Positions 1 to 45,283 of a stretch of 45,283 bases of DNA are shown piece by piece. The notes beneath the pieces were generated by a model. The model saw nothing but the letters and a program-made list of their open reading frames with translations. It was not told where the DNA came from and did not search any database. The DNA is taken from NCBI GenBank assembly GCA_041686025.1, contig JAWLEP010000007.1, positions 20,290 to 65,572 of the forward strand, written 5' to 3'. The DNA is from Candidatus Fermentibacteraceae bacterium. GTDB lineage: Bacteria > Fermentibacterota > Fermentibacteria > Fermentibacterales > JCC-6. Within the stretch, counting starts at the first letter, position 1. The number at the start of each line of letters is the position of its first letter. The position numbers and the translations under genes are program-made.

Positions 1-59
1 GCTGGCTCAACGGCAAGGGCGGAGGGCCGGAGGAGGAGGAGGAGGACCCCACCCCCTGA
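1..59 (+). CDS. 3' end of an upstream gene (partial)
   Basis: Frame 3 reads WLNGKGGGPEEEEEDPTP then TGA at 57-59 with GC-rich third positions; start is outside the window. Confidence 0.4.
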   Translation, partial: WLNGKGGGPEEEEEDPTP

Positions 60-156
60 CGCGGGGTCCGCTTGCGGCGGTCTTGTTCCCTTGCGCTATG
101 GGCTTATGTTGGAGCAGCCGAATCCAATCCTGCAGCTCTCTATCATCGGGAGGAAC

Positions 157-840
157 ATGAGACCACTGGCCGCCCTTGCCCTGATGTGCCTGGCCGCCGG
201 GCCCGCCGCCGCAGAGGTCTTCGATACGGCGGCGGAGGCCCTGATGGCCCCCTACTCCTGGGAAGAGGACCAGCGGCTGGAGCTGGAGAGCTTTCCCTCC
301 TACATCCGCCCCAGCCTGGCAGATCTGGTTGCCGGCTACAACGGCTTCCGGCCGGGGATCACTCCAGAGGACACCAATGAGTGGATGGCGCGGCAGATGG
401 CCGGCCTGGAGCGGGGCTTCATCGTTTTGGGAGAGAGTCCCTCGATGCCGCTTCTGGCCAGGGACTACACCTCCTCCGCCCCAATCTCCCGCAACTGGGA
501 GGGTCGGCCGGGCGAGCCACTGGAGGAGGCGGTGCACGCGGTGACCTGGCTGCGCCAGGACCCGGATACGCCCCTGGAGCCCTTCCTGCTTATCCTGGCG
601 GCCCACAGGGCCAGGGCGGCCTGGGAGTGCTACGCCTCCCTGTACTACCCGGAGGCTTCCGAGCCGGTGTACGCCGGCGGGATGCAGACGGCGGCCGACA
701 TCTACGGGGTAGTCCTTTCCGAGGCCCTCTCCCACCCAGACCCGGCCGTGCAGTGGCTGGCCGGCGAGCTGGACGACCTCCCATGGGTCTACATGGACGT
801 CTCCGGTCTGGTACCGTCCGGCACCCGGGCCGGTCCCTGA
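157..840 (+). CDS. Hypothetical secreted protein
   Basis: GGGAGGA RBS before ATG157; signal peptide MRPLAALALMCLAAGPAAA; no family recognised. Confidence 0.75.
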   Translation: MRPLAALALMCLAAGPAAAEVFDTAAEALMAPYSWEEDQRLELESFPSYIRPSLADLVAGYNGFRPGITPEDTNEWMARQMAGLERGFIVLGESPSMPLLARDYTSSAPISRNWEGRPGEPLEEAVHAVTWLRQDPDTPLEPFLLILAAHRARAAWECYASLYYPEASEPVYAGGMQTAADIYGVVLSEALSHPDPAVQWLAGELDDLPWVYMDVSGLVPSGTRAGP

Positions 841-894
841 GGGGATCAGCCCCACCGGCCCCATGGCAGCATCGGACACGCGCCATCGGCGCAT

Positions 895-924
895 TTGACA
901 TTTCCTAGACAGTCACTGTACAAT
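895..924 (+). promoter_or_regulatory. Sigma70-type promoter
   Basis: TTGACA(895-900)-18 nt-TACAAT(919-924) upstream of the 971 gene. Confidence 0.7.
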
Positions 925-970
925 CTTGTCGGACTGAACACCTGAAATCTGAGAGAGGGAGGCTTTGGGG

Positions 971-1987
971 ATGATGAGATGGCTGCTGGTCTTTGCCCTG
1001 GCCCTGGCGGCGCTGGCCGCCGCCGCGGACCGGGTAGTCCTCCTGGAGGACTTCACGAACAGCGGGTGCGGTCCCTGCTGGAGCTTCGAGCCCACGCTCA
1101 ACTCCTTCGTCAACGATCACCTGGCTGCGGGTGACCTGGCGGTGATAAGGGTCCACGTGAGCTGGCCCTCCGCCAACGATCCCATCTACCTGGCCAACCC
1201 CACCGAGCAGAACGCCAGGAAGTCCTACTACGGCGTCAACGCCGTCCCCTGGATCCAGTTCGACGGAGTCATCAAGGCCAGCACCAGTGGAGCCGGGCTC
1301 AACAACGCCTTCAACAACAGGATAGACGTGCCCACCAACCTCAGCATCTTCGTGGCCCGTAACGGCGACGACCAGACGGGAACCATCAGCGTAGGCCTGG
1401 TGGCCGAGGACGAGATAGAGACCAGCGTCCCCATAAGGCTGTTCGCCACCGTGGTGGAGGACGAGGTGCCGGGCGCGGGCTACTGGTCGGGCGACTACTT
1501 CTACCAGGCCTTCCGCAAAAACCTGTTCGGAGTGGCGGGCCCGGAGGTGGATTTCAGCGGCCCCTACCCGGACACGATCTACTTCGAGACGGAGTACGAT
1601 ATCACCGACTGGGTGGCCGACAACCTGCACCTGGCCACCTTCGTCCAGGAGTACTCGAGCTCCGACAAGGAGGTCATCAACGCCCGCTACGACAAGTTCA
1701 TGGACCTGCAGACGGGCATAGAGGGCGGCTGGCTGATGCCGCAGTCACCCCAGATGACCCTGGGGCCCAACCCCTCCAGCGGAACGGTCTCCGTGACCCC
1801 CATGCTTCCCGAGGGTGCGGCCGGCACGGTAACCGTCTACGACGTCTCCGGCCGCCGGGTGGCCGCCGGGCGAGCGGTGAACGGCGTTCCCGGAAGCTTC
1901 GACCTTGGCGCCTCCGGCGTTTACCTGGTAAGGCTGACCACGGACTCCGGAGCCGCGGTCTCCCGCACGGTGGCCGTTATCAGATAG
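971..1987 (+). CDS. Omp28-like thioredoxin-fold secreted protein with T9SS-type C-terminal sorting domain
   Basis: Signal peptide; VLLEDFTNSGCGPC (CxxC); YGVNAVP cis-Pro loop; C-terminal PNPSSG...VYDVSGRRV...SGVYLVRL tail. Confidence 0.8.
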   Translation: MMRWLLVFALALAALAAAADRVVLLEDFTNSGCGPCWSFEPTLNSFVNDHLAAGDLAVIRVHVSWPSANDPIYLANPTEQNARKSYYGVNAVPWIQFDGVIKASTSGAGLNNAFNNRIDVPTNLSIFVARNGDDQTGTISVGLVAEDEIETSVPIRLFATVVEDEVPGAGYWSGDYFYQAFRKNLFGVAGPEVDFSGPYPDTIYFETEYDITDWVADNLHLATFVQEYSSSDKEVINARYDKFMDLQTGIEGGWLMPQSPQMTLGPNPSSGTVSVTPMLPEGAAGTVTVYDVSGRRVAAGRAVNGVPGSFDLGASGVYLVRLTTDSGAAVSRTVAVIR

Positions 1988-2000
1988 GAATCAGGCAGAA

Positions 2001-2026
2001 GGGGCGGGGAGCGGCCGCTCCCCCGC
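2001..2026 (+). terminator. GC-rich hairpin after the 971 gene
   Basis: GGGGAGCG/CGCTCCCC inverted repeat; no clear U tract. Confidence 0.4.
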
Positions 2027-2085
2027 GACCTTCCCCCCAGTTCCATCCCGCACAGGCAGCATCAGCCCTTTCTCCCGGCGAGCTA

Positions 2086-2304
2086 ATGAACATGTTCGAG
2101 TCGAGGGAAAGGAGCGGCACAGTGGAGAGCTGCGACAGCGGAACATACGGCAGAAAGATCGGCCCCCATTACGACAGGTGGTACTCCGAGGTAGACCCCG
2201 CCATGCTGGAAGTACTGGAGAGCAGGTGGGGAGGATGGTCGGAGGAGTCCTTCCGCGACGGCTGCGGCAGCCACGTCTCCGTCTACGTTCTGCCCGATGG
2301 ATAG
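2086..2304 (+). pseudogene. Probable internally deleted class I SAM-dependent methyltransferase (72 aa)
   Basis: N-part TYGRKIGPHYDRWY and C-part LESRWGGWSEESF...SHVSVY resemble the two ends of a methyltransferase family; the GxGxG core is missing. Confidence 0.55.
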
Positions 2305-2812
2305 CGTCGGCCCCGGGAGGTCCTACGGGGCGCCCTGGGGAACCTCGCTGAAGGTGATGACCGCGGTGACCTGCCTCATCCTGGTGGCTGTGGCGGTCTC
2401 CGGCGTCGTCACCTCCGAGGGGGACGGCACCAGGATCGCCGTCATGGTGGGGATCCCCGCCCTGCTCCTGCTGGCCGCCCTGCCCTTCGTCGTCCGGGGC
2501 TACAGGCTGGAGGGCAGCCGCCTCGTGATCCGTCGGCTGCTCTGGGAAACCGCAGTCGACCTGCAGGGCCTTCGCAGCGCCCGTCACCATCCCGGAGCCA
2601 TGTCCGGGTCGGTAAGGACCTTCGGCAACGGCGGGCTGTTCTCCTTCACCGGGAGGTTCCGCAACAGCAGCCTGGGGCCGTACCGGGCATGGGTGACCGA
2701 CCCCAAGCTGGCCGTTGTGATCGAGCTTGCGGACCGCACGCTGGTGGTGTCCCCCGACCGTCCCCGGGAGATGGCGGAAACACTGTCCCGGCTTGCCCCG
2801 GAGGCCGGCTGA
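2297..2812 (+). CDS. Bacterial PH-domain membrane protein
   Basis: Two N-terminal TM helices; RTFGNGGLFSFTG motif; VVSPDRP near the end. Confidence 0.75.
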   Translation: MDSVGPGRSYGAPWGTSLKVMTAVTCLILVAVAVSGVVTSEGDGTRIAVMVGIPALLLLAALPFVVRGYRLEGSRLVIRRLLWETAVDLQGLRSARHHPGAMSGSVRTFGNGGLFSFTGRFRNSSLGPYRAWVTDPKLAVVIELADRTLVVSPDRPREMAETLSRLAPEAG

Positions 2813-2929
2813 GGGCTTGTATTCCGGTGCATCTCTCCGCCCCGGGCCAGGTTGCTGGGGGTACGTCTATTTGTAATAATGATGGTTCCGCACGACCGAG
2901 AATGATCAACCTGCAGAGAAGGTGGGAGT

Positions 2930-4459
2930 ATGCGAGCAGACGAGATACTCAGCAGACTGGGAGTGGAGACCGGCTCCCCCAACCCGGGGGCGCACGTAGG
3001 GGGCCGGGGCCCCCTGGAGGTATCCGGGGAGACCATGGAGTCCGAGAACCCGTCCGACGGCGCCCGTCTGGCGGAGATCGTCCAGGCCTCCGGTGATGAC
3101 TTCAATACCGTGGTGGAGGCCGCCGACTCCTCCTTCCGCAGCTGGAGGATGGTTCCGGCGCCGGTGCGGGGGGAGATGGTCAGGCAGCTGGGCAACGCCC
3201 TGAGGGAGCTGAAGGAGCCCCTGGGCGACCTGATCACGCTGGAGATGGGCAAGATACGGGCCGAGGGCCACGGCGAGGTGCAGGAGATGATAGACATCTG
3301 CGACTTCGCCGTGGGACTCTCCCGGCAGCTCTACGGCAAGTCCATGCACTCCGAGCGGGAGCGGCACAGGATGTACGAGCAGTGGCACCCCCTGGGCCCC
3401 ATAGGGGTGGTGACCTCCTTCAACTTCCCCATGGCCGTCTGGGCCTGGAACGCCGCCATCGCCGCCGTCTGCGGCGACACGGTGGTGTGGAAGCCCTCCA
3501 GCAAGGTCCCCCTCTGCGCCGTCGCGGTGCAGAAGGTGGCCGACCGGATACAGTCCGAGATGGGATACGAGGGAATCTTCAACCTGGCCGCAGGCCCCGG
3601 CCGGACGGTGGGCCAGAGCATGCTGGAGGACGAGAGGCTGCCTCTGGTGAGCTTCACCGGCTCCTGCCGGATGGGCCGCAGGGTCTCCAAGACGGTGGCC
3701 GCCCGGTTCGGGCGGACCATACTGGAGCTGGGGGGCAACAACGCCGCCATAGTCACCCCGTCGGCGGACCTGGACCTGGCCACCGACAGCATACTCTTCG
3801 CCGCGGTGGGCACAGCCGGGCAGCGCTGCACCACCAACCGCCGCCTGATCGTCCACGGCGACGTCTCCAACGCAATGGTGGACCGTCTGGTCAAGCGGTA
3901 CGAGTCCGTCTCCATCGGCGACCCCCTGGACGACTCCACGCTGATGGGGCCCCTGGTGACCGAGGGTGCGGTTGAGGACATGATGAAGGCCCTGGAGGCC
4001 GCCCGGGAGCAGGGCGGCGAGGTGCTCACAGGCGGGAAGGTCCGGGAGGACCTGGGCCCCCGCTACGTTACCCCGGCCATCGTCCGCATGCCCCGGCAGA
4101 CCGACATCGTCCGGGACGAGACCTTCGCCCCCATACTCTACGTAATGGAGTACACGGACATCGCCGACGCCATCCGGATACACAACGACGTGCCGCAGGG
4201 CCTGTCCAGCAGCCTGTTCGGCCGGGACCTGCTGGAGGTGGAGACCTTCCTCTCCCACATGGGCTCGGACTGCGGCATAGCCAATGTGAACACCGGCACC
4301 TCCGGCGCGGAGATCGGAGGAGCCTTCGGCGGCGAGAAGGAGACCGGAGGCGGCCGGGAGTCCGGCTCCGACTCCTGGAAGGCCTACATGCGCCGACAGA
4401 CCTGCACCATCAACTACAGCGGGGGAATGGAGCTGGCGCAGGGAATAGACTTCGGCTGA
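2930..4459 (+). CDS. Aldehyde dehydrogenase family 7 (piperideine-6-carboxylate/aminoadipate-semialdehyde dehydrogenase-like)
   Basis: SFNFP, WKPS, FTGS, LELGGNNA, catalytic GQRCT, ETFAP, GAEIGGAFGGEKETGGGRESGSDSWK. Confidence 0.92.
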   Translation: MRADEILSRLGVETGSPNPGAHVGGRGPLEVSGETMESENPSDGARLAEIVQASGDDFNTVVEAADSSFRSWRMVPAPVRGEMVRQLGNALRELKEPLGDLITLEMGKIRAEGHGEVQEMIDICDFAVGLSRQLYGKSMHSERERHRMYEQWHPLGPIGVVTSFNFPMAVWAWNAAIAAVCGDTVVWKPSSKVPLCAVAVQKVADRIQSEMGYEGIFNLAAGPGRTVGQSMLEDERLPLVSFTGSCRMGRRVSKTVAARFGRTILELGGNNAAIVTPSADLDLATDSILFAAVGTAGQRCTTNRRLIVHGDVSNAMVDRLVKRYESVSIGDPLDDSTLMGPLVTEGAVEDMMKALEAAREQGGEVLTGGKVREDLGPRYVTPAIVRMPRQTDIVRDETFAPILYVMEYTDIADAIRIHNDVPQGLSSSLFGRDLLEVETFLSHMGSDCGIANVNTGTSGAEIGGAFGGEKETGGGRESGSDSWKAYMRRQTCTINYSGGMELAQGIDFG

Positions 4460-4468
4460 TCCCCGCTT

Positions 4469-4498
4469 GCGGCGGGGGCGCGCCGGCGTCCCCGCCGC
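4469..4498. terminator. Hairpin between convergent genes
   Basis: GCGGCGGGG...CCCCGCCGC inverted repeat between the ALDH stop and the cNMP-protein stop. Confidence 0.45.
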
Positions 4499-4993
4499 CT
4501 ACCTCATGGTGCTTCTGATGTCCATGACCAGCTTGCGTATCGACGGGTCGTCGCGGAGGTCGGACTTCCCCGCCAGACCGGAGAGCATCCTGTCGGCCCT
4601 TCTCATCTTGCCCGCGGAGACCTTGCCCAGAGCCACCAGCATCCGCAGGGCCAGTTCCGGCGCGTGCCCGACAACCTGCAGGAAGTTCTCCCTGCTCATG
4701 GCGTAGACCGTGCTGGTCCCCCGGGAGCGCACGGTGGCCGACCGCTCACTCCCGTCGAAGAAGGAGACCTCCCCGAAGACGTCACCGTCAATCAGCCTGG
4801 CCAGGGTGATGGCGCTGTCGCCCACGCCCTCCACCACCTCCAGCTCCCCGCTCTCGACGATGTAGAAGGCGGTGGAAAGCTCTCCCTGGTGGATTAGGCC
4901 CTCCCCGTCGGTGAGGGTCATCTCGTCGTAGAGGTGGATGATGTCCTCATGCTCCAGAACGTTCTCGTTTCCGAAGAGCAGTCCCTCTCTCAT
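4499..4993 (-). CDS. Cyclic nucleotide-binding domain protein (no HTH)
   Basis: FYIVESGELEV, GDVFGEVSFFDGSERSATV; ATG4993 with GGAAGGGAG upstream. Confidence 0.85.
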   Translation of the reverse strand: MREGLLFGNENVLEHEDIIHLYDEMTLTDGEGLIHQGELSTAFYIVESGELEVVEGVGDSAITLARLIDGDVFGEVSFFDGSERSATVRSRGTSTVYAMSRENFLQVVGHAPELALRMLVALGKVSAGKMRRADRMLSGLAGKSDLRDDPSIRKLVMDIRSTMR

Positions 4994-5182
4994 CGGCGGC
5001 TCCCTTCCCCAGAGACATGCAAGGCGCGCTCGGCGCCACTCCTTCTTGACCATATGTGAATATTCGGGCAGTTTCCAGATGCCTCCCGGCCGACCCGGGG
5101 GCTATCAGGATTTCTCTATCAGGCGGCTGCGGGGTTCCGGGCGCTTCCCCGCATACCGACCATACCCTTGAAGGGAGGGCGC

Positions 5183-5482
5183 ATGGCGGCTGCTGGAGGT
5201 GCCGCGGCGGCGGGCGCGGCAGGTGCTGCTGCGGCGATAGCCAACGCGGTAAAGGCTTCGGGCGTGCTTATCAGGCTGAAGCCCGAGGAGATGCAGAAGG
5301 TCTTCGGCAGGATGTCGGACCCGGCCGTGGTGGTGGTGGGCAGGACGGGTGTCTTCACCAAGAAGAACCAGTACCTGACCTCCTGGAGGGGGCTGGCGTT
5401 CTACTGCAAGACCGAGGAGCAGCTTCCGCTCCCCACCTGTGCGGAGGTGGTCTCCGCCAAGAGCATCTGGGTCCCCTCCTGA
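5183..5482 (+). CDS. Small hypothetical protein
   Basis: GGGAGG RBS before ATG5183; Ala/Gly-rich N-terminus followed by a globular part. Confidence 0.7.
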   Translation: MAAAGGAAAAGAAGAAAAIANAVKASGVLIRLKPEEMQKVFGRMSDPAVVVVGRTGVFTKKNQYLTSWRGLAFYCKTEEQLPLPTCAEVVSAKSIWVPS

Positions 5483-5492
5483 GGATGGGGGT

Positions 5493-5540
5493 TTGACCCC
5501 CGGGGGTCCAGTTCGCCATACTGTTGCAAATGACTTGCGA
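5493..5540 (+). promoter_or_regulatory. Promoter and putative Zur operator of the zinc operon
   Basis: TTGACC(5493)-18 nt-CATACT(5517); imperfect palindrome TTGCAAATGACTTGCGA (5524-5540) overlapping ATG5530. Confidence 0.55.
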
Positions 5541-5976
5541 TAAGTGGAAGCGAAGCGCAATTGCAGATCTGAGGCGGCAGGGGCTGCGCATCACGCCGCT
5601 GAAGAGGCGGATCATCGGGCTTTTCGAAAAGGGCGCCTGCGGGGTCTCCGCCGGAGAGGTGCACGGGATGCTGGACGCCGGAAGCGACCTCTCCGCCGTC
5701 TACAGATGCCTGGCCTCCCTGGAGGAGGCCGGGTTCCTCCGGGACTGCATGTCCGGCGACGGTCTCAGGCGTTATCGCCTCGCCGGCCGCTGGGACGACA
5801 GGCACGACCACCTCAGCTGTGCGCGCTGCGGAAGGGTCACCCGGGTACCCGCCGAGATCTCCGCTCCGCTGAGGCGGAAGCTGGAGGAGCTGTACGGCTT
5901 CAGTATAGAGCACCTGGACCTGAGGGGGGAAGGCGTATGTCCGGAATGCATCGAAGACGGGAGCCGGGAGGGATGA
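5530..5976 (+). CDS. zur: Fur-family regulator, probably Zur
   Basis: GLRITPLKRRII, AVYRCL, RHDHLSCARCG and CPEC; leads znuACB. Confidence 0.85.
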   Translation: MTCDKWKRSAIADLRRQGLRITPLKRRIIGLFEKGACGVSAGEVHGMLDAGSDLSAVYRCLASLEEAGFLRDCMSGDGLRRYRLAGRWDDRHDHLSCARCGRVTRVPAEISAPLRRKLEELYGFSIEHLDLRGEGVCPECIEDGSREG

Positions 5977-6866
5977 TGCGGCAGGCGGCCCTGGTGACTG
6001 TGGCGGTCCTGACGACCCTCTCCTGCGGAGGGGGCGGGCCCTCCCGCTCCGGCGACATCCCCCTGGTCATGGTGAGCATACCGCCGCAGGAGTACTTCGT
6101 GGAGAGGATCGCCGGCGGAAGGGTGGAGGTAGACGCGGCCCTTCCTCCGGGGGCCAGCCCTGCCACCTACGAGCCCGGGCCTGCGGAGATGCGGCAGGTG
6201 TCGGAGGCCGACCTCTACCTCTCCATAGGCGTCCCCTTCGAGAGCGCCTGGCTGCCCAGGCTGGAGTCCGCCAACCCCGACCTGCCCGTCGTGGCCACCC
6301 ATCGGGGAGTGGACCGGCGCCCCATAGACAGGTACGGCGCCCACGCCGAAGGGGAAGAGCACGGCCACGGCCATGAGCACGGCTCACCCGACCCGCACAT
6401 CTGGCTCTCCCCCGAGCTGGTGAGGCTGCAGGCGGACACCATAGCGGCGGCCCTTGCCCGACTGGACCCCGGGGGGGACAGCGCCTACGCCGTCAACCTG
6501 GCTTCCTTCGGGCGGGAGATAGACAGCCTGCAGACCGGAATCAGGGCCGTACTGGAGGCGGTCCGGGGGGACACCTTCGTGGTCTTCCACCCCTCATGGG
6601 GCTACTTCGCCGACGAGTTCGGCCTGTACCAGCTACCCATCGAGGTGCGGGGCCAGGAGCCCTCCCCCTCCGAGCTGGCCAGGCTCGTGGAGGTAGCGGA
6701 GGGACTCTCCGATCCCGTGGTGCTGGTGGCGCCCCAGTTCAGCCGCCGCTCGGCGCAGACCCTGGCCGGGGAGATAGGGGCCCGGCTGGAGGAGGCAGAC
6801 CCCCTGGCCCGGGACTGGGCCTCCAGCCTGCAGGCGGTGGCCAGGCGGATCGCGGGCAGCCGATGA
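5973..6866 (+). CDS. znuA: Zinc ABC transporter substrate-binding lipoprotein
   Basis: Lipobox TLSC; His-rich loop HAEGEEHGHGHEHG; DPHIWLSP; FHPSWGYFA. Confidence 0.9.
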   Translation: MMRQAALVTVAVLTTLSCGGGGPSRSGDIPLVMVSIPPQEYFVERIAGGRVEVDAALPPGASPATYEPGPAEMRQVSEADLYLSIGVPFESAWLPRLESANPDLPVVATHRGVDRRPIDRYGAHAEGEEHGHGHEHGSPDPHIWLSPELVRLQADTIAAALARLDPGGDSAYAVNLASFGREIDSLQTGIRAVLEAVRGDTFVVFHPSWGYFADEFGLYQLPIEVRGQEPSPSELARLVEVAEGLSDPVVLVAPQFSRRSAQTLAGEIGARLEEADPLARDWASSLQAVARRIAGSR

Positions 6867-7639
6867 GCGCCAATGTGGTGGAGCTGGAGAACGTCACCCA
6901 CTCCTTCTCCTCCGGCCATCCCGTCCTCCGCAACGTCAGCCTGGAGGTGGAGCACAAAGACTTCCTGGCCGTCATCGGCCCCAACGGCGGCGGAAAGACC
7001 ACTCTGCTGAAGATCGTCCTGGGCCTGCTGAAGCCCGACAGCGGCAGGGTCAGGGTCTTCGGACGGCCACCGGCGAAGGCCCGCAGGCGCATGGGCTACG
7101 TGCCCCAGGACACCACATTCAAGCGCGACTTTCCCATTCGGGCGCTGGACGCGGTGCTCATGGGTCGGCTGCAGGGCATTCGGCCCTTCGCAGGATACTC
7201 CCGCGGAGACCGGGAGGCGGCCCTGGAGCGGATGTCCATGCTGGGCATAGAGGACCTGGCCGAGAAGAAGGTGGGGAACCTCTCCGGAGGACAGAGGCAG
7301 AGGGTGTTCATAGCCCGGGCCCTGGCCACCGACCCGGACCTGCTGCTGCTGGACGAGCCGGCCGGCAGCGTGGACCCCAGCAACCAGGAGAGCTTCTACC
7401 ACCTTCTCGGAGAGCTCAACGACAGGATCACCATCGTCATGGTCACCCACGACATAGGGGCGGTCTCGTCCTACGTGAAGACCGTGGCCTGCCTGAACGT
7501 GGGTCTGGCCAGCCACGGGGAGGGACTGGACCACGAGTCCATGGCCGAGGCCTACGGCTGCCCCATCGAGCTTCTGGCCCACGGAGTCCCCCACCGGCTG
7601 CTGGGGGAGAAGAGGGACCTGGAGGGCGGCAATGATTGA
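6863..7639 (+). CDS. znuC: Zinc ABC transporter ATP-binding protein
   Basis: Walker A GPNGGGKTT; LSGGQRQR; LLLLDEP; ATGA overlap with znuA. Confidence 0.9.
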   Translation: MSANVVELENVTHSFSSGHPVLRNVSLEVEHKDFLAVIGPNGGGKTTLLKIVLGLLKPDSGRVRVFGRPPAKARRRMGYVPQDTTFKRDFPIRALDAVLMGRLQGIRPFAGYSRGDREAALERMSMLGIEDLAEKKVGNLSGGQRQRVFIARALATDPDLLLLDEPAGSVDPSNQESFYHLLGELNDRITIVMVTHDIGAVSSYVKTVACLNVGLASHGEGLDHESMAEAYGCPIELLAHGVPHRLLGEKRDLEGGND

Positions 7640-8438
7640 GGCGCTGGCCCAGTACACCTTCCTGCAGAACGCCTTTGCCGCGGCCCTGCTGGGGGCGGTG
7701 GCCGCCGGCGTGGTGGGCACGCTGGTCTCGGTGAACAGGATGTCGTCACTGGCGGGAAGCGTGGCCCACGCCTCCTTCGGCGGCCTGGGGCTGGCCTACG
7801 CCGCCTCCTTCCCCCACCTGCTGGGAGCGCTGCTGTTCAGCCTGGTCTCCGCCCTGGGAATCGGGGTCATCTCCCTCCGCTACCGGGAGCGGGCGGATAC
7901 GGCCATCGCCGCCTTCTGGGCCATTGGCATGGCCGCCGGCCTGGTGCTGATCAAGCTCTCCGGCGGCTACGCCGTGGACCTGATGAGCTACCTGTTCGGC
8001 AGCATCATGGCCGTCCCCGGGCGGGACCTTCTGCTGATGGCCCTCCTGGACGTGGCAGTTCTGCTCTTCGTCACCGGCTTCTTCCGCGAGCTGGTGGCCA
8101 TCTCCTACGACTCCGAGTTCAGCCGCGTCCAGGGGATTCACGTGGGCCTTCTCTTCATGCTGTTTCTCTGCGTGGTGGCCCTCACCGTGGTTATGCTGAT
8201 CAGGGTGGTGGGCCTGATCATGGTGATCGCCATGCTGACCATTCCTCCCGCCATCGCCAGGATGTTCGTGGGAAGGATGGGAAGGATGATGGCCGCGTCC
8301 GCCGTCATTGCCGCCGTACTGAGTGTTGGGGGTCTGGTTCTGGCCTGGTACACGGGCCTGCAGGGCGGGCCCATGATCATACTCCTCTCCGGCGCCATCT
8401 ACCTGACGGCCTTCCTGGTGCGGGGGGAGTCCTCCTAG
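7632..8438 (+). CDS. znuB: Zinc ABC transporter permease
   Basis: AHASFGG, DLMSYLFGSI; multiple TM helices. Confidence 0.9.
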   Translation: MIEALAQYTFLQNAFAAALLGAVAAGVVGTLVSVNRMSSLAGSVAHASFGGLGLAYAASFPHLLGALLFSLVSALGIGVISLRYRERADTAIAAFWAIGMAAGLVLIKLSGGYAVDLMSYLFGSIMAVPGRDLLLMALLDVAVLLFVTGFFRELVAISYDSEFSRVQGIHVGLLFMLFLCVVALTVVMLIRVVGLIMVIAMLTIPPAIARMFVGRMGRMMAASAVIAAVLSVGGLVLAWYTGLQGGPMIILLSGAIYLTAFLVRGESS

Positions 8439-8447
8439 CCCCGGTGG

Positions 8448-9740
8448 CTACAGGTAGCCCAGGTCCCGCAGGGCCGGGGCCACATCCATCTCCGAGCGCA
8501 CCGGCGGGTGCCTTCTGGGCGTGGCCCAGTAGCTCTCCAGCTTCGCCAGCAGGGCGGAGTCGGGGGGCAGCGGCCGCTGCTCCAGGGGATCGCTTTCCAG
8601 CCTGTACATGACAGCGCTGTCGGCGGACGGGACCCAGATCACCTTCCTGTCTCCGCTGCGCAGGGCCGCCATCCGGAAGGGCGGGCCGGTGTTCAGGCCG
8701 CTGGCGGGAAGCCGGCGCCTCTTCGAGGGACCGGCGCCCAGCAGGTCCCTTCCGGGCAGGCCGGCGGGGGCCTCCACCCCGGCGGCGGCCAGAATCGTGG
8801 GCAGCAGGTCGAGGTGCGAGACCACGCGTTCGCCCACGCTGTCGGACGGGATGCCGGGGCCGGAGGCGATCATGGGGACCCTGGTGATCTCCTGGTAGAG
8901 GGTCCTGCCGTGCTCCACGTAGCCGTGCTCCAGGAACTCCTCCCCGTGGTCGGCGGTGACCAGCACCAGGGTCTCGTCGGCCAGACCCATCCCCCTGATG
9001 CCGGCCCACAGCCGGGAGAGCTGGGAGTCCGTCCAGGCGATCTCACCGTCGTAGAGGTCCTCCAGGCGCTTCCGGGCGGTAGTGTCGGCGACGGCTCCCG
9101 CGGGGGTGAAGGTCCAGGCCGTGTCCCCCTCCGAAGACGAGGCGTAGAGGGTGTCCCATGGCTGCGGCGGGTCGTAGGGGGAGTGGGGGTCGAATAGGTG
9201 GAGTACCAGCAGGAAGGGCTCATCCCGTTCCGCTTCCCCCTCCAGCCAGGCAAGGGCCCGGTCCACCGACTCCCCGGCCATGCCGTGGCCGGCGCGGCTG
9301 CAGTGGAACCGGTGGAAGCCGCGGTGAAAGCCCATGCGCTCGCTGAGCAGGACCACGTTGAACAGGCCCAGCGTCCGGTAGCCGGCATTCCCCAGCAGGC
9401 TGGCCGCGGTAGGGGCTTCGGGGGACACCATCCACATGGTCCTCTCCCTCACGTTCAGCCTTGCCCCGTGGGCCCTGGGACTGAGGCCGGTGAGGATGGT
9501 GGTCACCGCCGGCAGCGTCCAGGACGACTGGCCCTGGACCCGGGTCCACCGCATACCCTCCGCAGCCAGGCTGTCCAGGCCCGGGGACGTGTCGCGGCCG
9601 TAGCCGTAACAGCCGAGGCGGTCGGCCCGCAGCGTGTCTATGATCACCAGCACCACGTTGGGCCGGGATGGTTCCGGGGACCCGCAGCCGGCCAGCAGCA
9701 GCGCCAGCAGCGCGAAGGCAGCCGTCCTGTGGTGTAGCAT
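8448..9740 (-). CDS. Sulfatase-like lipoprotein
   Basis: Lipobox LLAGC; PNVVLVIIDTLRAD; WTLPA...ILTG; DPHSPY; YDGEI; TADHGEEF; LRDLGYL end. Confidence 0.85.
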   Translation of the reverse strand: MLHHRTAAFALLALLLAGCGSPEPSRPNVVLVIIDTLRADRLGCYGYGRDTSPGLDSLAAEGMRWTRVQGQSSWTLPAVTTILTGLSPRAHGARLNVRERTMWMVSPEAPTAASLLGNAGYRTLGLFNVVLLSERMGFHRGFHRFHCSRAGHGMAGESVDRALAWLEGEAERDEPFLLVLHLFDPHSPYDPPQPWDTLYASSSEGDTAWTFTPAGAVADTTARKRLEDLYDGEIAWTDSQLSRLWAGIRGMGLADETLVLVTADHGEEFLEHGYVEHGRTLYQEITRVPMIASGPGIPSDSVGERVVSHLDLLPTILAAAGVEAPAGLPGRDLLGAGPSKRRRLPASGLNTGPPFRMAALRSGDRKVIWVPSADSAVMYRLESDPLEQRPLPPDSALLAKLESYWATPRRHPPVRSEMDVAPALRDLGYL

Positions 9741-9881
9741 TGCATCCCGTTCGCCTGGAGGAACATGGACCGGACCCGGACTGCCGCTGGCGGAGGGGCC
9801 CACACTCTCGCCGGCCTGGACAACAGGCATAGTAGGTAACAGCATCGGTGCGCAAGGGTTTCATATCACTGAAGGGAAGAC

Positions 9882-10280
9882 ATGGCCGGCAGAGAAGATG
9901 AGGTGCGGGGTCTGAAGAACAGGCTCAGCCCGCTGCAGTTCCACGTCACCCAGGAGAAGGGAACCGAGCCCCCGTTCCGCAACCGCTACTGCCGCAGCGA
10001 CGACGACGGCTCCTACCGCTGCATCTGCTGCGGGGCGGTGCTGTTCGCCTCCGACGACAAGTACCACTCCGGCTCCGGATGGCCCAGCTTCAGCAGGCCG
10101 GCGGAGGAGGACGGGGTCGAGGAGAGGCCGGACGACTCCCACGGCATGCGGCGCACCGAGGTCGTGTGCAGCAGCTGCGGCGCCCACCTGGGCCACGTCT
10201 TCGAGGACGGCCCCGAGCCCACCGGGCTTCGCTACTGCATCAACTCCGCCGCCCTGGACTTCGAGCCGGAGAAGGAGTAG
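9882..10280 (+). CDS. msrB: Peptide-methionine (R)-S-oxide reductase
   Basis: GTEPPF, SGSGWPSF, HLGHVFEDGP, RYCINS, two Zn-binding CxxC. Confidence 0.95.
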   Translation: MAGREDEVRGLKNRLSPLQFHVTQEKGTEPPFRNRYCRSDDDGSYRCICCGAVLFASDDKYHSGSGWPSFSRPAEEDGVEERPDDSHGMRRTEVVCSSCGAHLGHVFEDGPEPTGLRYCINSAALDFEPEKE

Positions 10281-10286
10281 CAGGAC

Positions 10287-12140
10287 CTAGTCCTGGTCGG
10301 AGAGCCACCTCTCGATGCCCTCCGCGGCGGCCTTGGCGTCGCGTATGGCCGTCACGGCGTCCATGTTCAGGTTGACTATGTCGCCGCCGGCGAACACGCC
10401 CGGAATGGAGGTCATTCCCCCCTCGTCCACTTTCACCTTCCTGGCGGTGGTGAACTCCAGCCTCTCGCGAAGCTCCCCGGGCAGGAAGGAGAAGTCCGGC
10501 CCCTGGCCGATGGCCTCGATAACCATGTCCGTCTCCAGGACCATCTCCCGCTCCTCGTCGAAGGTGGGGCTGAACCTGCCGTTTTCGTCGAATACCGACA
10601 GGCACTTCATGCACAGCAGACCCCTGACGTCACCGCCCTCGTCCAGTATCACTCCCTTGGGTCCCCAGGCGGGATTGAACAGCACGCCCTCCTCCCGGGC
10701 CTCGGCGATCTCCTCCTCGGTGGCCGGCAACTCGTCCCGGTCCTCCAGGGACACCGTCTGCACCCGGGTACGCTCCCCGGGATGCTGAATGGCCTGCAGC
10801 CGCAGGGCCTCCCTGGCCACGTCCATGGCCACGTTGCCGCCGCCTATAACCACTATATCCTTACCCACCGGGGTCCTGTCGGGGGTCTTGTTGCGGCGCA
10901 GGAAATCCAGGGCCAGCAGGCACCTCTCGGCGTTCTCCACTCTGGTTGAACGGCTTACAGTGTAGCCTATTCCCAGGAAGACCGCGTCGCAGCCGTTCAT
11001 GACCTCGGAGAAGTCGATGTCCCTTCCCACCCGGGTCCCGTAGCGGAACTCCACCCCCAGCGAGGATATGTGGTCCACGTCCCGCTGGATGCTCTCCAGG
11101 GGCAGGCGGTAACGGGGCGGTCCGTCACGGACAATGCCGCCTCCGGCGGGACGCTCGTCGAAGACCACCACCTCATGGCCCTGCAGTCGCAGGAAGTAGG
11201 CCAGCGACAGGCCGCTGGGGCCGGCTCCGATCACTGCGATCTTCCTGCCGGTGGGCTCGCCCGGCCGCTGCCGCAGCGCGTCACGGTAGTCCCTCACGGT
11301 GTCGGCCGCGTACCTCTTCAGCCAGCGGATGGCCAGGGGCTCGCCCCGTATGCTCAGCGAGCAGGCGTCCTCGCAGTGCTTCATGCATATCCTGCCGCAT
11401 ATGGCCGGTATGGGGTTGTCCCGGAAGATGGTCCGCAGCGACTCCTCGGGGTCGTCGCGGTAGATGGCCTCCACGTAGTCGGATATCTTCAGGTTTGCCG
11501 GACAGGCGTCCTCGCACAGGGCGCACTCCAGGCACCTCTCCGACTCCCGGACCGCCTGCCCGCGGTCGTAGCCCAGAACCTGCTCGATGAAGGACGTCTT
11601 CCGTTTCTCCGGGGGCACCTCCGGCATCTCCACCCTCTGGGGGTCGAAGAGGGCGAAGTCCAGGTCGGGGTCGAAGCCCTGGTAGTCCCTCCTGCGGTGG
11701 GCCAGGCTGGCCTTCAGCACCGAGTACTCGCCCTCGGGGAGGTAGGTCTCGTCGTCGGTCTTCTCGTCCCGGGGGGTGAACACGAAGGTCTTGGGGTCGA
11801 AGTGTATGTGGAAGTAGTCGCGGGAGAGCCGCAGGGAGCCCGGAGGGCAGATGTCCACGCACAGACCGCAGAAGCAGCACCTTCCGTAGTCCAGACGGGG
11901 ACGCTCGTTCTTCTCCCCCGGCTCCGCCTCGACCTCCGGCTGCTCCACCATCTCTATGGCGTCGTTGGGGCATATGTCGGCGCAGTTGCCGCATCCGGTG
12001 CACTTGTCCCAGTCGTTGAGGTGGAAGCCACGGTAGCGTCGGGCCGGCTCTTTGGGCTCGAAGGGGTAGCGGAGGGTCTTGGGCTTCTGAAGCAGGAACC
12101 TGACGGCCCGGAGCGGTCCCAGTATGCTCGGCTTTCCCAT
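10287..12140 (-). CDS. MbxN/NuoI-like 2x[4Fe-4S] domain fused to a GltD-like FAD/NAD(P)H oxidoreductase
   Basis: CTGCGNCADICP and CCFCGLCVDICP; RCLEC..CEDACP and ICGRIC..HCEDAC; GAGPSG; GGGNVAMD; GVFAGGD. Confidence 0.9.
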   Translation of the reverse strand: MGKPSILGPLRAVRFLLQKPKTLRYPFEPKEPARRYRGFHLNDWDKCTGCGNCADICPNDAIEMVEQPEVEAEPGEKNERPRLDYGRCCFCGLCVDICPPGSLRLSRDYFHIHFDPKTFVFTPRDEKTDDETYLPEGEYSVLKASLAHRRRDYQGFDPDLDFALFDPQRVEMPEVPPEKRKTSFIEQVLGYDRGQAVRESERCLECALCEDACPANLKISDYVEAIYRDDPEESLRTIFRDNPIPAICGRICMKHCEDACSLSIRGEPLAIRWLKRYAADTVRDYRDALRQRPGEPTGRKIAVIGAGPSGLSLAYFLRLQGHEVVVFDERPAGGGIVRDGPPRYRLPLESIQRDVDHISSLGVEFRYGTRVGRDIDFSEVMNGCDAVFLGIGYTVSRSTRVENAERCLLALDFLRRNKTPDRTPVGKDIVVIGGGNVAMDVAREALRLQAIQHPGERTRVQTVSLEDRDELPATEEEIAEAREEGVLFNPAWGPKGVILDEGGDVRGLLCMKCLSVFDENGRFSPTFDEEREMVLETDMVIEAIGQGPDFSFLPGELRERLEFTTARKVKVDEGGMTSIPGVFAGGDIVNLNMDAVTAIRDAKAAAEGIERWLSDQD

Positions 12141-12169
12141 GGCTCTTGCTCACTCCATTCCAGGTGCTC

Positions 12170-13267
12170 TCATCTGTCTATCTCCGGGGCCACCACGTAG
12201 AGGCTGATCATGATGTTGCCCACGTCGGAAATGCTCTCGCCCCTGAGGGCGTCCTCCAGGACGGTGAGGCCGTGGGGGAAGGAGGGGGTCCGGAAGTGGG
12301 CCCGGTAGGGCCTTTCGCCTCCGTCGCTCACCAGGTAGAGGCCCAGTTCGCCCCTGGACGATTCGCACCTCACGTAGGTCTCCCCGGCGGGTATGCGCCA
12401 CTTGAAGGGGTTGGGAATCCGGTTGTAGACATCCCCGCCGGGCATCTCGTCGAGGAGCTTGAAGATCATGTGGACGCTCTCTATCATCTCGTCGCGGACC
12501 ACCAGTATGCGGGAGCAGGCGTCGCCGTCCTCCCGGGTAGGTACCTCCCAGGGCACGCGGTCGTAGGCGGCGTAGGGCTCGATCTTCCGCACGTCGTACG
12601 GAACCCCCGTTGCCCGGAGCACCTGTCCGGTGCCCCCCATGCCCAGCGCCTCTTCCCGGGTTACGGTACCGATGTTCCGCGCCCGGTCGCGGAAGAGGCG
12701 GTTCTCGAAGAAGGTGCCGTTGTAGTCCGGCACGCAGCCGCCTATGGAGTGCAGCGTCTCCACCAGCCTCTTCTCGAAGCCCTCCGGGAAGTCCCTGCGG
12801 ACCCCGCCGGGCCAGATGTAGATGTGGTATACCCTGCCTCCGGTGAGCTCCTCGAAGAGGTCCAGCACCAGGTCCCGGTGGTACATGGCCCACTGGGCCA
12901 CCGTATCGAAGCCCAGCATGTTGGCGTAGGCCCAGAGGCCGAAGAGGTGCGAACCCACCCTGGCCAGCTCCAGGTAGATGCTGCGCACGAACTGGGCCCT
13001 CTCGGGGACCTGCAGACCGGCCAGGCTCTCCACCCCCATGGCGTAGATCATCTCCATGGAGTCCGGCTCAATCACGTTCATCCTGCAGACCATGGGGAAG
13101 TTCTTTATCCAGCTGCGCTGCTCCATCAGCTTCTCGAAGCCCCGGTGGAGGTACCCGGGGTTGGCCGCCGCCTCCAGCACCCGGTCGCCCTCCACCTTCA
13201 GGGTGATGCTGAAGTTGCCCACCATCCCCAGGTGCTGGGGGCCGAAGTAGAGCTCCAACTCCCTCAT
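12170..13267 (-). CDS. mbxL: MbxL/NuoD-like large subunit without NiFe ligands
   Basis: FGPQH, GYLHRGFEKLME, GGVRRD, ESSRGE, C-terminal APEIDR. Confidence 0.85.
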   Translation of the reverse strand: MRELELYFGPQHLGMVGNFSITLKVEGDRVLEAAANPGYLHRGFEKLMEQRSWIKNFPMVCRMNVIEPDSMEMIYAMGVESLAGLQVPERAQFVRSIYLELARVGSHLFGLWAYANMLGFDTVAQWAMYHRDLVLDLFEELTGGRVYHIYIWPGGVRRDFPEGFEKRLVETLHSIGGCVPDYNGTFFENRLFRDRARNIGTVTREEALGMGGTGQVLRATGVPYDVRKIEPYAAYDRVPWEVPTREDGDACSRILVVRDEMIESVHMIFKLLDEMPGGDVYNRIPNPFKWRIPAGETYVRCESSRGELGLYLVSDGGERPYRAHFRTPSFPHGLTVLEDALRGESISDVGNIMISLYVVAPEIDR

Positions 13268-13782
13268 GTCCGCTCACCGTCCCCGTCGCCCACCGGGGGC
13301 ACGCGTCCGAAGAAGTCCTCCACGTACTGCCTGGTGTCGAAGTCCTTGCGGAAGGGGGGCGTCTCGTAGTGCCGGTCCAGGAACAGGGGTGTCAGCCGGG
13401 GATGGCCCTCGAAGCGGACCCCGAACAGCTCGTGGATCTCCCTCTCGTAGGGCTCGGCGCACTCGAAGAGGCGGATGGCCGAGACCGCTACCGGACGATT
13501 CCGGGGCACCCGGCAGCCCACCATCACCACGTCCCGGTGCTCCTCCTCGAAGGACCCTCCGAGGTTGTAGGCCGAGAGTATGTAGACCAGCTCGAGCTCT
13601 TTCTGCTCGGGCCAGTCCACGCAGGAGACCATGTGCAGGTGGTCGAAACCCCTGTCCACCAGTGCGCTCAGCAGGGAGAGCACCGACCCCCGGTCCACCA
13701 GCAGCCTCTTGCCGCCGTCCCGGGAAGGCTCGATGTCGAGTCCGTCGAAGGCCTCCTCCAGCCCCTGAAGCCTCCGGTCCAT
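13264..13782 (-). CDS. mbxK: MbxK/NuoC-like subunit
   Basis: YEREIHELFGVRFEGHP; PPFRKDF. Confidence 0.85.
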   Translation of the reverse strand: MDRRLQGLEEAFDGLDIEPSRDGGKRLLVDRGSVLSLLSALVDRGFDHLHMVSCVDWPEQKELELVYILSAYNLGGSFEEEHRDVVMVGCRVPRNRPVAVSAIRLFECAEPYEREIHELFGVRFEGHPRLTPLFLDRHYETPPFRKDFDTRQYVEDFFGRVPPVGDGDGERT

Positions 13783-14336
13783 CACTCCCCCTCCCCGCCG
13801 AACAGGGGGGGCCATCCCAGCTCTCCCAGGACCATCTCCTGGTTGGCGCGGTAAGCGGCATAGTTCCTGCGGTAGCGCCGGTAGCCGTCGGCCATGTCCT
13901 TGTCGATGAGGGTCCAGAGGTGGGTCACCGCCACGAATATGGCCTCCGGCCTGGGCATGCAGCCGGCTATCCATCCGTCCACGGGGATGTAGCGGTCGAG
14001 GTGCTTTATGGTGTTGTAGGAGTCCCAGTACATGCCGCCGTTGATGGGGCAGGATCCGAATCCCACCGTGTACTTGGGCTCAGGCATCTGCTCGTAGGTG
14101 CGAATGATGGCCTTCAGCGTCTTCAGCGATACGTAGCCCGTGATCAGGAAGAGGTTGGCCTGCCGGGGGCTGGCCGCCGGGGTGACTCCGAACCTCTCGG
14201 CGTCCCATCGGGCCGTTATCGAGGGGGGCACCTCGATGATTCCGCAGCCCGTGCAGAAGTACACGGCGTGCAGGGAGTACTTGTGCCCCATCTTCGCCGG
14301 TTCCTTCAGCCATTTTATGAGCTGGTTCCGATCCAT
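13782..14336 (-). CDS. mbxJ: MbxJ/NuoB-like [4Fe-4S] subunit
   Basis: FCTGCGIIE, SPRQA, GSCPINGG, GCMPRPE. Confidence 0.9.
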   Translation of the reverse strand: MDRNQLIKWLKEPAKMGHKYSLHAVYFCTGCGIIEVPPSITARWDAERFGVTPAASPRQANLFLITGYVSLKTLKAIIRTYEQMPEPKYTVGFGSCPINGGMYWDSYNTIKHLDRYIPVDGWIAGCMPRPEAIFVAVTHLWTLIDKDMADGYRRYRRNYAAYRANQEMVLGELGWPPLFGGEGE

Positions 14337-14339
14337 CCC

Positions 14340-15236
14340 CTACCTCCCGGTCACAACTGTCAGAACGAGCCCGGCCAGGGCCAGCAGTGTCGGCCATCGC
14401 CAGAGGTAGCCTATGGCCTGCTCCACCCTGAACCGCGGGAAGGAGGCGTTTACGAACAGGCACAGGGCCAGTACCACCAGGACCTTGACAAGGAACACGA
14501 AGGGGTTTGCGGCTCCGCCCAGCGCCAGGTTCACGAAGAGCGAGGCGCCGATGTACATGCTCAGGCCGTGCTGCATGGTGGCCAGGGCCAGGTACGGCCC
14601 CCCCAGCTCCACCTGTGGCCCGGAGGATATCTCCTGGGCCGCTCCCGCCACCTCGAAGGGCCTCAGCCCCAGTATCGCCGGGAGCACCATCAGGTAGGCG
14701 ATGCCCGACACCACCAGGGGGAACGACGCGATGGACCATGCCCCTGCCCTCTGCTGCTGCACGATGGAGACGATGGAGATGGTGTCGAACCTGGTCATCA
14801 CGGCCAGCAGAACCAGAAGCAGGGGCAGCTCGTAGCCCATGGCCAGCATGAGCTTCCTGGACACCCCGATGCTGGCGTTGGGGTTGGCGGAGGCTCCCCC
14901 GCTGAGGGCCATGCCCAGCGGCCCCAGCAGCATCATGTAGAGTATCACCAGCATCCCCCCGGAGCCGCTCATGGGCGCGATGTTTCCCAGGGGGAGGAAG
15001 AGGGTGATAACCAGAGATCCCGCCAGGGAGAGGACCAGGCCCAGGTCGAACAGCGCTCCATGGCTTGCGCTGCGCTGGCTGAAGAGCCTGATTATGTCTA
15101 TCAGCGGCTGGGTCACCGGGGGACCGTAGCGCCAGTGGATCCGGGCCATGATCTTGCGGGCCAGGCCCAGGAAGAGCAGCCCGGCCAGCAGGGCGATCAA
15201 CGGAGACAGGAAGTACCACAGAACGTTCATAGCCAT
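14340..15236 (-). CDS. mbxM: MbxM/NuoH-like membrane subunit
   Basis: RKIMARIHWRYGPP..QP..D; PF...AQEI.SG; FPRFR. Confidence 0.88.
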   Translation of the reverse strand: MAMNVLWYFLSPLIALLAGLLFLGLARKIMARIHWRYGPPVTQPLIDIIRLFSQRSASHGALFDLGLVLSLAGSLVITLFLPLGNIAPMSGSGGMLVILYMMLLGPLGMALSGGASANPNASIGVSRKLMLAMGYELPLLLVLLAVMTRFDTISIVSIVQQQRAGAWSIASFPLVVSGIAYLMVLPAILGLRPFEVAGAAQEISSGPQVELGGPYLALATMQHGLSMYIGASLFVNLALGGAANPFVFLVKVLVVLALCLFVNASFPRFRVEQAIGYLWRWPTLLALAGLVLTVVTGR

Positions 15237-17089
15237 GGGCTCCAGGTGATCTGGACGAATATCAGCGCGGCCAGGAAGAGCAGTATGTAGAGCACGTAGC
15301 TGCCCACGTATCCGGTGTAGAGCTTCCGGAACGCGTCCGAGACCAGGGCCGTTCTCCTGGCCAGGCCCACCAGCAGGGCGTCCGCCGCGTCACCGGCCCA
15401 GGGTCCGATGATCCTCCGCAGGGGGCCGTAGAAGTCGGCGGTGAAGTTGTAGCGCTGCCGGGGCACGGCCATGCCGGCGGCGTAGCTGTCATCCTGGTCC
15501 ACCCGCACCGACCGCCCCAGGCCCCGCCACAGGGCCCAGACCGCGAAGACGCCTGCAACGATTGCGGCCAGCAGGTTCACCACGTTCAGCGTGCCCGTGT
15601 CCGTGGTGATTCCCCAGACGCTGAGGCCCAGGGAGCCGAAGCCCATGGAGACCCCGGCGGCGCTGACGGCTGAGAGGGGGATGCCGGGCAGCACCCCGAA
15701 AACCAGCACCAGCGCGGTGAGGACCAGTATGGGGAGGGCCATGGTGAAGGGAACCCTGCGCACCTCCGCGAAGCGGTCGGGAAGCCGGCCCAGGAAGATG
15801 TTGTGCAGGAACTTGTAGCCGTAGAGGATGGTGCCCCAGGTGCCCAGGAAGGCGGCGAAGGCCAGGAAGGGGCGTCCCTCTGACAGCAGTGACTTGTAGA
15901 TGATCCACTTGGAAACGAAACCGTTGGTCAGCGGCACCCCGATGACGCCCATCACCCCCGCCATGGCGCCGGTGAAGGCTACGGGCATCCTTCTCATGAG
16001 GCCCCCCAGGGCGTTGAGGTCCCGGGTCCCTCCGGTTCTGTGCTCCACCGCGCCGGCTACGAAGAACAGCAGCGCGCTGAGCAGGCAGTAGTTGAGGAAG
16101 TGGAAAACCCCGCCGGCCACTCCCAGCTCCGTGGCCAGGGAGGACGCCAGGACCATGTAGCCCCCCTGCCCCACGGTGCTCCAGGCGAGAATGCGCTTGG
16201 AGTCGTCCTGCACCAGGGCCCGGAAGGCGGCGAAGACCACGGTAATTGCCCCTATCCAGGCCATCACGTTCAGGTAGCTCAAAGCTCCCCAGGCCAGCCT
16301 CTGCAGAAGCCCCGTCCCCAGCAGGACGTAGACCAGCAGGTACAGGCCGTACAGACCCTTTCTCACCAGCACCCCCGAGAGCACCGACGAGAAGGGAGAG
16401 AAGGCCTCGGCGTGGGCGTCGGGCAGCCATCCGTGGAAGGGCCAAAGAGCGTTTATCACCAGGAATCCGGCGGACATGAGAACGGTGACGAAGAGCACGT
16501 ATCCCAGCGGAGCGGCCCCCAGCAGCTCGGCCAGCCGGGGTATGGTCAGGGTGTCGAACCGCGCGTGGAGGCTCAGTATGGCCACCAGCATGGCCAGGGA
16601 GCCGGCCAGGGCCATCACCATGTACTTCAGGCCGGCGGATATGGCCCTGCCGGTGCCCTTGAGGCTGATCAGGAGGACCGTGCTCCAGCTCACCAGCTCC
16701 CAGCAGATAAAGAAGGTGAGCAGGTCGCCGGCCACCACGGTTCCCAGCATGGCGGCGTTGATGAGCAGCAGTGTGAAGTAGTAGTAGTCCAGCCGGGACC
16801 TGCCCCTCATGTAGCGCAGCGAGAAGATCACCGACAGAAGGCCCGTCCCCAGTATCAGCACGGCGAACAGCCAGGAGAGCATGTTCATTCTCACCGAGAG
16901 CCGCAGACCCATGAAACCCAGGGGCAGAAGTCGCTGGAAGCTCTGGCCGTGCATCAGGCATACGGCCACGAACATCCCCAAGGCCAGCAAGACGGCAAGG
17001 CCGTTGCGGAGCCGGGCCGAGACCTTGCCCAGCAGCCAGGTGAGCAGCGCTCCCCCGAAGCCGGCCAGCAGAACCATCTCCAGGGTCAT
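15227..17089 (-). CDS. MbxH'-like (MrpA/D-type) antiporter subunit
   Basis: FFICWELVSW, WLPDAH, GVPLTNGFVSKW; extended C-terminus. Confidence 0.88.
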   Translation of the reverse strand: MTLEMVLLAGFGGALLTWLLGKVSARLRNGLAVLLALGMFVAVCLMHGQSFQRLLPLGFMGLRLSVRMNMLSWLFAVLILGTGLLSVIFSLRYMRGRSRLDYYYFTLLLINAAMLGTVVAGDLLTFFICWELVSWSTVLLISLKGTGRAISAGLKYMVMALAGSLAMLVAILSLHARFDTLTIPRLAELLGAAPLGYVLFVTVLMSAGFLVINALWPFHGWLPDAHAEAFSPFSSVLSGVLVRKGLYGLYLLVYVLLGTGLLQRLAWGALSYLNVMAWIGAITVVFAAFRALVQDDSKRILAWSTVGQGGYMVLASSLATELGVAGGVFHFLNYCLLSALLFFVAGAVEHRTGGTRDLNALGGLMRRMPVAFTGAMAGVMGVIGVPLTNGFVSKWIIYKSLLSEGRPFLAFAAFLGTWGTILYGYKFLHNIFLGRLPDRFAEVRRVPFTMALPILVLTALVLVFGVLPGIPLSAVSAAGVSMGFGSLGLSVWGITTDTGTLNVVNLLAAIVAGVFAVWALWRGLGRSVRVDQDDSYAAGMAVPRQRYNFTADFYGPLRRIIGPWAGDAADALLVGLARRTALVSDAFRKLYTGYVGSYVLYILLFLAALIFVQITWSPWL

Positions 17090-18555
17090 GGCAGAACACC
17101 GCCCATGTAGGCCGTCCTGTCCATCAGATCGGAGGCGGCGGCCCGCAGCGCCTCGGCCACAGGACCCGGCCATACGCCCACCACGACTATCAGGGCCGCC
17201 AGCAGCAGCATGGGCACCACCGCGCTAACCGGCGCCCTGCCCCCTTCGGCGCCGGCGGGGGTCTTCCGGAAGTAGATGGCCTGCACCACCCCGAACAGGT
17301 AGGCGCCCTCGATCAGCGTGCCCACCAGCACCGCCCCCAGAAGGAGGGTGAGCATGGTGCCGCCCCGGGCCAGCACGGAACCGACTATCATCAGCTTGCT
17401 GGCGAAGCCGGCGAAGGGGGGAAGGCCAATCAGCGAGAGAGCTCCCACGGCGAAGACCAGGGAGGTAATCGGCATCCGCGAGGCCATTCCGTTCAGCGAG
17501 GAGATCCGGCGGGAGCCGCTTCTGTAGATCATGTATCCGGCGGCCAGGAACAGCAGGCCCTTGCCCAGAGTGTGGCTGAGGAGCTGGAAGAGGCCCCCGG
17601 CCACGGAGCCCGGGCTGAACACGGACAGGGCGAAGAGCACCAGGCCCACCTGCCCTATGCTGGAGTAGGCCAGCATCCGCTTCACGTCCCTCTGGGCGAA
17701 GGCGCACATCTCCCCCGCCAGCACGGTTGCCGCTCCCAGGAACATCAGGAAGGCCATCATGCTCTCCGCTCCGAAGACGGTCATCACCATCCTGGCCACC
17801 GCGTAGAGGCCCACCTCGATGGCGATGCCGGACAGGATGGCGCTGATGGGCGACGGAGCCGAGGAGTGGGCGTCCGGCAGCCAGGCGTTCAGGGGGAAGA
17901 TTGCGGCCTCCACCCCCAGGCCGCTGACTATCAGGGCCAGGGGCACGAACACGGACATCCCGCCGGATGAGCCGATCCTGGCTGCGAGGTCGGCCATGTT
18001 CAGCGTGCCGAACATGCCGTAGAGGATCCCGATGCCCAGCAGGAGCAGCCCGGAGCCCACCGCCCCCTGCACCAGGTACTTGCTGGCCGCCTCCAGCCCT
18101 CCCCGGTCTCCGAAGTAGCCCACCAGGGCGTAGGAGGATATGCAGAGTATCTCGAAGAACACGAAGAGGTTGAAGACGTCGCCGGTGAGGACGACTCCGT
18201 TGGCCCCCACCAGCAGCAGCAGGTAGAGGAGGTGGTAGCGGCGTATCGAGCCCCGGCGGATGTAGCCCAGCGCGTATATGGAGACCGCCAGCCCCGCCAG
18301 CGCTATGAGACCGGCGAACAGGACCCCAAGCGGCCCGGCGTAGAGGTTGATTCCGAAAGGCGGAGCGAACCCGCCGATACGCACCACGATGGCATCGCTG
18401 AGGGCTGCGGGAAGAATCAGCACCACGGCCACGAGGTTGAACAGGCAGGCCAGGATCGGCATCAGGCCGGTGGCCCTGCGGGAGGCCATGCCCACCAGGG
18501 GGATCAGAAAGGCCAGGCCCAGGGGGACGGCGATCAGGAGTACGGGGCTCACCAT
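17086..18555 (-). CDS. mbxH: MbxH/MrpD-like antiporter subunit
   Basis: DVFNLFVFFEI, WLPDAHSSAP, KRMLAYSS, GLPPFAGFASK. Confidence 0.88.
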   Translation of the reverse strand: MVSPVLLIAVPLGLAFLIPLVGMASRRATGLMPILACLFNLVAVVLILPAALSDAIVVRIGGFAPPFGINLYAGPLGVLFAGLIALAGLAVSIYALGYIRRGSIRRYHLLYLLLLVGANGVVLTGDVFNLFVFFEILCISSYALVGYFGDRGGLEAASKYLVQGAVGSGLLLLGIGILYGMFGTLNMADLAARIGSSGGMSVFVPLALIVSGLGVEAAIFPLNAWLPDAHSSAPSPISAILSGIAIEVGLYAVARMVMTVFGAESMMAFLMFLGAATVLAGEMCAFAQRDVKRMLAYSSIGQVGLVLFALSVFSPGSVAGGLFQLLSHTLGKGLLFLAAGYMIYRSGSRRISSLNGMASRMPITSLVFAVGALSLIGLPPFAGFASKLMIVGSVLARGGTMLTLLLGAVLVGTLIEGAYLFGVVQAIYFRKTPAGAEGGRAPVSAVVPMLLLAALIVVVGVWPGPVAEALRAAASDLMDRTAYMGGVLP

Positions 18556-18908
18556 CTCAGCTCCCTTATCTTCCGCATGTCCAGTGTGCCGTGATGCCCG
18601 TGGAGCCTCACCGCCATGGCCAGGGCCAGGGCCAGCACGGCCACGCCTATAACGATGGCTGTAAGGACCAGGGCCTGGGGAACCGGGTCCACCATTGCCG
18701 CCGGGTCCGACGCCGCCCGGCTGAAGATGGGCGCGGTCCCTCCCCGGGAGTAGCCCACCGCCACCAGGAAGAGGTTCACCCCGGTGTCCATGATGCTGAG
18801 GCCGATGATCATCTTGATCAGGTTGTGCCGGACCAGTATCACCAGCAGGCCCACCAGCACCAGGCCCAGCGCACCCATGTAGTAGACGTTGCTCTCCAGG
18901 AAGCTCAC
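18549..18908 (-). CDS. mbxG: MbxG/MrpC-like subunit
   Basis: NLIKMIIGL; DPVPQALVLTAIVIG. Confidence 0.9.
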   Translation of the reverse strand: MSFLESNVYYMGALGLVLVGLLVILVRHNLIKMIIGLSIMDTGVNLFLVAVGYSRGGTAPIFSRAASDPAAMVDPVPQALVLTAIVIGVAVLALALAMAVRLHGHHGTLDMRKIRELRW

Positions 18909-19594
18909 TGCGTGTCTTCCATCAGTCTGTCTATCACTCCCGTCAGCTCCACTCCCACCTTCAGGCCCACGGCCACGTAGATCAGGGGTATGATCCCGGC
19001 GCTGAACAGCTGGTGGGGCGTCCCCTTCGGCAGGAAGGCCGACAGGAACCAGTGGCCGGCTGCCGCCAGCCCCGCCAGTCCCAGGCCCACGAAGACCAGC
19101 CCGCCCAGGGACTCCACAGAACTGGCCCAGCCCCGTCCGATCCTCCGGCCCCGGCAGCCCAGGTAGACCAGCAGGAAGGCGGAGGCGATGACGGCCCCAC
19201 CCTGGAACCCCCCGCCGGGGGTCAGGTGTCCGTGCATGAAGATGTACGTCCCGAACAGCAGTATCAGGGGGAACAGGTACCTGCAGCCGGTGGTGAGAAC
19301 CATGCTGGCAGGCTCCCGGTCATCGCCGCCGCCGGGCCGCGAGGTGCGGTGCAGAAGGGCTCCCAGCCCCACGGCGGCCACGAACAGCACCGTGATCTCG
19401 CCCAGGGTGTCGAAGGCCCTGTAGCCCACCACAACAGAAGTGACCATGTTCACCGCCCCGGTGTCCTCCCGCCCGCTGCGGTTGTAGTGCGGTCCCACCC
19501 GGGAATCGGGGGCTCCGAAGGGGATGTCCGACAGGGCCAGCACCAGGCCCGTGGCGATCACCGCCAGCACCGCCAGAGCCACCAGGGCCCTCAT
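18905..19594 (-). CDS. MrpB-like subunit (MbxE/F)
   Basis: NMVTSVVVGYRAFDTLGE; GHLTPGGGFQGG. Confidence 0.9.
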   Translation of the reverse strand: MRALVALAVLAVIATGLVLALSDIPFGAPDSRVGPHYNRSGREDTGAVNMVTSVVVGYRAFDTLGEITVLFVAAVGLGALLHRTSRPGGGDDREPASMVLTTGCRYLFPLILLFGTYIFMHGHLTPGGGFQGGAVIASAFLLVYLGCRGRRIGRGWASSVESLGGLVFVGLGLAGLAAAGHWFLSAFLPKGTPHQLFSAGIIPLIYVAVGLKVGVELTGVIDRLMEDTQ

Positions 19595-19830
19595 TCCTCG
19601 TACCTCCCGGTCCGGCGGATGGCGATGATGAATACGGCCGTGAGCAGGGCCGCACCTATGGAGGCCTCCGCCATGGCCACGTCCGGCGCCTGCAGGAACA
19701 GGAACAGGATGGATGCGATCAGGCTCACCAGGCAGGACGCGATCACGGCGCTGAGGAGGTCGCGGAAGAACAGGGCCGCCAGCGCCGCGGCCAGCATGAG
19801 GGCCACCAGCAGGGAGACCAGCACGATCAC
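19591..19830 (-). CDS. mbxD: MbxD (DUF4040-like) subunit
   Basis: LQAPDVAMAEASIG; three TM helices. Confidence 0.88.
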   Translation of the reverse strand: MIVLVSLLVALMLAAALAALFFRDLLSAVIASCLVSLIASILFLFLQAPDVAMAEASIGAALLTAVFIIAIRRTGRYEE

Positions 19831-20162
19831 CCTTCCCCACCCCCGTACCCGTCGAAGGACTCGGTCCTGTCCACGACGCTGCCCTCACAGAGGTCGACTC
19901 CGCTCTTGCGCGAGGCCCTGCCCAGGGCGTGGTTGGATATTGGATTGGTCAGCAGGATGAAAACGGCGATGGCCAGGGTCTTGGGCAGCCAGGCGGGTTC
20001 CATGATCCCCACCCCCACCACCGTCAGGCAGGCGCCCAGCGTGGTGCACTTGGTGCCGGCCTGCAGCCTGTTGTAGACATCGGGCATGCGGAAGATCCCC
20101 AGGCTCCCGATCAGAAGGAAGACGACTCCCAGGCCGGTTACCACCATCCCCGCCGCCAGCAC
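19827..20162 (-). CDS. mbxC: MbxC/MrpG-like subunit
   Basis: RMPDVYNRLQAGTK; TNPISNH. Confidence 0.9.
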   Translation of the reverse strand: MLAAGMVVTGLGVVFLLIGSLGIFRMPDVYNRLQAGTKCTTLGACLTVVGVGIMEPAWLPKTLAIAVFILLTNPISNHALGRASRKSGVDLCEGSVVDRTESFDGYGGGEG

Positions 20163-20163
20163 C

Positions 20164-20424
20164 TCAGATACCCCTCTCCAGGAACCTGGCGATGGCCACA
20201 GCCCCTATGAAGGTAAGGACGGCGTAGACCAGGGCCACGTCCAGGTAGATGTAGCGCCCGAAGATGAAGCCCATCAGCACCAGGAGCGCGGTGGTGACCG
20301 TGCAGGCGGTATCCGCCGCCACCGCCCGGTCGGAGGCGGTGGGACCCAGCAGGAACCGAAGCAGGCAGAGGAGTATTCCCAGGCCGATTACGCCGGTGTA
20401 GACCAGCTCCAGGGTGGGGCTCAT
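20164..20424 (-). CDS. mbxB: MbxB/MrpF-like subunit
   Basis: GPTASDRAVAAD; YLDVALVYA. Confidence 0.9.
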   Translation of the reverse strand: MSPTLELVYTGVIGLGILLCLLRFLLGPTASDRAVAADTACTVTTALLVLMGFIFGRYIYLDVALVYAVLTFIGAVAIARFLERGI

Positions 20425-20939
20425 TCGAAAATCTCCCTGAGGTAGCGTTCGAAGCGGCCCCCGATCATCTCGGTGGCTTCCTCGGTCACTTCGCTTCTGA
20501 CGTCTATCCAGTGCACCAGCAGCCTGTCCCCTATCACGTCCAGGGTGAAGGTGCCGGGGGTCAGGGTGATGGAGTTTGCCAGTATCATTCGGGCCAGGTC
20601 GTGGGTCAGCCGGGTCCTGATCACCACGATGCCGGGCCTGATGGGCAGCCTCGGGTCCAGTATCCTCCTGGCCACGTCCAGGTTGGCCTTCACGATCTCC
20701 CACAGCAGCACCACCGCGAACACCACGGAGAACCACGTCCGGTGGAGAGACAGGGGCGGCATGCCCAGGCCGCTGTAGGTCCGGCTGAGAAAGGCCGCCA
20801 GTATCAGGGAGACTGCACCGCCGGTAAGCAGCTCCTGCCAGTCCAGGCTGGAGGTGAGGGCCAGCCATACCACCATCAGCGTCAGAAGGAGGTAGGTGAA
20901 GTTGCGCAGCCCGTGTCCCTCCGCCGCCTGCGTCCTCAC
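20421..20939 (-). CDS. mbxA: MbxA/MrpE-like subunit
   Basis: ANSITLTPGT; LLVHWI; GTG start overlapping the rex stop. Confidence 0.88.
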   Translation of the reverse strand: MRTQAAEGHGLRNFTYLLLTLMVVWLALTSSLDWQELLTGGAVSLILAAFLSRTYSGLGMPPLSLHRTWFSVVFAVVLLWEIVKANLDVARRILDPRLPIRPGIVVIRTRLTHDLARMILANSITLTPGTFTLDVIGDRLLVHWIDVRSEVTEEATEMIGGRFERYLREIFE

Positions 20940-21589
20940 ACACCCACCTCCTCGGCGGGTTCGTTTCCTCGCCTTGAGTGGTACAGCAGCCGGGCCATCT
21001 CCATGCTGAGGTCGATGCAGGTCACCTCGATGCCGTGGGGCATGAACAGGTCGCATGGGGAGAAGGAGAGTATGGAGCTCACTCCCGCCTTCTCCAGGGT
21101 ATGCGCTATCTTCGGCGCGGCGGAATCCGGCACCGCCAGTATCACCAGGTCCAGACCAAGCTCCCGCACACGGTCCACCATGTGGTCCATGTCCTCCACT
21201 GTGACCCCGCCCACCTTCGTGCCGATCTTGTCGGGGTCGCAGTCGAAGGCCGTGATTATCCGGAAGCCCTCCAGCTCGAAATCGGAGTGGGTGAGAAGCG
21301 CCCGCCCAATGTTGCCCACTCCCACCAGGGCCACGTCGGTGACGTCGTCGTACTTGAGGATGCGATGCAGGTGCTCCATCAGCTCTTTCACATCGTAGCC
21401 CACGCCACGGGTTCCGAAGCCGCCGAAGTAGGAGAGGTCCTTTCGGACCGCCGCCGCATTTACACGACAGATCTCCGCCAGCCTCTTCGAGGACACCGTG
21501 CAGGTCCCTTCGCGCAGCAGGCAGGTGAGACCGCGCATGTAGAGGAAGAGCCTGTCTATGGTCTCACTGGGTATGCGCTTGGGGCTCAT
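20936..21589 (-). CDS. rex: Redox-sensing transcriptional repressor Rex
   Basis: IPSETIDRL, VRKDLSYFGGFGTRGVGY, GVGNIGRAL; AAGGAG RBS before ATG21589. Confidence 0.93.
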   Translation of the reverse strand: MSPKRIPSETIDRLFLYMRGLTCLLREGTCTVSSKRLAEICRVNAAAVRKDLSYFGGFGTRGVGYDVKELMEHLHRILKYDDVTDVALVGVGNIGRALLTHSDFELEGFRIITAFDCDPDKIGTKVGGVTVEDMDHMVDRVRELGLDLVILAVPDSAAPKIAHTLEKAGVSSILSFSPCDLFMPHGIEVTCIDLSMEMARLLYHSRRGNEPAEEVGV

Positions 21590-21597
21590 CGCTCTCC

Positions 21598-21621
21598 TTG
21601 TGATTGTGTTCACATTCACTA
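21598..21621. promoter_or_regulatory. Two overlapping Rex operators
   Basis: TTGTGAT-TGTG-TTCACAT (21598-21615) and TTGTGTT-CACA-TTCACTA (21604-21621), compared with consensus TTGTGAA-N4-TTCACAA. Confidence 0.75.
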
Positions 21622-21629
21622 TCTATACC

Positions 21630-21659
21630 ATGATATCCCGTACCCCGGGGCCGCGTCAA
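21630..21659 (-). promoter_or_regulatory. Sigma70-type promoter of the rex-mbx operon
   Basis: Minus strand TTGACG-18 nt-TATCAT directly upstream of the Rex boxes. Confidence 0.6.
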
Positions 21660-21736
21660 CCTCGGTTTCAGGGTAGTCTTTTTGACGATCCCCGCCGGCT
21701 CCGATATGCTCCTGGAGGAACAAGGGAAAGGATCGA

Positions 21737-22504
21737 ATGAAAACCGTTTCCTGCGCACTTGTAGTTAGCCTGCTGCCGGTGGCGGCTGTGTCGGTCGCGG
21801 CGGCGGAGCAGCAGGTGATCGTGTTCACCTGCCACCAGACCTTCAACTCCCGGATCTACGTGATGGACACCGACGGCCAGGTGCTGGACTGGGAGCAGTA
21901 CGACAACTACCGCTTCAACGACCTGGAGGTGGTGGACGGGGAGGTCCACGTCTCCGAGGCCTTCGCCCCCAGGACCTACATCGTGGACCTGCAGACCTGG
22001 GAGCTGGACCTGGTTATAGACGACTGGTCCCTGTTCTACTTCTACGACCTGGCCTGGGACGGCCAGTACCTGTACGTCACCGAGTGGAACATGAACCGCT
22101 ACCTGCCCGACGGCACCAAGGACTCCTCCGCCGACTTCGACTTCGACGTCCTCGGCTCGTGCTGGGACGGCCAGAACCTCTGGACGCTGAACGAAGACGG
22201 CCTGATGCGCAGCTGGGACCTCGGGGACTGGCCCGACATCCAGCAGGCCTCCCCCACCGTGCTGTCGCCGCCGGGCGACTCCTGCCGCGGCCTGTGGTAC
22301 GACGGGGAGTGCTTCTGGAGCGCCGAGGCCCTGGACGGCCAGACGGGGATGATCTACCGGTTCGACGCCGGCGGCACCGTGGTGGAGGAGTGGGAGGCAC
22401 CGGCCTTCACCGGATGGGCCGCCTGCCTCTACGACGGCTACCCATCCCCGACCGCCCGGTCCACCTGGGGCGCCATAAAGGCCTCCGGGGAGACCGCGCG
22501 CTGA
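21737..22504 (+). CDS. Secreted beta-propeller-like protein (glutamine cyclotransferase/YncE-like repeats) with C-terminal STWGAIK motif
   Basis: Signal peptide; repeated DLAWDGQYLY / CWDGQNLW / LWYDGECFW blades. Confidence 0.7.
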   Translation: MKTVSCALVVSLLPVAAVSVAAAEQQVIVFTCHQTFNSRIYVMDTDGQVLDWEQYDNYRFNDLEVVDGEVHVSEAFAPRTYIVDLQTWELDLVIDDWSLFYFYDLAWDGQYLYVTEWNMNRYLPDGTKDSSADFDFDVLGSCWDGQNLWTLNEDGLMRSWDLGDWPDIQQASPTVLSPPGDSCRGLWYDGECFWSAEALDGQTGMIYRFDAGGTVVEEWEAPAFTGWAACLYDGYPSPTARSTWGAIKASGETAR

Positions 22505-22505
22505 C

Positions 22506-22949
22506 GTGGGCGGCATACTGGGCAACCGCATTCTTCTGACGGCCATCGTAGCAGACGCCACCGCCCAGGCGCTGAAGGCGGTGGTCTACCTGCTGATCGA
22601 GAGGAAGTGGTGCCCGGAGAGACTCTTCGGCTCCGGCGGGATGCCCTCCTCGCACTCGGCCCTGGTGAGCGCCCTGGCGGCGGGGGTGGGCATCCGGGAG
22701 GGCTTCGGCAGCACCCTCTTCGCGGTATCCGCCGTCTTCGCCCTTGTGGTCATGTACGACGCCACCGGCGTCCGCCGCTCCGCCGGCCGTCAGGCCCACG
22801 TCCTCAACGATCTGATACTGCGCCTGGGCCACGTACTGGAGGAGGGCTTCGAGCACCGGGCCCTGAAGACCTTCCTGGGCCACAGCTACCCCCAGGTACT
22901 GGCCGGGCTGCTGCTGGGCATCGCCGCCGCCTGGATATCCCTGGGCTAG
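22506..22949 (+). CDS. Divergent PAP2 family protein (DUF212)
   Basis: SGGMPSSHSA, VMYDATGVRRSAG, LGHSYPQV. Confidence 0.9.
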   Translation: MGGILGNRILLTAIVADATAQALKAVVYLLIERKWCPERLFGSGGMPSSHSALVSALAAGVGIREGFGSTLFAVSAVFALVVMYDATGVRRSAGRQAHVLNDLILRLGHVLEEGFEHRALKTFLGHSYPQVLAGLLLGIAAAWISLG

Positions 22950-22950
22950 C

Positions 22951-23853
22951 CTACCCGGGGGCCACCACCACCGACAGCGCCGACTTCCGGACCTCCACGG
23001 TTACCGGCGTCCGGCCCACCGGCTCCCCGTCCATCTGCACCTCCAGCGCCTTCCGGGGGCGGACCGTCACCCTTCGCGCCTGCCGGTGCTCGGTGTGCCA
23101 GGGGTCGAACCTCTTCCCCACCAGCGCGTACAGCAGGAGGCCCGCCAGGTCCAGGACCGTCCCCGTGCGCAGGGCCATCAGGTCCAGCACCCCGTCCGCG
23201 GGGTCCACCCGGGGGGCCAGGGCGTGGTCGGCGGGAAGAAATCCGGCGGTGTTGAGCACCTCGATGGAGTCGGTCTTCCAGCGCCAGCTTCCCCGGTCGG
23301 TCTCTATCCGGACCCTGCGGGGCCGGAAGCTCAGCACCGTGCGGAGGCCGGAGAGGAGATAGGCCAGGAAGCCCATCTCCCGCTTGCGCTCCCGGGAGGT
23401 CTTCCTCACCAGCTCGGCGTGGGCGCCCACCGAGGCACCCACCAGGAAGTGCCTGTCCATCTCGGCGACGTAACCGGCGTCCAGCCGGACCGCCGTCCCG
23501 GTCCATACCACCTCCAGCGCCTCCTCCAGGTCCAGGGGCAGCCCCAGGCTCAGGGCCAGCAGGTTGGAAGTACCCAGCGGCAGCACCGCCAGGGGCAGCC
23601 GGCTCCCCATGCGTATGAGGCAGTCGGCGATGGCTGCCGCGGTACCGTCGCCGCCGGCGGAGACCAGCAGGTCCACGTCCCCCCTCTCGGCCTCCTCCAC
23701 CCAACCCGGGATCTCCTCCGGCGCGGTCCAGTCCCGGATCTCGAAGCCGGCCCCCCTGCCCTCCAGGAACCGGCGGACATCCTCCCTGTCGTCGTCCTGG
23801 GTATCCGGGCCGGATACCGTGTTCCACACTACCAGGACCTGGCGGTAGGGCAT
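22951..23853 (-). CDS. Diacylglycerol/lipid kinase family protein (YegS/DagK-like)
   Basis: AGGDGT, LPLGTSNLLA, QMDGE. Confidence 0.9.
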   Translation of the reverse strand: MPYRQVLVVWNTVSGPDTQDDDREDVRRFLEGRGAGFEIRDWTAPEEIPGWVEEAERGDVDLLVSAGGDGTAAAIADCLIRMGSRLPLAVLPLGTSNLLALSLGLPLDLEEALEVVWTGTAVRLDAGYVAEMDRHFLVGASVGAHAELVRKTSRERKREMGFLAYLLSGLRTVLSFRPRRVRIETDRGSWRWKTDSIEVLNTAGFLPADHALAPRVDPADGVLDLMALRTGTVLDLAGLLLYALVGKRFDPWHTEHRQARRVTVRPRKALEVQMDGEPVGRTPVTVEVRKSALSVVVAPG

Positions 23854-24001
23854 GTCTCACCTTCCGGTTGTGCGGCGGAGGCCGTCCCGGAAACGCTACG
23901 GGGCAGGCCCCATACCGTCCACGGGGCTGGCCCGATTTCCCCGTCCCCGCCGAAGCGTGAGTATGTGATACTGGCGTTTCATCGCCGCGGAAAGGGGCTG
24001 C

Positions 24002-24322
24002 TTGGACGGAGCGGGCGTACAGCACCTGATAGCCCTGGGGCTGGTGATGTCCGCGGGCTTCATAGCCGGCTACATACTGCTCCGCACCGCCGGCAAGTAC
24101 TGGGGAGCCCTGGCCGGAACCTGGATGGGGGGCGCTCCGGCAGAGGTCCGCAACAACGTGGGACTGGGCCTGCTGCCCCAGGCGGGGGTCTCAATCGGGC
24201 TGGCCCTTACAGTTTCGGAGTCCGCAGGCTTCTCCCACCACGGACCGCTGATACTGAACACCATCATCGGCTCCACCGTAGTCTTCGAGCTCTCCGCCCC
24301 CATCGCCGCCAAGCTGGGGTGA
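24002..24322 (+). pseudogene. Remnant of a cation:proton antiporter (106 aa)
   Basis: RTAGKYWG...GLGLLPQAGVSIGLAL...STVVFELSAP matches the last TMs of CPA transporters; most of the gene is absent. Confidence 0.7.
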
Positions 24323-24380
24323 AGCGAGCGGGGCAGATAGGTGCGGCGGAGGAGCGCTCCAAAGAGGGCCCGGAAGCCGA

Positions 24381-24409
24381 TTGACACCCTGGTAGGACAT
24401 ATCAATACT
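24381..24409 (+). promoter_or_regulatory. Possible sigma70 promoter
   Basis: TTGACA-17 nt-AATACT. Confidence 0.45.
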
Positions 24410-24475
24410 GCAATTGCACCGGTTTGATCCGCGTCGACCCGGTCGGTCCGTGCGATCCGGAAGGAGGGGGACACC

Positions 24476-24657
24476 CTGACCTCCGTCATCTCCCTCCTGG
24501 CGCTGCTCTCCGCGACACAGCCCTTCTCGGGCTTCAGCCTGGCCCTGGACGCCGGGGGCCCCGGGCCTCACACAACCTGGAGTTGGAGCTGCACCTCCCT
24601 GCGCTGGAGCAGGCCTGGGTCAAGGCCGGCCTGAACGTAGCGCTGGACCTGCCGTGA
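24476..24657 (+). pseudogene. Probable internally deleted secreted or outer-membrane protein
   Basis: Strong RBS, then CTG-initiated signal peptide (TSVISLLALLSA); alternating beta-strand tail WVKAGLNVALDLP lies in another frame. Confidence 0.4.
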
Positions 24658-25207
24658 GGTGCGCGGCAGCGCTGTGCGCTATGGTGCTGGCCGCTCCGGC
24701 CTTCGCCGTCCTCTCGCTGCAGCTGGGGGCCCAGGGCCGAATCGTCATGCCCCACTCCAAACCCGTGCCCCGGGTGGACGCGGAGACCGAGCTGGACGGG
24801 ATCTTCTTCCCCGGCGACCCCACCACCCTGCTGGGCGGAGCCGTCAGGCTCAGCGGTGCGCCCCTGGTCTCCCTGGAGGCGTTCGGGAGCTACGCGGATT
24901 ACGACCCCGAGGTATCCTACTCCCCAGGGTACGAGGGCCCGCAGGCGGACTTCCGCTCCGGGGCCTGGGAGTGGTATCGGCTGGAGCGCACAGGAACCTG
25001 GGAGCTTTCGGGGTCTCCGCCGGGGCCGAGTTCCACATCTACCACGAACGGTGGATGGTCCAGATGGAGGAGTACACCGCTGCCGGAACCCCCGAGGCCA
25101 GTGCAGGCAGGGCCAGCGTCGCTGTGAGCAGTTTGTCTCTCATCGCCTACCTCGTTTTACAGCATTCTCTTTCCCTCCCCCGCCGTCAATGCAGGCCCGC
25201 CCATTGA
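24654..25207 (+). pseudogene. Frameshifted putative outer-membrane beta-barrel protein
   Basis: Signal peptide and beta-strand pattern up to DFRSG; the pattern continues in another frame after the G run at 24960-24963 (GLGVVSAGAHRNLGAFGVSAGAEFHIY). Confidence 0.45.
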
Positions 25208-25324
25208 CATGGTTCCGCCGCCGCGGATATCGTGCGGCAAAACATCCGCTGGGGTCATTCCATGGCGGCCGCCCCCGTTCTTCATGCAGCCGGGCGCCGC
25301 TCACATCCGGAGGGGAATCACGCA

Positions 25325-26503
25325 ATGCAGCAGGCGGAAGTCCATGCCGGCGACAGCCGCAGCACCGGCACCGGGGAGGAGGTCTCCCTGGCTCAGCAGG
25401 TGGCCAGCGTGGTGGCCAGCTCACGAACCAACTTCGAGGAGATGACCGAGGGCGTATCCAGGCTGGAGAGGGCATACGGCGATGCGGTCTACGCCGAGCT
25501 GCTCTTCGTGCTGGCGCACCTCCGCATCCCGGCGGCCGAGGCAAAGGAGCACTGGAGGCGGATCCTGGGCATAAGAAGGCACCTCCAGGATGCGGTGGGC
25601 CCACCCATCGACATCAGGGTGGCCCTGGTCCACTACTTCATCAGCGTGGACAGGAAGCTGGAGAGTCCCAAGGTGATAGAGCTGAAGCTGTTCCAGCAGA
25701 CCCAGGCCTCGGTCTACCGCGACGAGCTCACCGGCCTGTACAACTATCGCTACCTCAGCGAGCACCTGCCCCGGGAGATAGACCGAAACGACCGCCACCA
25801 GAGGTCCATGGCGCTGATCATGGTGGACATCGATGATTTCAAGCGCTACAACGACTGCTTCGGCCACCAGGCGGGGAACATGGCCCTTGTGGAGATAGCC
25901 GAGATCCTGGAGGATGCCACAAGAAGCACCGACTTGGTCGTCCGCTACGGGGGCGAGGAGTTCGTGGTGGTGCTGCCCTCATCGGGCAAGGAGGACGCAC
26001 GGGTAGCGGCCGAGCGGATCAGAAGCGGTGTGGCCGGCCACGGCTTCGCCAGGAGCGCCCTGACGGTGAGTCTGGGCATAGCCGCCTACCCCGGCGACGC
26101 CCACGATCCCGGGGAGCTGATCGGCAGCGCCGACAGCGCCATGTACATGGCCAAGAGCAGGGGCAAGAACCGCATCTGCATAAGCGGCGACGACCGCCGC
26201 GCCTTCCGCCGGGTCAGGACGCAGCTGGAGGGGCGGCTTTCGGAGTTTTCCGGGGAGTTCCCCTTCGTCACCAGGGACATCAGCGAGGGGGGTATGCTGT
26301 TCTCCATCGACCATGAGCTCGCCGAAGATGCCGTGGTGGAGGCCAGGGTGAGAACGCGCGACGACGAGGACGACCTCAGCTGCATAGGGCGGGTGGTCAG
26401 AACTCGCAGCAACCGTGATGGTAACTGCCGTGCTGCCATAGAGATCCTCAACATTTCTCAACAGGATCGATACAGGCTCTGCAGCTACCTCCGCGACCGC
26501 TAG
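25325..26503 (+). CDS. Diguanylate cyclase with C-terminal PilZ domain
   Basis: DELTGLYN, RYGGEEF, I-site RSTD; PilZ RRAFRR and DISEGG. Confidence 0.9.
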   Translation: MQQAEVHAGDSRSTGTGEEVSLAQQVASVVASSRTNFEEMTEGVSRLERAYGDAVYAELLFVLAHLRIPAAEAKEHWRRILGIRRHLQDAVGPPIDIRVALVHYFISVDRKLESPKVIELKLFQQTQASVYRDELTGLYNYRYLSEHLPREIDRNDRHQRSMALIMVDIDDFKRYNDCFGHQAGNMALVEIAEILEDATRSTDLVVRYGGEEFVVVLPSSGKEDARVAAERIRSGVAGHGFARSALTVSLGIAAYPGDAHDPGELIGSADSAMYMAKSRGKNRICISGDDRRAFRRVRTQLEGRLSEFSGEFPFVTRDISEGGMLFSIDHELAEDAVVEARVRTRDDEDDLSCIGRVVRTRSNRDGNCRAAIEILNISQQDRYRLCSYLRDR

Positions 26504-26526
26504 CGGCCACCGAGACTACGGTACGG

Positions 26527-26556
26527 AAAAGGCGGGGCCGGCCATCCGGCCCCGCC
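26527..26556 (-). terminator. Intrinsic terminator, possibly bidirectional
   Basis: GGCGGGGCCGG-CCAT-CCGGCCCCGCC hairpin followed by TTTT on the minus strand. Confidence 0.7.
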
Positions 26557-26574
26557 ATGCGTACCGCGCTTCCG

Positions 26575-28107
26575 CTACAGGTGCTTCAGGGCGTAGTCTA
26601 TCGCCTCCACCACCACGTCGGCCTCCTGCCTGGTTATCACCAGCGGCGGCATCAGCCGCATGGTGGCGCCGGTGGAGAGCGACGAGTGGGCCCCCCGGTC
26701 CTTCATCAGCTCCTGGGCCTTCTTGACGTTCTCGGCGCTGTCCAGGTCCAGGGCCACCATCAGGCCTATGGTGCGGAACCCCTTCAGGTGCTCGGACTCG
26801 ATGGAGTCCAGGCGGTTGTGGAAGTAGTCGGCCATCTCCTTTACCCGGTTGGTCAGGTCCAGCGCCCGCATCTGCCGGGTGGCGATGAGGGCGGAGACCA
26901 TGGCCATGGGGTTGCCACCGAAGGTGGAGCCGTCGTAGCCGGGCTTCATGGAGGAGGCCACCTTCTCGTTGCTCACCACGGCCGTCACCGGATAGCCCCC
27001 GCCGAAGGACTTCCCGATGGTCATGATGTCGGGAACCACCCCGTAGCGGTCAGCGGCAAACCACTGCCCGGGGCCGTCGGAGACTCTGGCGAAGCCCGTC
27101 TGCACCTCGTCGACGATCATCAGCGCGTCGTGCTCGTCGCAGAGCTCGCGGAGTCCGTCTGCGAACTCCTGGGTGGCCGGCCGCATGCCGGCCTCCTCGC
27201 CCTGCACCAGCTCCAGCATCACGCTCTTGGCCTTGCCTTCTGCCAGGAGCTTCCCGACGGCTTCGAGGTCGTTGAAGGGGGCGAAGTGGACCCAGTCCTC
27301 GTCGTCCAGGCCGAAGGGCTTGCGGTAGGCCTCGTTGTGGGTGATGGCCACCGCACCGTGGGTGCGGCCGTGGAAGCCGCCCTCGAAGGCTATCACTCCG
27401 GTGTGGCCGGTGTGGGCCTTGGCCATCTTGATGGACTTGTCCACCGCCTCGCCGCCGGAGTTCTGCCAGTAGAAGTGCACCAGGCCCTGGGGCATCATGG
27501 GGGTGATCTCCTTGAGGAAGCGGGCCCGGGCCACCTGTATGCGGTCCTCCTTCTGGGATATCAGCAGGCGGGCCTGGTTGTAGAGCCCCCGGGCGATGGC
27601 ATCGTTGGAGTTGCCCAGGTTGGTGGCGCTGTAGTTGCTGTCCAGGTCCACGTAGACCCGTCCCCGGGAGTCCTGTATGAGGGCGCCCTCGCCGTTCACC
27701 GGCAGCAGGTCGTCCTCCAGGTGGGACACCGGGATCTTGAACCGCCGGTGCAGCTCCACCACCTCCCTGGTGGAGAGCTCGGACTCCATGAGGAAATCGG
27801 CCATCCGGGAGAGCTCTTCACCGCTGAGGTGCTGCAGGAGCACGGCGGCCACCCGGGTGGCGGCATCCACTGAGAGGGAGTCAAAGGGCTTTGCGCCTCC
27901 GGAGGCTTCCCGGCAGGCGGCTATCACCTCTCCCGCCTGCTCGCCGGAGCCCATCACCAGGCCCAGCACCTCGTTGATGCGGGCCAGCGTGGTGCCGGAG
28001 CGCTCGGGGTGCTTCACCGGGTCCAGTACCACCGCTTCCAGCAGGCTGTGCTGAAGCGACTTGATGTTGGTGTCGTCCTTGGGGAATGCGGATATGTCTC
28101 CCTGCAT
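26575..28107 (-). CDS. Class III PLP aminotransferase (ArgD/ornithine-type) with N-terminal extension
   Basis: NSGGEA, FHGRT, ELVQGE, VDEVQTGFAR, PDIMTIGKSFGGG, STFGGNP. Confidence 0.88.
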   Translation of the reverse strand: MQGDISAFPKDDTNIKSLQHSLLEAVVLDPVKHPERSGTTLARINEVLGLVMGSGEQAGEVIAACREASGGAKPFDSLSVDAATRVAAVLLQHLSGEELSRMADFLMESELSTREVVELHRRFKIPVSHLEDDLLPVNGEGALIQDSRGRVYVDLDSNYSATNLGNSNDAIARGLYNQARLLISQKEDRIQVARARFLKEITPMMPQGLVHFYWQNSGGEAVDKSIKMAKAHTGHTGVIAFEGGFHGRTHGAVAITHNEAYRKPFGLDDEDWVHFAPFNDLEAVGKLLAEGKAKSVMLELVQGEEAGMRPATQEFADGLRELCDEHDALMIVDEVQTGFARVSDGPGQWFAADRYGVVPDIMTIGKSFGGGYPVTAVVSNEKVASSMKPGYDGSTFGGNPMAMVSALIATRQMRALDLTNRVKEMADYFHNRLDSIESEHLKGFRTIGLMVALDLDSAENVKKAQELMKDRGAHSSLSTGATMRLMPPLVITRQEADVVVEAIDYALKHL

Positions 28108-28208
28108 CCTTCTTTTCCTTTCTCCTGTGCATGCGGAATAGGGCTATGTCAGCCGGCCGCGCCGGCGGCCGGTTGCTGTAGGGTCGGAAGTGGGCGGGGC
28201 GGCTGTGA

Positions 28209-29045
28209 CTAGTCTCTCTCCACCTCCTCAACCTCGCGGTACCATCTGAGCCTCTCGCCCACCATGCTGCGCAGCTTCCAGCGGAGGCCCTTGCGGCGGC
28301 TGTCGATCATCTCCCTCAGCCTGTCCACCTTCCGGCGGACGGCGGGAGCGTGCTCCTCCGAGAGATACTCTGCAGCGAAGTCGCGGGTCTTGTCCAGGTT
28401 CATGGTGGCGGTGCGCCACCAGCCCCAGTCACGGCCGCACAGGCGGGCCAGCCTGGCCCCGTTTATGGAGTCGGTGGCCCCCTCTTCCTCGGCGATGTCG
28501 TACTGGCTCAGCAGGACCATGACGTCCACAAGGTCCTTCCTGTTGATCTCCACTATCTGGAGCTTCTCCAGCAGCAGGTCGATGAGGGGAATGGTGGGTG
28601 AGTCCAGCTCCAGCCTTCCCCGGAAGTCGATCTCGTGGCAGAAGCGCAGCCTGTCCAGGAAGATGTCGGAGTGGATGGGGAGCTCGGGGTGGTAGAAGAT
28701 GCGGCGCTTGTCGCCGAAGAGGCGCAGCACGGTCATGTTCTCCTCCCAGCCCATCCCTTCGAACATGTCCTGCACACCGGCTATCTCCCGGGAGTAGGCC
28801 ATGAAGTCCACGTCTGTCAGGTAGCGGCCGTTGTCGTACTCCAGCTTCTTGTAGTCCGGGCAGCGCACGCGGAAGGCTATGGAGCCGATGGTCCTGATGG
28901 TGACGCCGTGCTCCTCCGCCCGCTCCATGAGCTCGGCCAGCAGGTCGAGGAACTTCCTCTCCTGTCCCGCCAGCTTCTGGGCCGTGAGCAGGTCACCGGG
29001 CTCCAGGAACGGGGCGTGCGCGTCCTCGGGAAGCCTCTGCGGCAT
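28209..29045 (-). CDS. Uncharacterised Pol-beta-fold nucleotidyltransferase-like protein
   Basis: IGSIAF...TDVDF (GS and DxD), third Asp in HSDIF, LLLEKLQI..IN.KD..D. Confidence 0.7.
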   Translation of the reverse strand: MPQRLPEDAHAPFLEPGDLLTAQKLAGQERKFLDLLAELMERAEEHGVTIRTIGSIAFRVRCPDYKKLEYDNGRYLTDVDFMAYSREIAGVQDMFEGMGWEENMTVLRLFGDKRRIFYHPELPIHSDIFLDRLRFCHEIDFRGRLELDSPTIPLIDLLLEKLQIVEINRKDLVDVMVLLSQYDIAEEEGATDSINGARLARLCGRDWGWWRTATMNLDKTRDFAAEYLSEEHAPAVRRKVDRLREMIDSRRKGLRWKLRSMVGERLRWYREVEEVERD

Positions 29046-29995
29046 CAGCCCTCCACCTTCCACTGGTTGGCCACCCGGCCGTCCTCGACCTCTATGATGT
29101 AGCCCCGCAGTATGCCCTCACCGTACTCGGAGCCGGGGTTCACCACGGTGACCCCCGCCACTTCGTCGTGGCCGGTGGACTCGTGTATGTGCCCGTGCAG
29201 CCCGATCATGGGCCGGTACTTCTCTATGGCCCAGGCCACCGACTCGCTTCCCACGTGCACGAAGTTCACCTGGCCGGCGATGGTCACCGGCTTCTTGCTG
29301 GCGTCCAGCTCCGGGGCCAGGTCCAGCATGGTCCCCTTGGGCGGGGCGTGGAAGTTGAAGATGGCCCTGCCCGGGTCGTCCAGCTGCTTCACCAGCTTCT
29401 TTATCCTCTTCTTCAGGCCCCGCTCGCTGTCCTCCCGGGGGGTGTCCCAGGGGGTGGGATTCACGTAGTCCAGGCTGATCATGGGAGCCCCCAAGACGTC
29501 CACCGGTCCGTCCAGGCACCAGCGGACCCCCCGGTCTCCGAAGGACCTGATCACGTCGTCGACCTCCCAGTCGTCGTCGTTGCCGGGCATGACGATGGCG
29601 TCCACGCTGGACAGGTCCACCCTGTCTATCAGCATCTCCATCCAGCTGGCCATGCGGTCCTTTATCATCCCCATCATCAGGTCCTCGAGGCCCTGGGGGT
29701 CGCCCTGCAGCTCCTCCACCCTGTCGGGGTCGCAGCGCAGCGTGTAAGCGCCGGCGTCCCGGATCCGCCCCTCCATCTCGTCGCACTCGCTGCCCTCCTC
29801 CAGGGTCCAGTTCCTGCCGAAGTAGAAGGCCTCCCACTTTCCGCCTCCCTGGTCGATGATGGGCACCAGGGACTTGCCGGTAAGGTCTCCGCACAGCAGC
29901 AGCGCGTCGGCGTCGTATAGCTCCGGCACCCGGAGCCACTTCCTCCAGACGCTCTCCGCCCCATGCACGTCTACCGAGAAGAAGATTCTGCCCAA
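29045..29995 (-). CDS. Calcineurin-like (Icc-related) metallophosphoesterase
   Basis: DVHG, GDLTGK, PGNDD, FHAPP, GLHGHIHE, NPGSEY. Confidence 0.88.
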   Translation of the reverse strand: MGRIFFSVDVHGAESVWRKWLRVPELYDADALLLCGDLTGKSLVPIIDQGGGKWEAFYFGRNWTLEEGSECDEMEGRIRDAGAYTLRCDPDRVEELQGDPQGLEDLMMGMIKDRMASWMEMLIDRVDLSSVDAIVMPGNDDDWEVDDVIRSFGDRGVRWCLDGPVDVLGAPMISLDYVNPTPWDTPREDSERGLKKRIKKLVKQLDDPGRAIFNFHAPPKGTMLDLAPELDASKKPVTIAGQVNFVHVGSESVAWAIEKYRPMIGLHGHIHESTGHDEVAGVTVVNPGSEYGEGILRGYIIEVEDGRVANQWKVEG

Positions 29996-30010
29996 GCCTG
30001 CATCACCTCT

Positions 30011-31591
30011 CTATTCTGGGGGGATCTGGGAGTAGATCTTGCTCACGTCCACGCCCTCCCGACGGTTCTTGGCCTGCTGCACCAGGTATACCACCAGGCC
30101 GGCCAGCATCACGCCGATAAGGGTCAGCATGACCACGGGGTTGAAGTTGCGGATGGACAGGTAGATGAAGAACCAGCCCACCAGGAACGCGAAGCAGCCC
30201 AGTATGCTGATCACCGGCACCCCGAACAGGCTCCACTGCACCGGCGATCGGTCGTAGATCTCCGGCTTGTGGTAGGGCAGCAGCATGGTGGCCAGGCCGT
30301 AGGGCCAGAAGATGAAGAAGGTGGTGAGGGTGAGTATGGCCAGTATCACGTCCACCGAGAGCATCATGATCAGCACGCCCACGATGCAGAATACCGCGTT
30401 GAGGTGGACGGCGTTGGTGGGCGAGCCGGTCCGCCGGTTCACCGCCGAGAGGGCCTTGGGGAAGGACTTGTCCATGGACATGGCGAAGGCCAGACGGGAG
30501 TTGGCCAGGAAGCCCGGGAGTATGGAGTTGGCGAACCACAGGGCGATGCTCACCGCCACCACCAGGCCGAACCAGACGTTGCCGGCTATCGCCATGAAGT
30601 AGAAGGGTACCGAGGGCTGCACCAGGCCGCCCATGACCTCCTCCAGCACCTCCGGGTGGTTGTCGTAGAGGAAGTCGTAGGAGGTGATGAAGTCTCCGAA
30701 GGCGCTGTAGGTGGAGAGGACGATCACCACGTACATCATGCCCACGAAGGCGGTGCCTATGGTGAAGCCACGTATCATGCTGGTCTTGGGGGTCTTAACC
30801 TCGCCGCCGGCGTAGTTGATGATGGTGATGCTGGCGTAGGCCCAGACTACCACGATCAGCGACCGGATGGTCTCGCCGAAGCTGAAGGAGGTCTCCCGCA
30901 GCCCCAGGTCGGACGCCCGCTGCATTATGGTCTCGAAGGTGCCGGTGCCCCAGGTGGCGTTGAAGCTCTCCGCCACGCCGGGCATCCCACCGGAAAGCAG
31001 GAACCAGACCACGGCTATTGCGGTGCCCACCAGGGGTATGAAAAACATGGCCCTCATCAGGTTCTTCACCTTGCGGATCCCCTTGTAGGCGATGAGCCAG
31101 AACAGCCCCACCCAGAGGAACCCGCCCACCAGCTGCCAGTGGGGGGTCTGCATCACCCGGCCCACGGAGGCCAGCCATCCGATGCCGCTGCTGAGGGCGG
31201 CGGTGGAGAAGGCAGAGCCCATCAGCCCCACGACTATGTAGCCGAGGACCCCGCTGGAGATGCCGTAGCCGATGAACAGCAGCCAGGCGCTCAGGTAGCC
31301 CATGGTGGGCCCCAGCACCCGGCTCACCGCGATGTAGAGCCCTCCCGAACGGGGCATGGTGGCGGACGTTATCGCCACCAGGAGCGTTATGGGAAGGAAG
31401 ACGGCCAGACCGATGAGGAACGCCAGGGGCAGGCTGGCCCCCGGATAGTCGGCGGCGGTGGAGACGGAGTAGAAGGTCACTCCGGATGCCGCCGGACCCG
31501 CTACCACGAAGATGAAGACGTCGAACCAGGACAGCTCCCGGACCAGGCCGGAGGCCCTGCGGGTAAAGATGACACCCTTGCTCGAGGACAT
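30011..31591 (-). CDS. APC-family amino acid/polyamine permease
   Basis: FTRRASGLVRELS, MPRSGGLY, AGGEVK, SRLAFAMSMD; about 12-14 TM helices. Confidence 0.88.
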   Translation of the reverse strand: MSSSKGVIFTRRASGLVRELSWFDVFIFVVAGPAASGVTFYSVSTAADYPGASLPLAFLIGLAVFLPITLLVAITSATMPRSGGLYIAVSRVLGPTMGYLSAWLLFIGYGISSGVLGYIVVGLMGSAFSTAALSSGIGWLASVGRVMQTPHWQLVGGFLWVGLFWLIAYKGIRKVKNLMRAMFFIPLVGTAIAVVWFLLSGGMPGVAESFNATWGTGTFETIMQRASDLGLRETSFSFGETIRSLIVVVWAYASITIINYAGGEVKTPKTSMIRGFTIGTAFVGMMYVVIVLSTYSAFGDFITSYDFLYDNHPEVLEEVMGGLVQPSVPFYFMAIAGNVWFGLVVAVSIALWFANSILPGFLANSRLAFAMSMDKSFPKALSAVNRRTGSPTNAVHLNAVFCIVGVLIMMLSVDVILAILTLTTFFIFWPYGLATMLLPYHKPEIYDRSPVQWSLFGVPVISILGCFAFLVGWFFIYLSIRNFNPVVMLTLIGVMLAGLVVYLVQQAKNRREGVDVSKIYSQIPPE

Positions 31592-31837
31592 GGCACCTCC
31601 CGTTACATGTCGCTTTAATTTGCTGGATGAACTATGCAATCTCAACTAAACACATGCCGGGAGCACTGTCAACCGCGGCGGCCGCGGAACGGTTGGCGTT
31701 TCGGCGGGTTCTTCAATTGGTTGTCTGCAATTCTTTACCGGCGCGTGTTGTTTTGTTAGACTAACCAAGTAGGTTACTCTTCCCCTTCCATATGACACTG
31801 AACCAGCGCCCGGCACACCGAACGAATGGAGGCTCAG

Positions 31838-33856
31838 ATGCGTTTCGCTCTCATGGCGGGTCTAGTGCTTGCCGCCGCCCTCGCCGCCGGCGAGATCCGC
31901 GTTCCCATAGACGACGGCTACCCGAACGCCAGGGTGGTCCAGATGGACGGCCTGGACCGGATCGTCCTTCCCGGCGCCCGCACGATTTTCCCCGAGGGCG
32001 CTCCCGACCTTCCCGGCGTGGGCGGGGCCTACGTGCTTCCCCAGGGCACCCGGCTGACGGATGTCCGGGTGGAGAACGCCAGCTTCCGCAGCGTCGGGCG
32101 CTACGATATGGCCACGGTGCGGATAGTCCCCACGGGGCAGGAGCCCGGGGACTACCTCTACAACGATGCCTGGCTGGAGGGCGGCGCATTTCCCTCCTCC
32201 CCCGTGGTCGACTTCCACACCGGCCACAAGACCGGTTTCGTGATCGGCTCCTACACCCTCTCCCCCTTCCGCTACAACACGGACAACGGCGCCCTCGAGG
32301 TTCTGGTGGAGGGCGAGCTGGTGATGGAGTACGGCCCGTCTGAGGCTGTCCGCATGAACCTCTCCTCCAACCAGGTGAACACCGCCAGGGCAGCGGTGGA
32401 GGGCATGGTGGCCAACCCGCAGGACGCAGCCGCCTTCGCTCCCGCCATGACCGACGGCGGCAAGGACTGGGCCCCCTGGATAGCCATCGGCGACGAGGAG
32501 ATGGAGGACGAGCTGCAGCCCCTGGTGGACCACAGGGCCATCACCGCCGGGGGAGCGGAGTTCGTCAGCCTCCAGTACATCTACGACAACTACGACGGCT
32601 GGGACACGCAGGAGCAGATACGCAACTTCCTCATCGACGGCTACGAGAACCACGGTCTGGTCTACGCCCTGATCATCGGCGACTACGGCGAGACCACCAG
32701 GATCTCCAAGCTCTCCGTCTACGGCAACACCCTGAACTCCACCACCGACCTCTACTACAGCGACCTGGACGGCACCTGGGACGCCAACGGAAACCACCAG
32801 TACGGCGAGAGCAACGACGACGTAGACTACTACTCCGATATCTACGTGGGCCGCTTCGCAGCCGACAACGCCTCCTGGGTATCCACCATGGTGGACAAGA
32901 CACTCGCCTACGAGGACGGCACCGACAGCGGCGAGTGGTACGAGTCCGCCCTGTTCTGCGGGGCCGTGCTCTGGCCGGAGTACAGCTACACGGGCGCCAC
33001 CATATGCGACGAGGTGGCGGGCATGCTTCCCTCCGGCTGGACGGCCCACAAGCTCTACGAGTCCCTGGGAGGAAGCCATCCCAACAACCAGATCGACGTC
33101 CTCAACGACGGAGTTGCCTACTTCCAGCCCACCGGCCACGGCTACAGCAACGGGGTGTTCTGGTACTACGATCCCTCGGACATGATCACCACCAGCAACT
33201 ACACGCAGCTCACCAACATAGACATGCTGCCGGTGGTCCACTCCATCGCCTGCCTGGCCGGAAAGCTCAGCACCGCCTCGCTGGCGGAGAGGCTGATGCT
33301 GGCCCCCAACGGCGGCACAGTGGCCAACATGTTCAACTCCGACAACGGCTGGGGCTCCCCGCCCAGCATGGGCCCCTCGGAGTGGCTCAACTACTACGTG
33401 GCCCAGAAGCTGTTCGTGGATGAGGAGTACGAGATAGGAGTCACCCACGCCACCGGCAAGGACGCCTTCAAGTCCTCCGGAGGCATGGCGTACCAGAACT
33501 GGTGCCTGCAGGAGAACAACCTGCTGGGCGACCCGGCCCTGATGTTCGTGACCGGTCAGACGGGAGTGGAGACACCGGATCCCGCGACCCCCTCGGCGGT
33601 ATCGCTGGCCGCCCCCACTCCCAACCCGGCGCCCGGTGCCTTCTCCGTGGCCTACAGCCTTCCTGCCTCCGCCACCGGCGAGCTGGCCGTCTACGACATG
33701 ACCGGCAGGCGGGTCCGCACTCTGGCGGCGGGACAGCTTCCCGCCGGCGACCACTCGGCGCAGATGGAGGGCGCCAGCCTGCCAGCCGGCGCCTACAACG
33801 TCCTTCTGCAGACGAACCTGGGCACCGCCAGCCGGAGGGTGGTTATCCTCCGCTAG
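31838..33856 (+). CDS. Peptidase C25 (gingipain-like) with propeptide and T9SS-type C-terminal domain
   Basis: Signal peptide; GAPDLP propeptide motif; DLYYSDLDG, YVGRF; catalytic His (TGHG) and Cys (SIAC); NLLGDP; PNP...YDMTGRRV tail. Confidence 0.88.
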   Translation: MRFALMAGLVLAAALAAGEIRVPIDDGYPNARVVQMDGLDRIVLPGARTIFPEGAPDLPGVGGAYVLPQGTRLTDVRVENASFRSVGRYDMATVRIVPTGQEPGDYLYNDAWLEGGAFPSSPVVDFHTGHKTGFVIGSYTLSPFRYNTDNGALEVLVEGELVMEYGPSEAVRMNLSSNQVNTARAAVEGMVANPQDAAAFAPAMTDGGKDWAPWIAIGDEEMEDELQPLVDHRAITAGGAEFVSLQYIYDNYDGWDTQEQIRNFLIDGYENHGLVYALIIGDYGETTRISKLSVYGNTLNSTTDLYYSDLDGTWDANGNHQYGESNDDVDYYSDIYVGRFAADNASWVSTMVDKTLAYEDGTDSGEWYESALFCGAVLWPEYSYTGATICDEVAGMLPSGWTAHKLYESLGGSHPNNQIDVLNDGVAYFQPTGHGYSNGVFWYYDPSDMITTSNYTQLTNIDMLPVVHSIACLAGKLSTASLAERLMLAPNGGTVANMFNSDNGWGSPPSMGPSEWLNYYVAQKLFVDEEYEIGVTHATGKDAFKSSGGMAYQNWCLQENNLLGDPALMFVTGQTGVETPDPATPSAVSLAAPTPNPAPGAFSVAYSLPASATGELAVYDMTGRRVRTLAAGQLPAGDHSAQMEGASLPAGAYNVLLQTNLGTASRRVVILR

Positions 33857-33873
33857 CGGCAGCGTCCATGCAC

Positions 33874-33908
33874 GGCCCCGGGGCTTTCGGTCCCGGGGCC
33901 TTTTCTTT
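33874..33908 (+). terminator. Intrinsic terminator
   Basis: GGCCCCGGG...CCCGGGGCC hairpin followed by TTTTCTTT. Confidence 0.85.
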
Positions 33909-34010
33909 CGGAAGGCCGGGGTTGAGGACGCCGTCCTTTTTGCCTAGCTTCTCCTCACCCGCTGGCGGGGAGGCCGGGAGGCCCGCCCCCATGCTGAGAG
34001 GGAGGTCGCT

Positions 34011-35144
34011 TTGGACCATCTGACCACGCTGCGTCACCGTCTCCACTCCCGGCCCGAGCTCTCCCACCACGAGGAGCTTACGGCCGCCGAGCTGGCGGGC
34101 TTCCTGAAGTCCCTGAATGCGGGGGAGCTTGCCACAGGGCTGGGCGGCAACGGGCTCGCCCTGGTCTTCGCAGGGGTGGAGGCCGGTCCACGGGTCCTCC
34201 TGAGGGCCGACATGGACGCCCTTCCCATCCCCGACTCCATAGGGGCCGATTACGCTTGCGAAGAACACGGCATCGGCCACAAGTGCGGGCACGACGGCCA
34301 CATGGCCATTCTCTGCGGCGTGGCCGAGAGGCTGGCCGCCTCGCCGCCGGCCGGGGGGGAGGCCGTGCTGCTTTTCCAGCCGGCAGAGGAGACGGGCGAG
34401 GGTGCCGCCCTGGTGCTTGCGGACGGGGCATTCCGCCGCTTTCTGCCGGACCGGGCCTACGCCCTCCACAACCTGCCGGGATTCCCCCAGGGCTCAGTGG
34501 TGATCAGGGAGGGCTGCTTCGCCTCCGCCTCCCGGGGCATGGTGGTGGAGCTTCACGGGGAGTCGGCCCACGCGGCCCAGCCCCATCTGGCCAGGGGGCC
34601 GGCGCTGGCGGTGGCCCGGCTGATAACGGGGATCTCCTCGCTGCCCCAGACCGCCACCGCGCTCCATCAGCCGGCCAAGGCCACCGTGATACACGCCAGG
34701 CTGGGGTCGGAGGCCTTCGGCACCACCCCCGGCGAGGCGGTGGTGATGGCCACGCTCCGCACGCACTCCGAGGAGGCCATGGATGACCTTGCCTGCGCCG
34801 CGGAGAGACTGGCAAAGTCCGCGACGGAGCCTGCGGGCCTGGATGTGCGCATCTCCTGGAAGCAGGAGTTTCCCGCCACCATCAACGACCCCGATGCGGC
34901 GGAATACGTGGCCGCCGCGGCCGCCGGCCTGGGCCTGGATGTGATCCGGCCGTCCCGGCCCTTCCCCTGGTCGGAGGACTTCGGCCACTTCACCGGCCGC
35001 TTCGGGGGAGCCCTCTTCGGCCTGGGAGCCGGGGAGGACCATGCACCCCTGCACAGCAGCACCTACGATTTCCCCGACGGGCTGATCCCGGTGGGCGTGG
35101 ACCTCCTGGAAGCACTGCTCCGGCGCTCCCTGGCAGGCGGCTGA
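34011..35144 (+). CDS. M20D-family amidohydrolase
   Basis: LHSRPELS, RADMDALP, HKCGHDGH, FQPAEE, SEDF. Confidence 0.9.
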   Translation: MDHLTTLRHRLHSRPELSHHEELTAAELAGFLKSLNAGELATGLGGNGLALVFAGVEAGPRVLLRADMDALPIPDSIGADYACEEHGIGHKCGHDGHMAILCGVAERLAASPPAGGEAVLLFQPAEETGEGAALVLADGAFRRFLPDRAYALHNLPGFPQGSVVIREGCFASASRGMVVELHGESAHAAQPHLARGPALAVARLITGISSLPQTATALHQPAKATVIHARLGSEAFGTTPGEAVVMATLRTHSEEAMDDLACAAERLAKSATEPAGLDVRISWKQEFPATINDPDAAEYVAAAAAGLGLDVIRPSRPFPWSEDFGHFTGRFGGALFGLGAGEDHAPLHSSTYDFPDGLIPVGVDLLEALLRRSLAGG

Positions 35145-35147
35145 ACC

Positions 35148-36320
35148 GTGTTCGACACCTCCGTAATCGAGCTGAGCCGCGGGGCCCTGAAGAGGAACTT
35201 CCACTTCATGAGAAGACGGCTGGGCCCTCACCCGGTAATCAGCTGCGTCATCAAGGGAAACGCCTACGGCCACGGCATAGAGTCCTTTCTCCCCATGGCC
35301 GAGGAGTGCGGCGTCGGGCACTTCTCGGTGTTCAGCGCCTCCGAGGCGGTGAGGGCGGTGGACAGCAGCAGCCGCGACTCCACGCACGTCATGGTGATGG
35401 GCCACATCGAGGGGGAGGCCATACCCTGGGCGGTGGAGCACGGCGTCTCCTTCTACGTCTTCGACCTCGACAGGCTGGAGGCGGCCCGCAAGGCGGCAGC
35501 TGCGGTGGGAAGGCGGGCCCTGGTGCACCTGGAGGTGGAGACCGGTCTCAACAGGACCGGCCTGGGCGACGGAGACCTGGACCGGGCCCTGGAGGTCCTG
35601 GCCGCAAACAGGGACCTCCTGAGGCTTTCCGGCGTATGCACCCACTACGCCGGAGCCGAGAGCGTGAACAACTACCTGCGAATACAGGAGCAGAAGAGGC
35701 GGTACGAGCATGCGCTGAAGAGGGTGAGCGACGCGGGACTGGAGCCGGGCCTTCGCCACACCGCCTGCTCCGCTGCGGCCCTCACCTACCCCGAGACCGT
35801 TATGGACATGGTGCGTACGGGTATAGCAATGTACGGCTTCTGGCCCAGCGAGCAGACCAAGATGTACTACATACGCAACTGCTGCCAGACCCCCAGCCAG
35901 CGGAAGGCCAATCCCCTGCGGCGGGTGATGCGCTGGAAGAGCAGCATCATGTCGCTGAAGGAGGTGGAGGCGGGGGAGTTCATCGGATACGGAACCTCCT
36001 GCCTGGCTACCAGGAAGCGGGTCCTGGCCTCCGTGCCGGTGGGCTACTATCACGGCTTCGCGCGGTCGCTGAGCAACCTGGGCTACGTGCTGGTCCACGG
36101 ACGGCGGGCAAACGTGGCCGGCCTGGTGAACATGAACGCCCTGCTGGTGGACGTCACGGACATGAACGGGAAGGTGCGCAAGGGCGACGAGGTGGTGCTG
36201 ATCGGGAGGCAGAAGAGGTCGCACATCTCGGTGAGCTCCTTCAGCGACCTGACCCGCAATCCCAACTACGAGGTGCTCACCCGCATACCCGCCTGCATAC
36301 CCAGGGTGGTGGTGGACTGA
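35148..36320 (+). CDS. alr: Alanine racemase-family PLP enzyme
   Basis: VIKGNAYGHG (PLP Lys), ETGLNRTG, IGYG (catalytic Tyr), NYEVL. Confidence 0.88.
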   Translation: MFDTSVIELSRGALKRNFHFMRRRLGPHPVISCVIKGNAYGHGIESFLPMAEECGVGHFSVFSASEAVRAVDSSSRDSTHVMVMGHIEGEAIPWAVEHGVSFYVFDLDRLEAARKAAAAVGRRALVHLEVETGLNRTGLGDGDLDRALEVLAANRDLLRLSGVCTHYAGAESVNNYLRIQEQKRRYEHALKRVSDAGLEPGLRHTACSAAALTYPETVMDMVRTGIAMYGFWPSEQTKMYYIRNCCQTPSQRKANPLRRVMRWKSSIMSLKEVEAGEFIGYGTSCLATRKRVLASVPVGYYHGFARSLSNLGYVLVHGRRANVAGLVNMNALLVDVTDMNGKVRKGDEVVLIGRQKRSHISVSSFSDLTRNPNYEVLTRIPACIPRVVVD

Positions 36321-37012
36321 TGCCCGGGGGGTCGGCGGACGGGGGCGAGAGGCTGCTGGAGCTCTCCGACCTCTCGGTGGGCACCGACGGCAGGGTCCTG
36401 ATTACGGACCTCGACCTCTGCGTGCGGGAGGGGGAGTTCGTGGCCCTGCTGGGCCCCTCCGGCTGCGGCAAGACCACCCTCCTGCGGGCGGTGTCCGGCC
36501 TGATAGACCCGCTGGAGGGCGCGGTCCTGCTGCGGGGAGAGGAGGCCCCCGGCGACCACTGGCCCTCCTTCCGCCGGCGGGTGGTTCTGATACAGCAGAC
36601 CCCCGTGCTGCTGGACCAGACGGTGGAGGAGAACCTGCGGAGGCCCTTCGACTACGTCAGCGCCGGAGAGGCCGGCTTCCCCGGGGACAGGGCGGTGTCG
36701 CTGCTGGGGGTGTTCGGGGTGGACGAGTCCCGGATGTCCCAGAACGCCCGGTCGCTCAGCGTGGGTCAGCAGCAGAGGGTCTGCCTGGTGCGGGCCCTGA
36801 TACTCCAGCCGGATGTGCTGCTGCTGGACGAGCCCACCAGCGCCCTGGACCCGGAATCGGTCCGCTCGGTGGAGGAGGTCTTCGTGCGGGAGGCCAGGCA
36901 GAGGGGAATGTCGGCCCTTCTGGTAACCCACGACCGGGCCCAGGCCGAGAGGGTCTGCGACCGCAGCGTGGAGCTGGATCCCTACCTCACCGAGGAGGCC
37001 AGGTTTGGCTAG
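36320..37012 (+). CDS. fetA: ABC ATP-binding protein (FetA/YbbL-like)
   Basis: GPSGCGKTT, LSVGQQQR, LLDEPTSALD. Confidence 0.75.
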   Translation: MPGGSADGGERLLELSDLSVGTDGRVLITDLDLCVREGEFVALLGPSGCGKTTLLRAVSGLIDPLEGAVLLRGEEAPGDHWPSFRRRVVLIQQTPVLLDQTVEENLRRPFDYVSAGEAGFPGDRAVSLLGVFGVDESRMSQNARSLSVGQQQRVCLVRALILQPDVLLLDEPTSALDPESVRSVEEVFVREARQRGMSALLVTHDRAQAERVCDRSVELDPYLTEEARFG

Positions 37013-37814
37013 CCCCGTCCAGCCCATGGACCTCTCCTGGTGGCAGCTGGCCATCGCGGCTTCGCTGATACTGATCTCCGGGGCGGTGAGTCTGGCGCTG
37101 AAGCTGCGCATGGAGAAGAGGCTGGCCCTGGCCTCCCTGCGCACCATCGTCCAGCTGGGCCTGGTGGGCTACGTCCTCAAGTGGGTCTTCGAGCTGGACA
37201 CTCTCCTGGCCCTGGGCCCGGTGTTCCTGCTGATGATCGCCACCGCCACCGGGGCCGCCATACGCCGGCCCGAGCGCAGGTACGAAGGGGCCGCCCGGAG
37301 GGCTTTCTTCTCCCTGGCCCTCACCGGGCTGGTGATCACCGTCACCGCCACCAGGCTCATAATCGGAGTGGACCCCTGGTACGCTCCCTCCTACTTCATC
37401 CCGCTGCTGGGCATGGTCCTGGGCAACGGGATGAACGGCATCTCCCTCTGTCTGGACCACCTGCTGGAGAGCTTCTCGCTGCGGCGTGACATGGTGGAGA
37501 TGGAGCTTGCCCTGGGGGCCACGTCCTGGGAATCGGCCAGGGGGCCGGTCTCCTCGGCCGTCCGAAGGGGAATGATACCCATCATCAACTCCATGATGGT
37601 GGTGGGAATCGTCTCCCTTCCCGGAATGATGACGGGCCAGATACTGGCCGGCGCCGACCCCCTGCGGGCGGTGAAGTACCAGATAGTGATCATGTTCATG
37701 ATAGCCGCCGGCACCGCCATGGGCAGCATGCTCGTCGCCGTCCTGAGCTACAGGGCCCTGTACAACTCCCGGCACCAGCTGGTTTCCGACAGGATCCGCA
37801 GCAGAAAGGGATAG
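37005..37814 (+). CDS. fetB: UPF0014 ABC permease (FetB/YbbM-like)
   Basis: IPLLGMVLGN, LALGAT, VGIVSLPGMMTGQILAG..P..AVKYQI. Confidence 0.85.
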   Translation: MASPVQPMDLSWWQLAIAASLILISGAVSLALKLRMEKRLALASLRTIVQLGLVGYVLKWVFELDTLLALGPVFLLMIATATGAAIRRPERRYEGAARRAFFSLALTGLVITVTATRLIIGVDPWYAPSYFIPLLGMVLGNGMNGISLCLDHLLESFSLRRDMVEMELALGATSWESARGPVSSAVRRGMIPIINSMMVVGIVSLPGMMTGQILAGADPLRAVKYQIVIMFMIAAGTAMGSMLVAVLSYRALYNSRHQLVSDRIRSRKG

Positions 37815-37815
37815 C

Positions 37816-39387
37816 GTGCGCGCTGCATGGGCAATCACCGCGGCAACCGTGGCCGCCGTGCTCTGCCTGACCATTCTGGTGCCGTCGGCCGCCCCCTTCT
37901 CCGGCGACAACGGGCTGCGGCTGTGGGCGGCCTCCTCCGGCCCCGGGGCCCTGGACCGGGCGGTGCCGCCGGGGATGGACCCCGCCGGCTTCCCCCCCTC
38001 CCTGACCCGGGCGGGGCAGCATGGCCTCTTCCCCGCCTACGGAACACTCCTTCCCGCGGCGGTCTCACTGGGGGGCCTGCTGGATTCCCCGCTGGTCTGG
38101 CGGCTTCTGGTGGGGGCGGCGTCTCTTTTGGCCATTCCCCTCCTCACCGCCCTCTCGGGAAGCGACCGCAGGGCAGGCCCGCTGTGCTTCCTGGCCGCCG
38201 GGCTGCTGCCCTACTCGCTGCTGTTCTGGGAGCACGGCCCGGCGGTCACCCTGTTCCTGCTGGCCGCCCTGCTGCTGCGGCGGGCCCTTGGCAGCACCTC
38301 GGCCGCGCCCTGGTGGCTGGCCGCAGCGGCGTTGGCCTGCAGGCTGCGTCCCGAGCTGGCGCCGGCGGCCGCGGCGCTGCTGGCGGTTGCGCTGATCCGC
38401 GGGAGAGCCCTGCCGGGAGCGGGGAGGACGCTCCTCTGGGCCCTGGCCGCGCTGGGGGCCGCCGGCCTCGGAGCCCTGGTCTTCCCCGAGCAGGTGATGG
38501 GAGGGCAGGTGCTTGCGAACATGCCCGCCGGTCCGGCCGGGCTGCCGTCGTCCCGGCTGGAGGTCCTCACCGCGTGGACTGCGGGGGGGCCGCTTCCGGT
38601 GAGGGCGGCTGTCCTTCTGTGGGCCGCATCCTCCCTGGCCCTTCTCTCCGGCCGCGGCGGACCCCGCCTGCGCAGGGGGCTCCTGGCAGCCGGGCTGGCA
38701 GGCTCGGCCGTTCTGCTCTACCCGGTGGCCCGGAACTCGGCCGGCACCATGTCGCTGCTGACCCTGGCCCCTGCCGCCCTCCTGCTGCCGGCGGCCTCGT
38801 GGCGCGCCCGGGGGGAGGGCCGTACCCTACTGGCGGCGGGCATGCTGGGCGGGGGGCTGGTGGCCCTGCTGGCGCCCACCCACGGCATGTTCCAGTTCGG
38901 TCCCCGCTTCCTGCTGGGTCCGCTGGCGCTGGCGGCCGCCGGAGCCTGCCTGGGTCTCAGGGCCCTGAAAGGCAGGAACTGGCGCAGGGCCGCAGCTCTG
39001 GGGGCGCTGCTGCTGGGGCTGCTGGGATCGGCCCGGGGAGCATTGTTCTGCGGCTACTTCCGTATGAGCCACTCCCGGCTGCAGCGGTCTGTGGAGTCGG
39101 TCTGCTTCGACGCGGTGTGCACCGACCAGGAGTGGCTGCCCCTGGTCTGCTGGCGGCAGGCGGATGCCCTGCCCATACTGGTCACCGAACCGGCAACTGC
39201 GGAGAGACTGGCCTCGGGGGGGCTGGAGCTGGTGTGGCTGTCCCCCGCAACAGAGCTGGCCGGACGGGTGGGCGGGCGGGGCTACAGGGGAATGAGGTAC
39301 AGCCTTCCGGAGGGGTCCGGGGCGGAGCTTCCACCTCCCGTTCCGGGGGACATCACGCCCTCGCCGCCCGCGCTGGCGCTGAGGTAG
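37816..39387 (+). CDS. Polytopic membrane protein, possible GT-C glycosyltransferase
   Basis: FSGDNG, YSLLFWEH, QFGPRFLL motifs; many TM helices. Confidence 0.55.
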   Translation: MRAAWAITAATVAAVLCLTILVPSAAPFSGDNGLRLWAASSGPGALDRAVPPGMDPAGFPPSLTRAGQHGLFPAYGTLLPAAVSLGGLLDSPLVWRLLVGAASLLAIPLLTALSGSDRRAGPLCFLAAGLLPYSLLFWEHGPAVTLFLLAALLLRRALGSTSAAPWWLAAAALACRLRPELAPAAAALLAVALIRGRALPGAGRTLLWALAALGAAGLGALVFPEQVMGGQVLANMPAGPAGLPSSRLEVLTAWTAGGPLPVRAAVLLWAASSLALLSGRGGPRLRRGLLAAGLAGSAVLLYPVARNSAGTMSLLTLAPAALLLPAASWRARGEGRTLLAAGMLGGGLVALLAPTHGMFQFGPRFLLGPLALAAAGACLGLRALKGRNWRRAAALGALLLGLLGSARGALFCGYFRMSHSRLQRSVESVCFDAVCTDQEWLPLVCWRQADALPILVTEPATAERLASGGLELVWLSPATELAGRVGGRGYRGMRYSLPEGSGAELPPPVPGDITPSPPALALR

Positions 39388-39390
39388 GGC

Positions 39391-39633
39391 TCAGAAGCCG
39401 TTGGAGCTTATCTTCTCCGGCGGCTCCCTCTCCACCCGCTCCCTGCCCGGCTCCACCACCTCCTCCATGACCGCTCCCGGGGGAAGCCCGAAGCCCTCTA
39501 CAGCCAGCACCCTGTACATGGTGACGCCGCCTCTGGTGCCGCTGACGATGCAGAAGGGGCTGCCCGCCCTGTCGGCGCGGGACGAGGCCCGTCTCCTGGC
39601 CTCCTCGATGGTGGGCAGAAGCTCACTGGTCAT
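39391..39633 (-). CDS. Small hypothetical protein
   Basis: 80 aa ORF from ATG39633 with typical codon usage. Confidence 0.55.
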   Translation of the reverse strand: MTSELLPTIEEARRRASSRADRAGSPFCIVSGTRGGVTMYRVLAVEGFGLPPGAVMEEVVEPGRERVEREPPEKISSNGF

Positions 39634-39712
39634 GCCTCTGATATAGAAGGCTCCGGCGTACGAGAAAAGCGGCCGCCCCCTTCCGGGAACGGCCGCCGGG
39701 GAGAGAGGCCCG

Positions 39713-40249
39713 TCAGCGGTATCCGTGCATCCCGCCTCCGGGACCTCCGTGGGAACCACCTGCGGGAGGACCCTCCTCCACCATCTCCGCCAGCCTGGCC
39801 AGCTGCTCCTCGGTGAGCAGGTCGTGGATGTCCGCCAGGGCCCGGGCGACGATGCGACGAATGCTGTCCCGGGTCTCGTCCCGCTCCGCCATCAGCTCCA
39901 GCACCTCCGACTCGCTGAGATCCGGCGAGGCGAAGAGCTCCAGCATGCGGCGCCGGCCGTCGTCGCTGCGGGTGCCCTCGATCTCGGCGCGGATGTCGTC
40001 CCGGGCCTCCTCGAACACCGTTCGGATCTCCCCGCGCTGCTCCTCCGTCAGGTCCAGGGCGCCCAGCAGGCGCAGGAAGCCACCCAGCTGGGCCATCTCC
40101 GCAGGCCCCTCGGAGATCCGGGGCCTTCCGCCCCCCCGGGGGCCGCCCGCCTCGCCCATCATGGGCTGGGCCGAGGCCGCCGCGGCCAGCATCAGCGCCG
40201 CCGCTGCGGTTATCATGGCCGTCCTTCGGAATCCCTTCCTCATGTCCAT
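39713..40249 (-). CDS. Spy/CpxP-family periplasmic protein
   Basis: Signal peptide; two LTxxQ motifs (LDLTEEQR, LLTEEQL). Confidence 0.85.
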   Translation of the reverse strand: MDMRKGFRRTAMITAAAALMLAAAASAQPMMGEAGGPRGGGRPRISEGPAEMAQLGGFLRLLGALDLTEEQRGEIRTVFEEARDDIRAEIEGTRSDDGRRRMLELFASPDLSESEVLELMAERDETRDSIRRIVARALADIHDLLTEEQLARLAEMVEEGPPAGGSHGGPGGGMHGYR

Positions 40250-40468
40250 CACTCTCCCTTTCTTGCGAAGTGAATGCCCCAGGCCGAGGAATCGTAGTCG
40301 TCCTCCACCTGGTCGCTCATGGTATCGGAATCGATTACGTCCACCGCCACGAAGCTCCGCCTGGTCACATTCTCGGCGTACCATTCGTAGCTGTAGACGC
40401 CGTCCCCGGCCACCAGGTCTCCGTAGAGGCCGTCATCGCCGAGAGAATGCCGCTGCCGTCGCCTTCAT
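40249..40468 (-). pseudogene. Internally deleted secreted-protein gene
   Basis: AGGAGG RBS and ATG MKATAAA stop after 11 codons; another frame reads LGDDGLYGDLVAGDGVYSYEW...WGIHFARKGE-TGA and overlaps the Spy start. Confidence 0.6.
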
Positions 40469-40581
40469 TTCCTTCCTCCTCTCTGCTGTACATCCGACCT
40501 TTCACCGGTAAGCTGAAGGGCCGTGATGAACGGAGGACAAACGGAAGGTAACGGAATGTAACAGCCGCTCCGGAGGGAGGT

Positions 40582-40607
40582 AAGAAATAAGCCCCCGAAA
40601 AGGGGGC
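40582..40607 (-). terminator. Intrinsic terminator after tRNA-Asp
   Basis: GCCCCC...GGGGGC hairpin followed by TTATTTCTT on the minus strand. Confidence 0.7.
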
Positions 40608-40617
40608 CATGAAGGGA

Positions 40618-40695
40618 TGGCGGACCGGACGGGACTCGAACCCGCAGCTTCCGGCGTGACAGGCCGGTGCTCTAACCAGATTGAACTACCGGTCC
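40618..40695 (-). tRNA. tRNA-Asp(GTC)
   Basis: GGACCGG acceptor stem, anticodon loop CTGTCAC, GGTTCGAGTCC T arm, encoded CCA. Confidence 0.97.
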
Positions 40696-40865
40696 GCGCA
40701 TGAAGCGTTCATTCAGGGTCGGGAATATCGTCACTGGCCGTGGGATGTCAAGACCGGAGGGGCCTCCTCCGGTCCGGGAACTGTGCAGGCCCGGATGTAT
40801 TTCCTATAATCGAGGTGGACATTATGGCAACGATGTCAACATCCCTTGCGGAAAGGGGATCTGAG

Positions 40866-41483
40866 ATGCTTCGCACCGTACTGGCACTTGGTCTTCTGGC
40901 CTCGGCGGCGCTGGCGGCCGAGGTGGAGGTCGGTACCCCCGACTTCGAGAACAGCCTTCCCTTCTGCGGCGATTGAGCCCAGAGCCTCGACTACCAGTTG
41001 GTAGTCCTGTCCGAGGAGATGGACGGAGCGATGGAGATAGACGCCATCGCCCTGAAGAGACACCCAGACAGCCAGCCCCAGGCGAACTTCCAGCAGCTCA
41101 CCATCAGCATGGGCCTGTGCGAGTCCGACACACTGAGCGACACCTACGAGGACAACTACATCCCGGGTACCAAGACAACCGTTCTTGAAGAGTCGAATTT
41201 CACCGTAGACGCCCCGGCGGGCGACGAGTGGTTCTACGTCAACCTCGAAGAGCCCTACTGGTACAACGGCGAGGATAACCTCATATTGGAGTTCGAATGG
41301 CCGGGCGGCACCGGCTCCCTGTACGTATACCACTGGTTCACCGGCGAGAACCGGGCGGTGAACGGCGGTTACGGCAGCGGCTCGGGCTACCTGGAGGGGA
41401 ACATTCCGCATATGCTCCTGTCCGGGGCACTGAGTTTCGAGCAGACGACATTCGGGAGGATCAAGACGATCCTCATCCAATAG
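40866..41483 (+). CDS. Candidate secreted selenoprotein (CxxU at residues 34-37), 205 aa
   Basis: The two track ORFs (40740-40976 and 40998-41483) share a frame and are separated only by TGA 40974-40976; signal peptide; PFCGD-U-AQSLDYQ; SECIS-like hairpin just downstream; C-terminal TTFGRIK. Confidence 0.75.
40985..41016 (+). promoter_or_regulatory. Putative bacterial SECIS element
   Basis: GACTACC-AGTT-GGTAGTC perfect 7-bp stem; loop begins 19 nt after UGA with G at loop position 2; lower stem CCTC/GAGG. Confidence 0.65.
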
Positions 41484-41500
41484 AGGGCCAGCCGGCGCCG

Positions 41501-41530
41501 GAAGGGGCGGCCGAATGGCCGCCCCTTCTT
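41501..41530 (+). terminator. Hairpin after the selenoprotein candidate
   Basis: GAAGGGGCGGCC-GAAT-GGCCGCCCCTTC, 12-bp stem with short U tail. Confidence 0.65.
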
Positions 41531-41549
41531 CAAAACATCGGGAGCTTTG

Positions 41550-43238
41550 ATGAAGACCCTGCCGCTGCTTACCCTCCTGGCCATCACGGCCGCCGTATCG
41601 GCCCAGTGCCCGCTGGGCAGGACCCCGGAGACGGCATGCCCGGAAGCCGAGCCGGCATGTGCGCTCTACGTGGACGCCGACGGCGACGGCCTCTGCGACA
41701 ACCCCGGATCTCAGCCCGAAGCCGATGATACCGGCGAGACAGCAGAGACAGCCGCCGACTCCACCGTCGCCGCCCCCGACACAACCACGGAGGAGGAAGC
41801 TGCGGAGCCGGAGGGGGAGGAAGAACAGTCCTTCCCGGACACCACTGTCGCCGAAGACGCCACTCCGGAGCCTGCAGCAGCGCCGGACACGTCGTCTGAC
41901 ACAGGGACCGAACCCGCCGCGGAAGCGTCGGTTTCCATCCCCGCTTCGGAGGAGGATGCGGCCTCTCAGTCCGATACGGCAGCTGCAGTGGAGGGGCGAC
42001 TCCCTGCAGACACCGCCTCTGCCGCCGGGGAAGCAACGGACTGCCCCCTGGGGAGGACGCCGGATGAGGCCTGTCCGGAGAGCGACCCGCTCTGCGTGCT
42101 CTTCGTCGACGCCGACGGCGACGGACTCTGCGACAACCCCGGCCCGCAACCCTCGGATACCCTCGATGTCACCGCTTCCGAGGATACCTCGGCGGCCTCA
42201 TCCACCGAGCAGGAGGCCACCTGCTGCCCCCTGGGCAGGACGCCCGAGACCGCATGCCCCGAGGACGAGCCGCTGTGCGCCCTCTATGTGGACGGAAACG
42301 GAGACGGCCTCTGCGACAACCCCTTCGCCGGACTGACGCAGCCGGTGTGCAGCGTATTCGTGGCCACTCCCAACACCTGCCCCCTCTACCTCAACGCGGA
42401 ATCGGCATGTCCGGACTCCATGGCCCTCTGTCCGCACTGGTACGGAACCGGGCCCGGGGTCAGGTGCGCCAACCCCACCGGCGGCAAGAGGCGGGACATG
42501 ATAGTCCTGATAACACTGGCGGCACTCCTTCCCCTGGCCACCATCATCTCCCGCCATTACGCCTGCCGGGGCCGCAAGTGCTCCAGGGAGCGGGACAGGG
42601 CCCACATGATCATGCACGTGCTCAGCCTCATCGTCCTGGGATTCGTGGTTCAGGGCTGCTACTGCCCGCTGGGGGCCTTCCAGTACCTGTTCCTGCCCGG
42701 CGGCCTGAAGTTCCTGGGGTGGATGGGGCTGGCCATACTGCTTCTGCCCATGGTGTTCGCCCTGTTCTGGGGAAGGGTGTTCTGCGGCTGGGTATGCCCC
42801 CTGGGCGCCCTGCAGGACCTTCTGGGCAGGATCCACGTCCCCGGCAAACCCAGTCTTCCCGCCTGGCTAGACAAGTCCCTCCATTACCTGAAGTACGTCG
42901 TGCTGGCGGGGCTGGTGGCCTACCTCACTGCCGCCGCCCACGGTTCTTTCGCCGAAGGAAGCTGGCCCGCGGTATTCTGCCGGATAGACCCCTTCCACAC
43001 GATCTTCACCGGTTTCCTGGTGGGCCTGCTCTGGCTGGCGGTGCTCACAATTGTACTCTCGATTCTGCTGGGCCGGTTCTTCTGCAAGTACCTCTGCTTC
43101 TACGGTGCGCTGCTCTCGCTGCTCTCCAGGCTGCGCCTGTGGAGGCTTCTCACCGGACCCAGCAGGATGGCCGCCGACGCCGAGGAGGAGATGGAGACAG
43201 AGGAGCGCGAGGTGGAGGAGGGCTCACCGGAGGAGTAG
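41550..43238 (+). CDS. NapH/YccM-like Fe-S membrane protein with exported Cys-rich repeats
   Basis: Signal peptide; repeats CPLGRTP...C...C...DxDGDGLCDNP; membrane part with GCYCP, GRVFCGWVCPLG, RFFCKYLC. Confidence 0.8.
   Translation: MKTLPLLTLLAITAAVSAQCPLGRTPETACPEAEPACALYVDADGDGLCDNPGSQPEADDTGETAETAADSTVAAPDTTTEEEAAEPEGEEEQSFPDTTVAEDATPEPAAAPDTSSDTGTEPAAEASVSIPASEEDAASQSDTAAAVEGRLPADTASAAGEATDCPLGRTPDEACPESDPLCVLFVDADGDGLCDNPGPQPSDTLDVTASEDTSAASSTEQEATCCPLGRTPETACPEDEPLCALYVDGNGDGLCDNPFAGLTQPVCSVFVATPNTCPLYLNAESACPDSMALCPHWYGTGPGVRCANPTGGKRRDMIVLITLAALLPLATIISRHYACRGRKCSRERDRAHMIMHVLSLIVLGFVVQGCYCPLGAFQYLFLPGGLKFLGWMGLAILLLPMVFALFWGRVFCGWVCPLGALQDLLGRIHVPGKPSLPAWLDKSLHYLKYVVLAGLVAYLTAAAHGSFAEGSWPAVFCRIDPFHTIFTGFLVGLLWLAVLTIVLSILLGRFFCKYLCFYGALLSLLSRLRLWRLLTGPSRMAADAEEEMETEEREVEEGSPEE
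41607..42477 (+). repeat. Intragenic repeats of about 100 bp (three full, one degenerate)
   Basis: Copies start near 41607, 42042, 42225 and 42378. Confidence 0.85.
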
Positions 43239-43337
43239 CCACTGCCACTTGACCCGGCCCTGCTGCCGGTTTAGCTCTATTCTGTAAACTCGTCATCACC
43301 GTTGAGGGGTTTCCTGCCCGGGGAACGGAGGGACTCA

Positions 43338-45239
43338 GTGGCAGCGCGAGAGACCTGGAGCAGCAAGACGGCGTTCATACTGGCCGCCATAGGGTCGGCC
43401 ATCGGCCTGGGAAACATCTGGAGGTTTCCCTACATCACCTACGCCAACGGCGGCGGGGCCTTCCTCGTCGCCTACTTCGTATGCCTCTTCCTGGCCGGCA
43501 TACCACTGCTGATGCTGGAGTTCAGCCTGGGACACCAGTCGCAGCGGGCGGCTCCGGGTTCCTTCAAGAGGATAACGCCCCGGCTGGAGTGGTTCGGCTG
43601 GTTCGCCGTGGGCGTGGGTTTCATCATCACCTGCTACTACGCCATCATCATGTCCTGGTGCGTGAACTACACCTTCGAGGCGGCAACGCTGGGCTGGGAG
43701 CAGGAGCACGGCCAGTACGCCCAGGAGGAGATGGCGGTAATGGAGACCGACCTGGAGGACTACGAGGTCCTCACTCCGGTACCGGATGACATGGCCGGAA
43801 TCCCCTTCGTCTCGGCCATCGACTCCGTGGCGGACGTGATCGTTCCGGAGGCCACCACCCTGGTCAGCTACCGGGGTGATATCTTCGGATTCCCCACCCG
43901 GGAGGAGGCGGAGGCCTTCCTGGACAGCCCCTGCGGCGACGGCACCTGCGCCATCGAGCCGGCGGGCGACAACGTCAGCCACATACTGGACCGGGTGCCC
44001 GACAACCTGGTGGGCAAGCCTTACGTATCGCCCTATTCCGGTACGGAGGACGTGGTCAGGAAAGTATCCACCATTCTGGTTGCCTACGAAGGCCACCTCT
44101 ACGCCTTCGGCAACGTCGACGAGGCCAGCGCCTTCATGGGCTCGCCGGGGGACTACTTCTACAACGACTTCCTGGGGCTCACCGACACGCCCTGGAGGAT
44201 GGGCGACTTCAAGTGGTACCTGTTCATCGGCTTCGCCATCTCCTGGGTATGGATCATCGCCTCCATATGGAAGGGCACCAAGACGGTGAGCAAGGTGGTC
44301 TACTTCACCGTCCTGATCCCCTGGGGCCTGCTGATCCTTTTCATCATACGGGGGGTGACGCTGCCCGGCTCGGGGACCGGCCTGGCCTTCTACCTCACAC
44401 CCGTGTGGAGCAAGCTCATGGACCCGTCCATCTGGCTGGCCGCCATCAGCCAGGTGTTCTTCAGCCTCAGCGTGGGCTTTGCCATCATGATCGCCTACGG
44501 AAGCTTCCTGCCCCAGAAGACCGACCTGGCCGGCAACGCCTTCATCATCGGCATAGCCGACGCCCTCACCGCCTTCATGGGGGGGCTGGCGGTGTTCAGC
44601 GCTCTGGGCTACCAGGCCAGCAAGCTGGGAGTGCCGGTGACCGAGGTGGTGCAGTCCGGGCCCGGCCTCACCTTCGTGGCCTACCCCCACATCATCAGCG
44701 GCCTGCCGGGTGCGCGGATATTCGGGGTGCTGTTCTTCCTGATGCTGCTGACGCTGGCGGTGGACTCCGCGTTCAGCCTGGTGGAGGCGGTCACCTCCTC
44801 GGTGAAGGACAAGTGGAAGACCACCCACAAGCGCGCCAACCTGACAGTGGGCGCCATCGCCTTCCTGCTGGGCCTGCCCATGCTCACCGGGGCCGGCCTG
44901 CACATACTGGACATCGCCGACCACTTCATGAACAGCTTCGGCCTGACGCTGGTGGTGCTGGGCGAGGTGATCATCCTCGGCTGGGGAGTGGGCGCGGCGA
45001 AGCAGAGGGAGTACATCAACAGGTACTCCTCGTTCCGGGTGGGCCCCTGGTGGGACATCTGCGTGCGGTGGATCATCCCCATGGGCATCCTCTGGATGCT
45101 GTACAGCGAGATACAGGACAGAACCGTCCCCTACGGCAGCTTCGGCCTGCGGGGAATGGAGTTCGCCTTCGGCTGGCTGCTGATCATACTGCTGCCCATC
45201 GTGGCGGACATCATGGCCAACGCAAAGGCCCGCGAGTAA
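43338..45239 (+). CDS. Sodium-dependent NSS/SNF family transporter with a large extracellular insertion
   Basis: RETWSSK, GSAIGLGNIWRFPY, QVFFSLSVG, GPGLTFVAYP; GTG43338 with GGAGG RBS. Confidence 0.92.
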   Translation: MAARETWSSKTAFILAAIGSAIGLGNIWRFPYITYANGGGAFLVAYFVCLFLAGIPLLMLEFSLGHQSQRAAPGSFKRITPRLEWFGWFAVGVGFIITCYYAIIMSWCVNYTFEAATLGWEQEHGQYAQEEMAVMETDLEDYEVLTPVPDDMAGIPFVSAIDSVADVIVPEATTLVSYRGDIFGFPTREEAEAFLDSPCGDGTCAIEPAGDNVSHILDRVPDNLVGKPYVSPYSGTEDVVRKVSTILVAYEGHLYAFGNVDEASAFMGSPGDYFYNDFLGLTDTPWRMGDFKWYLFIGFAISWVWIIASIWKGTKTVSKVVYFTVLIPWGLLILFIIRGVTLPGSGTGLAFYLTPVWSKLMDPSIWLAAISQVFFSLSVGFAIMIAYGSFLPQKTDLAGNAFIIGIADALTAFMGGLAVFSALGYQASKLGVPVTEVVQSGPGLTFVAYPHIISGLPGARIFGVLFFLMLLTLAVDSAFSLVEAVTSSVKDKWKTTHKRANLTVGAIAFLLGLPMLTGAGLHILDIADHFMNSFGLTLVVLGEVIILGWGVGAAKQREYINRYSSFRVGPWWDICVRWIIPMGILWMLYSEIQDRTVPYGSFGLRGMEFAFGWLLIILLPIVADIMANAKARE

Positions 45240-45283
45240 CGGGGACGGAGTACAACTTGTACAACTTGCTGGCGGTATAGCGC

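Follow-up and report, generated by a model that had tools for sequence, protein, structure and literature searches.

An in-frame TGA in Candidatus Fermentibacteraceae marks a candidate exported selenoprotein with a predicted jelly-roll fold and a Cys-x-x-Sec motif

Does the TGA at codon 37 of a small open reading frame end a short gene or encode selenocysteine (Sec) in a longer one and, in the latter case, what might such a protein do outside the cytoplasm? The window (the whole stretch of DNA analysed, 45,283 nt from a Candidatus Fermentibacteraceae bacterium) had been covered by a preliminary description, made from the letters alone, that placed a ribosome-binding site and ATG 40866 ahead of a signal peptide, the context ...SLPFCGD-TGA at 40974-40976 and about 168 further codons, for 205 aa in all. 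This layout proved exact, with 168 further open codons before the TAG at 41481-41483. The features of the locus are as follows.

40618..40695, - strand: tRNA-Asp(GTC), divergent upstream neighbour (ARAGORN and Rfam RF00005)
40853..40859, + strand: purine-rich ribosome-binding site AAGGGGA, 6 nt 5' of the ATG, read from the sequence
40866..41483, + strand: whole gene, 205 aa with TGA37 read as Sec
40866..40916, + strand: predicted Sec-pathway signal peptide, residues 1-17, without a lipobox Cys (sequence and hydrophobic N-termini of homologs)
40917..41429, + strand: predicted all-beta jelly-roll domain, CBM/PHR-like (AlphaFold2 pLDDT 95.1, fold and profile searches)
40965..40976, + strand: CxxU motif C34-G-D-U37, TGA at 40974-40976
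40985..41016, + strand: SECIS-like element, 7-bp stem and 4-nt loop (40989-41006) plus a variable lower stem
41430..41480, + strand: [ST][FW]GxIK at the C-terminus, a probable sorting signal, predicted to form a helix carried by a flexible linker (tail in 82 of 84 copies)
41500..41529, + strand: 13-bp terminator-like hairpin between the gene and the NapH-like gene (-29.2 kcal/mol, z = -5.0)
41550..43238, + strand: PF12801 membrane protein of NapH/NosR-like type, its N-terminal part bearing four-Cys repeats on acidic linkers; a conserved neighbour and candidate source of electrons
43302..45239, + strand: sodium:neurotransmitter symporter family transporter (PF00209), start uncertain, less constant neighbour

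Codon usage past the TGA had been called normal, and the GC3 of the frame is indeed 0.75 before it and 0.85 after. Gene callers had been expected to split the gene and lose the signal peptide, which is what the databases hold: seven of eight protein-database matches are the downstream piece without a signal peptide, and the remaining one is the upstream piece ending ...PFCGD. Similarly, 30 of 40 short representatives in databases are truncated 'hypothetical' pieces, which means that the family escapes proteomic and secretome studies of these bacteria from digesters and sediments. Around the gene, an Rfam search matched the tRNA alone and a promoter scan called nothing on the + strand; the hairpin at 41500..41529 is without a long U run and was not called by a terminator scan. 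A similar tRNA sequence lies 5' of the gene in a few orthologous loci (by eye), and on the far side of the tRNA-Asp is a Spy/CpxP-like periplasmic chaperone gene (window 39713-40384, - strand; weak NCBIfam matches). Contigs of RNA libraries span the 40866 gene but not the next gene, and two of them start at 40863. These contigs were not counted as expression evidence, because assembled contigs show neither strand, level nor start, and there was no silent control.

The preliminary description had named three ways in which its proposal could fail: a sequencing error, a genome without selABCD, and homologs with Trp, Tyr or Arg at the site. The in-frame TGA is no assembly error. It is covered by contigs of three of four other runs (one DNA and two RNA libraries, from three studies), all without any other letter; the check used assembled contigs, not raw reads, and the fourth run's contig starts downstream. 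The genome, 94.75% complete, holds selA, selB and selD together with a canonical tRNA-Sec that has G73 and a long variable arm, and its selD has an in-frame TGA and hairpin of its own. Across the phylum, selB was found in 64 of 70 genomes and in 46 of the 46 high-quality ones. A genome-wide reading of UGA as Trp or Gly was ruled out, since TGA is the commonest stop of the genome (it ends 321 of the 648 long ORFs) and is also where 32 of the 84 family genes terminate.

Homologs address the third point. They occur in 68 of the 70 genomes of the phylum (Fermentibacterota), up to 10 per genome and frequently as tandem pairs; clusters of homologs bear the labels Ca. Fermentibacterota, Fermentibacteraceae or Aegiribacteria. 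Among the 150 matches listed (168 more lie beyond), 129 have one TGA and 21 have none, 3 of these 21 being partial. The site codon was examined in 86 copies and is TGA in 68, Cys in 18 and nothing else, a set in which Cys is over-represented because it was picked to include all 18 full-length stop-free copies, along with the 40866 gene and one degenerate paralog. Mapping by a motif that requires Cys at -3 places 84 copies (66 TGA, 15 TGC, 3 TGT); the two that fail it also have TGA, without Cys at -3, and both CxxU positions are invariant in 69 aligned copies. On a quick tree the Sec/Cys label needs four changes, at least two of which are forced by strong branches. Nine metagenome loci are full family members, retrieved with a TGA-containing pattern that could find TGA forms only, and a genome-contig search with a single protein query gave one locus only, in a same-genus relative. 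The degenerate paralog lies in this same genome (G000:C6:21697-21969, - strand); it keeps CAS-TGA, the hairpin and the tail, and is without about 105 internal residues and an obvious start.

The hairpin supplies a second line of evidence. A perfect stem of GACTACC (40989-40995) and GGTAGTC (41000-41006) around the loop AGTT, beginning 19 nt 3' of the TGA, stands as first described; the lower CCTC/GAGG arms, at 40985 and 41013, are present too, but they vary among homologs, conservation being confined to the upper stem-loop. The folding energy of the 22-nt hairpin is -10.5 kcal/mol (z = -4.5), which none of 200 shuffles equalled, and larger windows around it give z of -1.8 to -4.5. Alone it proves little, because a hairpin fitting the same model follows 665 of the 52,559 TGA triplets of the genome (1.3%). 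It rises above chance because it is kept in TGA-bearing homologs and lost in Cys-bearing ones. With duplicates removed and G-U counted as a pair, at least six of the seven stem pairs are kept in 63/63 TGA genes versus 1/18 Cys genes, and the inner five in 62/63 versus 0/18. All seven are kept in 44 of the 63 TGA genes (70% observed against 1.5% under random synonymous codons). One stem pair is compensatory, C-G in 50 TGA genes and U-A in 13, with the U-A form at three or more places on the tree (by inspection). The 40866 gene carries G-C where most family genes carry C-G, and because of this rarer base pair a strict SECIS pattern gave 0 matches in the genome. Loop position 2 is G in 63/63 TGA genes, and the spacing from TGA to hairpin is 19 nt in 61 of them and 22 nt in 2. 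No p-value is attached to this conservation, because the relatives are not independent. The bacterial SECIS consensus, as given in the available text of PMC13188914, has a loop of 3-9 nt with G among its first two nucleotides, 16-37 nt from the UGA, and an MFE <= -7.5; the element fits it, with a 4-nt loop, 19 nt, -10.5 kcal/mol and G at loop position 2. Given the alternation of TGA with Cys only, a hairpin tied to TGA and the Sec machinery, the proposal of a selenoprotein is well supported, and SelB very probably binds the hairpin and inserts Sec37. Were translation to stop at the TGA, a stub of 36 residues would result, and the full protein could thus be made only with selenium available.

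Known families offer no name for this protein. As first noted, it matches no recognised selenoprotein family: Pfam and NCBIfam gave no significant match for the 40866 protein or 69 members (best NCBIfam E no better than 0.04), and a PDB sequence search gave nothing significant. A search of the ESM Atlas with a natural Cys homolog returned only unnamed Fermentibacterota clusters, named clusters below 0.9 being set aside. Table 1 of PMC13188914, the part of that source used here, lists 119 selenoprotein families, including those of Haft and Tolstoy 2025. None of the 119 shares the motif context or, by name and domain id, the fold; GenBank-only entries were compared by name and motif. In searches that had most subscription journals outside their scope, no publication on Fermentibacter selenoproteins was found, and the word 'selenocysteine' is absent from the Hyd24-12/Fermentibacter literature searched. 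Likewise, no relevant publication was found linking selenoproteins with type IX secretion (the sole match is unrelated) and none on a sorting signal in Poribacteria. The gene stands as a selenoprotein candidate with good support, and its family and fold have apparently not been described before.

Structure prediction can indicate where the motif sits. For the mature part, with Cys standing in for Sec, AlphaFold2 predicts an all-beta sandwich (pLDDT 95.1, pTM 0.88) with CxxU in a loop between two strands and the last helix on a less confident linker. The sequence around the motif had been described as not thioredoxin-like, with structure prediction suggested as a check, and the model agrees: judged at pLDDT 95, it has neither the alpha/beta architecture nor the motif at a helix start that define a thioredoxin fold. 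No thioredoxin appears in the fold-search lists, an absence that by itself excludes nothing. The best matches are the Bxb1 tail tip 9d93 (Z 11.2, rmsd 5.3, 160 aligned), the N-terminal domains of two esterases, 7tog and 9kqz (Z 10.3 and 10.0, rmsd 3.3, about 150 aligned), the PHR domain 3gbw (Z 9.6) and the Cwp84 lectin-like domain 4ci7 (Z 9.2). The predicted fold is therefore a carbohydrate-binding-module/PHR-like (lectin-like) jelly-roll beta-sandwich; because the top matches are near-tied, no single fold family was picked and no ligand was inferred.

Profile searches place this domain in a wider context. At E <= 0.001 they found 4,702 representatives; among the best 150 of these, 110 are large proteins bearing the module, mostly as a repeat, and many of the 31 matches scanned also carry DNRLRE, choice-of-anchor (D/J) or type IX tail domains. 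The 40866 domain is clearly homologous to this unnamed repeat module of large surface proteins, with PF...Q..Y and LDTPF.Y.G..NL motifs in common, but CxxC stands at the motif site in just 1 of 348 scored large-protein domains and the short tail in 0 of 110 long proteins. Therefore, CxxU appears to have been added in the stand-alone form. There, some members have lost the first Cys while retaining Sec or Cys at the second position, a pattern in keeping with a reactive Sec whose partner is dispensable; variants with adjacent CU also exist.

How would such a protein leave the cell? A hydrophobic N-terminus, read from the sequence, starts all copies and supports the signal peptide first claimed for the 40866 protein, which is highly likely to carry it across the inner membrane. 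At the other end, [ST][FW]GxIK closes 82 of 84 family copies, and no family model matches this tail. The motif has 24 matches in the genome, 22 plausible by eye and 2 implausible; about 20 unrelated proteins (e.g., C21:22100-23653 and C41:19961-21290) end in it, most with apparent signal peptides. In the case of a second family, 3 of 27 members have [ST][FW]GxIK where the other 24 have a type IX-like domain (called on one member). Because of this swap the tail is probably a sorting signal, possibly an undescribed one, and there is a somewhat better than even case that it sorts the protein onward, probably via the type IX system. The type IX C-terminal domain (TIGR04183/PF18962) has no match in the 40866 protein, which is not among the 76 type IX tail matches of the genome; of the apparatus, SprA and four PorV-family genes scored over the cut-off.

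Genomic neighbours can give insight into partners. The NapH/NosR-like (PF12801) gene that follows the 40866 gene is present in 61 of 70 genomes, and a co-directional family member lies upstream of it, no more than about 1.7 kb from the matched part, in 54 of 56 assessable genomes and is absent in two. The 54 comprise 44 genomes by listed coordinates (all with one TGA) and 10 more from fetched sequence, with 5 at a contig edge excluded. This linkage may be inherited gene order, because all genomes belong to one order, and the two genes may not share a transcript, because the strong 13-bp hairpin separates them. The NapH-like protein has CxxxCP-type motifs and is without a C-terminal ferredoxin domain; its four-Cys repeat, which is unnamed and has a DxDGD-type motif, occurs 2-4 times, set on acidic linkers. 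Cys copies keep other company: none of the 18 has a NapH-like gene in its flank and 15 stand beside a secreted Omp28-like CxxC protein, a linkage of about three independent events. Two TGA copies adjoin a TGA-bearing Omp28-like gene. An Omp28-like CxxC protein with a type IX tail, of the type that neighbours the Cys forms in other genomes, also lies in this window at about 950-1970 (+ strand; G000:C7:21317-22255).

Among 13 wide loci, the symporter directly follows the NapH-like gene in 8, and 11 have a CcdA/DsbD-like gene no further than about 7 kb away (4 by Pfam, 7 by eye). The same cluster has ferredoxin-domain proteins with export signals and a protein of about 400 residues of no known family, possibly a beta-barrel. 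Here, this set stands just past the window, convergent, at G000:C7:65500-71200. It encodes a pair of ferredoxin-domain proteins that bear export signals, an unnamed secreted protein of 399 aa, a CcdA/DsbD-like protein and, in addition, a citrate-lyase ACP/beta-like fusion, with N runs between genes.

What does the motif do? We put a probability of about 0.5 on a redox site outside the cytoplasm, in which Sec is inserted and Cys-x-x-Sec is displayed by an exported lectin-like beta-sandwich. Reactivity would lie with Sec37, and Cys34 would resolve it, the pair cycling between a reduced and a Se-S-bonded state. The beta-sandwich would offer the surface to which a substrate in the envelope or outside the cell binds (protein disulfides, polysulfide or peroxide). 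Re-reduction would come from the linked NapH-like membrane protein via its outward Cys-rich repeats or, alternatively, from secreted Omp28-like CxxC/UxxC proteins. This proposal is supported by the near absence of CxxC from the module in large proteins, by the variants that keep only the second position, and by the Omp28-like neighbours of the Cys copies. The nearby CcdA/DsbD-like gene and ferredoxin-domain proteins with export signals also favour it, as does the constancy of the NapH-like linkage, PF12801 proteins being described as likely electron carriers across the membrane in the accessible part of PMC8238504. DsbB and VKOR were searched for in the genome and neither was found, while a DsbD-type domain was, and for this reason we lean to reduction over structural disulfides. 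Several points speak against a redox site: the closest folds are binding modules, not oxidoreductases; the NapH-like gene is not in the fetched flanks (of varying length) of 34 of 66 TGA copies; and the NapH-like neighbour has no C-terminal ferredoxin domain. Moreover, should the tail carry the protein as far as the surface, it would be out of direct reach for a donor in the inner membrane.

The fact that the closest folds are CBM-like esterase domains, the Cwp84 lectin-like domain and phage tail-tip domains suggests a different role for inserted Sec, in which C34-U37 would be a permanent structural Se-S staple stiffening the binding loop of a surface lectin or adhesin. In sulfidic sediment, a Se-S bond is harder to reduce than a disulfide. 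The occurrence of the module as a repeat in large surface proteins agrees with such a staple, the diverged paralogs, as many as 10 in a genome, are consistent with a repertoire of binding proteins, and two other exported TGA families of this genome are non-enzymatic scaffolds with Cys beside the TGA. However, variants with the second position only or with adjacent CU exist, which speaks against a staple; the neighbours are reductive, and the failure to find DsbB or VKOR in a genome 94.75% complete also tells against it. We consider a staple a real but minority possibility. Alternatively, with Sec inserted, CxxU could bind soft metals or metalloids (Hg, Cu, As) or serve in selenium/sulfur carriage, in an exported scavenger or chaperone. 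CxxC metal chaperones have their motif in a loop, as the motif here lies in a loop between two strands. Some tandem pairs are near an ArsC-like/rhodanese gene (5 loci), one pair is near a methyltransferase with a Cys-rich N-terminus (ArsM-like by eye), and the four-Cys repeats of the neighbour could bind metal. The arsenic-type neighbours are nevertheless confined to a few related genomes and no metal transporter is conserved beside the main locus. We consider this role slightly less likely than a staple. Finally, it is very improbable that the TGA is something other than Sec, whether a genuine stop within a pseudogene or a split gene, an error of sequencing, or a codon recoded as Cys, Trp or Gly: TGA is the commonest stop here and a degenerate paralog exists in the same genome, but a single TGA at the same position in dozens of paralogs at about 40% identity, swapped only with Cys, the hairpin tied to it, the canonical tRNA-Sec, the same TGA in other sequencing runs, and a downstream piece that is without the signal peptide and the first predicted strands all argue against it.

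Other exported TGA families were found in the same genome. A genome-wide screen covered 18,473 frames, of which 79 were coding-like and 9 had a hairpin; 6 of these 9 were dropped as apparent shadow frames or ordinary stops. The screen is not a full selenoproteome, because selD and the Omp28-like gene were missed. One family is an exported NHL-type propeller protein (G000:C24:20843-21832, + strand) with CGG-TGA, a conserved hairpin and a type IX tail, whose homologs occur in 67 of 70 genomes and have TGA at the site in 27 of 27 examined. Another is an exported FG-GAP repeat protein (G000:C39:16300-17502, + strand; paralog G000:C35:26910-27824) with G-TGA-C and a conserved hairpin; homologs occur in 62 of 70 genomes with TGA in 31 of 33 aligned stretches, the others being one GAA with the hairpin kept and one distant match. 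An Omp28-like protein (G000:C46:16410-17400, + strand) has TGA-x-x-Cys directly after the signal peptide and a type IX tail; 52 of 70 genomes have matches, almost all of which contain a single TGA. On the same contig, a TGA at 6677 (+ strand) joins a 429-codon open frame to a type IX-tailed frame (…GDG-TGA-GDA…), and a simple scan found no hairpin there.

Together with the 40866 family, the NHL-type, FG-GAP and Omp28-like families suggest a heavy selenium demand at the cell envelope. A bolder and rather doubtful extension is that Fermentibacterota run a selenium-based surface redox layer of at least four exported selenoprotein families (jelly-roll CxxU, NHL-propeller CGGU, FG-GAP-propeller GUC and Omp28-like UxxC), which together likely count at least 10 genes in many genomes. 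These would exit via type IX secretion, with a classical tail or the undescribed short [ST][FW]GxIK signal, and would be kept reduced along a haem-free route made up of membrane proteins of NapH-like and CcdA-like type together with exported ferredoxins and a beta-barrel. For the 40866 family itself, the candidate adds a fold that is absent, going by names and domain ids, from the 119-family list in Table 1 of PMC13188914, and in it a Sec motif appears to have been placed on a surface module that is not catalytic. The family is spread across the phylum in multiple copies, and its natural Sec/Cys pairs can be used to test what selenium adds outside the cell.

Compared with known systems, the gene resembles E. 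coli fdhF-type genes, decoded by SelB from a SECIS within the ORF, in its in-frame UGA and small G-containing loop 16-37 nt downstream (the distance given in the available text of PMC13188914), and SelB/SECIS-decoded selenoproteins in general in its Sec/Cys homolog pairs and complete selABCD. CxxU is shared with the SelW-like, GrdA and AhpD-like proteins and with the TonB-dependent receptor of FCYXU type, NF049945, the last also an envelope protein with an aromatic residue preceding the Cys. Unlike all of these, the 40866 protein is predicted to be all-beta with the motif in an inter-strand loop, and it has no sequence match to their models. Selenoprotein export has a precedent in the SAO proteins (SaoB, SaoX and SaoC; Haft and Gwadz, 10.1101/2022.07.06.499078), which carry a signal peptide and Sec. 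According to the accessible part of that source, they are ABC-binding or lipoprotein types, mostly of monoderm anaerobes, whereas the 40866 protein lacks a lipobox, is predicted to fold as a jelly-roll and ends in a C-terminal tail, and its genome carries genes for type IX secretion. As in the NapH-like extracytosolic electron-transfer systems described in the available text of PMC8238504, a PF12801 membrane protein is encoded beside an exported putative redox protein; here, however, four-Cys repeats stand where related proteins have an FMN-binding domain, the partner is a candidate selenoprotein, and the electron path is deduced from gene linkage. With carbohydrate-binding modules and lectins, the predicted model shares the jelly-roll, and CBM-like and PHR jelly-roll domains superpose on it at Z 9.2-11.2 and rmsd 3.2-5.3 over 139-160 residues, with only 6-13% identity.
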